Shown here piece after piece: positions 1 through 64,000 of a stretch of 64,000 nucleotides of DNA. The translations under genes and the position numbers were made by a program. The stretch comes from Basidiobolus meristosporus CBS 931.73 (lineage: Eukaryota; Fungi; Basidiobolomycota). The first letter of the stretch is position 1, and each line of letters starts with the position of its first letter. The notes beneath the pieces are model-generated. The model saw only the letters and a program-made list of their open reading frames with translations. It did not search any database and was not told the origin of the DNA. Where the stretch lies: positions 1-64,000 of the forward strand of contig MCFE01000377.1 in NCBI GenBank assembly GCA_002104905.1, read 5' to 3'.

Positions 1-1616
1 CACCATGACTTGAAGCTCCCTGAGCTTAGACAGAGATTCTTGCTTTCTCTGCATGAAGTAGACCCACATTTATTTTGTATAATCCATCAGTAAAAGTGAT
101 TAAATACGTCATCCTGCCTAAGGATAAATTTAGCATAGGTCCACACAGATCTGAGTGTATTAGATCTAGCTTTTCTTAGTTCTGATTAGCCCAGAGCTCT
201 TGAACAGTTGTCTGGCTTGTTTCCCATATATGCAGGCTTCACAGTGCTCCAAATTAGCTGGGGCATCACTTTTTACTCCGGAAATTAGCTGATCTTTGAT
301 CATTTTGCACAAATAATCAAAATTGATGTACCCAAATCTCCTGTGCCAATGCATTGGTGTTTCTTCATTTAGGTTACTCATATTGGCATCCAGATATGAT
401 GGAATATAAGTCAACTTGTATAGATTCTGATCTATGATACCCAAAGCAAAATGGGCACCATTTTGGTCAGTGATCCTGCATGCAGAATTGTCAAAGTTGA
501 AACTGAGTCCTTCTGCTGTGGCCTTGCTTACAGATAGCAGGTTCTTGACTATTTCTGGTACATAGAGTACTTCTTTGAAGGTCTATGTATGGCTTACTTC
601 ACTGCTTCTAAGGTTTACTTGGAGAGTTCCTTCTCCCACTTCATCAAGAGTTCTATTGTCACCTATAAAAACCTTCTTAATTGAAATTTATTGGTATTGG
701 GTAAAAAGTTCTTTTTGGTGTGTTAAGTGTTGGGATGCTCCAGAGTCAATATACCGCATCTGAGAATCCTTGTTTATGGTCATATTTGGTGCAGATATGA
801 ATAGTCTATCTTTAGTTGTTGCAGCATTCCCATATTCAGGCTTTTACTGCTGACTATCACACTTTTTGAAGCACCGGTCTGATGTGTGTCCTTTCCTTTT
901 GCAGTAGTACAAAATAGGCTGCTATTGCCTTTGAAAGGTCTTGGGTATCTCCTTTGTTGGTTATTGTTGCATATTAAAGCATTTTCTTCTTCCTTCTTAT
1001 TGGTGCTTGATTTTCTTAATTCTTCATCCAGGAGCCTTCCATATATGTAATTTAAGGTCAAATCTTCAGTTCTGGACTCTAGTGCTGATACAAGGCCCTG
1101 AAGCTTGTCTGTCAGGCTATTCAGGATGGTAACCATCACATCCTCATCAGTAGCTGGTACACCCATAGACTCCATCTCATCCACCAACAGGGTAGTTATG
1201 CTAATTAGATTTTTCATTTATTCTCATGGCTGCATCTTTGTAGTAAAGCATTCTCATCTCAGATTCTTTTCTTAGCAGCTGCACATGACTGATAGGTGTC
1301 TTCTAATGCCTTCCAGGCATTCTTTGCCATTTTTGCACTTGAGCATTGAATTAGCAATTTGTCTTTAACATTAAGGTAAATGCAGTTATAGGCACTTTGT
1401 TCTTTCTTCTGGTACTTTAATGCTTCCTCTCCCACACTCTTAGGAGGGCATTCTTCTCCCATGACAATATCCCAAAGGCCTCTTTCTTGCAGCAGCATCT
1501 TCATCTTCACCTTCCACACTTGGTAGTCAGATCCATCCAACTTCTCAGCAGAGGGAAAAGTTCCAGTAATAGCAATAGTAGACATTGCAGAGAGTGACAG
1601 CTCAGGGCTCATAGCT
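1..1616 (-). mobile_element. Decayed Ty1/Copia internal region (gag, protease, GAG-pre-integrase, start of integrase); runs off the left edge
   Basis: ORF fragments 1259-1744 (KLDGSDYQVWKVKMKMLL gag N-terminus), 780-1217 (ALESRTEDLTLNY gag) and 166-444 (WHRRFGY...CEACIYGKQ). Colinear with 4335-5949. A PBS-like AGCTATGAGCCC directly follows the LTR on the minus strand. Confidence 0.9.
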
Positions 1617-1966
1617 TGTTGTAATAGTCTTGGAGATATTGGAAGTGATTGGGAGTACAAGTAGATTATGTGTATTTCACTCAATGATTTATTGAATGTA
1701 AATGTAGTATTCATACTTTTACATGGTCTTGGCATAGCAAACATGTAGAATAGGTTAAGAAGGATCCCAAGAACATGTGTGCAAAGTTTGGGGCTGTTTG
1801 GACAACTTTGAGAACTTCTATGTTCTGGGTACCTGGTATTTTGGTAAAAATATTCTAAGTAAATCCCAACAAGGAATTTGGTCAGTATTCTCTAGGATAT
1901 GAAAGGTAATGATCTAAGTGACTAAGTTAGGTGAATATTTAGGTGGAAATATGAACTTTTACAACA
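1617..1966 (-). repeat. Copia LTR (350 bp, TGTTG...CAACA) shared between two tandem elements
   Basis: TGTTG/CAACA termini. Polypurine tract AGTGGGAG (minus strand) abuts at 1967-1974 and a PBS-like sequence abuts the other end. Matches 5950-6223 and 46098-46439. Confidence 0.9.
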
Positions 1967-4900
1967 CTCCCACTCAGCTAAATGTTCATACTGACTGGTC
2001 CTAATTTTGACCCAAGATATGGAAACTTGTCACTGGCTAATGGTTTGATAAATATGTCTGCAATCATTTCATCTGTATGACAGTAAACTAAGCTAACTAA
2101 GTTATTCTCTATAGCTTCACATATGAAATGATGTCTAATATCTATGTGCTTGGTTCTAGCATGAAAAATTGGATTTCTATCTAATTGTATACATCCTTGA
2201 TTATCTTGAGATAAAGTACTAGGTGTTTTTTGACATTGGCCTAAACCTGTAAGCAGCTTTCTTAACCACATTGCTTCTTTTGTAGCTTCACAGGCTGCCA
2301 TATACTCTGCCTATGTGGTAGAAAGTGCTACAGTTGGTTGCTTTCTTGAATTCCATGAAATTGCTCCTTGACAGTATAGAAAGGTGTATCCTGTGGTGGA
2401 TCTTCTGTCTTCTAAATTTTGTCCCCAATCAGCATCAGAATATCCCATAACATCCTGTTCTGAGTCCTTATATGTATATATTAAGCAGATATCAGCAGTT
2501 CCTTTTAGGTATCAAAAAAATCTGCTCAACTGCTGCAATATGATCAGATCCATAGTTCTGATTATGTTGGCTGACAACTCCCACTGAATATCAGATATCT
2601 GGACGTGTTCCAAACATGATATACATCAGACTGCTAACCAAAGACTGATAAGGAAAGTCAGGGCTTTCAGATGGCACTAAGCTCTCTTGATTTGGTTGAG
2701 TTTTGACCAAGTTAAGGTTTGTCTCCATTGGGATAGCTGCCAGCTTGCAGTCTTCCATTTGGTACTTCTTTAGTATATCTTGAATATACTTGGATTGGCT
2801 TAGGGTAATAGCCTGGGTACTTCTGTCTATGGAGAACTTAATCCCTTAGTAGTAACTGAGTTCTGCTAGATTGGACATCTTGAACTCCTTAGATAGGCTG
2901 GATTTAGTCTCTTCCAATGTTTCTAGCTTATTGGCAGCTATAATACGATCATCCACATATAGAGCTAATAGAGCTGGATTTGCTCTATCTGGCTTATAGT
3001 ATATACTATAGTCAGCATTACTCCTTTTGAAACTCAAAGATTCCAAATACAAATCTATCTTGCAATTCCAGGCTCTTGGTGATTGTTTGAGACCATATAG
3101 TGACTTTTTAAGCTTGCAGACCAAATGGGGGCTATCTTGGTCAACAAACCCTTCAGGCTGGTCCATATACACATTCTCATCAAGTTCTCCATTTAAAAAT
3201 GCAGTTTTTACATCTATTTGATGAATAAAAAACTTATATTTGGCTGCAATAGCCAATATTAATCTGATGGAATCAAACTTGGCTACTGGTGCAAAGGTCT
3301 CAGTAGAGTCAAGTCCTTTTGTTTGAGAGTATCCTTTGGCTACAAGTCTTGCTTTGTAACTTTCAATTGTACCATCAGCCTTGTATTTTGTCTTGAAGAC
3401 CCATCTGCATCCAATTGATTTTTGGTTAATTGGTATTTTGACTAAGTCCCAAGTTTGATTTTCCATCAAGGCCTGATATTCCTCAGTCATTGCAGATCTC
3501 CAAAACTTTGTCTGAGGGCTATTTAGGGCCTCTTTTACTGTCTGGGGTTCATCATTATGGACTGAATAGGCATAGCCTAAGTTTGTACCCTCATTAATAT
3601 AGTAATTTGGGCTATTTCTTGTCCATTGGATCTCCAAGCATTTGATAATGGAATGCTCAATTCTGGGATATTCCTGGGCACTGATTCTGGCTGTACCATG
3701 GTTGTAGAGTCCTCTGGAGTGAAAAAATCTTCATTGTTTTGCTCTGATTCAATCCTGACAACTGGTGGATTTGGGATCAGATATTTGTCATCATCTGATG
3801 TCATATTTTGTGAAAATTTTAAATTTTCATCAAACAACACATCCCTGGACTTGATTAGCTTCTTTGCTTTGGTATTGTAGAGTCTGTATGCTTGACTCTA
3901 ATTGCAGTAGCCCATAAATATGCATTTTACACTTTTTGACTCAAATTTTGGCTGATTTCGGACAGTTTCTTGGCATATGCTGTACACCCAAATATTCTTA
4001 GATGTTCTGCACTTGGTCTGTATCCATACCATGCTTCAAATGGAGTAGAACCACAAAGGACTCTGTTATAACTCCTATTTTTAAGATATACAGCAGTGGC
4101 AAATGATTCCGCCCAAAAATCATAGGATAATTTTTGACCATGGATCATAGATCTTACCATATCAATTATTGATCTGTTAGCACATTCTGCTATCCCATTT
4201 TGCTGTGGGGAGTATGGTACAGTAGCCTCTTGCGTTATCCCATGAATTTTGCAGAAGTAGATGAAGAGTTATGAGGTATATTCTCCTCCATTGTCAGAGC
4301 TTATTTTCTTGATTTTTTCACCAGTTTCTCTCTCCACCATGGCTTTAAGCTCCCTGAACTTAGACAGAGCTTCTTCCTTTCTCTCCATGAGGTAGACCCA
4401 TGTGTATCTTATATAATCATCAATAAAAGCAATTAAATACTTCATCCCACCTAAGGATAAATTTGCATAGGTCCACACAGGTCTGAGTGAATTAGATCTA
4501 ATTATTTCTTAGTTTTGATTAACCCAGAGCTCTTGAATGGTTGTCTGGCTTGTTTCCCATATATGCAGGGTTCACAGTGCTCCAAATTGGCAGTGGATCA
4601 ATTTTTACTCCAGAAATTAGCTGATATATGATCATTTTGCGCAAATAATCAAAATTGATGTGCCCAAATCTCTTGTGCCAAAGAATTGGTGTTTCTTCAT
4701 TTAGGTTACTTATATTGGCTTCCAGATATGATGGAATATAAGTCAACTTGTATAGATTCTGAACTCTGATACCCAAAGCAATATGGGCATCATTTTGATC
4801 AGTGATCTTGCATCCAGAATTGTCAAAGCTGAAACTGAGTCCTTCTGCAGTGGCCTTGCTTACAGATAGTAGGTTCTTGGTTATTTCTGGTACATAGAGT

Positions 4901-5949
4901 ACTTCTTTAAAGGTCAGTGTGTGGCTTCCTTCACTGCTTCTTAGGTTTACTTGGATAGTTCCTTCTCCCACTGCATCAAGTATTCTATTGTCACCCATGA
5001 AAACCTTCTTAATTGGAATTTCTTGATATTGGGTAAAAAGTTCTTTTTAGTGTGTAAAGTGTTGAGATGCTCCAGAGTCAATATACCACCTCTGAGAATC
5101 CTTGTTTGTGGTGATATTTAGTGCAGATATGAATAGTCTATCTTCAGTTGCTGCAGCATTTCTGTATTCAGACTTCTTTTGCTGATTGTCTTCCTTCTTG
5201 AGACATTGGTCTGATGTATGTCCTTTCCTTTTGCAATAGTTGCAAAACTGGTTGCTGTTGGCTTTGTAGGGTCTTGGGTACCTCCTTTGTCAGTTATCAT
5301 TGCTTATTAAAGCATTTTCTTTTTCCTTCTTATTGAAGCTTGATTTTCTTAATTCTTCATCCAGGAGCCTTCCTTATACGTAATTTAAGGTCAAATCTTC
5401 AGTTCTGGACTCTAGGGCTGATACAAGGCCTTGAAACCTTTCTGTCAGGCTATTCAGGATGGTAACCATCACATCCTCATCAGTAGTTGGTACACCCGCA
5501 GATTCCATCTCATCTACCTGTAGGGTAATTCTGTTGATTAGATTTTTCATTTCTTCTCCTGGCAGCATCTATGTAGTAAAGCATTCTCATCTCAGATACT
5601 TTTCTTAGCAGCTGAACTTGACTGGTAGGTGTCTTCTAATGCCTTCCTGGCATTCTTTGTTGTTTTTGCACTTGAGCATTGAATTAGCAATTTGTCCTCA
5701 ACATTAAGGCAAATGCAGTTAAAGGCTCTTTGTTCTTTCTTCTGGTACTTCAAGGCTTCCTCTCTCACACTTTTAGGAGGGCATTCTTCTCCCATGACAA
5801 TATCCCAAAGGCCTCTTTCTTGCAGCAGCATCTTCATCTTCACCTTCCACACTTGGTAGTCAGATCCATCCAACTTCTCAGCAGAGGGAAAAATTCCAGT
5901 AATAACAATGGTAGACATTGCAGAGAGTGACAGCTCAGGGCTCATAACC
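1967..5949 (-). mobile_element. Decayed full-length Ty1/Copia internal region (gag-PR-IN-RT-RNaseH) with stops and frameshifts
   Basis: gag 5592-5930; protease YIDSGASQH near 5060-5090; integrase AFIDDYIRYTWVY and SDNGGEY (4269-4478); RT YKARLVAKGY, QIDVKTAFLNG, SLYGLKQSPRAW, LYVDD (2846-3637); RNaseH QDNQG, HARTKHIDIRHHF (1978-2301). Confidence 0.93.
5938..5949 (-). promoter_or_regulatory. Copia primer-binding site GGTTATGAGCCC
   Basis: Directly adjacent to the LTR end. The same motif occurs at 38837-38848. GGTTATGRGCCC-type PBS is established for Copia-lineage elements primed by an internal part of initiator tRNA-Met. Confidence 0.75.
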
Positions 5950-6223
5950 TGTTGTAATAGTCTTGGAGATATTGGAATTGATTGGGAGTACAAGTAGATT
6001 ATGTGGATTTCACTCAATGATTTATTGAATGCAAATGTAGTATTTGTACTTTTCATGGTCTTGGCATAACAAGCACACAGAATAGGTTAAGGAAGGTCCC
6101 AAGAACATGTGTGCAAAGTTTGGGGCTGTTTGGACAACTTTGAGAATTTCTATGTTCTGGGTACCTGGTATTTTGGTAAAAATATTCTAAGTAAATCCCA
6201 ACAAGGAATTTGGTAAGTATTCT
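5950..6223 (-). repeat. Truncated 5' LTR of the Copia element
   Basis: About 15 differences from 1617-1890 over ~273 bp; ends abruptly in Gypsy integrase sequence. Confidence 0.88.
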
Positions 6224-6825
6224 TGGGTTTGAAGGAATCTATAGCCTTGTGAAAGCCAGAGCATGGTGTCCTAGAACAAAACAAGATTTTGAGAAGCTAG
6301 TGAAAGCCTGCCCAAACTGCCAAATCAGTCAAGGCCAGTCACAAAGTATTATTGAACTCTTTCCCGTGGAGCCAGTAAGACCATTTGAAAGATTGGGAAT
6401 TGACTTTATTGGAAGACTGCCAACTACCAGGATATGCAACTGTTGGATCCTAGTAGCAACAGACCATGCCACAAAATTGCCAGTGGCTAAAGCAGTACCT
6501 GTAGCCAGTGAACAAGAAGTTGCAAGTTTCATCTACCATGGGATCCTTATAAAGTTTGGATGCCCTGTTGAGATTTTATCTGATAGAGTAGCAAACTTTA
6601 TGGCAAAGATACTAGAAGCTTACCTGGTAATACTGCACATCAGACACTTGAAAAGAACTGCATATCACCCTAGTTCTAATGGAGTCACTGAGCAATTTAA
6701 TGGATTATTTGGGAAAATGCTAATCAAATATGCAAATGGAACTGTCAGTAGATGGGATGTGTATATAGACCAAGCACTTTTTGCTTGCAGAGTTAGGGTA
6801 CACAACACCACCCAAAAATTGCCAT
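6221..6825 (+). mobile_element. Ty3/Gypsy integrase fragment (same family as 13390-18327)
   Basis: ORF 6210-6908 contains [40 protein letters not shown]; aligns to 16895-17495. Confidence 0.9.
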
Positions 6826-7800
6826 TGATGTACAGAACCAGTCTGAAGGGCCATGTGCTGACTTATTCTTTTACTTGCATAAGGTTCCTGTGGTGGAGGC
6901 ACTTTTAGTGGGTCACTGTCAGCCAGTTCTTCATAGTAAGTTGCTGATGGTCAGGTATTGCAGCATGCACTAGTGCAACTTAGTTCACTGGCATGGCCCT
7001 TGACAGAGTACAACCTGACTCTATGTATATGCAACTCAGCCTGCTCTAGTGGACTTGTCTCCAATTGAGCAGTTTGGCAAGCTCTGATATTTTGCTCCAA
7101 ACCACACATATCAACTCAGTGCATAATCATCTGGCAAAGAATGATGGCATATACTTGACTGATGCTTGCTGGCATGCTGGCATTGCAAGGCTTGCTAAGG
7201 AATCCAAAAAGGTTTGCTGGTGCAATCTTGATGCAGTTGCCAGCAGTCTCTATTCTTCATTTTGAAGATCACCTTTGGATTCCTTAAGGTACTAACTTAC
7301 TCTCTGTCTGATGCTTTGGAAATACTGCCTTGATGAATCCTCTATATATTGCACTTGCAAGCCACTTAGCTCTATTAGTACATCATGCAGTATATAAGTT
7401 CTTTGAGGCAAAAGCCCAGTCAAAATCTAGTTGGTGCTAATAGTTGAGGCACAAACAGATTCATCTTGTCCATACTGCCTAAGTTGCATGCAGAGTGGAT
7501 TGTGCACAGCTTCCTGATCATATTCCCTTACTACAAGCTCATTTGTGCCTTCAGTTCCTGTCTTGTATTTCCTGTTATATGCATCTGCTGGCATCTTGAT
7601 GTAGAGCTGAAAACACTGCTTTCTAATCAGATTTTTCCATCTCAGTCATCTCTCTGAGAAATTCAGTAATGCTAGACTATTGAGTGGTGCCAAAATATCA
7701 GTAGGTAAGCTCATCATAGACACTGAGGCAATACTTAAATTATCTGACAGGAGCTTTTAGGGTCCAAACTGCACTTGAGCTAGGGATTGGATTTGTCTGG
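6826..7800. other. Unclassified CpG-depleted, probably repeat-derived sequence
   Basis: Composition like the surrounding decayed TEs; no motif I can recognise. Confidence 0.3.
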
Positions 7801-8770
7801 GTTGTACTAAAGATCAGTGGAGACTTGTTATAGGGACCATACTGGTGAATTTCAATATAAAGCAGTGGTATGTTGGCTTCACCTGATCTTAAAAGAGATA
7901 TAAATCTATGAAAACCAGTGTGATTGTTGTGATTTCTATATTCTATACATTTCTAATCAATGGGGAGAAATACGTGGCAAACCTAGTTTATAGAGCAGTG
8001 GACCATTAGAGATTAGGATGTATTACAGCTTATAGGAAGCCAAGGAGTGGTGTGCTTAGTAGGAAGCAATTGCTATACAATACAATATCAAAGCATTGTA
8101 GAGTGAGATTATAGCATACATTTATATATCCAATGTTAATCAGAATATGGGAAGATAAATTTGGAGGAAAGTCAATTACAGGTGAAAGCAGCAGAACAGC
8201 CAAATATTTGCAATACTGATCAATACCCAGTTTCTCATACAAGAAGACATCCACTGCTATCAATGGATCAGCAACATTGCAAAGAGTAAATAATCCACAA
8301 AAAGCACTATTCTTGGCAATATAAGCAAGATTGTGCAGATCACCGGCAATAATATCCTACCACTGGCAGCATGGTGGAAATAATGGTGGCAGACAGTGGC
8401 ATAGAGTGCAAGTTCAATCTGGATCTCTGTAGCACTATGTAATAGAGCAAGTCTGATGGGCAAAATAATCAAGATATCAATTGATACACAGTTAATTCAT
8501 ACAAGACAACATCCACAAAGAGAAATTTGTCTGGAGCTTTATGCAGAGTCAGCATTATAGGAAGCAACTATCAAAAGTAAATAAGGCAAAATAAGCACTA
8601 TTCAGAGCAATATATGAAAAATTGAAGAAAATCACCAGTGACTGTATCCTAGCACTGGCATCATGGAAGAAATTATAATGGCAGATGGTGCTGCAGAGTG
8701 CTAGCCTGACATGGCACTATAACCTAGCTGGTACTTTTTGGTACTGCTCAATGGAACAAGTCTATTATCT
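7800..8770 (+). mobile_element. Decayed IS5/ISL2EU-like DDE_Tnp_4 transposase copy with duplicated 3' modules
   Basis: gattaggatgtattacagcttataggaagccaagg near 8010-8045 matches 39877-39910; 8280-8440 and 8580-8765 both resemble 40140-40340. Confidence 0.75.
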
Positions 8771-8779
8771 TGAATGCAG

Positions 8780-9300
8780 GTAAGCAAACAAACTTTGAGC
8801 CATCATTAGTGTACTAAGACAGTATTTTGAGAATAGTAGAAATTGCAAAAGGCAGAAGAATAAAGCTGCCTTCACTAAAAAGTAGCATCTTCTGTATATG
8901 CTTGTCACAGGCAAGGCTGAAAGCTCTGAGCAAGTAGTAAGGAGACGTTAGATAGCCAGCGGAGTACCAGTAAGCAACAAGCAGGTAGAAACAGATGCAA
9001 CAGTGCACTATTCAGCATGGAGAAACACAGCCTAGTACAATAAGTGCTTAGCTGAAGTAGCAGTGAAAAACCTGCTTATGATAAGGCCCCACAGCTTTCT
9101 CTGCAGCTCATCACGTATAGGTCTGGAAGCTCAGATAAGCAACAAAGAGACATTAGGTAGCCAGCAGAGAGCCAGTAATGGACAAGCCAAAAAAAGCAGA
9201 CGCACCAGTTCAGCTTTTAACCAGGAGAAAACACAATGCAATAGAAGAAGCACCCAGTCCAAGTAGCAGTGAAAGACCTGAAAGTGCTAAAGGTAATGGT
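8780..9300 (+). pseudogene. Fragment of the unknown ORF2 carried by the CACTA-like family
   Basis: ADAPVQLLTRRKHNAIEEAPS (9190-9270) aligns with DMDAPVQHLSRKKHSTTEEALS of the minus ORF 42204-42689. Confidence 0.65.
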
Positions 9301-9399
9301 AAAGGGAAAAAGTCTACCTAAGCCAAGGACAGGACAGCAATGAGAAAAACCAATCAATAGGTAGTAGTGTGATGTACTTGTGTATATCTACACATCTAT

Positions 9400-9851
9400 G
9401 CTTTGCAGTGCTAGTTGGCATAGTCTGTGGATCATGCAGAATTATACATCTGATCAAATTACGGTAGTTTGGCTAACTTATAGCAACCTACCAGGGGCCG
9501 CAAAAATTGTAGTTAAATACACTGGAATAGCTGATATATGGAAATTTGATGGTTATTCAAATTCAAAATTAGGCTGTGATCTGATTAACCAAAGCTCCAC
9601 CACTCTGTATGTAATTCCATTTGCTGGTGAAACTATTACGTAGATTAGCAATATACAAACCACCATGGTACACACTGCAACTGAGGCAGACTATATTGTG
9701 GATTGGCCAGCTGCCAAGAACACTATTTGGGTACAAAAATTAATCAACAACTTGGTTTTGGCTAAAATAAATATCTTGCTTTTATTGAGATAATCAATGT
9801 TGTATTTCATTAGCTAAGAATATGGCTTATCATGGCAGAGCTAGGCATATG
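9400..9851 (+). mobile_element. Highly decayed Copia RT/RNaseH fragment, cut by a Gypsy LTR
   Basis: GYSNSKLGCDLINQSSTTLYVIPFAG resembles GYSDADWAGD...STTGY..FAG; TEADY and YHGRARH downstream. Confidence 0.7.
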
Positions 9852-12493
9852 TGTTACAAGTCTTGGTATAAGAGTTGTAGAAGAATAGGGAGTTCAGCTA
9901 GTATTGTTTTCACTGAAACTTGACCTGATTTTTATTGAGGTTCCAGCAGCTTGTTATATACATTTTGCCAGATCAATTGCTGACTAATTGTATTTCCTAA
10001 TGTAGGTTGTGGCTGATGACGCATTTGATTGCATCATCATCACCCAATAAGATCCTACTTAATATATCTATTTCTGTCTGATAAGGATCTGCTGATTCAT
10101 TTGCTGACTAGTGCTACTGATTTGATAGACAATACTGATATACTGATAACCTAAACATATACTAATTGATTTGACTAAAAACTGATCTAACTTAAACACT
10201 CAAGCGGCAGATCATAACATTCTCCCCTACTACAGTTGAGAGGGTTCTCCTGAATCTCTTTTCTTGTGATACCAATATCTTGATGGTTCAGTATTATCAG
10301 CAAGTCTCGCAAGCTTGAGTCTGTCCCTATGCACTAAGTCTTCCCGGATGTTGCCTTGTTTGTCCACCAGTTGGTAAGTTGCAAATGGACATTCTCTGAT
10401 GATCTTGAATGGTACTGTCCATTGTGGCTCAGACTTCTTCCAAGTGTTGTTTCTTAGCAATACAAAGTTCCCAACTGTCAATGCTTCTGGTGCTATAGTC
10501 TTATCAAATCTCTGCTTCATCTTTTCTGCACTTTGAGATACTTTGGTCTGTGCCTCTTAACGTCTTTGTTCCAGTTGCTGGTGTCTTCTTGGCTGACTAA
10601 GTTCATCTTCTAAGGCATCTGTAAGCTTGGGTTGTGTGAGATCTCCTGGAATCCTTGGTTCACATCCATACACTGAGTAAAATGGTGATTGCTGGGTGGT
10701 GTTGTGTACTCTGACTCTGCACGCAAATAGTGCTTGGTCTATATACTCATCCCATCTACTGACAACTCCATTTGCATACTTGGTCAGCATTTGTCCAAAT
10801 AATCCATTAAACCGCTCAGTGACTCCATTAGTTCTGGGGTGATATGCCAAGGTTTTCAAGTGTCTGATCTGCTGCATTTCCAGGTAAGCCTCTAATGTCT
10901 TTGCCATAAAGTTTGCTCCTCTATCAGATAAGATCTCCACAGGGCATCCAAACTTCATCAGGATCTCATGGTACATGAAACTTGCAACTTCTTGTTAACT
11001 GGCTATTGGTACAGCTTTAGCAACTGGCCATTTAGTGGCATGGTAAATTGCTACTAGGATCCAACGGTTGCATTTCCTGGTAGTTGGCAGTCTTCTAATA
11101 AAGTCAATTCCCCATCTCTCAAATGGTCTTACAGGCTCCAAAGGGTAGAGTTCGGCAATTCTTTGTGGCTGGCCTTGATTGATTTGGCAGTTTAGGCATG
11201 TTTTTACTAGCTTCTCAATGTCTTGTTTCATTCTGGGCCACCATGCTCTGGCCTTCACAAGGCTATAGGTTCCTTCAATCCCAAGATGTCCATATCCATT
11301 GTGTAGCTTATGTATTAAATCCAGGCAAGCAACATAAGGACAATAGGCAATAGGGCTTCTATCAACAATTTGGTAGAGTGTTTCATCCTGTACAACAAAT
11401 TTGCTGGCTTCATCACGGATTATCTTCTTGATATCTTCATCCACCTCATTAGGAATTGCTTGGTCCTCTAAGTACTTTGATAATAGCCTAGACCAATCTG
11501 ATTCATGCACCAAGTTGAGTTTTGCAACTTGATCTAATCTTGATAAGGCATCAGCAACTGTGTTGGTTTTTCCAGGGCAGTAGACAATCTCCAGGTCAAA
11601 TTGCTGAATGTATTCACTCCATCTTGTCATTCTTCTAGAGAGTACCTTCTGAGTAAATATATACTTGAGGGAGGCATGATCAGTCTTCACAGTGCATTTG
11701 ACTCCTTCAATATAGCATCTCCATGTCTTCAAACAGTGAATTATAGCAAGCATCTCCTTCTCATGGACTGGATAGTTTTGTTCTGCTGAGTTCAGTTTCT
11801 TGGATTCAAAGCCAACAGGGTAGTCCTTTCCCTTGTGTTCTTGGCTTAGCACTCCACCAATTGCATAATCTGAAGCATCTGTGCACAGAGTGAACTCTTT
11901 TCTGAAGTCTGGTATTCTTAAGCTTGGCAGCTTAGCAAGTTCATTCTTGAGCATCTGGAAGGCAGTCTCACAAGCTATGTCCCACTTGTAGGTATTGTCT
12001 TTCTTGAGGATATCAGTTAAAGGGGCTGCAATACTTGCAAACAACTTGACAAATCTCCAATAATAGGAAACCATTCCAAAGAATGATCTGAGCTCTGATA
12101 TGCTATGGGGGTATTTCAGATTCTTGATTACTTCCACCTTCTTTGGGTCTAAGGTTACTCCTGTGCTAGTCACTATGTGTCCCAGGTATTCAATGTGCTC
12201 CTTGAAGAATTCACACTTGGCTAGCTTGCCATATAGCTTGTTCTCTCTTAGTTTCTTCAAGACCTTTTCAATGTGCACTACGCAATCCTCTTCTGTCTTG
12301 CTGTATATCAATATGTCATCCAGGTAGATTATCACAAACTTGTCTAAGTGCTCCTGAAAGACAGTCTGCATCAGCGTCATGAATGTTGCAGGGGCATTAG
12401 TGAGGCCAAAACTCATGACCAGGTACTTGTAATGTCCATATCTGGTCCTAAATGCTGTCTTAGGAATATCTTCTGGTTTCACCCTAATTTGGT
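9852..12493 (-). mobile_element. 5'-truncated Ty3/Gypsy copy E (RT-RNaseH-integrase plus 3' LTR 9852-10219)
   Basis: 368-bp LTR with TG...CA termini; PPT abuts at 10220-10232; YLDD RT, TDAS RNaseH and integrase in ORFs 10995-12626, 10557-10976, 10230-10520; homology ends at 12493. Confidence 0.95.
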
Positions 12494-13758
12494 AAGCACA
12501 ATCAGTATAGCTGCAGCACCACATGTAAACATACATGTAGCACATCTTCCCTTTGATTTGATCAACTCTGAGTTGTTTGTCTCCATTATATAAGGCAAGG
12601 CTGTTTGGTTCCAATCCAAGCCCCATTGCAAAGTAAAGTACAAAAACAGTATGACTACTGTGTACTTTAATATTCAGTACAGCAAGGCCAAGTTACAATG
12701 TGCCCACTGGAGGTAAGGATACAGATTACTAAGGCTCTCAGACAAGTATGCTATTAAGAGTCTCAGTAGTGTCTTAGCAAGCATGTTGTCAGGTCATACC
12801 AAAGCATTAACAAGACAACCAGGTGCAGTGGCTAATAGGATAGATGCAGTGGTCCACAGAAATCAGGAAATAGGCCGGAGAAATACCAAGTAGACACTAT
12901 GTTAAGTACAATCAAAAGGCCAGGCAGAGATTTCAGTATCTAAGCTGTATGAAGAAACCCAGTAACTCCATGTTGCAGACCAGTACTGAGTCAACTTGCA
13001 ACTTCATAGCAGAAAAACACTGCATAGTCATTAGAGTACATCAAAAGTTCCATAAGATAAGCCCACAGTAAAGAATATCATTCAAGTAAGAGAAAGATAG
13101 TGATGTTAATACTAAAGCCTAAAACTCAAAAGTCACCAAAGATATATGAAGCCATTGCATGCAATGATCAAGAGTAAGCTAATACTTAAGAGGCTCCACA
13201 ATATCTAGTGTGCCATCACCTTAAGGCTGGTATATCATAGGACTATGAGGAACTTGAGGTCAACCCTAATATACTTCATGTGCTTTATGAGCATTACTGT
13301 AGATTTAATCCTTGGGACAGCATTGTTATCCTACAAAAGTACCGCAAGGATAGCAGAGACTATCAATAACAGCAGAACAAAGGTGCTAATGTTATGATCT
13401 GCCGCTTGAATGTTTAAGTTAGATCAGTTTTTAGCCAAATCAGTTAGTATATGTTTAGGTTATCAGTACATCAGTATTATCTATGAAATCAGTAGCATTA
13501 GTCAGCAAATGAATCAGCAGATCCTTATCAGACAGAAATAGATATATTAAGTAGGATCTTATTGGGTGATGATGATGCAATCAAATGAGTCATCAGCCAC
13601 AACCTACATTAGGAAATACAATTAGTCAGCAATTGATCTGGCAAAATGTATATAAGGAGCTGCTGGAACCTCAATAAAAATCAGTTCAAGTTTTAGTGAA
13701 TACAATACTAGCTAAACTCCCTATTCCTCTACAACTCTTATACCAAGACTTGTAACAT

Positions 13759-13769
13759 TGGTAGCAGCG
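13759..13769 (+). promoter_or_regulatory. Primer-binding site TGGTAGCAGCG (initiator tRNA-Met type)
   Basis: 1 nt after the 5' LTR; a TGGTAGC start is complementary to the 3' end of eukaryotic tRNA-iMet (compare Ty1/Ty3 TGGTAGCGCC). Confidence 0.8.
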
Positions 13770-13815
13770 ATAACCAGAAACCTCCCTCCTGAAGAAAGAA
13801 GAAACCACCCTCAAG

Positions 13816-16800
13816 ATGTCGGACAATCAAGAATGGAAGAATGCCATGCAGCAAATCCTGACCCAACAGCAACAGCTACTCCAGATCCTCAGCCAACAGC
13901 AACAAGGAATGACTACCATGGCTCAGAGCCAGCAAAGCCCTGTCAAGAGCAACTTTAGTGTGAAGGTCAACCGGTACCATGGCAGAGTCAATGAAAACCT
14001 GGGAACTTGGCTCTTTCAGATTGAAGAAGCTTTTAAAGCTAAAGGAATTGCTCCAGAGAGCAAGTTGCATTATGCAGCTTCTTACCTGGCAGATGCAGCT
14101 TTACAGTGGTACCACAACAAGATCAGGTCAGCTACTATGATGGGATGCTCTACAATCTCTACCTGGGATGAGTTTGTGACAGAAATTCAGGATGCTTTTG
14201 AACCTCCACACCAGCAGACACTACTAAGAAGGAAGTTAAAGACACTCAGACAGAAAGGAATGGTGCAAGAATACATCTATGAGTACAGATGTCTACTTGG
14301 ACAAATTGAAAGAATGGACCCCTTGGATCAAGTTGAATACTTTATTGATGGGTTGAAAGAAAGAACTCGCAAGGAAGTCAATTACCGAAGACCTCAGACT
14401 ATTGAAGAAGCCATCAAGATTGCCATTGACTATGACTCAGCTATGTTTGGAGTTGGGAAGCCTACAGTGACTAGTCAGAAAGGCTATAATCATTATGAAA
14501 GAAGACAATCAGAAGCAGTACCAATGGAAATAGACGCTATGCAGAAGAATCCCTCCTCAGAAGAATGCAAGAAGAGAGGACTTTGCTTCAATTGCCACCA
14601 GCAGGGACATATTGCAAAGTACTGCCCTCAGAGAAGAAATGGACACCAGCCAACAAGAACCTTCAACCATATTGAGTCCCATGAACACAGTAATGTGGAA
14701 GATGAGCTTGAAGAAGACTCGGAACTCACCTTCCATATGACAGAAGAGTACTTGTCCCAAATGACTTCAAACTCAGGGAAGTTATTGTACCTGAATGGAG
14801 CAATCAATGGAGTACCTGCCAAGATCATGATTGACTCAGGAGCATCGCATGAGTACATGTCAGAGCAATTTGCTTTGAAAGCTGGAATCAACTCGGAACC
14901 TACCAAATCAACTTCAGTCTCCACAGCTGATGGGAACTCCCACATAATCAACCGTATTACCCAGCCAGTAAGAATGAAGATCAATGACTATGAAGAAGAC
15001 CTACAGGCTTATATATTTGGGAACTGCAAGTTTGACCTTGTACTTGGGAAAACCTGGCTATTTTGTCGTAATCCATCAATCAACTGGAGAACCCATGCTA
15101 CTCAGATCCAAAAAGACAACAAGACCTATGAGCTATTACCTGCCAGGCTGGATTTCAACTTGGTCAATTCCAGTGTGTGTGAGACAATTGAACTTAGCAA
15201 GACCCAGTTCTGTAGAGCACTTAGAAAAGGTACCCAGATGTTCCTCATGGCGGTATTACAGGAGGATTCCTCTATCCCAGCACCCCAGCAGGTCCAGACT
15301 CTCTTGAAGAAATATTCAGACGTGTTTCCAGATGAGCTTGTAAGCCTACCACCAGTCAGAGACGTGGATCATGCCATTGACACAGGAGATAGCCCTCCAG
15401 TGAGCAAGACACCTTACAGAATGAGTCCATTGGAATTGGAGGAAATGAAGAAACAAATTGATCAGCTATTGGAGCAAGGATACATCAGGCCCAGCAAGTC
15501 ACCTTGGGGAGCACCAGTGCTTTTTGTGAAAAAGAAGGATGGAACACTTAGGATGTGCATTGACTACAGAGCCCTGAACTCAGTTACCGTCAAGAATAAG
15601 TACCCCATACCTCGGATTGATGAGCTTTTGGACCAACTTAATGGAGCCACTATTTTCAGCAAGATCGACCTCATGTCAGGATACAACCAGATTAGGGTGA
15701 AACCAGAAGATATCCCTAAGACAGCATTCAGGACCAGATATGGACATTACAAGTACTTAGTCATGAGTTTTGGCCTCACTAATGCCCCTGCAACATTCAT
15801 GACGCTGATGCAGACTGTCTTTCAGGAGTACTTAGACAAGTTTGTGATAATCTACCTGGATGACATATTGATATACAGCAAGACAGAAAAGGATCACATG
15901 GTGCACATTGAAAAGGTCTTGAAGAAACTAAGAGAGAACAAGCTATACGGCAAGCTAGCCAAGTGTGAATTCTTCAAGGAACACGTAGAATATCTGGGAC
16001 ACATAGTGACTAGCACAGGAGTAACCTTAGACCCCAAGAAGGTGGAAGTAATCAAGAATTTGAAGCAGCCCCAGAGCATATCAGAACTCAGATCCTTCCT
16101 TGGAATGGTTTCCTATTATCGGAGATTTGTCAAGTCATTTGCAAGTATTGCAGCCCCTTTAACTGATATCCTCAAGAAAGACAATACCTACAAGTGGGAC
16201 ATAGCTTGTGAGACTGCCTTCCAGACACTAAAGAATGAACTTGCTAAGCTGCCAAGCTTAAGAATACCAGACTTCAGAAAAGAGTTCACTCTGTGCACAG
16301 ATGCTTCAGATTATGCAATTGGTGGAGTGCTGAGCCAAGAACACAAGGGAAAGGACTACCCTGTTGCCTTTGAATCCAAGAAACTGAACTCAGCAGAACA
16401 AAACTATCCAGTTCATGAGAAGGAGATGCTTGCTATAATACACTGTTTGAAGACATGGAGATGCTATATTGAAGGAGTCAAATGCACTGTGAAGACTGAT
16501 CATGCCTCCCTCAAGTATATATTTACTCAGAAGGTACTCTCTAGAAGAATGACAAGATGGAGTGAATACATTCAGCAATTTGACCTGGAGATTGTCTACT
16601 GCCCTGGAAAAAACAACACAGTTGCTGATGCCTTATCAAGATTAGATCAAGTTGCACAACTCAACTTGGTGCATGAATCAGATTGGCCTAGCCTATTACC
16701 AAAGTACTTGGAGGACCAAGCCATTCCTAATGAGGTGGATGAAGATATCAAGAAGATAATCCGTGATGAGGCCAGCAAATTTGTTGTACAGAATGAAACA

Positions 16801-17949
16801 CTCTACCGAATTGTTGATGGAAGCCCTATTGCCTATTGTCCTTATGTTGCTCGCCTGGATTTAATACATAAGCTACACAATGGATATGGACATCTTGGGA
16901 TTGAAGGAACCTATAGCCTTGTAAAAGCCAGAGCATGGTGGCCCAGAATGAAACAAGACATTGAGAAGCTAGTAAAAACATGCCCAAACTGCCAAATCAA
17001 TCAAGGCCAGCCACAAAGAATTGCCGAACTCTTCCCTTTGGAGCCTGTAAGACCATTTGAGAGATGGGGAATTGACTTTATTGGAAGACTGCCAACTACC
17101 AGGAAATGCAACCGTTGGATCCTAGTAGCAATTGACCATGCCACTAAATGGCCAGTTGCTAAAGCTGTACCAATAGCCAGTGAACAAGAAGTTGCAAGTT
17201 TCATTTACCATGAGATCCTGATGAAGTTTGGATGCCCTGTGGAGATCTTATCCGATAGAGGTGCAAACTTTATGGCAAAGACATTAGAGGCTTACCTGGA
17301 AATGCAGCAGATCAGACACTTGAAAACCTCGGCATATCACCCCAGAACTAATGGAGTCACTGAGCGGTTTAATGGATTATTTGGAAAAATGCTGACCAAG
17401 TATGCAAATGGAGTTGTCAGTAGATGGGATGAGTATATAGACCAAGCACTCTTTGCATGCAGAGTCAGAGTACACAACACCACCCAGCAATCACCATTTT
17501 ACTTAGTTTATGGATGTGAACCAAGGATTCCAGGAGATCTCACACAACCAAAGATTACAGACACCTTAGAAGATGAACTCAGTCAGCCAAGTAGACACCA
17601 GCAATTGGAACAAAGACGTCAAGAGGCACAGACCAAAGTATCTCAAAGTGCAGAAAAGATGAAGCAGAGATTTGATAAGACTATAGCACCAGAAGCATTG
17701 ACAGTTGGGAACTTTGTATTGCTAAGAAACAACACTCGGAAGAAGTTTGAGCCACAATGGACAGGACCATTCAAGATCATCAGAGAATGTCCATTTGCAA
17801 CTTACCAACTGGTGGACAAACAAGGCAATATCCGGGAAGACTTAGTGCATAGGGACAGACTCAAGCTTGCAAGACTTGCTGATAATACTGAACCATCAAG
17901 ATATTGGTATCACAAGAAAAGAGATTCAGGAGAACCCTCTCAACTTTAG
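13816..17949 (+). CDS. Gag-Pol polyprotein (1377 aa): capsid, CCHC knuckle, aspartic protease, RT, RNaseH, integrase; no chromodomain
   Basis: [14 protein letters not shown]; IMIDSGAS; YLDD; TDASDYAIG; HNGYGH...CPNC; GIDF/SDRG/VTERFN; GPFK C-terminal module. Confidence 0.97.
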
Positions 17950-17959
17950 TAGGGGAGAA
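17948..17959 (+). promoter_or_regulatory. Polypurine tract AGTAGGGGAGAA
   Basis: Directly precedes the TG of the 3' LTR and overlaps the stop codon. Confidence 0.85.
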
Positions 17960-19224
17960 TGTTATGATCTGCCGCTTGAATGTTTAAGTTAGATCAGTTT
18001 TTAGCCAAATCAGTTAGTACATGTTTAGGTTATCAGTACATCAGTATTATCTATGAAATCAGTAGCATTAGTCAGCAAATGAATCAGCAGATCCTTATCA
18101 GACAGAAATAGATATATTGAGTAGGATCTTATTGAGTGATGATGATGCAATCAAATGAGTCATCAGCCACAACCTACATTAGGAAATACAATTAGTCAGC
18201 AATTGATCTGGCAAAATGTATATAAGGAGCTGCTGGAACCTCAATAAAAATCAGTTCAAGTTTTAGTGAATACAATACTAGCTAAACTCCCTATTCCTCT
18301 ACAACTCTTATACCAAGACTTGTAACACTAAAGCTATGTACCAGTAGCTGCCACAATAGCCTGTTTTAAGCATGGCTCAGAGCTTGAGACAAGCAGCAAG
18401 TAAATGTTTTAAAGCTGGAAGAGTGCTAATCAGCAATAAATACCCAGAAATGGATACACCACTTCAACACTTGTGAACAAAAGATCATAGCTGAATACAA
18501 AAGTGCTCAGTTGAGGTAGAAGTAAAAGAAACCAATGACTTCCATAGGATCCTGTCACAAGCAGGGCTGAAAGATCTAAACTAGAAGCAAAATGACAGGT
18601 AGCCTGAGGTGGACCACTATGGGATAAGAATGCTGAAATATTGGCACCAGTGCAGCATATATGAGTTAAAAACTGTAGTGCAATAAAAGAGGCCCTCAGT
18701 CAAAGTAGCAGTGAAAGATTCAACAGCAACAAACACTAAGGAAGAGAGGAAATGGCTACCCAAGCCTGCGGCGGAAATGTGTATGGAAAAGATGCAGTGC
18801 TCACCAATTGACACAATCAGCCTTAAGTGGTTGAGCTACACATCAGTAGTGTCAAAACACTTGCAAGGGGAGGCAACTAGTTTTCCACAGTGTCCACACA
18901 CTTCTTTTTAGACAGATTAGAAATTACCCTGACAGTCAAAGGAACAACTTCAAGAGCCAAGAAGACTATTGCAATGCACACAGCAAAATTTAAAACAATA
19001 ATAGGCATGCTAAAAGGTTACTGCGCTTCTTCAAGAGCAGTGCTCAAGCAAACACATTTGGATATTGCAAGGGTAATTGCAAAGACTTGCAAATTAGGCA
19101 TGAGAACTTACCGTGCTGGCTGAAGTGCAGGAAACATGGGAACTAATGAGTGAATACTTGCATTAAGCCATGGGGCTTCTGCCAAGGTAACACAAAAGGT
19201 GACCTGGAAATGTAGGAAATAAAA

Positions 19225-19356
19225 CCTTTGAAAACCTCAGTAACTCACACTAGAAGTACTGAGACACTGAGCAGTTCAATGGAATACTTGGAGAAATGCT
19301 GCCCAAGTACACAAATGGAGCTGTCAGCAGATGGAATGAGTACAAAGACCAAGCAC
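19225..19356 (+). mobile_element. Small decayed Gypsy integrase fragment
   Basis: Aligns to the [43 protein letters not shown] coding sequence of copy A. Confidence 0.7.
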
Positions 19357-19699
19357 CGGGAATCTTACGTTCTTGATGTATTACTAATGATATATCTGGC
19401 ATTGATACAGATCAGGTGACAACAGTTGCCCATATTCTGTTTGATTGTAGACTTATGAGCAATAATTTTTGAGATGTATTGATATAATGCATAGAAATTG
19501 ATGGAGATTTTATCACAATGGATGATGTTATCAGAAAAATCACACTGATTACTCCAATCTGCTTTGCTTCTTCCAATTTTTGATAATCAACCATTTCTGA
19601 TAAGACTTACTTGGCTAAATAGTCATTTCTAATAACCCATATCACCACCACTGATGTTCTTACTTACACATTAGAAGAGGTCTACACCTAAAGCTGCAG

Positions 19700-22600
19700 A
19701 CCATCTACTAAAGTCAATTTATGGAGATTCCTTGTCATGCTTGATTGCTTTTACATGAGCTGTTGCCCAGCAAGATTTTGTTTCACCATTCTTGGCAACA
19801 AAGTCTAGGAGTGTTTATTCCCAGCTGACAACAATGGAGAAACAACTTACAAGGATATGTATGATAGGGTACAAGCTCTGGGTACCAGGATTAGAAGTTC
19901 CAATGGACTCTCACATCCAAGAGTGCTGAGCAGCAGGCTTGATATTGTTATGATCTGCTGCTTGAATGTTTAAGTTAGATCAGTTTTTAGTCAAATCAAT
20001 TAGTATATATTTAGGTTATCAGTATATCAGTATTATCTATGAAATCAGTATCATTAGTCAGCAAATGAATCAGCAGATCCTTATCAGACAGAAATAGATA
20101 AATTAAGTAGGATCTTATTGGGTGATGATGATGCAATCAAATGAGTCATCAGCCACAACCTACATTAGGAAATACAATTAGTTGGCAATTGATCTGGCAA
20201 AATGTATATAACAAGCTGCTGGAACCTCAATAAAAATCAGTTCAAGTTTTAGTGAATACAATACTAGCTAAACTCCCTATTCCTCTACAACTCTTATACC
20301 AAGACTTGTAACATTGGTAGCAGCAATAACCAGAAACCTCCCTCCAGAAGAAAGAAGAAACCTCCCTCAAGATGTTGGACAATCAAGAATGGAAGAATGC
20401 CATGCAGCAAATCCTGGCCCAACAGCAACAGTTACTCCAGATCCTCAGCCAACAGCAACTAGGAATGACTACCATGGCTCAGAGCCAGCAAAGCCCTGTC
20501 AAGAGCAACTTTAGTGTGAAGGTCAACCGGTACCATGGCAGAGTCAATGAAAACATGGGAACTTGGCTCTTTAAGATTGAAGAAGCTTTTAAAGCTAAAG
20601 GAATTGCTCCAGAAAGCAAGTTGCATTATGCAGCTTCTTACCTGGCAGATGCAGCTTTACAGTGGTACCACAACAAGATCAGGTTGGCCACTATGATGGG
20701 ATGCTCTACAATCTCTACCTGGGATGAGTTTATGTTGGAAATTCAGGATGCTTTTGAACCTCCACAACAGTAGACAGTACTAAGAAGGAAGTTAAAGACA
20801 CTCAGACAGAAAGGAATGGTGCAAGAATACATCTATGAGTACAGATGTCTACTTGGACAAATTGAAAGAATGGACCCCTTGGATCAAGTTGAATACTCTA
20901 TTGATGGGTTGAAAGAAAGAACTTGCAAGGAAGTGAATTACCAAAGACCTCAGACTATTGAAAAAGCCATCAAGATTGCCATTGACTATGACTCAGCTAT
21001 GTTTGGAGTTGGGAAGCCTACAGTGACTAATCAGAAAGGCTACAATGATTATGAAAGAAGACAATCAGAAGCAGTACCAATGGAAATAGACGCTATGCAG
21101 AAGAATCCTACCTCAGAAGAATGTAAGAAGAAAGGACTTTGCTTAAATTGCCACCAGCAAGGACATATTGCAAAGTACTGCCCTCAGAGAAGAAATGGAC
21201 ACAAGCCAACAAGAACCTTCAACCATATTGAGTCCTGTGAACACAGTAATGTGGAAGATGAGCTTGAAGAAGACTTGGAACTCACCTTCCATATGACAGA
21301 AGAGTACTTGTCCCAAATGATCTCAAACTCAGGGAAGTTATTGTACTTGAATGGAGTGATCAATGGAGTACCTGTCAAGATCATCATTGACTCAGGAGCA
21401 TCACATGAGTACATGTCAGAGCAATTTGCTTTGAAAGCTGGAATCAACTTGGAACCTACCAAATCAACTTCAGTCTCCACAGCTGATGGGAACTCCCACA
21501 TAATCAACCGTATTACCCAGCCAGTAAGAATGAAGAACAATGACTATGAAGAAGACCTACAGGCTTATATATTTGGGAACTGCAAGTTTGATCTTGTACT
21601 TGGGGAAACCTGGCTATTTTGTTGTAATCCATCAATCAACTGGAGAACCCATGCTACTCAGATCCTAAAAGACAACAAGACCTATGAGCTATTACCTGCC
21701 AGGCTGGATTTCAACTTGGTGAATTCCAGTGTGTGTGAAACAAGTGAAGTTAGCAAGACCTAGTTCTGTAGAGCACTTAGAAAAGGTACCCAGATGTTTT
21801 CATGGCGGTGTTACAGGAGGATTCCTCTACCCCAGCACCCCAGCAGGTCCAGACTCTCTTGAAGAAATATTCAGACGTGTTTCCAGATGAGCTTGTAAGC
21901 CTACCACCAGTCAGAGACATGGATCATGCCATTGACACAGGAGATAGCCCTCCAGTGAGCAAGACACCTTACAGAATGAGTCCATTGGAATTGGAGGAAA
22001 TGAAGAGACAAATTGATCAGCTATTGGAGCAAGGATACATCAGGCCCAGCAAGTCACCCTGGGGAGCACCTGTGCTTTTTGTGAAAAAGAAGGATGGAAC
22101 ACTTAGGATGTGCATTGACTACAGAGCCCTGAACTCAGTTACCGTCAAGAATAAGAACCCCATACCTTGGATTGATGAGCTTTTGGACCAACTTAATGGA
22201 GCCACTATTTTCAGCAAGATTGACCTCATGTCAGGATACAACCAAATTAGGGTGAAACCAGAAGATATTCCTAAGACAGCATTTAGGACCAGATATGGAC
22301 ATTACGAGTACTTAGTCATGAGTTTTGGCCTCACTAATGCCCCTGCAACATTCATGATGCTGATGCAGACTGTCTTTCAGGAGTACTTAGACAAGTTTGT
22401 GATAATTTAGCTAGATGACATAATGATATACAGCAAGACAGAAGAGGATCACGTAGTGCACATTGAGAAGGTCTTGAAGAAACTAAGAGAGAACAAGCTA
22501 TATGGCAAGCTAGCCATGTGTGAATTCTTCAAGGAACATGTTGAATACCTGGGACACATAGTGACTAGCACAGGAGTGACCTTAGACCCTAAGAAGGTTG

Positions 22601-25130
22601 AAGTTATCAAGAATTTGAAGCAGCCTCATAGCATATCAAAACTCAGATCCTTCCTTGGAATGGTCTCCTATTATTGGAGATTTGTCAAGTTGTTTGCAAG
22701 TATTGCAGCCCCTTTAACTGATATCCTCAAGAAAGACAATACCTACAAGTGGGCCATAGCTTCTAAGACTGCCTTCCAGACGCTCAAGAATGAACTTGCT
22801 AAGCTGCCAAGCCTAAGAATACCAGACTTCAGAAAAGAGTTCACTCTGTGCACAGATGCTTCCGATTATGCAATTGGTGGAGTGTTGAGCCAAGAACACA
22901 AGGGAAAGGACAACCCTGTTGGCTTTGAATCCAAGAAACTGAACTCAGCAGAACAAAACTTTCCAGTCCATGAGAAGGAGATGCTTGCTATAATACACTG
23001 TTTGAAGACATGGGGATGCTATATTGAAGGAGTTAAATGCACTGTGAAGACTGATCATGCCTCCCTCAGGTATATTTTTACTCAGAAGGTACTCTCTAGA
23101 AGAATGACAAGATGGAGTGAATACATTCAGCAATTTGACCTGGAGATTGTCTACTGCCCTGGAAAAACCAACACAGTTGCTGATGCCTTATCAAGATTAG
23201 ATCAAGTTGCACAACTCAACTTGGTGCATGAATCAGATTAGCCTAGCCTATTACCAAAGTACTTGGAGGACCAAGCAATTCCTAATGAGGTGGATGAAGA
23301 TATCAAAAAGATAATCCGTGATGAAGCCAGCAAATTTGTTGTACAGGATGAAACACTCTACCAAATTGTTGATGGAAGCCCTATTGCCTATTGTCCTTAT
23401 GTTGCTTGCCTGGATTTAATACATAAGCTACACAATGGATATGGACATCTTGGGATTGAAGGAACCTATATCCTTGTGAAAGCCAGAACATGGTGGCCCA
23501 GAATGAAACAAGATATTGAGAAGCAAGTGAAAACATGCCCAAACTGCCAAATCAATCAAGGCCAGCCACAAAGAATTGCCAAACGCTTCCCTTTGGAGCC
23601 TGTAAGACCATTTGAAAGATGGGGAATTGACTTTATTGGAAGACTGCCAACTACCAGGAAATGCAACCGTTGGATCCTAGTAGCAATTGACCATGCCACT
23701 AAATGGCCAGTTGCTAAAGCTGTACCAATAGCCAGTGAACAAGAAGTTGCAAGTTTCATTTACCATGAGATCCTGATAAAGTTTGGATGCCCTGTGGAGA
23801 TCTTATCCAATAGAGGTGCAAACTTTATGGCAAAGACATTAGAGGCTTACCTGGAAATGCAGCAGATCAGACACTTGAAGACCTCAGCATATCACCCCAG
23901 AACTAATGGAGTCACTGAGCGGTTTAAGGGATTATTTAGAAAACTGCTGACCAAGTATGCAAATGGAATTGTCAGTAGATGGGATGAGTATATAGACCAA
24001 GCACTCTTTGCATGCAGGGTCAGAGTACACAACACCACCCAGCAATCACCATTTTACTTAGTTTATGGATGTGAACCAAGGATTCCAGGAGATCTCACAC
24101 AACCAAAGCTTACAGACACCTTAGAAGATGAACTCAGTCAGCCAAGTAGACACCAGCAACTGGAACAAAGACGTTAAGAGGCACAGACCAAAGTATCTCA
24201 AAGTGCAGAAAAGTTGAAGCAGAGATTTGATAAGACTATAGCACCAGAAGCATTGACAGTTGGGAACTTTGTATTGCTAAGAAACAACACTTGGAAGAAG
24301 TCTGAGCCACAATGGACAGTACCATTCAAGATCATCAGAGAATGTCCATTTGCAACTTACCAACTGGTGGACAAACAAGGCAATATCCGGGAAGACTTAG
24401 TGCATAGGGACAGACTCAAGCTTGCGAGACTTGCTGATAATACTGAACCATCAAGATATTGGTATCACAAGAAAAGAGATTCAGGAGAACCCTCTCAACT
24501 GTAGTAGGGGAGAATGTTATGATCTGCCGCTTGAATGTTTAAGTTAGATCAGTTTTTAGTCAAATCAATTAGTATATGTTTAGGTTATCAGTATATCAGT
24601 ATTGTCTATCAAATCAGTAGCACTAGTCAGCAAATGAATCAGCAGATCCTTATCAGACAGAAATAGATATATTAAGTAGGATCTTATTGGGTGATGATGA
24701 TGCAATCAAATGCGTCATCAGCCACAACCTACAGTAGGAAATACAATTAGTCAGCAATTGATCTGGCAAAATGTATATAACAAGCTGCTGGAACCTCAAT
24801 AAAAACAGTTCAAGTTTTAGTGAATACAATACTAGCTAAACTCCCTATTCCTCTACAACTCTTTTACCAAGACTTGTAACAATATTATAAATACTCTGGA
24901 TACACTACTAGTGAGTATTTGAAGTTCTTCTAGAGGGCTTAGTCTCTTTTGTTTTGGCAATTACAAGGCACACTGTGCAATACATGAAGCACTATCTGAC
25001 TTAATGATAGCATCATCAGGCAAGTGTGCCCTTTACTGGTGGTAGGCATTACAAAGAACTCTTGGTAAAGAGTTATCCTCTAGCAAGTAGTGATGGAAAT
25101 GTATGAAGCACTCAGCCAATATTAGGGAGG
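19700..25130 (+). mobile_element. Decayed IS5/ISL2EU-like transposase copy interrupted by Gypsy copy B (pieces ~19700-19945 and 24882-25130)
   Basis: 19880-19945 resembles 39550-39620; acaaggcacactgtg...ggtaggcattacaaag (24963-25055) resembles 39696-39790. Confidence 0.7.
19946..24881 (+). mobile_element. Full-length but inactivated Ty3/Gypsy copy B, TSD ATAT
   Basis: LTRs 19946-20313 and 24515-24881; ATAT at 19942-19945 and 24882-24885; in-frame stops at 20771, 21761, 22408 (the Y of YLDD), 23239 and 24175. Confidence 0.96.
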
Positions 25131-25149
25131 ATTTTGAAAATTTGAAAAT

Positions 25150-27230
25150 CTTACAGTTAACAGAAAGCTAACAAGTGGTATGCATGGCTTGTCCAAGTAA
25201 TGGACCACTTGGTATCATTCAGCAAATGGAAATTTATTTAACAATTCTGGACTAGTATTGTTCACTGTAGGACTAATTTACAAGCCTAATTCTGCCACTC
25301 TCATTCAGATATATGATCCAATTATTACTCCCCTGCAGTCAAGATCAAACTAGCATTTTTACCAAGCAATATGAACTATCCCTGAAACTTTCACAGAATG
25401 CTCCTAATTGTTTAGGAGCTCTTCTTACTTGGTGCTATGGCTGTATCACCTCTGCAAAGGTATCATTACTGAGCTTCTTTATGAATCAACTACATTTCAA
25501 CTATCAGAATTAATTATTGATAAGTCTCTAATATCCAAATGCTTCCTGAATTGAAATGGGCTATGATCCTCAATTGCCTTAATCTGATCTAATGATGATA
25601 TCTACAAGTAAACAGAACAATACAAACATTTTCCCTGTAGAGGAGAGGCTTGATGGGGGGAACAACTGACTTTGGAGCATCAAGATGCAATCCACCTTGA
25701 GCAAGTAGAGCTTTAGAGTATAGTAACACCTATGAATGTAGAGCCTAAAGAAACAGCAGAGAAAGTCAAACAGTTTCAAGAGTGGGTGTTATGATCTACC
25801 ACTTGAGTGCTTAAGTTAGATCAGTGTTTAGTCAAATCAATTGTTTATATGTTTGGCCTATCAGTATATCAGTGTTATCAATCAAATCAGTAGCATTAGT
25901 CAGCAGATGAAACAGCAGATCCTTATCATACAGGAATAGGTATACTAAGTAGGATTTTATTGGGTAATGATGATGCATTCAAATAGGTCATCAGCCACAA
26001 TCTACATTAGAAAATACAATTAGTACGCAATTGATCTGGCAAAATTATATATAAGGAGCTTCTGGAGCCTCAATAAAAATCACATCAAGTTTTAGTCAAT
26101 ACAATACTAGCTAAACCCCCTATTCCTCTACAAATCTGATACCATGACTTGTAACAAAGTAAAGAAAAGCTTTTTTTGCCATTTGTTTCAGTGCACAAGA
26201 TTCCTTCATTGGACTAATTCATGCTTCTAATACTGACAATGCAGCATAGTAATCCGTAAAAAGATCATCAGAGCAAAGTCATTATCAGGCAAGCATTATT
26301 TAGAAGGAGAGTACTTCAATGCAGGAAAGAAGCCAGAGGATGACATGCTACAGCTTATTGCCTCACAATATTAATGCTGATGCAAATGATGAAGAAACAT
26401 AATCTGTCTGCTTTGCAGCTTACTGGACAAGTACAAGCTACTCATACCTTCTTTTGAGAGCAGAGAAGACAATCTGACCTTAGACTGTGTCAAAGGAAGA
26501 CTTCTTCTGGAAGAACGCTGATGTAATGACTATGACAAGGAAGCTAAAGATAATGCTTTATTCAGCCCTGAGAGGCACACCAAAAAGAAGGGAAAACAAC
26601 CAAGCCAATAAAATCTGGTTGCTGTAAGAACTGTACAACGCCTAGACACTGGGCAAGTGAATTCAAGTAGAAGCAAGCTGACAAAAAACAGAAACTACAG
26701 CAGGCATACCATATAGCTACAGATGAGCAAGCATTTCTAAGTGAACAAGAGAGTGCAAGTGGTCACAGTAATGAATGGTATATGGACTCTGGAGTATCAG
26801 AGCATATTTATGGTATAAAGGGGAGGCTTACTAGCTCAAAGACTATTCCTGTTAAAAAGGTTTATCTGGAAGATAACTATGCACATGAAGCTCCTTCAGC
26901 AGGTCTATACAGCCAAAAATCAGTGATATCTCAGGGAAAACAAGAGCACAACTAACTGATGTACTTTGTGTGCCTGGAATAACTAAGCTCCTATACTCAG
27001 TGAGTAGAGCAGCTACTCAGGGGCTGAAACTTATATCACTTGGTTCAGAGGCTCAATATTGAGTGAAAATGCACAAAATTAGCTTTGGGATATAGATATC
27101 ATAAAAAATGCAAGTTTCAATGCAATAATATTTTACAAAGTCTCTGAATTTTGCTGAAACTCATGAACCTAACTGTGCAACATGGCACCAGGGGCTAGTA
27201 CACATTGGGGAATAACCTAGTTTGTAGGTT
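25150..27230 (+). mobile_element. Decayed Copia remnant (possible LTR, PBS-like GGCTATGATCC, gag, zinc knuckle, protease, pre-integrase) interrupted by a Gypsy solo LTR
   Basis: EERLDGGN (gag); FESREDNLTLDCVKGRLLLEE near 26450-26515; EWYMDSGVSEH near 26774-26806; WHQGLVHIG near 27183. Confidence 0.7.
25787..26156 (+). repeat. Gypsy-family solo LTR (diverged)
   Basis: TGTTATGATC...TGTAACA, ~370 bp, homologous to 13390-13757; no internal sequence on either side; no matching TSD. Confidence 0.9.
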
Positions 27231-27237
27231 CTGTGCT

Positions 27238-27325
27238 AATTATTAGCAATTTAGGAAGTATAGCATTTTTGAAAAATCTGATACTTGTGCAAATGAGCTG
27301 AAACTTGGAACATGTACTCCCAAGA
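27238..27325 (+). repeat. Fragment of the 35992-type Copia LTR family, inverted relative to 35992-36340
   Basis: aaatctga.acttgt.caaatgagctgaaacttgg.acatgtactc is the reverse complement of 36147-36200. Confidence 0.6.
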
Positions 27326-27408
27326 CTTCCCTGAATATGAGCAAGTAGCTACATACACATTGTTTTGCACAAGTGTAAAACTGCTTTTTAACTAAATAAA
27401 TCAACAAG

Positions 27409-30400
27409 TGTAACAAGTCTTGGTATAAGAGTTGTAGAAGAATAGGGAGCTTAGCTAGTATCGTTTTCACTGAAACCTGAACTGATTTTTATTGAGGTTC
27501 CAGCAGCTCCTTATATACATTTTGCCAGATCAATTGCTGACTAATTGTATATCCTAATGTAGGTTGTGGCTTATGACTCATCTGATTGCATCATCATCAC
27601 CCAATAAGATCCAACTTAATATATCTATTTCTGTCTGATAAGGATCTGCTGATTCATTTGCTGACTAATGCTACTGATTTGATAGACGGTACTGATATAC
27701 TGATAACCTAAACATATAACTAATTGATTTGACTAAAAACTGATCTAACTTAAACATTCAAGTGGCAGATCATAACATTCTCTCCTACTAAAGTTGAGAG
27801 GGTTCTCCTTAATCTCTTTTCTTGTGATACCAATATCTTGATGGTTCAGTATTGTCAGCAAGTCTTGCAAGCTTGAGTCTGTCTCTATGAGCTAAATCTT
27901 CCCCAATATTCCCTTGTTTATCTACTAGTTGGTAAGTTGCAAATGGACAATCTCTGATGATCTTGAATGGTCCTGTCCATTGTGGCTCAAACTTTTACTG
28001 AGTGTTGTTTCTTAGCAAAACAAAGTTCCCAACTGTCAATGCTTCTGGTGCTATAGTCTTATCAAATCTCTGCTTCATCTTTCTGCACTTTGAGATACTT
28101 TGGCCTGTGCCTTTTGTCATCTTTGTTCCAATTACTGGTGTCTACTGGTCTGACTAAGTTCATCTTCTAAGGAATCTGTAAGCTTTGGTTGTGTGAGATC
28201 TCCTGGAATCCTTGGTTCACATCCATACACTAAGTAACATGGTGATTGTAGGGTAGTGTTGTGCACTCTAACTCTGCAGGCAAAAAGTGCTTGATCTATA
28301 TACTCATCCCATCTACTGACAATTCCATTTGCATACTTGGTCAGCATTTTTCCAAATAATCCATTAAACAGCTCAGTAACTCCATTAGTTCTGGGGTGAT
28401 ATGCCAAGGTTTTCAAGTGTCTAATCTGCTGCATTTACAGGTAAGCCTCTAATGTCTTTGCCATAAAGTTTGCTCCTCTATCAGATAAGATCTCCACAGG
28501 GCATCCAAACTTTATCAGGAGCTCATGGTAAATGAAACTTGCAACTTCTTGTTCACTGGCTATTGGTACAGCTTCAGTCACTGGCCATTTAGTGGCATGG
28601 TCAATTGCTACTAGGATCCAATGGTTGCATCTCCTGGTGGTTGGCAGTCATCCAATAAAGTCAATTCCCCATCTTTCAAATGGTCTTACAGGCTCCAAAG
28701 GGAAGCGTTTGGCAATTTTTTGTGGCTGGACTTGATTGATTTGGCAGTTTGGGCATGTTTTCACTAGCTTCTCAATATCTTGTTTCATTCTGGGCCACCA
28801 TGCTCTGGCTTTCACAAGGCTATAGGTTCCTTCAATCCCAAGATGTCCATATCCATTGTGTAGCTTATATATTAAGTCCAGGCAAGCAACATAAGGACAA
28901 TAGGCAATAGGGCTTCCATCAACAATTTGGTAGAGTATTTCATCCTGTACAACAAATTTGCTGGCTTTATCCCGGATTATCTTCTTTATCTCTTCATCCA
29001 CCTCATTAGGAATGGCTTGGTACTTCAAGTATTATGGTAATAAGCTAGGCAATCTGATTCATGCACCAAGTTGAGTTGTGCAACTTGATCTAATCTTGAT
29101 AAGGCATCAGCAACTGTGTTGTTTTGTCCAGGGCAGTAGACAATCTCCAGGTCAAATTGCTGAATGTATTCACTCCATCTTGTCATTTGTCTGGATAGAA
29201 CCTTCTGAGTAAATATATACTTCAGTGAGGCATGACCAGTCTTTACAGTGCATTTGACTCCTTCAATATAGCATCTCCATGTCTTCAATCAGTGCATTAT
29301 AGCAAGCACATCCTTCTCATGGACTGGACAGTTTTGTTCTGCTGAGTTCAGTTTCTGGGATTCAAAGGCAACAGGGTAGTCTATTCCCTTGTGTTTTTGG
29401 CTCAGCACTCCACCAATTGCATATTCTGAAGCATCTGTGCACAGAGTGAACTCTTTTCTGAAGTCTGGTATTCTTAAGCTTGGCAGCTTAGCAGGTTCTT
29501 TCTTGAGCATCTGGAAGGCAGTCTCACACGCTATGTCCCACTTGTAGGTATTGTCTTTCTTGAGGATATCATTTAAAGGGGCTGCAATACTTGCAAAAGA
29601 CTTGACAAATCTCCAATAATAGGAAACCATTCCAAGGAATGATCTGAGCTCTGAAATGCTATGGGGCTGCTTCAGATTCTTGATTACTTCCACCTTCTTA
29701 GGGTCTAAGGTTACTCCTGTGCTAGTCACTATGTGTCCCAGATATACAACATGTTCCTTGAAGAATTCACACTTGGCTAGCTTTCCATATAGCTTGTTCC
29801 CTCTTAGCTTCTTCAGGACCTTTTCAATGTGTACCAAGTGATCCTCTTATGTCTTGCTGTATATCAATATGTCATCTAGCTAATTATCACAAACTTGTCT
29901 AAGTACTCCTGGAAGACAGTCTGCATCAGGGTCATGAATGTTGCAGGGGCATTGGTAAGTCCAAAGCTCATGACTAAGTACTTGTAATGTCCATATCTGG
30001 TCCTGAATGCTGTCTTAGGGATATCTACTGGCTTCACCTAATCTGGTTGTATCCTGACATGAGGTCAATCTTGCCAAATATGGCGGCCCGATTAAGTTGG
30101 TCCAAAAGCTGATTAATCCAAGGTGTGGGGTACTTATTCTTAATGGTCACTGAGTTGAGGGCTCTGTAGTCAATGCACATCCTAAGTGTTCCATCCTTCT
30201 TCTTCACAAAAGTACTGGTGCTCTCCAAGGTGACTTGCTGGGTCTGATGTATCTTTGCACAAGGAGACTGAAGTTGATTTGGTAGGTTCTTAGTTGATTC
30301 CAGCTTTCAAGGCAAATTGTTCTGACATGTACTCATGTGATACTCCTGAGTCAAACATGATTTTGGCAGGTACTCCATTGATTACTCAATTTAAGTACAA

Positions 30401-31781
30401 TAACTTCCCTGAGTCTGAGGTCATTTGGGACAAGTACTCTTCTGTCATATGGAAGGTAAGTTCTGAGTCTTCTTCAAGCTCATCCTCACCATTACTGTGT
30501 TCATGGGACTCAATATGGTTGAAGGTTCTTGTTGGCTGGTGTCCATTTTGTCTCTGGGGGCAGTACTTTAAGATGTGTCCTTGCTGGTGGCAATTGAAAC
30601 AAAGTCCTTTCTTCCAGCATTCTTCTGAGATAGGGTTCTTCTGCATAGCATCTATTTCCATTGGTACTGCTTCTGACTGTCTTCTTTCATAATGATTGTG
30701 GCCTTTCTGGTTAGTCACTGTAGGCTTCCCAACTCCAAACATAGCTGAGTCATAGTCAATGGCAATCTTGATGGCTTTTTCAATAGTCTGAGGTCTTCAA
30801 TAATTAACTTCCTTGTGAGTTCTTTCTTTCTACCCATCAATAAAGTATTCAACTTGACCCAGGGGTCCATTCTTTCAAATTGTCCAAGTAGACATCTGTA
30901 CTCATAGATGTATTCTTGAACCATTCCTTTCTGTCTGAGTGTCTTTAACTTCTTTCTTAGTAGTGTCTGCTGGTGTGGAGGTTCAAAAGCATCCTGAATT
31001 TCCAACACAAGCTCATCCCAGGTAGAGATTGTAGAGCATCCCATCATAGTGGCTGACCTGATCTTGTTTTGGTACCACTGTAAAGCTGCATCTGCCAGGT
31101 AAGAAGCTGCATAATGCAATTTGCTTTCTGGAACAATTCCTTTAGCTTTAAAAGCTTCTTCAATCTTAAAGAGCCAAGTTCCCAGGTTTTCATTGACTCT
31201 GCCATGGTACCGGTTGACCTTCACACTAAAGTTGCTCTTGACAGGGCTTTGCCGGCTCTGAGCCTTGGTAGTCATTCCTTGTTGCTGTTGGCTGAGGATC
31301 TGGGGTAACTGTTGCTGTTGGGCCAGGATTTGCTGCATGGCATTCTTCCATTCTTGATTGTCCAACATCTTGAGGGTGGTTTCTTCTTTCTTCTGGAGGG
31401 AGGTTTCTGGTTATTGCTGCTACCAATGTTACAAGTCTTGGTATAAGAGTTGTAGAAGAATAGGGAGTTTAGCTAGTATTGTATTCACTAAAACTTGAAC
31501 TGATTTTTATTGAAGTTCCAGCAGCTCCATATATACCTTTTGCCAGATCATTTGCTGACTAATTGTATTTCCTAATGTAGGCTGTGGCTGATGACTCATT
31601 TGATTGCATCATCATCACCCAATAAGATCCTACTTAATATATTTATTTCTGTCTGATAAGGATCTGCTTATTCATTTACTGACTAAAGCTACTGATTTGA
31701 TGGATAATACTGATATACTGATAACCTAAACATATAAATAATTGAATTGCCTAAAAACTGATCCAACTTAAACATTCAAGC
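27409..31781 (-). mobile_element. Decayed Ty3/Gypsy copy C with an internal deletion (protease-to-RT linker) and a slightly truncated 5' LTR
   Basis: LTRs 27409-27777 and 31427-31781; PBS at 31416-31426; the junction near 30263 joins protease STSVS to RT QGYIR; many stops. Confidence 0.93.
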
Positions 31782-31849
31782 ACATGGAAATATCATGTAA
31801 ATCTTCTAATTCTCCATTTTGCTTTTAATATAGCTCTCTGATATTTCAA

Positions 31850-32395
31850 CATATACTTTTTGTTATTTACTAATAGCTAGACAAGATATACATGGGTGTA
31901 CTTCTCCAAGACAAAGGATGAGGTTTTAGAGATGTCTAAGCATATCCAGAATATGGTATAATAACACACTGGGTGGATATTGAAGTTACTTTGAGGTAAT
32001 AATGGAGGGGAATACTGCTCAAGAAACTTGCAAAGTACTACTCAACTACTGGTGTTCTTCAACAGACCACTGTCCTACAAACTCCACAGTAAAATTAATT
32101 AGCAGAAGATGTAAATATAAAAAAAGTAGAGATGGGAAGATATATATCACAAGAGAAGGGAATGGACTGCAGGGTCTGGGCTGAATCTGTTGATACCAAA
32201 GTAAAAATCAGAAATGAATGCCCAAAAACAGCACTGCGTGATTCTACACTCTTTGAAGCAAACACAGGTAAAAAAGCAGACCTCCAGCACCTCAGACTCT
32301 TGAGCAGTGATCTTTTCTATTGTGTGCATGCTAAAAAAAGCTCAAAGTTTGAACCAAAAAGTAGAAAAGGGATCTTTTTTGGCTGTTGTGAAGGT
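31850..32395 (+). mobile_element. Decayed Copia integrase fragment
   Basis: RYTWVYFSKTKDEV near 31882-31925; SKFEPKSRKGIFFGC near 32342-32390. Confidence 0.7.
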
Positions 32396-32401
32396 ACTAC
32401 C

Positions 32402-32563
32402 ATTGTGATGAAAATTTTGACCAAGTTTTTTGTGAAATATGAGATGGGATTATTTTTCAATGGTGTCTGCACAGCATCCTGCCAGGATCAGTGCCTCTTA
32501 ATCACAAAACTTCAAATCTTTAACAGCCTTTTGATGGGATCGTCACAATAATTTGTTATAAGG
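32402..32563 (-). repeat. Fragment of the CACTA-like terminal sequence
   Basis: ttgtgatgaaaattttgaccaagttttttgtgaaat...cagtgcctcttaatcac matches 40385-40480; ends in a degraded TTTTTCATAGGG. Confidence 0.65.
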
Positions 32564-32598
32564 AGATCAAACTAGCACTTTTACCAGACATAATATAC

Positions 32599-35500
32599 TG
32601 TTACAAGTCTGGATATAAGGGTTGAAGAGGAATAGGGAGTTTAGCTAGTATTGTATTCACTAAATCTTGAATTTGTTTCTATGAGGTTCTAGCAGCTCCT
32701 TATATACATTTTGCCAGTTCAATTGCTGACAAATTGTTTTTCCTAATGTAGGTTGTGGCTGTTGACTCACTTGATTGCATCATCATCACCCAGTTATATG
32801 GTCCTTAATATATCTATTTCTGAATAATAGGGATCTGCTGAGTTATCTGATGACTGATACTACTGATCTCATGGATAACACTGATACACTGATTGGCTAG
32901 ACATAAACTTATTGATTTGATCAAAAACTGATATAACTTAAGCATTCAAGCGGTAGATCATAACATTCTTGCCTACTGAAGCTGAGAGGGTTCTCCACAA
33001 TCTCTTTCCTTGTGATACTAATATTGTGATGGTTCATTATTGTCAGCAAGTATTGCTAGCTTGAGTCTGTCTCTATGAACTAAGTTTTCCCAGATATCAC
33101 CTTGTTTGTCCACTAGTTGGTAAGTAGAAAATGAGCATTCTCTGATGATCTTGAAAGTCCTGTTTGTTGTGGCTCAATCTTCTTGTGGATGTTGTTTCTT
33201 AGCAACACAGAGTTCCAAACTGTCAAGGTTTCTGTGGATATAGTCTTATAAAATCTCTGCTTCATCTTTTCTGCACTTTGAATACTTTGGCTTGTACCTC
33301 TTGGTGTCTTTGTTCCAGCTGCTGGTGTCTACTTGGTGGACTGAGCTCATTTTCTTAGGCATCTGTAAGCTTTGGTTGTGTGAGCTCCCCAGAAATTCTT
33401 GGTTCACATTTATACACTAGGTAAAATGGCAATTGTTTGGTGGTGTTAGGCACTGTGACTCTGCAGCTAAAAAGTGCTTGGTCTGTATACTTGTGATACC
33501 TACTGACAGCTCCATTTGCATACTTGGTCAGTATTTTTCCATATAGTACATGAACCGCTCAGTGACTCCATTGGTTCTAGGGTGATATGCTAAGGTTTTA
33601 AGTGTTTAATCTGCTGCATTACTAGGTGAGCTTCCAATGTCTTTGCCATAAAGTTTGCTCCTCAATTGGATAAAATCCCCACAGGGCACCCAAATATCAT
33701 AAGGATCTCATGATAGATGAAACTTGCAACTTCCTGTTCACTGGCTAGAGGTGCCACTCTGGCCATCAACCATTTGGTGGCATAATCAATTGCTGCAAGA
33801 ATCCAATGGTGCATTTCCTGGTGGTTGGCAGTCTTACAATAAAGTCAATTCCCCATCTCTCAAAGGGTCTTACTGGCTGTGAGGGAAAGAGTTCAGCAAC
33901 TCTATGTGGTTGGCCTTGGTTAATATGGCAATTTGGGCATGTTTTCACTAACTTCTCAGTATTTTGTTTCATTCCAGGCCACCATGCTCTGGCTTTCACA
34001 AGGCTATAGGTTCCTTCAATATCCAAGATGTTCATATCAATTCTGATGCTGATGTATTACATGCAGGCAAGTAACATAAGGGCATTGGGCAATAGGGCTT
34101 TCATCAGCAATTTGGCAAAGTGATTCATCCTGTATTACAAACTTGCTGGCTTCTTCTTGGATTATCTTCATGCTCCCTTCATCCACCTCATTAGGAATGG
34201 CTTGGTCCTCCAAGTAGTCTGTTATATGCCAGGCCAATCTAATTCATGCACCAGGTTGAGTTGTTTAACTTGTTCTAGTCTTGATGAGGCATCAGCAACC
34301 ATGTTGTTTTTCCCAGAGCAGTGGACTATCTCCTTGTCAAATTGTTAAATGTATTCACTCCATCTTGTCATTCTTCCAGATAGTACCTTCTGAATAAATT
34401 TATACTTGAGTGAGGTATGATCAGTCATCATAGTGCACTTGACTCCTACAATGTAGCATCTCCAGGTATTTAAGCAGTGTATTATGACATGCATCTCCTT
34501 CTCAATCACTGGATTGTTCAGTTCTGCTGAGTTCATTTTCTTAGACTCAAAATTATCTGGGTAGTCTCTTCCCTCATGATCTTGGCTCAGCACTGCACCA
34601 ATTGCATAGTCTGAAGCTACTGTGCACAGAATAAGCTCTTTTCTGAAGTGTGGGATTTTCAAGCTTGGCAGTCTCACAGGCTATGCCCCACTTCATAGTG
34701 TTGCCATTCTTGAGAATATGAGTTAAAGGGGCTGCTATACTTGCAAAGAACTTGACCAATCTCCAATAATAGGAGATCATTGTAAGGAATAATCTGATTA
34801 CTAATTTGCTATGGGGCTGCTTCAGATTCTTGATGACTTCAGCATTCTTGGGGTCTGAGGTCACTCCTGTGCTAGTCACTATGTGTTCCAGGTATTCAAC
34901 ATGTTTGTTCAAAAATTCATGTTTAGCTAGCTGCCATACCGCTTGTTCTCTCTTAGCTTCTTCAAGTCCTTTTCAATGTACACTAAGTGTTCCTCTTCTG
35001 TCTTACTGTATCTCATTTTGTCATCTAGGTATATTACTGCAAACCTGTCTGAGTATTTCTGAAGGACTGTTTGCATCAAGGTCATGAGTGTTGCAGGGGC
35101 ATTTATTGGGCCAAAACTGAGGACTGAGTACTTGTAATATCCATATCTGGTCCTGAATGCTGTCTTGGGGATGTCTTATGGTTTCACCCTAATCATATTG
35201 TATCCTGACATAAGGTCAATCTAGCTGAAAATAATGGCTCCGTTGAGTTGGTCCAAACACTCATCATTCCAAGGTATGCGGTACTTATTCTTCACAATAA
35301 CTGAGTTGAGGGTTCTGTAGTCAATGCACATCCCAAGTGTTCTATCTTTCTTTGTCACAAAAAGAACTGGTGCTCCTCTAGGTGACTTGCTGGTTCTGAT
35401 ATATCCTTGCACCAATAATGTATGTATTTGTCTCATGTAATGCTCCAAAGTATCCTGAATTTTGAACTCAAACTCTTCCCAGGTAGAGATTGTAGATCAT

Positions 35501-35712
35501 CCCATCATATTGGCTGACCTGATCTTGTTTTAGGACTGCTGTAAGGTGCATCTGCTAAGTAAGAAGCTGCATAATGCAACTTGTTTCTGGAGCAGTTCCT
35601 TTAGCCCTGAAAGCTTTCTCATTCTGGAAGAGCCAAGTTCCCAGGTTTTCATTGACTCTACCATGTTACTAGTTGACCTTCACATTAAGGTTGCTCTTGA
35701 CAGGGCTTTGCT
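32599..35712 (-). mobile_element. Older decayed Ty3/Gypsy copy D; 3' LTR 32599-32965, 5'-truncated, gag-to-RT deletion
   Basis: LTR and PPT; RT/RNaseH/IN remnants in ORFs 33766-35448; the junction near 35445 jumps from the RT start to gag. Confidence 0.9.
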
Positions 35713-35795
35713 GGTAATTCAAGCAGTAAATCATAACTGTATTAACCATGCACCTCTTACAGCGTGATCCTGAGTGTTAAGACACTCCCCTCACT
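35713..35795 (-). repeat. PPT plus the start of a third LTR family (AGTGAGGGGAG-TGTCTTAACAC)
   Basis: Purine tract followed by TGT on the minus strand at 35795-35774; only ~70 bp of LTR remains. Confidence 0.4.
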
Positions 35796-35991
35796 TGATG
35801 TTAAGGTTGTAGTATTTCTACAATGGTATAAATACTGAGCTTCTATATAAATACACAACAGTTCAACTATTCTCATTTATTCTTAATAAGTTCCTTATAT
35901 CCAAAACGCCTCTTAAGTTGCAACATGGCTGAGACTCTTCAATGAGTGACTTAATCCTTTCAGAATGCAAGTAAAGAATATGTTTGGATAC

Positions 35992-38900
35992 TGTTGAAAT
36001 ATTAGAGAGATATACTGGAAGTGAATTGGAGAATCAGAAGATTTACATGATATTCACTTGATGTTTTATTGAGTTGCAACACAGTATTTATACTTATTGC
36101 AGAACTACGTAAATGTGACTATTTGGTCATTATTAGCAGAGTCTGAGGAGTACATGTGCCAAGTTTCAGCTCATTTGGACAAGTTTCAGATTTTCCTAAA
36201 ATTCTGTACTTCTCTAATTCCTAATAATTAGTAAATATCTTACAAACTAATTTCCATGTTGATAATCTGAAATATATCACTTCACTAAGTGCTAGTTCAT
36301 ATTATATTAATTATTAGGTGGACTCCTAACTATTTCAACACTCCCACTCACATAATATATTCATATACTTATGAACTTGCTGTGGTGTTGTGTATCTTGC
36401 GGTTGAAATTAAGCCTGCAATTAACCATCTAACCTATTGGACTAATATATTCTCCAATATATGATAAGGATTGCATATTATCTGTAATAACTAAGTATAA
36501 GTCCATACTGTTTATTACATACTTCAGATCAAATTGCTTTGAGTCTGAACTCTGATCTCATCACGAATATCTATGAATGAGTATCATCAATTTGATTGGA
36601 GTAACACTTTTCAGATACTGATCAAATCCCCGCATAGTTTGTATCATCAGAGAGCTGCATTCTCAGGCTTTCTGCTGTTTCTTATTTGAGTAAAATTGGT
36701 CAACAATTGGCAAAGTTAGGAAGTGGTCTTCTCTCCAGTAGATCTGGATCATCCACAGTTCCGGTCTATAGTCTAATTCACTTAGACTATCCTCCATATA
36801 TCCATAACTGTATCTGGATAGTAACTTTCCTCATATACTCCATATATGATCTGCTGAGACCAACAATTGATCAGCATTGTAGTTGCCTTATTCTTCACCG
36901 GTTGACCAAGTATTTCTTCTTCCGGACTAGTGCCTTCAATGGTATCTAGCCTAGCTTTTCTTCATTCCTGATCTGGGATATTGTACTCCCACTGAAGCTA
37001 CATCTTCTGGTGCTTCCTGCCTTCTAAAACTGACTGCGATAGATTATATATATCCTTCTGATCTAGGCATTACTTTCTTGGACTGATATCACTGTTACGG
37101 TAATCAGATCTTCCCTTTGCATCTTGATAGGCTTGATTTGGTATCACAGCATACCACAGATTGATTGGCAGCTATTCATAGAGGCCTAATCCTAAACAGG
37201 ATAGATATGGTCTCATATGTACTATTGCGCTTGAACAGTACAACCTGATCTGGCACTTTCCAATTGCGTAAATCTACCATAATGTCTCTGATAAGCCACT
37301 GTTACTTCTGATAGAACCTTCCAGCATAGAGCTTGGTTGACAGTGCAAATATACAAGTCCATGATCTTCTGGACCCATTATAACCCTTAGGTTGGCCCTT
37401 GGTACCACCTCTCTAGCCTCCACTGCAAGTTAGTTGACTTCATTGTTCACCATAATTGTGATGTTACCTCTGAGTATGTAGGTTCTCTTGGACTGCTCTG
37501 CTGCTTTCCTTAGCAAAAATACTCCACTATCCTTGTGTGGTAGGATAACTGGATCATATCTAGTGTGCTAGATAGTCCAGATCTGGCCTAGGTATCACCT
37601 AACTCCATTTAGAAACTGGCAACTTATTGGCAGTAGGTTTTTGTTCCATATCTGGTCTTAAAGATGCTGGTTGCTGGAATTTCCTTATTGATCTAGATCT
37701 GGACCATACAGGTAGCATATCCACGGTTTGTTAGATCTCCCAGAGTGTTCAGGAACTTCCTGTCCTCAAAACATATTTATTGAGATGTTTCAACCAAACC
37801 GGTCATCCATTTGGATCTGGCATAACTTTTCACAGGCTTGATCAAATTTGATCAAGTAAACTTCCTTAAAAAGCCATTTCTCTCAGCATCTTGGTGGCAG
37901 ATATCTTTATTGCAGTTTGGCCCGTAGCTGGGAGCTGTAAGTAACTTGATCTGATCAGAATTGCATAATTAACATGCAATCCATGTTAATATAAATGATC
38001 CTTCATCACTGTATGTATGTGATATATGTACTAGTGTAGGGCAACTAGTACACTCCTTGATAGTACTTCATACATATTCTATAGTGTATATAGAGACTAT
38101 ATGCATATACTTTGGTCAAGGTCTCCGGTAGCACTTTTCTTGATGGCGGTAGAAATTCCATGCTTCAACATATATGGATATATCTTCTCCCACTGTTTCT
38201 GATACTTGATGTAGACATGTAGCTTGTCTAATAAGTGTCTCACAGAGCCTCAGGATCATTGGTACTGGAAATAGTACCACTGATATATCATGCGTACCAC
38301 TCCTAAGTTGGCATATCTGAGATCACTGATCTTTGGCCAAATATATAGGTATTATATATCATTTTGATCCTCAGAGTTTGGGCAAGCTGATCCATATATC
38401 TGTCGGCATATTCAACTCCAAACCAGGGCAGCAGGCAGCATCAGAGTGTTTGCGCATCATTTCATTTCAAGTGACTACAGACTTATGAAAATTCACTGCA
38501 GCAATGTGGGCACTTCATCAACTGAAATAGTCTAATCCAAACCCAGGTATATGTGGATTGGGATTACGCATTTTCTCAAAGCTTCATCCTTCTGCATATT
38601 CCATAACTTTTGAAATTTGTGCAACATGATCTCCTTGACATATGACCTTTTTCTTTGCTTAGTGTCTTCTTTAAGGGCAAAGGCCTCTCTCTCCAAAACA
38701 ATATATCCCATCTAGCAATTCTTTGCAGCAGCAGTACTTTTCTGTCTTTTGTAACTTCAGGTAGACCAGGCAGTCTTTCTCCAGAATAAAGACACAGCAC
38801 TAGAGAAAAGTAGACAACCAAGATAAAGCAAGCTTGGGGCTCATAACCTGTTAAATATTAGAGAGATATACTCGAAGTGAATTGGAGAATTAGAAGATTT

Positions 38901-39196
38901 ACATGATATTCACTTGATGTTTCATTGAGTTGCAACACAGTATTTATACTTATTGCAGAACTATGTAAATGTGACTATTTGGTCATTATTAGCAGAGTCT
39001 GAGGAGTACATGTGCCAAGTTTCAGCTCATTTGGACAAGTTTCAGATTTTCCTAAAATTCTGTACTTCTCTAATTCCTAATAGTTAGTAAATATCTCACA
39101 AACTAATTTCCATGTTGATAATCTGAAATATATCATTTCACTAAGTGCTAGTTCATAATATATTAATGATTAGGTGGACTCCTATTTATTTCAACA
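35992..39196 (-). mobile_element. Non-autonomous Copia-derived LTR element (LARD-like), 3.2 kb, 5-bp TSD GATAC
   Basis: LTRs 35992-36340 and 38849-39196 (~12 differences); GATAC at 35987-35991 and 39197-39201; PBS GGTTATGAGCCC 38837-38848; PPT AGTGGGAG 36341-36348; the 2.5-kb interior has no intact pol. Confidence 0.9.
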
Positions 39197-39595
39197 GATA
39201 CTTGATAGGTTTCTGTATCATGGTATATGCATGCATAGGAGAAAACAGCAGTATAGGCCAAATAGTGAAGACACTTATTAATGCACAGAATTGTCATACA
39301 AGAAGACATCCACTTAGAGATATATGTCTAGCACATCATGAAGAGTAAATATAGTAAGAAAAGACTTACTTTACTTCAATTGCATGCCAACTTCTGTCCA
39401 TTTGCTCTGTAGGAATATAATGTTCTTAGCATTGGGGTTAGGATACTAATAACAATGTGTGTGCATTATGGAGTAAATCCTTTAGATCTTACACATTTGA
39501 CAGCAATACCAGTCATTGTGCCCCAAAAAGCCAATGACTCAGAGCAAGCTTAGAATACTAGGTTCAGAAGCTCCAATAGACTTCCATATGCCAGA

Positions 39596-40156
39596 GTGTT
39601 CAGCAACAGGTTCCATATCAGGAGCATTTTCAATACCTTCCCCGTGAGGATTAACAAACCTTCTAGAGGGCAGAGGCACTTTTATTCTGGCAAGTACAAG
39701 GCACACTGTGTGAAGTTTCAAGCACTGACTGACATTGAGGGTGACATCATCTGGTTTAGTGGGCCATTTGCTGGAAGTAGGCATGACAAAGCACTCTGGG
39801 TAGAGAATCATCCTGAATTCAGTAGAGGGGAGAAATGAATGGCACACTTAGCCTATATAGGAGAGGATTGTCACAGATTAGGATGTATTACAGCTTATAG
39901 GAAGCCAAGGAATGGTGTGCTTAGCAGGAAGCAGAAGCTCTACAATGAGATATTTAATCATTTCAGAGTGAGGGTAGAGCACACATTTGGATATCTGAAG
40001 AGATTCAGCATATTGGCAGGTAAATACAGAGGAAAGTCATATATAGGAGAATATAGCAGAATAGTTAAAATAGTTAAGATACTTATTAATGCACATTATG
40101 CTCATAAAAGAAGACATCCACTGAGAGAAATGTGTCTGGAGCATTATGAAGAGTAA
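39596..40156 (+). pseudogene. IS5/ISL2EU-like DDE_Tnp_4 transposase pseudogene (element ~39200-40340)
   Basis: YSGKYKAHCVKFQ, GPFAGSRHD, AHLAY (catalytic D apparently mutated to H), RKP...QKLYN...RVRVEHTFGYLKRFSIL; in-frame TGA at 39836-39838. Confidence 0.85.
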
Positions 40157-40340
40157 TTAAAGCAAGGAAAGCACTATTCTGAGCAACATAAGTAAGATTG
40201 AGTAAAATTACCAGTAACTGTATCATGCTACTGGCATCATGGTAGATATTATAGTGCCAGATAGTGCTGTAGAGTGCCAGATCAATCCTGCACTATAAAC
40301 AGGCTGGCACTATGTGGCACTATCCAACAGAACAAGTCTA

Positions 40341-40547
40341 GTGAGCAAGTTGGCAGGGAACCATTCAAAAGCCACTAGTATATTGTTGTGATGAAAAGTT
40401 TTGACCAAGTTTTTTGTAAAATCTGTGGTGCAATTATTTTTCAATTGTCTCTGGATGGTGTCCTGATGGGATCAGTACCTCTTAGTCATGGGACTTTAAC
40501 TTTGTGATGGCCTTTTGAAGGGATCATCTCAATGATTTTTCATAGGG
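40341..40547 (-). repeat. ~207-bp inverted copy of the CACTA-like left end
   Basis: Reverse complement of 41266-41471 at roughly 85-90% identity; ends TTTTTCATAGGG. Confidence 0.85.
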
Positions 40548-41265
40548 TTATGTGCAGTTACAAGGTTTTACAACAAATATAAGGCTGATGGTACAATTGA
40601 AAGATACAAAGCAAGACTTATGGCCAAATGGTACTCTCAGATAAAAAGACTGGACTATGCCAAAACCTTTGCACCTGCAGCCAAGTTTAATTCCATCAGA
40701 CTAATATTGGCTATTGTGGTCAAATATAAGGTTTTTATTCATCATATGGATGTATAAGCTTCATTTTGAGGGGAGAACTTGACAAGGACAAGTATGGGGA
40801 TCAGCCCAATGGGTTTCTCAATAAAGATAACCCTCATTTGGTCTGCAAGCTCAACAAAACTCCATATGGTCTCAAACAATCACCAAGAGCCTAAATTAGA
40901 TGATAGATTCTAATTTTAATTCTTTGAGCTTTGAAAGGGGTTCTGCTGACTTCAGTATTAGCTATAAGCCAGATAGAGCAGATTCAGCTCTGGTAGCACT
41001 ATATATGCACAATCTTACTATAGCTACTAATGAACAAGAAACCTTGGAAGACACTAAATCCAGCCTTTATGAAGAGCTCAAGATATCCAATCTAGGAGAA
41101 CTCAGTTACAACTTAGGGATGATGTTTTCCAAATACAGAAGTGCCCAGACTATCACCCTAAGCCAATCCAAGCATATTCAACATATACTAAAGAAGTACT
41201 AAATGGAGTACTGTAAACCGGCAGCTGCCCCAATAGTGGCAAGCTTCAACTTGATCAAAACTTAA
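40548..41265 (+). mobile_element. Decayed Copia RT fragment
   Basis: KYKADGTIERYKARLMAK, KTFAPAAKFNSIRLIL, YGLKQSPRA, LGELSYNLG. Confidence 0.88.
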
Positions 41266-41599
41266 CCATATGAAAAACTACGGTAATGATCCTGTCAAAA
41301 GGCCATCATAAGCTTGAAGTCCTGTGACTAAGAGGTACTGACCCTGTCAGGACACTGTCCAGAGACCATTGAAAAATAATTGCACCCCAGATTTCACAAA
41401 AAACTGGTCAAAACTTTTCATCACAATTATATACTAGTGGCTTTTGAGTGGTTCCCTGCCAACTTGCTCACTTTCTGATCCCAAGCACTCTATCACCTCC
41501 TATATTTGTGCACATTTATTGGCTATTGCCTCTTTTTCACACTCCTTACTTCCTGAATGAACCATTTCTTTTACTTTTCATGCATACATATTGATTTAT

Positions 41600-43100
41600 T
41601 TCCATTGAAAATTCAGGTGTACCTCAATTGCCAATTGTATTGACCTATACAAGTTCCTATTCCACACACTAACATTAAGCCCAATCCCACACTCAATAAG
41701 TAACTCCACTAAAATCCACCACTCAATAAGTATATCTGCTGTGATGCTCTGGCTCCACAACTTTGACAGGAACCCAAAAGCTTTATGCCACTGTTCATTC
41801 ACTGGTTCCCACATGTCCTGGTCTTCAGCCGGCACTGTAAGGTCTAGCACCTATCTGCCAGTCTTTGCAATAAATGCTTGCAATATTCCAGTGCATTTTC
41901 TTGAGCACTGCTCTTGAAGAAGTGCTGCAACCTCTTGACATGCCTATTGATGTTCAAAAACTCCACTGAAGACATTGTGATAGTCTTTCAAGTTCTTGAT
42001 GTTGTAGCCTTGTCTGTAAGTGGGATCACCACTCTGGATAAATTCTGCTCTGACACATCTGTTTTGGCCTACTTGTCCCTTGCTGGTGCTCTTCTGGCAA
42101 CCTGATGCTTTTTTCCAGCTTGTTTCAGGCTTTCAACTGTAGTTGTGATGGGCTCCTGTAAAAGCTGCTGGTTTTTATCACAGCCAGGTCCTTCAATGCT
42201 ACTTCAACTGAGTGCTTCTTCAGTAGTACTATGCTTTTTCCTTGATAAATGTTGTACTGGTGCATCCATATCTGCCTGCTTGTCCCTAATTGGCTCTCTT
42301 CCAGCTACCTGACATCTCTTTGACCCTTGTCTGGAGCTTTCAGCTCTGCTTATAATGGGCTCTTGAGGAAGTTGCTGGTTTCTAGCCCTAGCATCCTTGT
42401 TCTTCTGCCTTTGATAATTTTTGCTATTCTTAAGATACTTTCTTGGCATACCCATGCTGACCCAAAATCTATTTGCCTGTTTGAATCCTGGATAATGCTT
42501 GTGGAACAAGTCAGGTGCATTCTGCTGGGCCTTGAGTTCCTGATAGTCCCATGGTATGCTGGCCTTAAGGTGATGGCTTGCTAGACTTCTGATGGCTTCT
42601 TGAATATTAGCCTGCTCCTCATTATTGCACTCAACTGTGTCATAGATCTTCAATATCTTTTGAGTTTTAGGCTTTGATATAAGCACCACATTGTCTCCCT
42701 CTCATGCGGTGATAGGTCTTTCAGTGGGCTTTATCTTTTGGCACTGTTGTTGTGCTTCAAAGACTGTACAGTGTTTCTCTGCTGTTACATTGGGAAATGG
42801 CACAATTCTTGGCTGTGACATTGAGCTACTTGAGTTCCTTCTTTGCAGCAAAGATACTGCTTTCTCTACCTAGATTATTGATTGCTCTACACCTTTTATC
42901 CACTCATCCTGTATCTGGACTATTTCATGATTTCTCTGGGTCATTACATCTATCCTATCAGCCGCTGCACCTACTTGCTTCATTAATACTTTGGTATGAG
43001 CTCAAAACATACTTGCTTATACAGGTGGTAGTGATGTTATGATGACCATTTGCTAGTCTTCAACTGAAGGTACTGCTTTTACTGCATTCTCATCTGCCTC
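41600..43100 (-). pseudogene. ORF2 of unknown function, divergent from the tnp2 transposase
   Basis: ORF pieces 42204-42689 and 41596-41850; diverged copies at 8780-9300 and 12494-19200 match in the same reading frames. Confidence 0.65.
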
Positions 43101-43449
43101 AGCAATATGGTCATCTTGTGGCTCTGCAGAGATTACCAATTACCTACTTGACTGAGAGCCTGAGGAGTCTACATTATTCCCTTCAGTGGGCACATTGTCC
43201 ACAGGGCCTTTTTTGGTTGTAGCCCCACTTGTTGCACTGAATATCAAAGCAAGCTGTTGTCCAAACATTCTTCTGTTGCTGTTAGCAGGGGAGTTGGTTG
43301 GGAACCAGACAACTTTGCCTAACCTTGTGCAAACTAAGTTAGGAGAGTTTGTGACACCTTTAGGCTCACCCCAGCCTTCTGAATATGGTATGCAGAGTAA
43401 TAACTTTAAAGAAGCAGGCTCACTGATGGATTGTGAGCCTATCTTCCCT

Positions 43450-45160
43450 AACAACAGTATCATGCATGAACCTGGCCAAATCCCATTATGCAATGCAATA
43501 ACACCTGTGGAAAAAATGCTAAGGATACTTTATGGAATCAAGTGAGCCCAGCAATCCATCTGCTGGTGAATGGTGTGAAGTTGTGGCTAGAGAAATGGTG
43601 TGTTTCAATTAATATCAGTAATGGGAGCTTTGAGGATTTACAACTACTTTTTGCCAAAATCATCCCAGGATGCCACCTATCATGTACATGGCATAAATGG
43701 AATACCATCATGCAGCTGGCAACATATGACCCAGAGACTGTCCTGATACCAGCATGTGCTAACAGTTGCATGGCATTCATGTCAGAAAATGCCTCCATTG
43801 CACAGTGTCCAACTTGTCAGGAATCCACTACCATTGGGGGAAAACATTGTTCACACTCCAGATATATTCTGTTGTTCATACTCCAGATACATTCTGGTCA
43901 TACCCCATCTGAGGAAGCTGATGCAGTCTGACAAATATTGCAAAGCTATACAGTACCACACTCAGCATCAATCAAGAGTAAACATATCCAATATATTTGA
44001 TGGCAATCCTTACAAACAGCTAAGAAGCAAGGGCTACTTTGAAGGTATGTATGACCATGCCTTTGCCTTGGCACTCAATGGATTCTCATTAAACAAGTAC
44101 TCTACCAGCAGATCCTACTGGCCACTGATTCTCATCAACCTGATTCTGCTGCCTATGTTACGGTACCAGAGCAGAAATCTGATAGTAGTCTCACCAATAT
44201 CTGGGCCTAAATACCATACAACCTGGATAGCCACCTGTATCCATTGTTTGATGATTTTTGAATGCTTTCCAGCAGGAAAACAGTAAGTGGCTGTGATGTA
44301 AAAGCACATATTATTATCTGCATTGGAGATACCCCAGCCATTGACAAGATAGCTGGCTTTTCTGGGCACAATGGACAGTATTGCTGCTAAATGTGTGAGA
44401 TCCAAGGGACTTGCTCTATAACTTACACACATTATTACTACCCAAATACCAACACCAAAAACATCATCTTTCCACTGAGAGAATGTACAGGAGTCAGCAT
44501 GCAATTGCAGCCAAGTTGGCAAGCTATAAGCCATTGGCCAGAATATGCAATTAATTGGAAACCTGAGATGCTTAAGATAGAGGGTATCTGTTGAGGCATA
44601 AGCTTTCCACTGGGAGCAATGCATTTGCCTTTCAACAATTTTCCCATACTGAGGACCAGGTTGTACACAGGGCATTTCAAGCTAAATGAGCCCTTAGAGA
44701 TACCAGGGTTAGGGTTATGCAACACTACAAGTGCAAGGACTGGATGAACTGAATATGTATTTGTTCAAGTGGCCTTCTGGAGCCATTTCTACCAAGAGTA
44801 CATTGGAAGCATTAGGAGTCATATGTGGACATAGTAGGATTATTAATCCAGAAGTGAATCACCAATGCCAACTTGATGCATCTAAAGCTTTTGTGCAAAG
44901 AGTTTGTGATGGGATTTGAGCAGCTATGCTACAAGCATAAAGCTGAGTGTGTAGATCTCTGCCACTACTGTATACATTCTCTACTCCATCTTGCACAGTG
45001 TGTGGAGAATATTGGGCCTTGCTTCACCTTTTGAGAGTTTCCTATGGAGCAGATGTGTGGGGAGACAGGAAGACAAGTCAAGTTATAGGTACCACCATAT
45101 CCCCATCTCATCAAGAATCTTACCTTCAAGTCCATCATATATGGCATTAAGAAGCTAAGC
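43450..45160 (+). pseudogene. CACTA/EnSpm tnp2-family (Transposase_21-like) transposase, frameshifted
   Basis: CANSCMAF...AQCPTCQE; NIFDGNPYKQL...LALNGFSL...SYWPLILINLILLPMLRY...NLIVVSPISGPK fit the tnp2 pattern DIFDG...L..DGF...S.WP...NLNLPP..R...PGP. Confidence 0.85.
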
Positions 45161-46097
45161 AGCCCCAATGCATAGGTAATCAGTTAGGTAATGCAAAGTT
45201 AGGTTGGGTGCAACAAGCAACTAATTTTTATCAGGAAAACTCTACCAAGGTATGCCGGATTTCTCATGGTCACAAGCCAACTTCTACACCATTCAATACA
45301 TGACTTACCCAAACAAGACCCAGAGTGCACCCATAAGGAGGACTAGAATCCAGCAGGGAGAAGGAATATATTAGCCAACTACCAAAAGGTTCTTTGCAGA
45401 TATTCATGTGGTATTTACGGCAAAAGTGGTGGCAACCAAGCATATAATTGCAAGATGTATAAGTAATCAGCAATTCAAGGTATATGGCAACTTTGCAAAT
45501 ATCACACTGAAAAGCCATAGGGTTGAAGTGATAGAGATGTGTTAATTGAAGCAGGTGTGTATACACATGAAGGCTTGTAAGCAGGAGCCATAATTCTTTT
45601 TGATTCAAACTATATGTGGAATACCTATGGTAGTAGTGGGTAAGCAAATAAAAAGGGGTGATTCAACAGTGGAATATATGAATGGCACAAGGGGAAATAG
45701 AAAAAGGGATATGCCATTTTGTAAGTTGGTATGGTAACATTTTATAGGAATAACTGAGGCAGCTATACTTCCATGATAATGCCAGCAGATGTCTGCAACA
45801 AGGCCATCAAAACACAGTCAACTTTTTTGCCATATAATGTAATTGCATGTTTTGGCAAGTTATGTCCACTCATACAAATGAATACTGTATTAAGTCCATC
45901 AAAAGATCATTCATGTGCTGTCAAGCTTATTACTCTACTTGGAAGTAAAACCAGCAAAATGCTGTCACAATCCTGCCATAAGATTGTGTAGAGGATCAAT
46001 AACTCCAAGCTGCCAGCATTAGGATGGCCTCATTACAGTATCCTGATGGCCAATCCAAATCAGATTCACTCACAGGACCAAATTGTTTTTCATGGGG

Positions 46098-46439
46098 GTG
46101 AGAGTTCTGATGATATTGGAAGTGATTGGGCAGCTTTGTAGATGATGTGATTCTGACTTAGGACTTATTGACTATGGAGGAGTATTCATACCTCTAAATG
46201 GTCCTGGCCAAGCAAAAGTGGAATTTATGCTTAGGAAGGTCTCAAGAACATGGGTGCAAGTTTTGGGGCCGCTTTAACAACTTATCAACTTCTCATATTC
46301 TGAGTACCTGATATTTTGGTGAAAATATTTCAAGTCAATCCCAATAAGGAATTTTGGCCAGGATTCTCTAAGATTTGTATACTATACCTAAAGTGACTAA
46401 TTTAAGTGAATATTTAGGTGTAGCTACAAATTTACAACA
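46098..46439 (-). repeat. Diverged solo Copia LTR (1617-1966 family) lacking its first ~4 bp
   Basis: gatattggaagtgattggg, caagaacatg.gtgcaag.tttggggc, gtgaatatttaggtg...tttacaaca are shared with 1617-1966. Confidence 0.8.
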
Positions 46440-46578
46440 CTACCTGCTACTGTACAATGAATTATAACAAAAAATCTGAAGGAAAACACCTGCTGAAGGC
46501 CAGCAAAATACTGTTAGAATACCAGCAGAATATCAGCAGATTATCAGATGAATCCCAAGTACAAGATTTTTCATAGGG
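46440..46578. repeat. CACTA-like terminus with CAGCA(G/A)A(A/T)T subterminal repeats; last TE base of the block
   Basis: ccagcaaaat, ccagcagaat, tcagcagatt within 46500-46545; ends GATTTTTCATAGGG, identical to 40534-40547. Confidence 0.6.
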
Positions 46579-48528
46579 TATTGGAGCACTGGTGTATTCA
46601 GTAGATTGGGAGTGGAAAAAAGAGGCAACAGCCAATTAATGAGACAATCAAGACCTCGGCCCTTGCCTGCCTTTCTAGATTTGGCATTTCAAACAACAAC
46701 ACAAGAAGCAAACCCATTGACCAGTGAGAAATGCACCCACTTTGGAGTCTGATTTAACAAGCTTACTGATCGAGTGTTGGTTGAGAATCACCAGTAGCGA
46801 GGCCAGCCGTATCTTCAATGTCAAACAATCCTGGGGGTTGACTTGGGTATGTCCTTATGGTGGGATTCACGGCAAACAGATTCACCAATCGACGTGGTGG
46901 CTCATGAAGAAACCCTGAAGAATGGGGAATATTACGCGAAATCCAGCATTTGCGCCTGGGACAACCGTGGAAGTGTCAGAATTGCTGGCGAACTGGGTGT
47001 CAACCAGATATAAATGAAATGGGAGATGGGCTCACTATTCAGATGTCTACCACGGTATAGTGGTCACTCAATCGGGACACGTGCCCTGGAACAGAATTCA
47101 TTTGATTGCATTGGATATACCAACTGTAGGGGGCCAACTCAATGCTACCAAAAAGCAATTCGGATGCATATGTGGGACGAAGAACAGTTGGCAACCAGAT
47201 CCACAATGACCAGCCGGCCTTGATCAGAATTGAGATGTTGGATCTTGTAGGAGGATTTTGAGATTCGATGTGCCACAGGGAGAAAGGTCAGAAATGGGGC
47301 TCGTCATGTAGTGCAGAGCAAGTCACAAGATCCTGTGGCGAAGGAGCCCCCATTAAAACTAGGAATTGGCCCAATGATTTCCTTTTCGATGGTAAGTTAC
47401 TCAGTGTCCCCTTATTCCAATGGAGGCCAATCGCCAAAGCAAGAGTGCTATGCAGCCAGCGGTGCACGGTAGCCAGCAAAGTCGACAATACGAAATCATG
47501 CAGCAGGGTAATGACCGGTTAAAGTGAGGGGACTGCTTCGCGCCATAACATCAGCACCAAGAGGCAATGGAGCCTAATGATTGCAAATGTCCACCCTTAA
47601 TGCAGTATGGCTGGGGCCAATCTCCGATCCGATTTTGAGTTGAGCTTAAGCTTTCTAGAAGTCCAATTTGACAAAGGTTGTTGAGTACACTTAATTGCTG
47701 GCCAATCCAACTGTGGATACAGGAGTAATTTGCCCATTGCCAAGTATAGGTGAGGTTGATGGCATCAAGGAAGATTTCGGATTCCTCTTCGACGAATTAA
47801 CTAGGGGAATGTACGAAATTGGCCGATAGGGTCACACAAACCCCTCACCATTGTCATCATGGTGCTCCCCACATGGCATCCAATGTTCACTAATCAAGGA
47901 TCACAGCCATAGCCATTGCACGAACGGAAGCAGATATCACGTTTTAACTCAAGATGACACCCTCCAGCATGGATTTGGTCGAAGGGTAAACTTGACTAAA
48001 CCACAACACTAAATTTAGAATTATTTGATTTTCCGACGATCATTACTCCTGTGCTACTTTCATACCCGACACACCTGTCAGTTGAATCCAGCAGTGAAGT
48101 CATTCCACACTCGACCGGCGACCTCGTGTACTTGGAATAGGCGCCCGAATGGACTAGGGTTGCTTGTAGACGGCGAGGAGAGCCCTTTCCCGTGCTCGAG
48201 AGAAGCGGTGGCATACGTATATCGTCGACCATTATACAACCTGACTAGGAGCGATTCTGCATGCACCATCCCAAACCCACTCACATCCTAGAGTTTCCGA
48301 AGAAGTGATCATTCAATTACTAACCGCAGCCATCCCCGCCCGCTCCGTTCCGATGGTCCAAGAATAGGAATAGCGTGAATATGAGATGCGCAACGGATTC
48401 GGAAGGAATAAACAAAACTGATCAAGAGGTACGTTTCCAAGATTTCAATCAAAGCGAAATTTACATGTCGGCCCTTCCGATTGTTCCCGGCCCACATGGA
48501 TTCACCAAGCCAGAGACTTTCCAACCTC

Positions 48529-48536
48529 TATATATA
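48529..48536 (+). promoter_or_regulatory. Candidate TATA box of AOX
   Basis: TATATATA about 70 nt upstream of the ATG. Confidence 0.4.
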
Positions 48537-48602
48537 CAATGATGTGGCCACCCAGCACAACAGAAAACAACAACGGCAATAGCAACTACCAATTCATTCA
48601 TC

Positions 48603-49974
48603 ATGAACGCGCTGAGAACTTCTCAACTTCTGGCTTCCAAGTCGATGGCTGGTGTTTCAACCTCCTTACTGGCCTCCACCCAGCTACGCTGCTCGATGGC
48701 CCGTGCAACACCAGTGTTGGCACGCCAACTACATCTCCAGCCTTACAAGGATGAGAAGAAATCCGTCGTGAATCCTGAACTCTACAAAATCCCCGAGGAG
48801 CTTCTAAACGATGTCCACCCCAAGGCCATTCGCAACGCCTTTATTTCCCGGCAACTTTCCTCGGAGGAACTCGAGAAGTGGGACATTGGGTTGACCAAGC
48901 ATCGCGAGCCCATCACATTTGGCGACAAGGTGGCCCTGACCGTGGTCAAGTCCTTGCGTATTCCCGCCGATCTCTTCTTCCGAAAGAAGTACATGCATCG
49001 CGCAGTGGTACGTATCCAGATCGTCGAGCCCCGAGGTAATCTCGTGTACTAATCCCAAATCCCCCTTTGGGCAGGCCCTCGAAACGGTTGCTGCAGTGCC
49101 TGGAATGGTTGGAGGTAAGGAAACTCACCAGATTGGATATGTGGATTGAGTATTGATGCGATTTCCACCAGCGGTCATTCGCCACCTCAGAAGTCTCCGC
49201 AAGATGAAGCATGATGGAGGTAACTATATGCGCAAACGGATTCATCTGGAACCCACCGATACTAATTCGTCCCTTCCAGGCTGGATCACCCATCTTTTAC
49301 ACGAGGCAGAGAACGAAAGGTAAATCCCGAGCAGTATGGACTGATTGGTTCTACAGTGTCTCACCCGTCTTGCTCCACAGAATGCATCTGCTTACTTGGA
49401 TGAAGGTCTGCCAACCCACGCTTCTTGAGAGAATGCTTGTAACAGCGGTCCAGGTAATATTGACTACGGCAAATGGCAGCGCGGGCGATCATTGACTAAC
49501 CCAACGCGTAGGGTGTATTCTTCAACTGTTTCTTCCTGTTCTATCTGTGCACACCCAAGACCGCCCATAGGTAAGTGGCTTATCAGGATGTGGCTGGCGC
49601 ATCCGGATTGCTCATGGCATTTGCTGTTACGTAGGATCGTTGGCTATCTCGAAGAAGAGGCCGTCATCTCGTACACGGGCTTCTTGAAGGAGATTGACGA
49701 GGGACGAATCGAGAACAAGCCAGCGCCCCAGATCGCCATCGACTACTGGAACCTACAAAAATCCGCCACTATCAGGGATGTCGTACTCGCCGTTCGTGCT
49801 GACGAGGCTCTTCACCGCGACACTAACCATCATTTCTCCGACCGAATCTCCCTACGACAGGAGGATCTCCGCACCGAGATCAGTCGCACCAAGCTGCTTC
49901 ATGCTCAGCAGGCTGCTGAGAAGAGCAAGCCGGAGGAAGTCCACGACAACGAGCATGCTGGCAAATGGGCCTAA
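48603..49974 (+). CDS. AOX: Alternative oxidase, 7 exons (48603-49007, 49075-49114, 49172-49219, 49280-49319, 49381-49453, 49512-49570, 49635-49974), 334 aa
   Basis: Spliced exons total 1005 nt in frame with GT-AG introns; [26 protein letters not shown] and RADEALH di-iron motifs; R/S-rich presequence. Confidence 0.97.
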
Positions 49975-50528
49975 CCTCCCGATCACCTCTATATCTGTAT
50001 ACACCCGCTATTTATCATCAGTTGTACTAAATAAACATATATTATCCACTGACCAACCATCCAATTTATTACGGGACTCCTTCGCAATTGGCCATGATGT
50101 GCATTTCAGGACCATTTCCTGACCAGCCTACGGATCGGTTAGTCCCATACAAAATTCCGATCTGACGCTAGGTTTCTTCATCGCTGACTTGGAAGTGGGT
50201 TCAGTTTGGGTAAACCATATCATGCACTATCATACCTTCGTCAGCTGGTTCAGATTGTACCTTTTATGAGCCCTTTCGATGGTCGTTCCAATTGGCTGCC
50301 GAGGACTACAAATGGGCCGATTAAGCCCCTTTGCAGCTGAATATTTACCTCGACTGTCCAAATCAGTATTTTCTCACTTACGGAGTGACCATTCATCAGT
50401 AGCAACCCCTCCCCACCCTACGCATAGTATTTGGCTGCCTGACAAGCCTCTCTAGCACACGTCCTAGTTTTCCCGTATAGCGCTCCCCTACCTGCCAAGC
50501 CCCCAGCTTTCACTTCCCACTGGCCAAC

Positions 50529-51806
50529 ATGGATTTTGGCACCTCTAATCCTTGTACCCCTAGTTCTTGCGAGCCAGGTAACTCTAACAACAGTCCTAGT
50601 ATCACCTCACGTTCACAGCCTTCCTACAACAATCTCCAATGCGAACGCAACCAGCAGCACTGCCAACGGCTCAAGTTCACGCAGCAACCTGTTCGCCAAC
50701 CACATGTTTCGCCTTGAAGCCGAATTCCTCCACCGCTGCTCCACCCAAACCAAAACCGTCTATCCCAGTCAGCAATTCCTATCTAATCGAGTTCACGAAA
50801 CGAAAGAACTGGTCACATCGCATCATCGACCAGCTACCGGACTTCTATTATGTTATCAACCCGGCCGGGTGTTTTATGTACTGCTCACCCTCCTCGATGG
50901 CGCTGGTAGGGTACTCCCCCACCGAGCTGATAGGGAGGAATATCGTGGACTTCATCCATGTGGATGACGTGGATATCTTCATACGGGATATCAAACAGTC
51001 GTTGGAGGAGCACCAGTTCAAACTCTTCTACCGTTTCCGAAAGAAGGATGATAGGTTCGTAATGTTAGAAGCCCAAGGGCACGCGTATAGAAAAGGGAAT
51101 CCCGAGGCGAAGTGTTTCTTCAGCATCGCCCGACCTTACCCGTTGAAAGCCACCTCGAACATGGACAAACTGCTCGAGCTGAAGCTGGAGAACGAGATCC
51201 TACGACAAAGACTGGCCCGCCTGCGCGGCGGGTACTACGACGACTCGGCTAGCCCCCAGTCTAGTGTGAATCAAGACCTCGACGAAACCCTTCTGGAGGA
51301 GAGCACGTACAACGATGAGGACTTGCGTAATTCATTAGACCTTCGAGGCGGACGGGTGGACCGTGGGGCCTCTAGCTCCACTTCCACGTCGAACTCGAAC
51401 TCAACCTCATGCATTTACCCAATACCCAACAAGGAGGAGACCCCAACCCAGTCGCAAACACAATCGAATAGTGCGCTTGGGGCGAACAAAAAAAAGGTAG
51501 CACGCTTTTTAGACAGTAGGAAGAGGTGTGACTCGCTGGAAACTAAACATCTGTTCTCTTCATTCAAGCGAAAGCACAAGATCGAGGACGACGTGGATCG
51601 CGTCTGTACAGAATGTGGGAAAACCGACTCTCCCTGAATGGCGTAAGGGTCCGCACGGGCCCAAGACGTAAGTGCATCTGTTGATGAGCCGTTGGTTTGA
51701 TTCCAGAGAACTGACCGAATCTAGTCTGTGTAATGCCTGCGGGTTGAGATGGGCCAAAAAATCCCGGCGAGAATCCAAAACGGAAGGGGCCGCCAGCGAA
51801 TCATAG
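50529..51806 (+). CDS. wc-2: White collar-2-like PAS + GATA zinc-finger factor; 5' exon structure uncertain; +1 frameshift at 51632-51634
   Basis: EFTKRKNWS..IIDQLPDF hallmark, PAS domain, coiled coil [33 protein letters not shown]-intron(51668-51724)[12 protein letters not shown]; intron 51497-51568. Confidence 0.88.
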
Positions 51807-52326
51807 TGGCCATGGATCCCTCGCCAACGCAGGCGATCGTTACTAGGGATCATCTTCTATCTATACCTTTCTATCTCTTTCTTATCTTGACATTGATGTC
51901 GTCACACCGTCACCGTTTCCGTTACCGCTTTCATATCCCCACGACTCTTCAGCATGTTCTTATTATTCCTGCATTGTGCTGCTTGGCACCCAGCCCTAGC
52001 GATATGTAAGTAGCAGTTGGCCTCCCACTTAGTAGGTAGAGAGTAATCCCCCTCCCAGAGCGATCCGGAGAAGAGGGGATCAGCTCTACAGCAAATGCGA
52101 CCACATGTAGATAATCAACTTAATACACACTGAAAATACACCCCATCACCCCGAATGAAAAGAAAGAGTTAACGCATCTAACGAAACGAGGTGTGTGTCT
52201 ACGAATAAAACAAATGATGCCTGACTCGCGATTTATTTCATTCCAGAGGATTTTTTGATAGAAACGAATGGATTACGATTATTGTGGGTATGGATAAGAT
52301 GTATGGTTGAGGCAGGCTTGGATGGG

Positions 52327-55300
52327 CTATCTTGACTGCTGAGAGGAGCCACTACTGGAAGTCTCATCATTTCCCGACCTTGGATTCGTCCCTAGGTTTA
52401 CCGAGGAGAGCCTGGCAAGCTGGCTTGGGGTGTGATAGCCTAGTTTATCTATGGATGTACCAGAGACGTTGATCCCTTGCACCTGGTTGATGGCCAGATT
52501 GGTCTTCCGGCGCTTGTTACGTTCGAATTCGGACCATTTCTTCATGGTGATCTGGGTCGAGTCGAATTCCCCTTCCTTCTCGCCATGGCCTCCGGCCCCT
52601 TGCTTCTCCCCCTCGACCTGCCTTGTCTGACCCCAGCTGAAGTCGTCGAAATGCCAGAACGCGTACACCGGGAGGATGAAGTTCCAAACGAGCAATGAGA
52701 GCAAGTAGATCAGCATCCAGCCAACATAGATCACCTTCCGCGTGGTCATCAGGATCAGTATGGCCGGTAAGCCCAAAATCACGGCCAGGAGGATCAGAGG
52801 GATAATCGGTGCGGGGGTCATGAGGAATGAGGCAATGACCAGATAAAGGGTAAAGCAGATGGCAGCCGGGAGAACCACCGTTCCCAAAAGCTCTAGGAAG
52901 ACCACGAATTGCATCGAGAAGCAAAAGGTCCCACACAGGTCTCGGATCAGGACCAGCTCCAGAAGGTTGTGTACAGTTGAGTTGATCCAGCGTCGCCGTT
53001 GAGACAACAAGATGCCGAAGGTGTCGGGCACCACCGTCTTGCACACCGCTTGAGGCACGAAGATCATCTTTCTTTTCGGGAAGGTCCGGAGCATCAGCGT
53101 GGTGAGGAACCGATCTTCTCCCAGCAGCAGGAGGTTTTTCTTGTGCAGAGTGTCGACCACATTCTCCGAGTAATGCTCCACGATATCCGGGCTGGCCAGC
53201 ACAGGCACCCAGAGTCCGGTCGACCCCTTAGGCGCCTTGATCCTGTACATGCAGAAGCATCCGGGTAGACAGGTGACGCCACCGAATACAGACTCGAACG
53301 CTTTGCTCAGATGGTGGGAGATGTAGTATTCAAACACCTGGATCATAGTCACCCAGGAATCGCGTTTGTTGGCAATCTTGGTCTCCCCACACAAGCCCAT
53401 GATTTGCGGATCTCGAACCATGCAGGACACCATTCGAGTGACCGAGTCTGGATATACCTTGGTATCAGCATCCACCATCAGTACGATCTCAAAGTTGTCA
53501 GGACTCACTCCGGTCACGCCCCAGATCGCGTTGAACAGCTCGTACTCCATCTCGGTCATCCGCTCATCGAACATAACGTGCTGTAGGAAGGACATCAAAA
53601 TGATCTGACTGTCGCGCTTTCCACGGTTCCCAGGCTTGGGGAGATTCGCCTCTTCCGGGGTGCCGCACTTCGAGATGAGGATCATCGGAACCCTGGGCTG
53701 CCTCTCGGTAGGCACGGTACTGTCGTCGAACTTGTAATACCCTGCGTAGATCTTGGACATATTGTGACGCTTAGTGCCGTCAGCGATAGCAATGTATGAC
53801 ATCGGCTGAACCAGTTCCGGGGCAATGACGAAGTCCTTCATCATGGAGAGGCAGATATCCGGGGTGGATAGGTCATTTCCAAAGCCAGTGATGACTCCAT
53901 CAGCGATGACCAGAATCAGTTTGTGCGAAGATGGATAATCAGTCAGGGTGAGTGAGTCGAGGGTGGTGCGTAGCCCTTGCTCCCCTTCGGAATAGCAAGT
54001 GACCAGCATGATCGTGTGGGCCAAGGGGAAATTGAATGGCTGGAACGTAACTGGTGGTGGGGTTGGAGGGACATGTACCGGGGAGGTTGCAGCCAACGAA
54101 CTGTTGGACGTCCGACGTGAGAGAGTCAGGTTCAGCGGCTCTGGCGTGCCCGCTGCCCTTCGGGTTCCTGTTGTCGCCGGAGACGTTGGCTGACTGTCTG
54201 AACCAGGCCCGCAGAAAGGATCAAGGTGTTCCTCTTTGAGCTAGGCTCCTGGACAGGGACAGGAATGGGAATGGAGTATCTGCTTGTGTTGGGAAGGAAC
54301 GCCCCGCTGTTCCTTACAGATTGGGAATTCGATCGAACAGCGGAGAATGCAATGTGACTGGGATTATCACTCCACAATTCAATGGCCTCCAGTCTTTTCA
54401 TACGCTCTTCGTACGTTTCCTGCCGGAAGGTTCCTAACCGCCAGCTCAGCACCCACCCAAAGAAGACGGCAAGGAAAAACTTGGTGAGAACCACACCCAG
54501 GATGACGACGAGCGAAACGTAAAGGATGATGTTGGAGATGATGCACCCCATGGAGTTCGTGTCCAATGTCCCCACCTTGAGGATCTCCATTGCACACCTG
54601 GCTTCAGCCTTGTGATAGTTGTTGAAGAGGAATGTCACATCGGTGCCTCGGTGCGGGGAGTTTGCACTACGCAGTGTTTCGAATACCGGTGGGACCTCAA
54701 TGCCAGGAACTAGAGAATTCAAGATATCGAAATCAAGTATATTCCTAAACACACACGAAACTTGTGTCAATTCACACATTCAGGTAATGTCCAGAATACA
54801 TTTCGACTTACCCATTGTATACGGCCAGGTTGCGGTTCTTTCTCAGGACGTCATTCCAATTATAATAAACATCCCCCAGGACATTCAAGCGCACCAGGGC
54901 ATCCCTCGACACCTTAGAGACGTGGCAGCCAGTTTGATTGGTGTTGTCGTTGGTGTGTGGGTAATAGGTGGCGTTGCGAACGACGCAGGGGAAATAGTTG
55001 TACACGTTCCCAGCAGAATCCGCCCCATTAGTGACCCTTAAGACGTTTTTACAGTTCCCATTGATTTGCTGAAACAAGTAGGACATATCCATGGCTCCGG
55101 CTAGAGAAACAACACTCCCCCCTTGGGTCAGTATTGCATTAACGGTGGGGTGGTTGAACCCTGATATCTTATAAGCCCTTCCGTTGACGATAGAATAGTC
55201 TATACCGATGGTCCCCTGTTTGACACGCAGGGAAACGCCCCCTCCGCAGAGGACTTGCTGCAATCCAAATGTAAGAAAGCCCACAAACAGGCAGAGAAAT

Positions 55301-56352
55301 AGGATCAGAGTGCATAGCGCCATTTTCTCTCTCCAAGCCTGCCTCACTTCTGGCGTACGCATCCCTAAAGAGTACAGCAGATGAGAAAACGTCAGGTGGA
55401 TTTCCTAGTGAGCTACAAACCACAGCAAGAGAGTACGGGTCGAGGAGCATAGAACGTAACCACTCTGGAGAAAATCGCCCAGCAGCTTGGGCAGCTCCGT
55501 TTTTGCGAGGTCAATACCTGGACTGGTTTGGCACCAGTGTTCTTCAAGACTCTCAGGATACTGTCACTACGGCCAATGGGATCATGGCGATGGACGGAGT
55601 TTCCTTTTTGCAGCCCCTCTGCTTCGTCTTTGTGACGCGGATACCTTCGCTGAGTTGGGCGGCGCTCGGGTCTTATCAATGACTTCTGTCTCCTTGGGTG
55701 ATCAGAACCGTCCGCCCCTTGTGACGCTGCTCCTAGATGGGTATTTCTTCGTAACAGGTTCCGGGACCCAAGTGACTTGGTGGAAGACCTTGAGGGGATG
55801 TTATCCCTGGTAAAGGACTCCCGCAACGGAGATATATTTCCTACAAGAACCGATTAGCTGGATTGACTGATGGACCATCTGGATCACAAGCGAACCTGCT
55901 GAAGAACGACTACGGGAAGGCCGATTGTCTAGCCCATCATTGGTTTGTCGGAGGGCCAGAGGCTTGTATGAGGATCTTGGTGAAGCGATTTGCACGGTTT
56001 GTCGGCGTTCAAGACTGGTGATCGGTCGATCATTTCTGGATATGCTTGGCTCAGGGGAGACTGGTCTTTTTAAGACCTTAAGAGATTTGCGGGCTAAGGG
56101 AAAGCATACTTAGTACATGGTTAAGGTATTCGCTGGCACTAAGCGCCTACCCTCAACATTGGCCAAATCCCGCTTGTAGGTGGATGGATTTCTGGACAGG
56201 GGTCTAGATTCTGCCGGGCTTCTTCCGACGATGGTCACTGAGCGCCGTGGTTGCGCAGAGGAGGGGCTCCGACTGAGTGAAGGGCTAGGGGGATTCTCCT
56301 TTGATGTTGAACTATCGCTTGATTTAGAGAGATTTTCGTTCATTGTTCCCAC
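52327..56352 (-). CDS. CHS3: Class IV chitin synthase (ScChs3-like), at least 4 introns, one unexplained frame break at 54132-54243
   Basis: [72 protein letters not shown]; introns 56150-56094, 55895-55841, and near 55420-55366 and 54810-54745. Confidence 0.95.
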
Positions 56353-57282
56353 ACTTCAATCTAAAGCAGTAATGGAGTAAAGCGAAAGTTGGCAAAGAAG
56401 TCTATGCAAAAACAAGCATCACAGGGCAAAGCGACAATAGCCAGTATTAGGAGATGTTCGAGAGAGAAAAGACCGGTAGAGACCGGTAGATCAACGCCTG
56501 CGTGGTTAATATATTTTTTGAGAAACGTTTTTAATCTACTGTTCATGTGCATCAAATGTAGGATTGATGTCCACAACGACTATAGACTATACGCTCATCC
56601 ATTCTTACTGCACCTCTCCCGTTATTGGAAATGAAGCGATCCCGATTTTTCGAGAAAGCGAAGCTACCCCTTAATTGACTGGCGGTGGTTTCTACGAACA
56701 ATCTCTCCTTGGTTATGTAACTCCTGTATTGGACTCAGCTCTATGTTTCGAGTCCAACTTGAGCGAATGAAGATGACCCGTCATACACATATGATATCAT
56801 CCGCCTGAAATCTACGGATTGTTCTAAGCAACAAATCATGCGGCGTTTTTGATAACGCACCATGCAGATCAACTTTCGTGCAGACGTAGAAGGCCCAGTT
56901 CTGCGGATACCCCAGAACCTCCACCATTTACGAGAAGGGAGAGTTTGGCCACCGTTTTCCAGCAAACGTATTTGAAGATTTGCGATAAGGGTTAACTGAC
57001 ACATGGCTTTGTTCCTACCTTTTCTCCTTTATCGTAAACTCCAGGAGTCAAATCGATCGGAACGACCTGATCCCATCAGAAATGCCGACAAGGCCGTTGG
57101 CTAAAATACCAACACATGTATGTGGCACTCCTTGGCTGGAGCTAGGGAGTAGCGCTGCTTCTATCCCGTCGGGCCTATGCCAAATATATGCTTGACAGCG
57201 TTTGCCTCTTTTTTCAATCGAAATTTATTCTTTTCCACAAGCGCAGGGTTTCTATGGAGTGTGGTACCTGAGTGGATCTACC

Positions 57283-60200
57283 TTAGTGGTGTAAATGTGG
57301 AGTGTTGACGAGGGATATCGAAGAAGGCACCGTAGCACGGACCGACACGCTTCGCAGCAGATTCTTGATGTCTGCTTTGGATCTATCGGATCGGATCGTT
57401 CTCGAGGTTAGCGACATCTCTCTTGGGACGTCCGACGAATCACTATCCATAAAATCACTAGAATCGTTGCCATTCTTCAGGGCCTCAAGCAGGTTTTCTA
57501 CCTTGGGGGATACGGGTGGTTCGGAATCCTCGTGTCGAACGATCAATGGAGCAGAAAGCTTAAGGTGGTGTACGTGTGCGCCACTCGCGCATTGCTGCGA
57601 ACATATAGACGACCGTAGAGAATCATAGCTGCTCCCTTTTGGATCGTACTCCAAATCTAGCCGTTTCTCAAGGTCGGAAAACTGCCGCTGCGAATGCTCA
57701 TCGTGGAGGAGGATCTCCTTGATGGTGTCTGGGTCAATGTTCACCCTTCTCGCCTGGTACGAGAGGTTATTGTTTTCTTTTAGCATGGCAAATGTTTTCC
57801 CCTCCATGCACTTTAGATCATTGAGGTTGCAATCTCGTGGATCAAACCAGCAGTTGGACTGTTTCCGGGTCTTGATCACTTCCTTCATGTACGTCCGGAG
57901 CTGCTCGATCTCAAGAAACTCGCCTGCATACTCAAAATAAGAAGCTACGAATTGATCCAGCGCGTGAGGCTGCTCTATAGAATTGGCTGTCCCTTGTAGT
58001 TTGAACATCAGTGGAGTCACTCGAATCAATTCGTCATGCTGGTAACGCTGGAGAAGTTTTTTGAAAATCGAAAGAATGATCGAGTAATCGAGTGGGAAAA
58101 GTGACTCCTGCAAAGTACAATCGAACAATGCTTGATGAAGCGCATGTCTGAACTCAAGAGCAGTGTCTACTGAGCGATGTACATGCTGTGATGAAAATAT
58201 TAGGTGAAGCCGCTCCATGCAAACCAAACGGGAATACACTGTGCAATACCTTGGCCGAGTTTATGGTTGATGACTTCGGTGTTGCTGTGTTTTTGCTACA
58301 ATAGATCAGTCACGAATTGAGAAAAAGTGGGTCCTGCATACAAAATACCTCTCATGGATACTCCAGTTATCCAGATAACTCAGAAAGAAAAACCCGTATT
58401 CCTTTCGTACAGCTAGATGGAGATTAGCAGAAGCCTCACAAGGTGATCTCCGTCAAACTTACATGGATGTTCATTCGTAAACAAGCAGAATGTGGGCGAG
58501 ATAATAGAGTAGGGAACCTCACTGTTTCCGTAATGGGAATCCTCCACTGCCTTACTGTTCGTGTCTACCAGGATCTTCATACACTTGAGCACGGCCCTGC
58601 GAATAGAGGAAACAGGAACTTCATCGACAACTTGCTCTTTACAATTGAGCGACAACTTTTTGATCAAAAAGTCCAGAATATCATTGATTTGTTCGGAGTA
58701 GTAGAGATGAGTGGCTAAACCGCCTGGATAGAACGTGGTCAGCTGTAGTATAGGCATACGCTTGATCGGCTCCTACCAATGCTTTCCACGATGCCTTTTC
58801 GAAACTCGGCCTCTAATGGAGTAAATTCGTGAGGATGTGTATTGTTTTTGTTGAGACTCTTATACTTCAACATAATGAACAAGTGGTCGATTAGAGCTTC
58901 AACAACCTCCAACACCGATAATCCCACAGCAACCATCCGATTAGCAAGGCAGAATGCTATCAAGTTTATCAGAGTAGCTTTCCTCTGGTCCACCTCCATT
59001 TCATTGCATAACTTCAGCATCTTTCGGATTTCGTTGACGATGATATGGCGATATGATGGCTATACATACACGATTAATGGCTGGATGAACCATACTGACG
59101 ATAGCCCAGACACTTACCGCGACGTTCAGCATAATGAAATGAACCAGGTCGATGCAGTAGTCTTGACACTGGTAGTGGTTGTGCTCTTCTATATAGCTGA
59201 ATTCCAAAGACACTAAGTTAATACCCATTGTGAATAGACGCGAGGAGGCATCTACCTAAAGAAAATCACGGTAATTTCTCGAAGATACAACGGAGGGCTG
59301 TTTTGAAGTAACTGCTTGCCACACTCCAATGAGCACACGTTTGTAGTGGCTTCGCTCATTTCAGTCGGACTCAAAGTGTAGTGCTCTTCTAGACACTCCG
59401 GTGTCTCAGGTAGGTCAGATTCACTAAAAGGACAGGAACTGTTAGCATCTTGTTGTTGCAACTCCAGAGCGGAAGTGAAAACCCCCACGTCAAATAGGCT
59501 TTGAACGAATCGATGTTCGACAATATCGAATAGATCAGCTCTTTCAAGTAGGCTTTCGGGCTTGAGGATTTGATGATAGTCGAGCTGACAAGTCCATGAA
59601 TTGCTCGCAAACCCAGCAACCTCCATCTGCGATTTTCCCAATATTTCGAGTAAGATATAGTGTACCAATAAAATCACCTTCCCTGCTTACTTTTTCTCTG
59701 ATTCTTTGCTTGTGTCCTTTGACGCTTCTTTAATGAAACTGCTCGTTAGGGAATCGAATTCCCTGGTTAAATTTTCATCCACGCCCAGGGTAGAGCCGTC
59801 ATGTAGCGTGCAAAATCTACGAAACTAAATTTCCTTGAGGTTAATAGCTCGAATTTTCAAGAAACCAGTTGAAGTAAACATTACTGTATTGGCCGCTGCC
59901 CAACTTAAATCAAAATCGCCCATCTCCAGTATCGTTGATAAAGAGTACAGCACACACTTGGCGAACAGGTTGAGGTCTTTGCTGCAACCAGCCATGAGTT
60001 CGTTAATGATCCCAATGGTTATCATTATATCGCTGTTGGATGGTGAGCAAGATATCAGTCTCAGGCAAACAAGGTAGAATCAAAGCGTTTCTCACAATTT
60101 CTTTTGCCTGTAAACATCCCTACTAATCCTTTTTTTGAGATACTGCGCTACTTTGGCAAGTTTGGCTGGTTTCGAGGCGGCATAGTACACCAAATAAGAG

Positions 60201-60298
60201 GTTTCACTGGGCTGTGGGGAGTTTTGCCCTGCTTGGGTGGGATAGCAATTCTCGATCAGACGGACATGATTCTTTCTGGGTAAACACGAACACGACAT
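57283..60298 (-). CDS. EFR3: EFR3 homolog (plasma-membrane scaffold of the PI4-kinase complex), multi-exon
   Basis: N-terminal MSCSC (palmitoylation-type Cys), HVRLIENCYP, SYLVYYAASKPAKLAKV..YL.KR, DLNLFA, YYPDQI-type motif (FYPGGL/YYSEQINDI); GT-AG introns join the exon ORFs. Confidence 0.9.
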
Positions 60299-60875
60299 TT
60301 TGATGGAATTTCAGGAAGAGACTCGAAGCTGTCAAGAGAGAGAAAGATATAAATGTATATATAAAACTTCGATGAAACTCCCAGATATCCATAGAGCGTT
60401 CTTGAGCCGGGAAAATGTCAGTGAGTCCCAAAATGTACATGTCAAATGAGTTTTTCCAGGATCCGAAACGATGAAGAGGGTATTGGCTGTCACGAATCTA
60501 GATGCGATGCCACAAATGGAGTTCGAAAAGTAGCAGCCACAAGGTCTATAGGTAGGCAATGGTGTCATGTGATTTTCACAAATCAATGGTATGATGTGCA
60601 GATCATGTGATACGCGGGGACCGTCCTATGACCTTCACTTCACTCACTACCTCACATCACATCGCAGCAAGGTGTGGTGATGGCATTGGTTAGTAAGCAT
60701 ACTCAATACAATGGTAGATGACGCATCATACTTTCACGGCCCATGACGTAGCTGATTGATTTAACTTTATCCAAGAAACTAATCCGATGTGAAAATTTGG
60801 TTGATATGCCTGTGCAGCGATTTGGCGGTGAGCGTTTATCTTGGCCGATAATCCAAAGCAGCACAACATTACAGA

Positions 60876-60880
60876 TATAA
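60876..60880 (+). promoter_or_regulatory. Candidate TATA box of small protein 1
   Basis: TATAA about 45 nt upstream of the ATG; paralog 2 has TATAA at a similar distance (62048-62052). Confidence 0.35.
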
Positions 60881-60922
60881 GAAAGTGGATCCTCTCTACA
60901 GCCATTATTACATTTCACAGCC

Positions 60923-61174
60923 ATGTTCTTCTCTACTCTTCTCCGCTCCTCCCGCCAAGTTGTAAACCAATCCAGTCGCATTGCTAGACAAGGCGAGCAT
61001 GTCGACCCTGCCCAAGCCGTTGCAGTCCACAAGAACACCCAAGCCAAAAGCAAAATAAACCGCACTGATGCTGAGGAGAAGCTCACCGGAAACATTAGCT
61101 CCAAGATTAAGGAAGGCACTACCGCCACAGGCTTGAAAGAGGAAAAATGGAGCCCACTGCGCTCCAACCATTAA
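60923..61174 (+). CDS. Small protein 1 (83 aa), unknown family, mitochondrial-presequence-like N-terminus
   Basis: Paralog of 62101-62370 with mostly synonymous differences in conserved blocks; the first 24 aa have 4 Arg, many Ser and no acidic residue; intronless. Confidence 0.82.
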   Translation: MFFSTLLRSSRQVVNQSSRIARQGEHVDPAQAVAVHKNTQAKSKINRTDAEEKLTGNISSKIKEGTTATGLKEEKWSPLRSNH

Positions 61175-62100
61175 CCAGCCATCCATGGTTGCCCTGATAT
61201 GGGATCGGAGGAATTATATTTTATGTCGGTTTCCAGCCGTACTTAGCTAACTAATAAACTCGTTCAGTTCTACCAATTGGGTTTGTGCTAGTGTGTGTAA
61301 CATACACAACGTGTACAACGCAAGAGTAAAACTTGCTGGTTTCTGTGATAGTGTGTCGCAGGATACTATTGGCGGTTGCTGAAGGGATCTACGTGTTTCC
61401 TAGGAAAGTCATAGATAAGCCATAACAGACCAGGTCTGTGTAATATATACGTGAAAGAATACTGTAAGTATACCAAATGAGTGACTGTATGCCGCACAAA
61501 ATCAGAAGTGAATATCAGTAACTTGTCGCTTGTGACCCTAGCCATATTAGTATGATGCAGGCGAGAGATGTCGAGCCCATTCCTGTTCCACGAAATGCAG
61601 CATCCCAATAAGAATGTGCCTCTATGACGCCCCTCGTTAGCCCTTCTGGTCATCACCAGCGTTAACGCAGCTGCTTGTTCCTGAATGCTGTTCAGTGGAG
61701 AATGGCTAGAATGCCAGCAGCATGAGACCGTTGTATAAGGTGAATACGTCACCAAGTATGAAATCAGTAATCAACGCCTAGTCACATGTGAGTGATTCAG
61801 CGATAAAGGTCACTTGAAAACCAAGCGTCCATGCCTGGATATTTGTAAGCTTAAATCGCACCACCACTCATCAGGAGGACAAACAAGAACCCAACACCTC
61901 GAGTGAGCAGTATTTCACATTCAACCGGACTAATTGGCCGCTGCGATCCTTACAGCTTCTTACTGGCGCTCCTTCCAGAACGAAGTCACATTGCCTTTTT
62001 CCTCTGTATCTCACCTGCCATTTGTCACTTGGCCGCTTCGAAAAAGGTATAAGTATAGCTCAACAAGTAGCCCCGATGATTGCCATTTCTCAACACAAAC

Positions 62101-62370
62101 ATGTTTCGTACATCTATCTTGAGATCGTCACGCCATGTAGTCAACCAGTCAAGTCGTCTCGCTAGACAAGGTGAATATGTAGATCCCAATGAGGCAATAG
62201 CTATCATGAAGAAAAATCAGCAGATCAAGGAATTCCTAAGATCTAGCGAAGCCGTCGAGGAAGAATTCAGTGGCAATGTCAGCGCCCAATTCAAGCATGG
62301 AACCCAGCCCGACACCTTCATTTACCTCAAGGAGGAAATGTGGAGTCCTTTACGTCCCAGTAAAGTTTGA
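62101..62370 (+). CDS. Small protein 2 (89 aa from the ATG at 62101), paralog of small protein 1
   Basis: LRSSRHVVNQSSRLARQGEYVDP...GNVS...LKEEMWSPLR; caaacATG start context; the ORF track start at 62080 is an upstream TTG. Confidence 0.82.
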   Translation: MFRTSILRSSRHVVNQSSRLARQGEYVDPNEAIAIMKKNQQIKEFLRSSEAVEEEFSGNVSAQFKHGTQPDTFIYLKEEMWSPLRPSKV

Positions 62371-62799
62371 TTGGCGTTTCCGTGCTGTATGTATACTTGT
62401 ACTATCCTGTATATCAACCTTGCTTTATTTACATACATCAACCCTCATTGCTGTATCGAATCCAGCTTTGTAGGTCAGATACATCCCTGCTCCCTTTAGT
62501 ATTTGGCCGGCTAGGTTTATACTTCAATTTTTATCGCAATTCTTGAGCCAAACTTGTCAACTCAATTCATTAAAATAGTCGAAATCATCAACCTCAATTC
62601 CATGTAGTTTATTGGCAAGCATCGAAATAGTAATCGGTCTTTACTCAAGTCGTGTCCTCTAAAAAGCCGAACATGTCATTTGAACCCATTTTAGAATTAG
62701 TGTCACATGTGGCGTGAACAAATCACTTGCAAGGCACGCAAGTGTAGATGGCTCACCGACTAGTGGGTGGGGCAAAGGTAGTCGGAACGTCACTACGAT

Positions 62800-64000
62800 C
62801 TATACTCTCAGCCTAAAGCCCATTGATTCGGTGCCTTGATAGTCGAGGATGGAGTTTAATATTCCTCGCTCTTCCTCGTCTAAATTCTCCATACCATGAG
62901 CGGCCTGAGGTGCAGACGGGCTGGCGCATGATCTACGTCTACATTGATACAGGCATGGATTAATGATATGCTGTTGGGTAAAGAGACGTTAGTACGTACC
63001 TTTCACCAGCGCCCTTAGAGGGCCAGGTAGGGAACATGGACGGATCCTTGGGCAACGGGCTCTCTCTAATAAAAGAGGTCACAATGATGTTAGAGTAAGT
63101 GGGTGGGAAATCGAGCTTACTTGAAATATGGGTGTTGCAGGGCTTCCTCTGCAGTAATACGCTTCTCGGGATCATAAGTTAGGAGTTTTGAGAGCAAGTC
63201 AAGCCCAGACTCCGTCACGTAAGGAAAACGGTTGCGCAAGTTGTTGTATCTAGAAGAAATGCACTGATAAGTACCACTAATCCATCGTGGCTAGTGTGGA
63301 GATGGCTTACGGTTGGTTGACAAATGTAATGTTCTGCGCATGAGGGAGGTTGGAAAACCCTGGCCATATTTTCTCATTCGGCATACCTAACAGACGGAAA
63401 ATCTAGAGCTACAGTTAGTAACGCCAACGAGTCTAACATTCATGCAACATCTAACTTTGTCCAACTGCTCGATTTCACCTCGTCCGGGAAACAATGGCTC
63501 GTTATTAATGAGCTCACCAAAAATACACCCAACAGACCAAATATCAATAGCAGTTGAATACTCTTTAGCTCCTAACAGAAGCTCAGGTGCTCTATATAAG
63601 AAAATTACAGCGTTGGTGTAACGACTACGCACGTGCAAAAGAAACTTTAACTAACCGATACCAAAGAGTTACCACTAGCTGGGTCATAGGGCCCAAAGGG
63701 CTTCCGTATTTACGAGCTAAACCGAAGTCCGCTACTTTGATTTCTCCTCGATTATTCAGTAGCAGATTGGAGGTCTTAAGATCTCTATGGATTATCCAGT
63801 TGTCGTGGAGCAGTGCAATGGCTGACAGTAGCTGGATCATTAGGGTTTTGATTTCTGACTGCAGAAATGGCGACTTCATGTCCTCCATTAATGCCTTGAG
63901 ATCGTGCTCGATGAAGTCCATCACTATGAATATACTATGAATTTGATTAATAGCGAAAAGGAATGGTGAAATCGATAGCAGTCCTTACCTATTTAAAGAA
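62800..64000 (-). CDS. CDK11: CDK11/PITSLRE-like cyclin-dependent kinase, 3' part (5' end outside the window)
   Basis: [59 protein letters not shown]; last exon ends GFRLRV-TAG at 62800-62802. Confidence 0.9.

Follow-up and report, generated by a model that had tools for sequence, protein, structure and literature searches.

Results

Two small genes and the selection acting on them

Two small intronless open reading frames (ORFs) lie on the forward strand of the window, the 64,000-nt stretch of DNA analyzed here. ORF A (60923-61174, +) encodes 83 aa followed by a stop codon, and ORF B (62101-62370, +) encodes 89 aa, counted from the first ATG, followed by a stop codon. Both are present as an earlier note on this DNA had described them, and the 22 identities among the first 29 residues (counted in the BLASTP alignment) as well as the codon pairs quoted there can be seen in the sequence. 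The two proteins align over their whole length with 47 identities in 85 positions (55%, E 2e-30, BLASTP). As DNA, the repeat is recognizable over 62 nt only, inside the N-terminal coding part and with 76% identity, and the DNA flanking A is unrelated to that flanking B; the duplication that produced the pair is therefore old. No further copy or remnant of the family was detected in 55000-64000 by a relaxed tblastn, and Rfam gave no match on 60000-63000. An AATAAA at 61253-61258 (+), 79 nt past the stop of A, is a possible polyadenylation signal judged by sequence inspection alone.

Between A and B, 51.2 of 53.0 synonymous sites differ (pS 0.97, i.e., saturated) against 57.8 of 196 non-synonymous sites (pN 0.30; Nei-Gojobori), with a Fisher p = 7e-20 for the contrast. 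Across all pairs among nine family genes, pS ranged from 0.65 to 0.97 and pN from 0.07 to 0.34, and the deficit of non-synonymous change gave Fisher p values from 5e-7 to 1e-35, comparisons with A included. Since pS is high and pN low in every pair, both ORFs are real coding genes. A and B are genuine, selectively maintained proteins, and the earlier claim of real proteins under purifying selection is borne out by these counts and Fisher tests.

That the ORFs arose by chance or are decaying pseudogenes is extremely improbable. A does evolve faster, with a pN/pS of about 0.4 in its type-2 slot compared to 0.08-0.19 for cross-species pairs of the same subtype, it carries two in-frame deletions, and the B. 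ranarum gene at the position of A has a one-base gap. Yet non-synonymous change is strongly deficient in all comparisons, those of A too, start and stop positions are conserved in the family, and A retains 33 of the 33 residues that are invariant in a six-sequence alignment.

Averaged over all pairs, pN was 0.22 in alignment columns 1-29, 0.28 in the middle and 0.17 in the last 16 columns. The N-terminus, previously described as the most conserved part, is constrained, but the C-terminal end is at least as constrained (0.17 vs 0.22), which weakens the hint of an unusually conserved presequence.

Relatives and range of the family

Word searches matched Basidiobolus proteins only, each labelled "hypothetical protein". 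The annotated relatives are K7432_014229/30/31 and K7432_015229/30 in B. ranarum and K493DRAFT_320032/33 in B. meristosporus. K7432_015229, K7432_014229/30/31, and K493DRAFT_320032/33 are true homologues, 46-73% identical at full length. These Basidiobolus proteins have in common with A and B the N-terminal segment, ARQGE, the helix, the WSPLR tail, and their occurrence in tandem arrays, while carrying neither name nor domain; no papers citing their locus tags were found. The best partner of B by position and tree is K7432_015229 (P0001), with 73% identity. The family is unnamed, comprises proteins of 83-96 residues and is represented by P0001-P0006 as reference relatives. A and B belong to it by full-length alignment and by the invariant R8, S10-R11, ARQGE, D-P, EE, G-T, and WSPLR. 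Family members scored profile E-values of 1e-30 to 1e-46.

A HMMER profile of eight members was run without length restriction against 1.84 billion representatives of clusters that together comprise about 15 billion proteins. It returned the family members and one repeat protein (P0008), and no relative outside Basidiobolus. P0008, the only non-Basidiobolus match, consists of reiterated ARQGELI units and was rejected as a low-complexity similarity. No longer proteins with the family N-terminus or tail were found at HMMER sensitivity. Pfam returned noise only for family members (DUF7120 with E 0.11, DUF7169 with E 0.031, and CSN5_C and MatB in single members), and a profile search of PDB sequences gave one chance match, to an actin-capping protein (E 1.2). 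The ESM Atlas was searched twice with best scores of 0.76-0.83, below the useful range, and its named-only search came back blank. JGI metagenome DNA and prokaryotic genome DNA yielded pattern matches, none of which was confirmed by tblastn.

Word search, full HMMER, Pfam, PDB profile and Atlas thus agree with the earlier statement that no known family can be recognized. Databases do contain relatives, however, which the annotations of two Basidiobolus genomes list as hypothetical proteins. The proteins of A and B are absent from the protein collection, as exact look-ups of seven window ORFs were all blank. As far as the searches of protein databases and of metagenome and prokaryote DNA reach, the family appears limited to Basidiobolus. 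Absence from the protein databases of other fungi is weaker evidence than it may seem, because small ORFs often lack annotation. A and B would accordingly be placed in a sequence orphan family whose members are already deposited as hypothetical proteins.

Genomic organization and subtypes

Five copies occur in B. ranarum at two loci (three and two copies), and three at locus L001 of B. meristosporus (MCFE01000599.1). B. ranarum locus L002 carries a type-3 gene on the minus strand followed by type 2 and type 1. At L003, a type-2 and a type-1 gene precede a protein-kinase gene in convergent orientation. Window positions 60950-63937 are collinear with L003 558-3276, and this conserved position supports the family membership of the two window genes. 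A occupies the type-2 position, syntenic with L003 531-817. B is a type-1 member, and its DNA similarity to P0001 covers 62085-62370, beginning 16 nt ahead of the ATG and ending at the stop codon. The gene downstream of B (62800-63937, convergent) encodes a protein kinase, in the same arrangement as in B. ranarum. At L001, a type-2 gene is flanked by two type-3 copies that are nearly identical and belong to an inverted repeat of roughly 1 kb. The arms of this repeat (8243-9224 and 11693-12671) are 96-99% identical, flank K493DRAFT_320033 and carry one type-3 gene each.

A gene of about 700 aa precedes the array both in the window (57283 to about 60300, minus strand) and at L001 (1979-4622, minus strand), with 66-72% DNA identity; no Pfam domain was found in it (696 aa at L001). 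A PAS-domain gene lies further upstream at both loci. Based on this shared upstream gene and the PAS-domain gene, the window locus and L001 are therefore products of a segmental duplication.

In the trees, the type-1 clade received 92-95% and the type-3 clade 98-99% support, and the type-2 clade was weaker. B groups with P0001, while A forms a long unplaced branch. The three subtypes are kept across species. Before B. ranarum and B. meristosporus split, the array would have comprised at least three subtypes; the family would now reside at two paralogous loci, the window representing the two-gene locus. B is a conserved type-1 copy. A is shorter and evolves faster, with all invariant residues retained.

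Promoters and candidate regulatory elements

A candidate TATA box, TATAAG, lies at 60876-60881 (+), 47 nt before the start codon of A, and type-2 relatives carry TATAAAA at -38 to -53. Upstream of B, TATAAGTA at 62048-62055 (+) is located 53 nt before the ATG and is invariant in all three type-1 promoters at -53 to -56. Further upstream, GTCACTTGG at 62024-62032 (+), 77 nt before the ATG, represents the motif GTCACTTGR found in three type-1 genes, occurring at -79 and -80 in the two of B. ranarum.

A 40-nt non-coding block at 61779-61818 (+) is identical in 39 of 40 positions to B. ranarum L002 4185-4224, upstream of P0002. The palindrome TCACATGTGA and a second copy of GTCACTTGA lie within this block, which occurs once in the window. 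The DNA neighboring the block does not align between the two genomes, and synonymous sites are saturated between them. The block is probably a cluster of transcription-factor sites and a candidate upstream regulatory element of B.

Two E-box-like sites, TCATGTGA, lie at 60565-60610 (+), 358 and 320 nt before the start codon of A, and type-2 relatives carry ATCATGTG at similar distances. Taken together, the (A)TCATGTG E-box-like sites of A and the type-2 genes fall at about -190 to -390. ATCATGTG occurred in four of nine family promoters vs none of 300 background chunks of 600 nt. TCATGTGA showed no enrichment over the whole window; its position and cross-species conservation alone are suggestive. 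Transcription would start from TATA promoters with conserved CATGTG and GTCACTTG elements. These conserved elements suggest regulated rather than housekeeping expression and support a view of A and B as independent, regulated transcription units with short leaders.

Protein anatomy

The first 23 codons of A (60923-60991, +) and of B (62101-62169, +) encode a cationic, amphipathic segment free of acidic residues, which ends in ARQ before an invariant GE and constitutes a putative matrix-targeting presequence. The assignment is based on simple physico-chemical measures. In each of the nine copies, four to five of the first 24 residues are basic and none is acidic. Hydrophobic moments over 18 residues range from 0.65 to 0.80, values that no more than 1% of shuffles preserving the composition of these 24 residues attain. 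A net positive, amphipathic N-terminus without acidic residues is hence found in 9 of 9 copies, and charge and hydrophobic moment uphold its earlier description as presequence-like. Inspection of the N-termini by eye revealed no strict hydrophobic-x-x-hydrophobic-hydrophobic Tom20 motif, a point against import.

The segment is followed by an invariant A-R-Q-G-E-x-x-D-P (A21 R22 Q23 G24 E25). If processing occurred after Q23, the R22-Q23/G24 context seen in the alignment would supply an arginine at -2. The middle region also holds invariant positions (EE, G, S, GT). At the C-terminus, the tail acidic-x-W-S-P-L-R is invariant in the family; it includes B codons 80-85 (M-W-S-P-L-R, 62338-62355, +), of which WSPLR is invariant in eight of eight aligned copies, and lies in the region of lowest pN. 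Judging from this pattern, the WSPLR tail may serve as a docking or modification motif.

Cys is absent from all nine copies, and Ser and Thr are abundant. Whole proteins have GRAVY values of -0.5 to -0.9 and the putative mature parts of -0.57 to -1.08. The maximum 19-residue mean Kyte-Doolittle hydropathy did not exceed 0.37 in the nine copies, so that no hydrophobic segment is present and the proteins are hydrophilic without a transmembrane segment, as had been proposed. AlphaFold2, given the family alignment, predicted a single helix at residues 29-53 and the rest with low confidence (mean pLDDT 60, pTM 0.27), a model too weak for fold comparison.

Discussion

Possible matrix import and its alternatives

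We infer that the N-terminus is best read as a mitochondrial matrix import signal. Approximately the first 23 residues would form a cationic amphipathic helix directing import, and the invariant ARQ/GE, with its arginine at -2, would mark the processing site at which cleavage may occur. The resulting mature peptide of 60-73 residues would comprise an amphipathic helix at about 29-53 and the invariant acidic-WSPLR tail, within proteins that are Cys-free, hydrophilic and presumably largely disordered. It might bind a conserved mitochondrial partner and act as a small regulator or protectant. For this reading as a whole, a matrix-imported small protein whose mature helix and WSPLR tail bind a conserved mitochondrial partner, we see the chances as evenly balanced. 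The constraint on the N-terminal 29 columns, equal to that on the rest, counts against import, because it is atypical for a merely cleaved segment. Five long-maintained paralogues, unusual for a structural subunit, would likewise count against it. A variant in which the amphipathic N-terminus is retained and acts together with the WSPLR tail is rather improbable; it would make the family a genus-specific mitochondrial microprotein that regulates a respiratory or ATP synthase complex, with the three subtypes as condition-specific isoforms under E-box control.

The N-terminus would not be an import signal at all if the proteins were disordered phospho-regulators of the cytosol or nucleus, i.e., small substrates or inhibitors of kinases or phosphatases acting in the manner of endosulfine or PKI. 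The invariant WSPLR and the conserved RSSR would fit such a role, as we take SPLR to match the minimal proline-directed kinase consensus S/T-P-x-K/R and RSSR/QSSR to match basophilic kinase sites. The mostly disordered AlphaFold2 model and the convergent protein-kinase gene immediately downstream, in the window and in B. ranarum, point the same way, although this neighbor may reflect plain synteny. We consider phospho-regulation unlikely, if still a serious candidate, as the first 24 residues of every one of the nine copies, entirely free of acidic side chains and with an extreme amphipathic moment, resemble a matrix presequence, and no known inhibitor family was matched in Pfam. A mitochondrial role would be kept if the family were a very divergent member of a known small mitochondrial family, such as IF1/Stf1, ATP synthase subunit h/F6, or a supernumerary respiratory-complex or mitoribosomal subunit, with similarity decayed beyond HMMER detection. 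Size, presequence, and single helix give the same general layout as IF1-type proteins, and the only named lead of the Atlas was a mitochondrial ATP synthase subunit with a weak score of 0.76. Such an origin is doubtful in view of the lack of Pfam matches to these families at E up to 10, the single chance match of the PDB family profile, and the HMMER search without outside relatives; many mitochondrial complexes have solved structures. Five paralogues in three subtypes would also not be expected of a stoichiometric subunit.

Conserved ends around a more variable middle and the tandem arrays could also be seen in ribosomally made peptide precursors, with residues 1-37 as leader and WSPLR as follower of a variable core. 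This is very unlikely for proteins that have neither signal peptide nor Cys. Their middle keeps the invariant EE, G, S, and GT, and its length of more than 40 residues exceeds that of known cores. None of the four loci has a conserved modifying-enzyme gene beside the array; the neighbors are a kinase, bVLRF1, RasGAP, and the 696-aa protein without Pfam domain, and they differ by locus. Matrix import remains the preferred reading of the N-terminus.

Comparison with IF1 and hydrophilins

The earlier note had drawn analogies to IF1/Stf and LEA-like proteins, which hold for layout but not for membership. IF1/Inh1/Stf1 proteins (Pfam IATP) are likewise small, hydrophilic, presequence-bearing and largely disordered, with one helix and with paralogues in fungi. 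In contrast, they show no sequence or profile similarity to the A/B family in Pfam, PDB profile or HMMER searches, and nothing known in IF1 corresponds to the invariant WSPLR tail. The A/B family presumably lacks the charged pattern that marks the inhibitory helix of IF1. Hydrophilins and LEA-like proteins share hydrophilicity, disorder, multiple copies, and TATA-type promoters with it. Hydrophilin criteria, reportedly set by Garay-Arroyo et al. in 2000, are Gly above 6% and mean hydropathy below -1. The putative mature parts contain 4-9% Gly, and two of nine (A and P0004) pass both thresholds, while the other seven miss one or both. As family members also carry no LEA domain in Pfam, assignment to the LEA proteins or hydrophilins was rejected.

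Significance and annotation

Basidiobolus is an early-diverging fungal genus that inhabits vertebrate guts and occasionally infects humans. The analysis defines a selectively maintained orphan family with ten copies in two named species and the window, three subtypes, and conserved promoters. If import is true, the family would add lineage-specific components to mitochondrial biology and offer an accessible example for studying the origin and diversification of new small proteins in organelles. Small hypothetical proteins confined to one lineage abound in genomes of this kind, and the analysis gives no indication of a specific function or unusual mechanism; for both reasons, a specialist would not be greatly surprised by the family.

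The annotation gains two window genes absent from the protein collection, one unannotated B. meristosporus copy, and the correction of one wrong B. ranarum model. The B. meristosporus copy is the type-3 gene at L001 8476-8748 (minus strand), which has no gene model and differs in one residue from K493DRAFT_320032. The 117-aa product annotated for K7432_015230 (L003 531-884) is a mis-model, as one base is missing near L003 707 compared to the paralogues. Its conserved C-terminal half is found in the next frame, at L003 710-817, where it includes WSPLR and ends with a stop codon in the position usual for the family. Either an error in the assembly or a frameshift of very recent date accounts for the missing base.

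Other genes were also recognized in the window. An alternative oxidase exon lies at 49492-49974 and the PAS-domain gene at 50639-51637; the minus strand encodes a chitin synthase with a CHS4-like domain at 52327-55362. An intact ORF of 1377 aa at 13816-17949 (+) encodes a Ty3/gypsy retrotransposon polyprotein, whose best relatives are 38-40% identical and carry Pfam sets of protease, RT, RNase H, integrase, and chromodomain.
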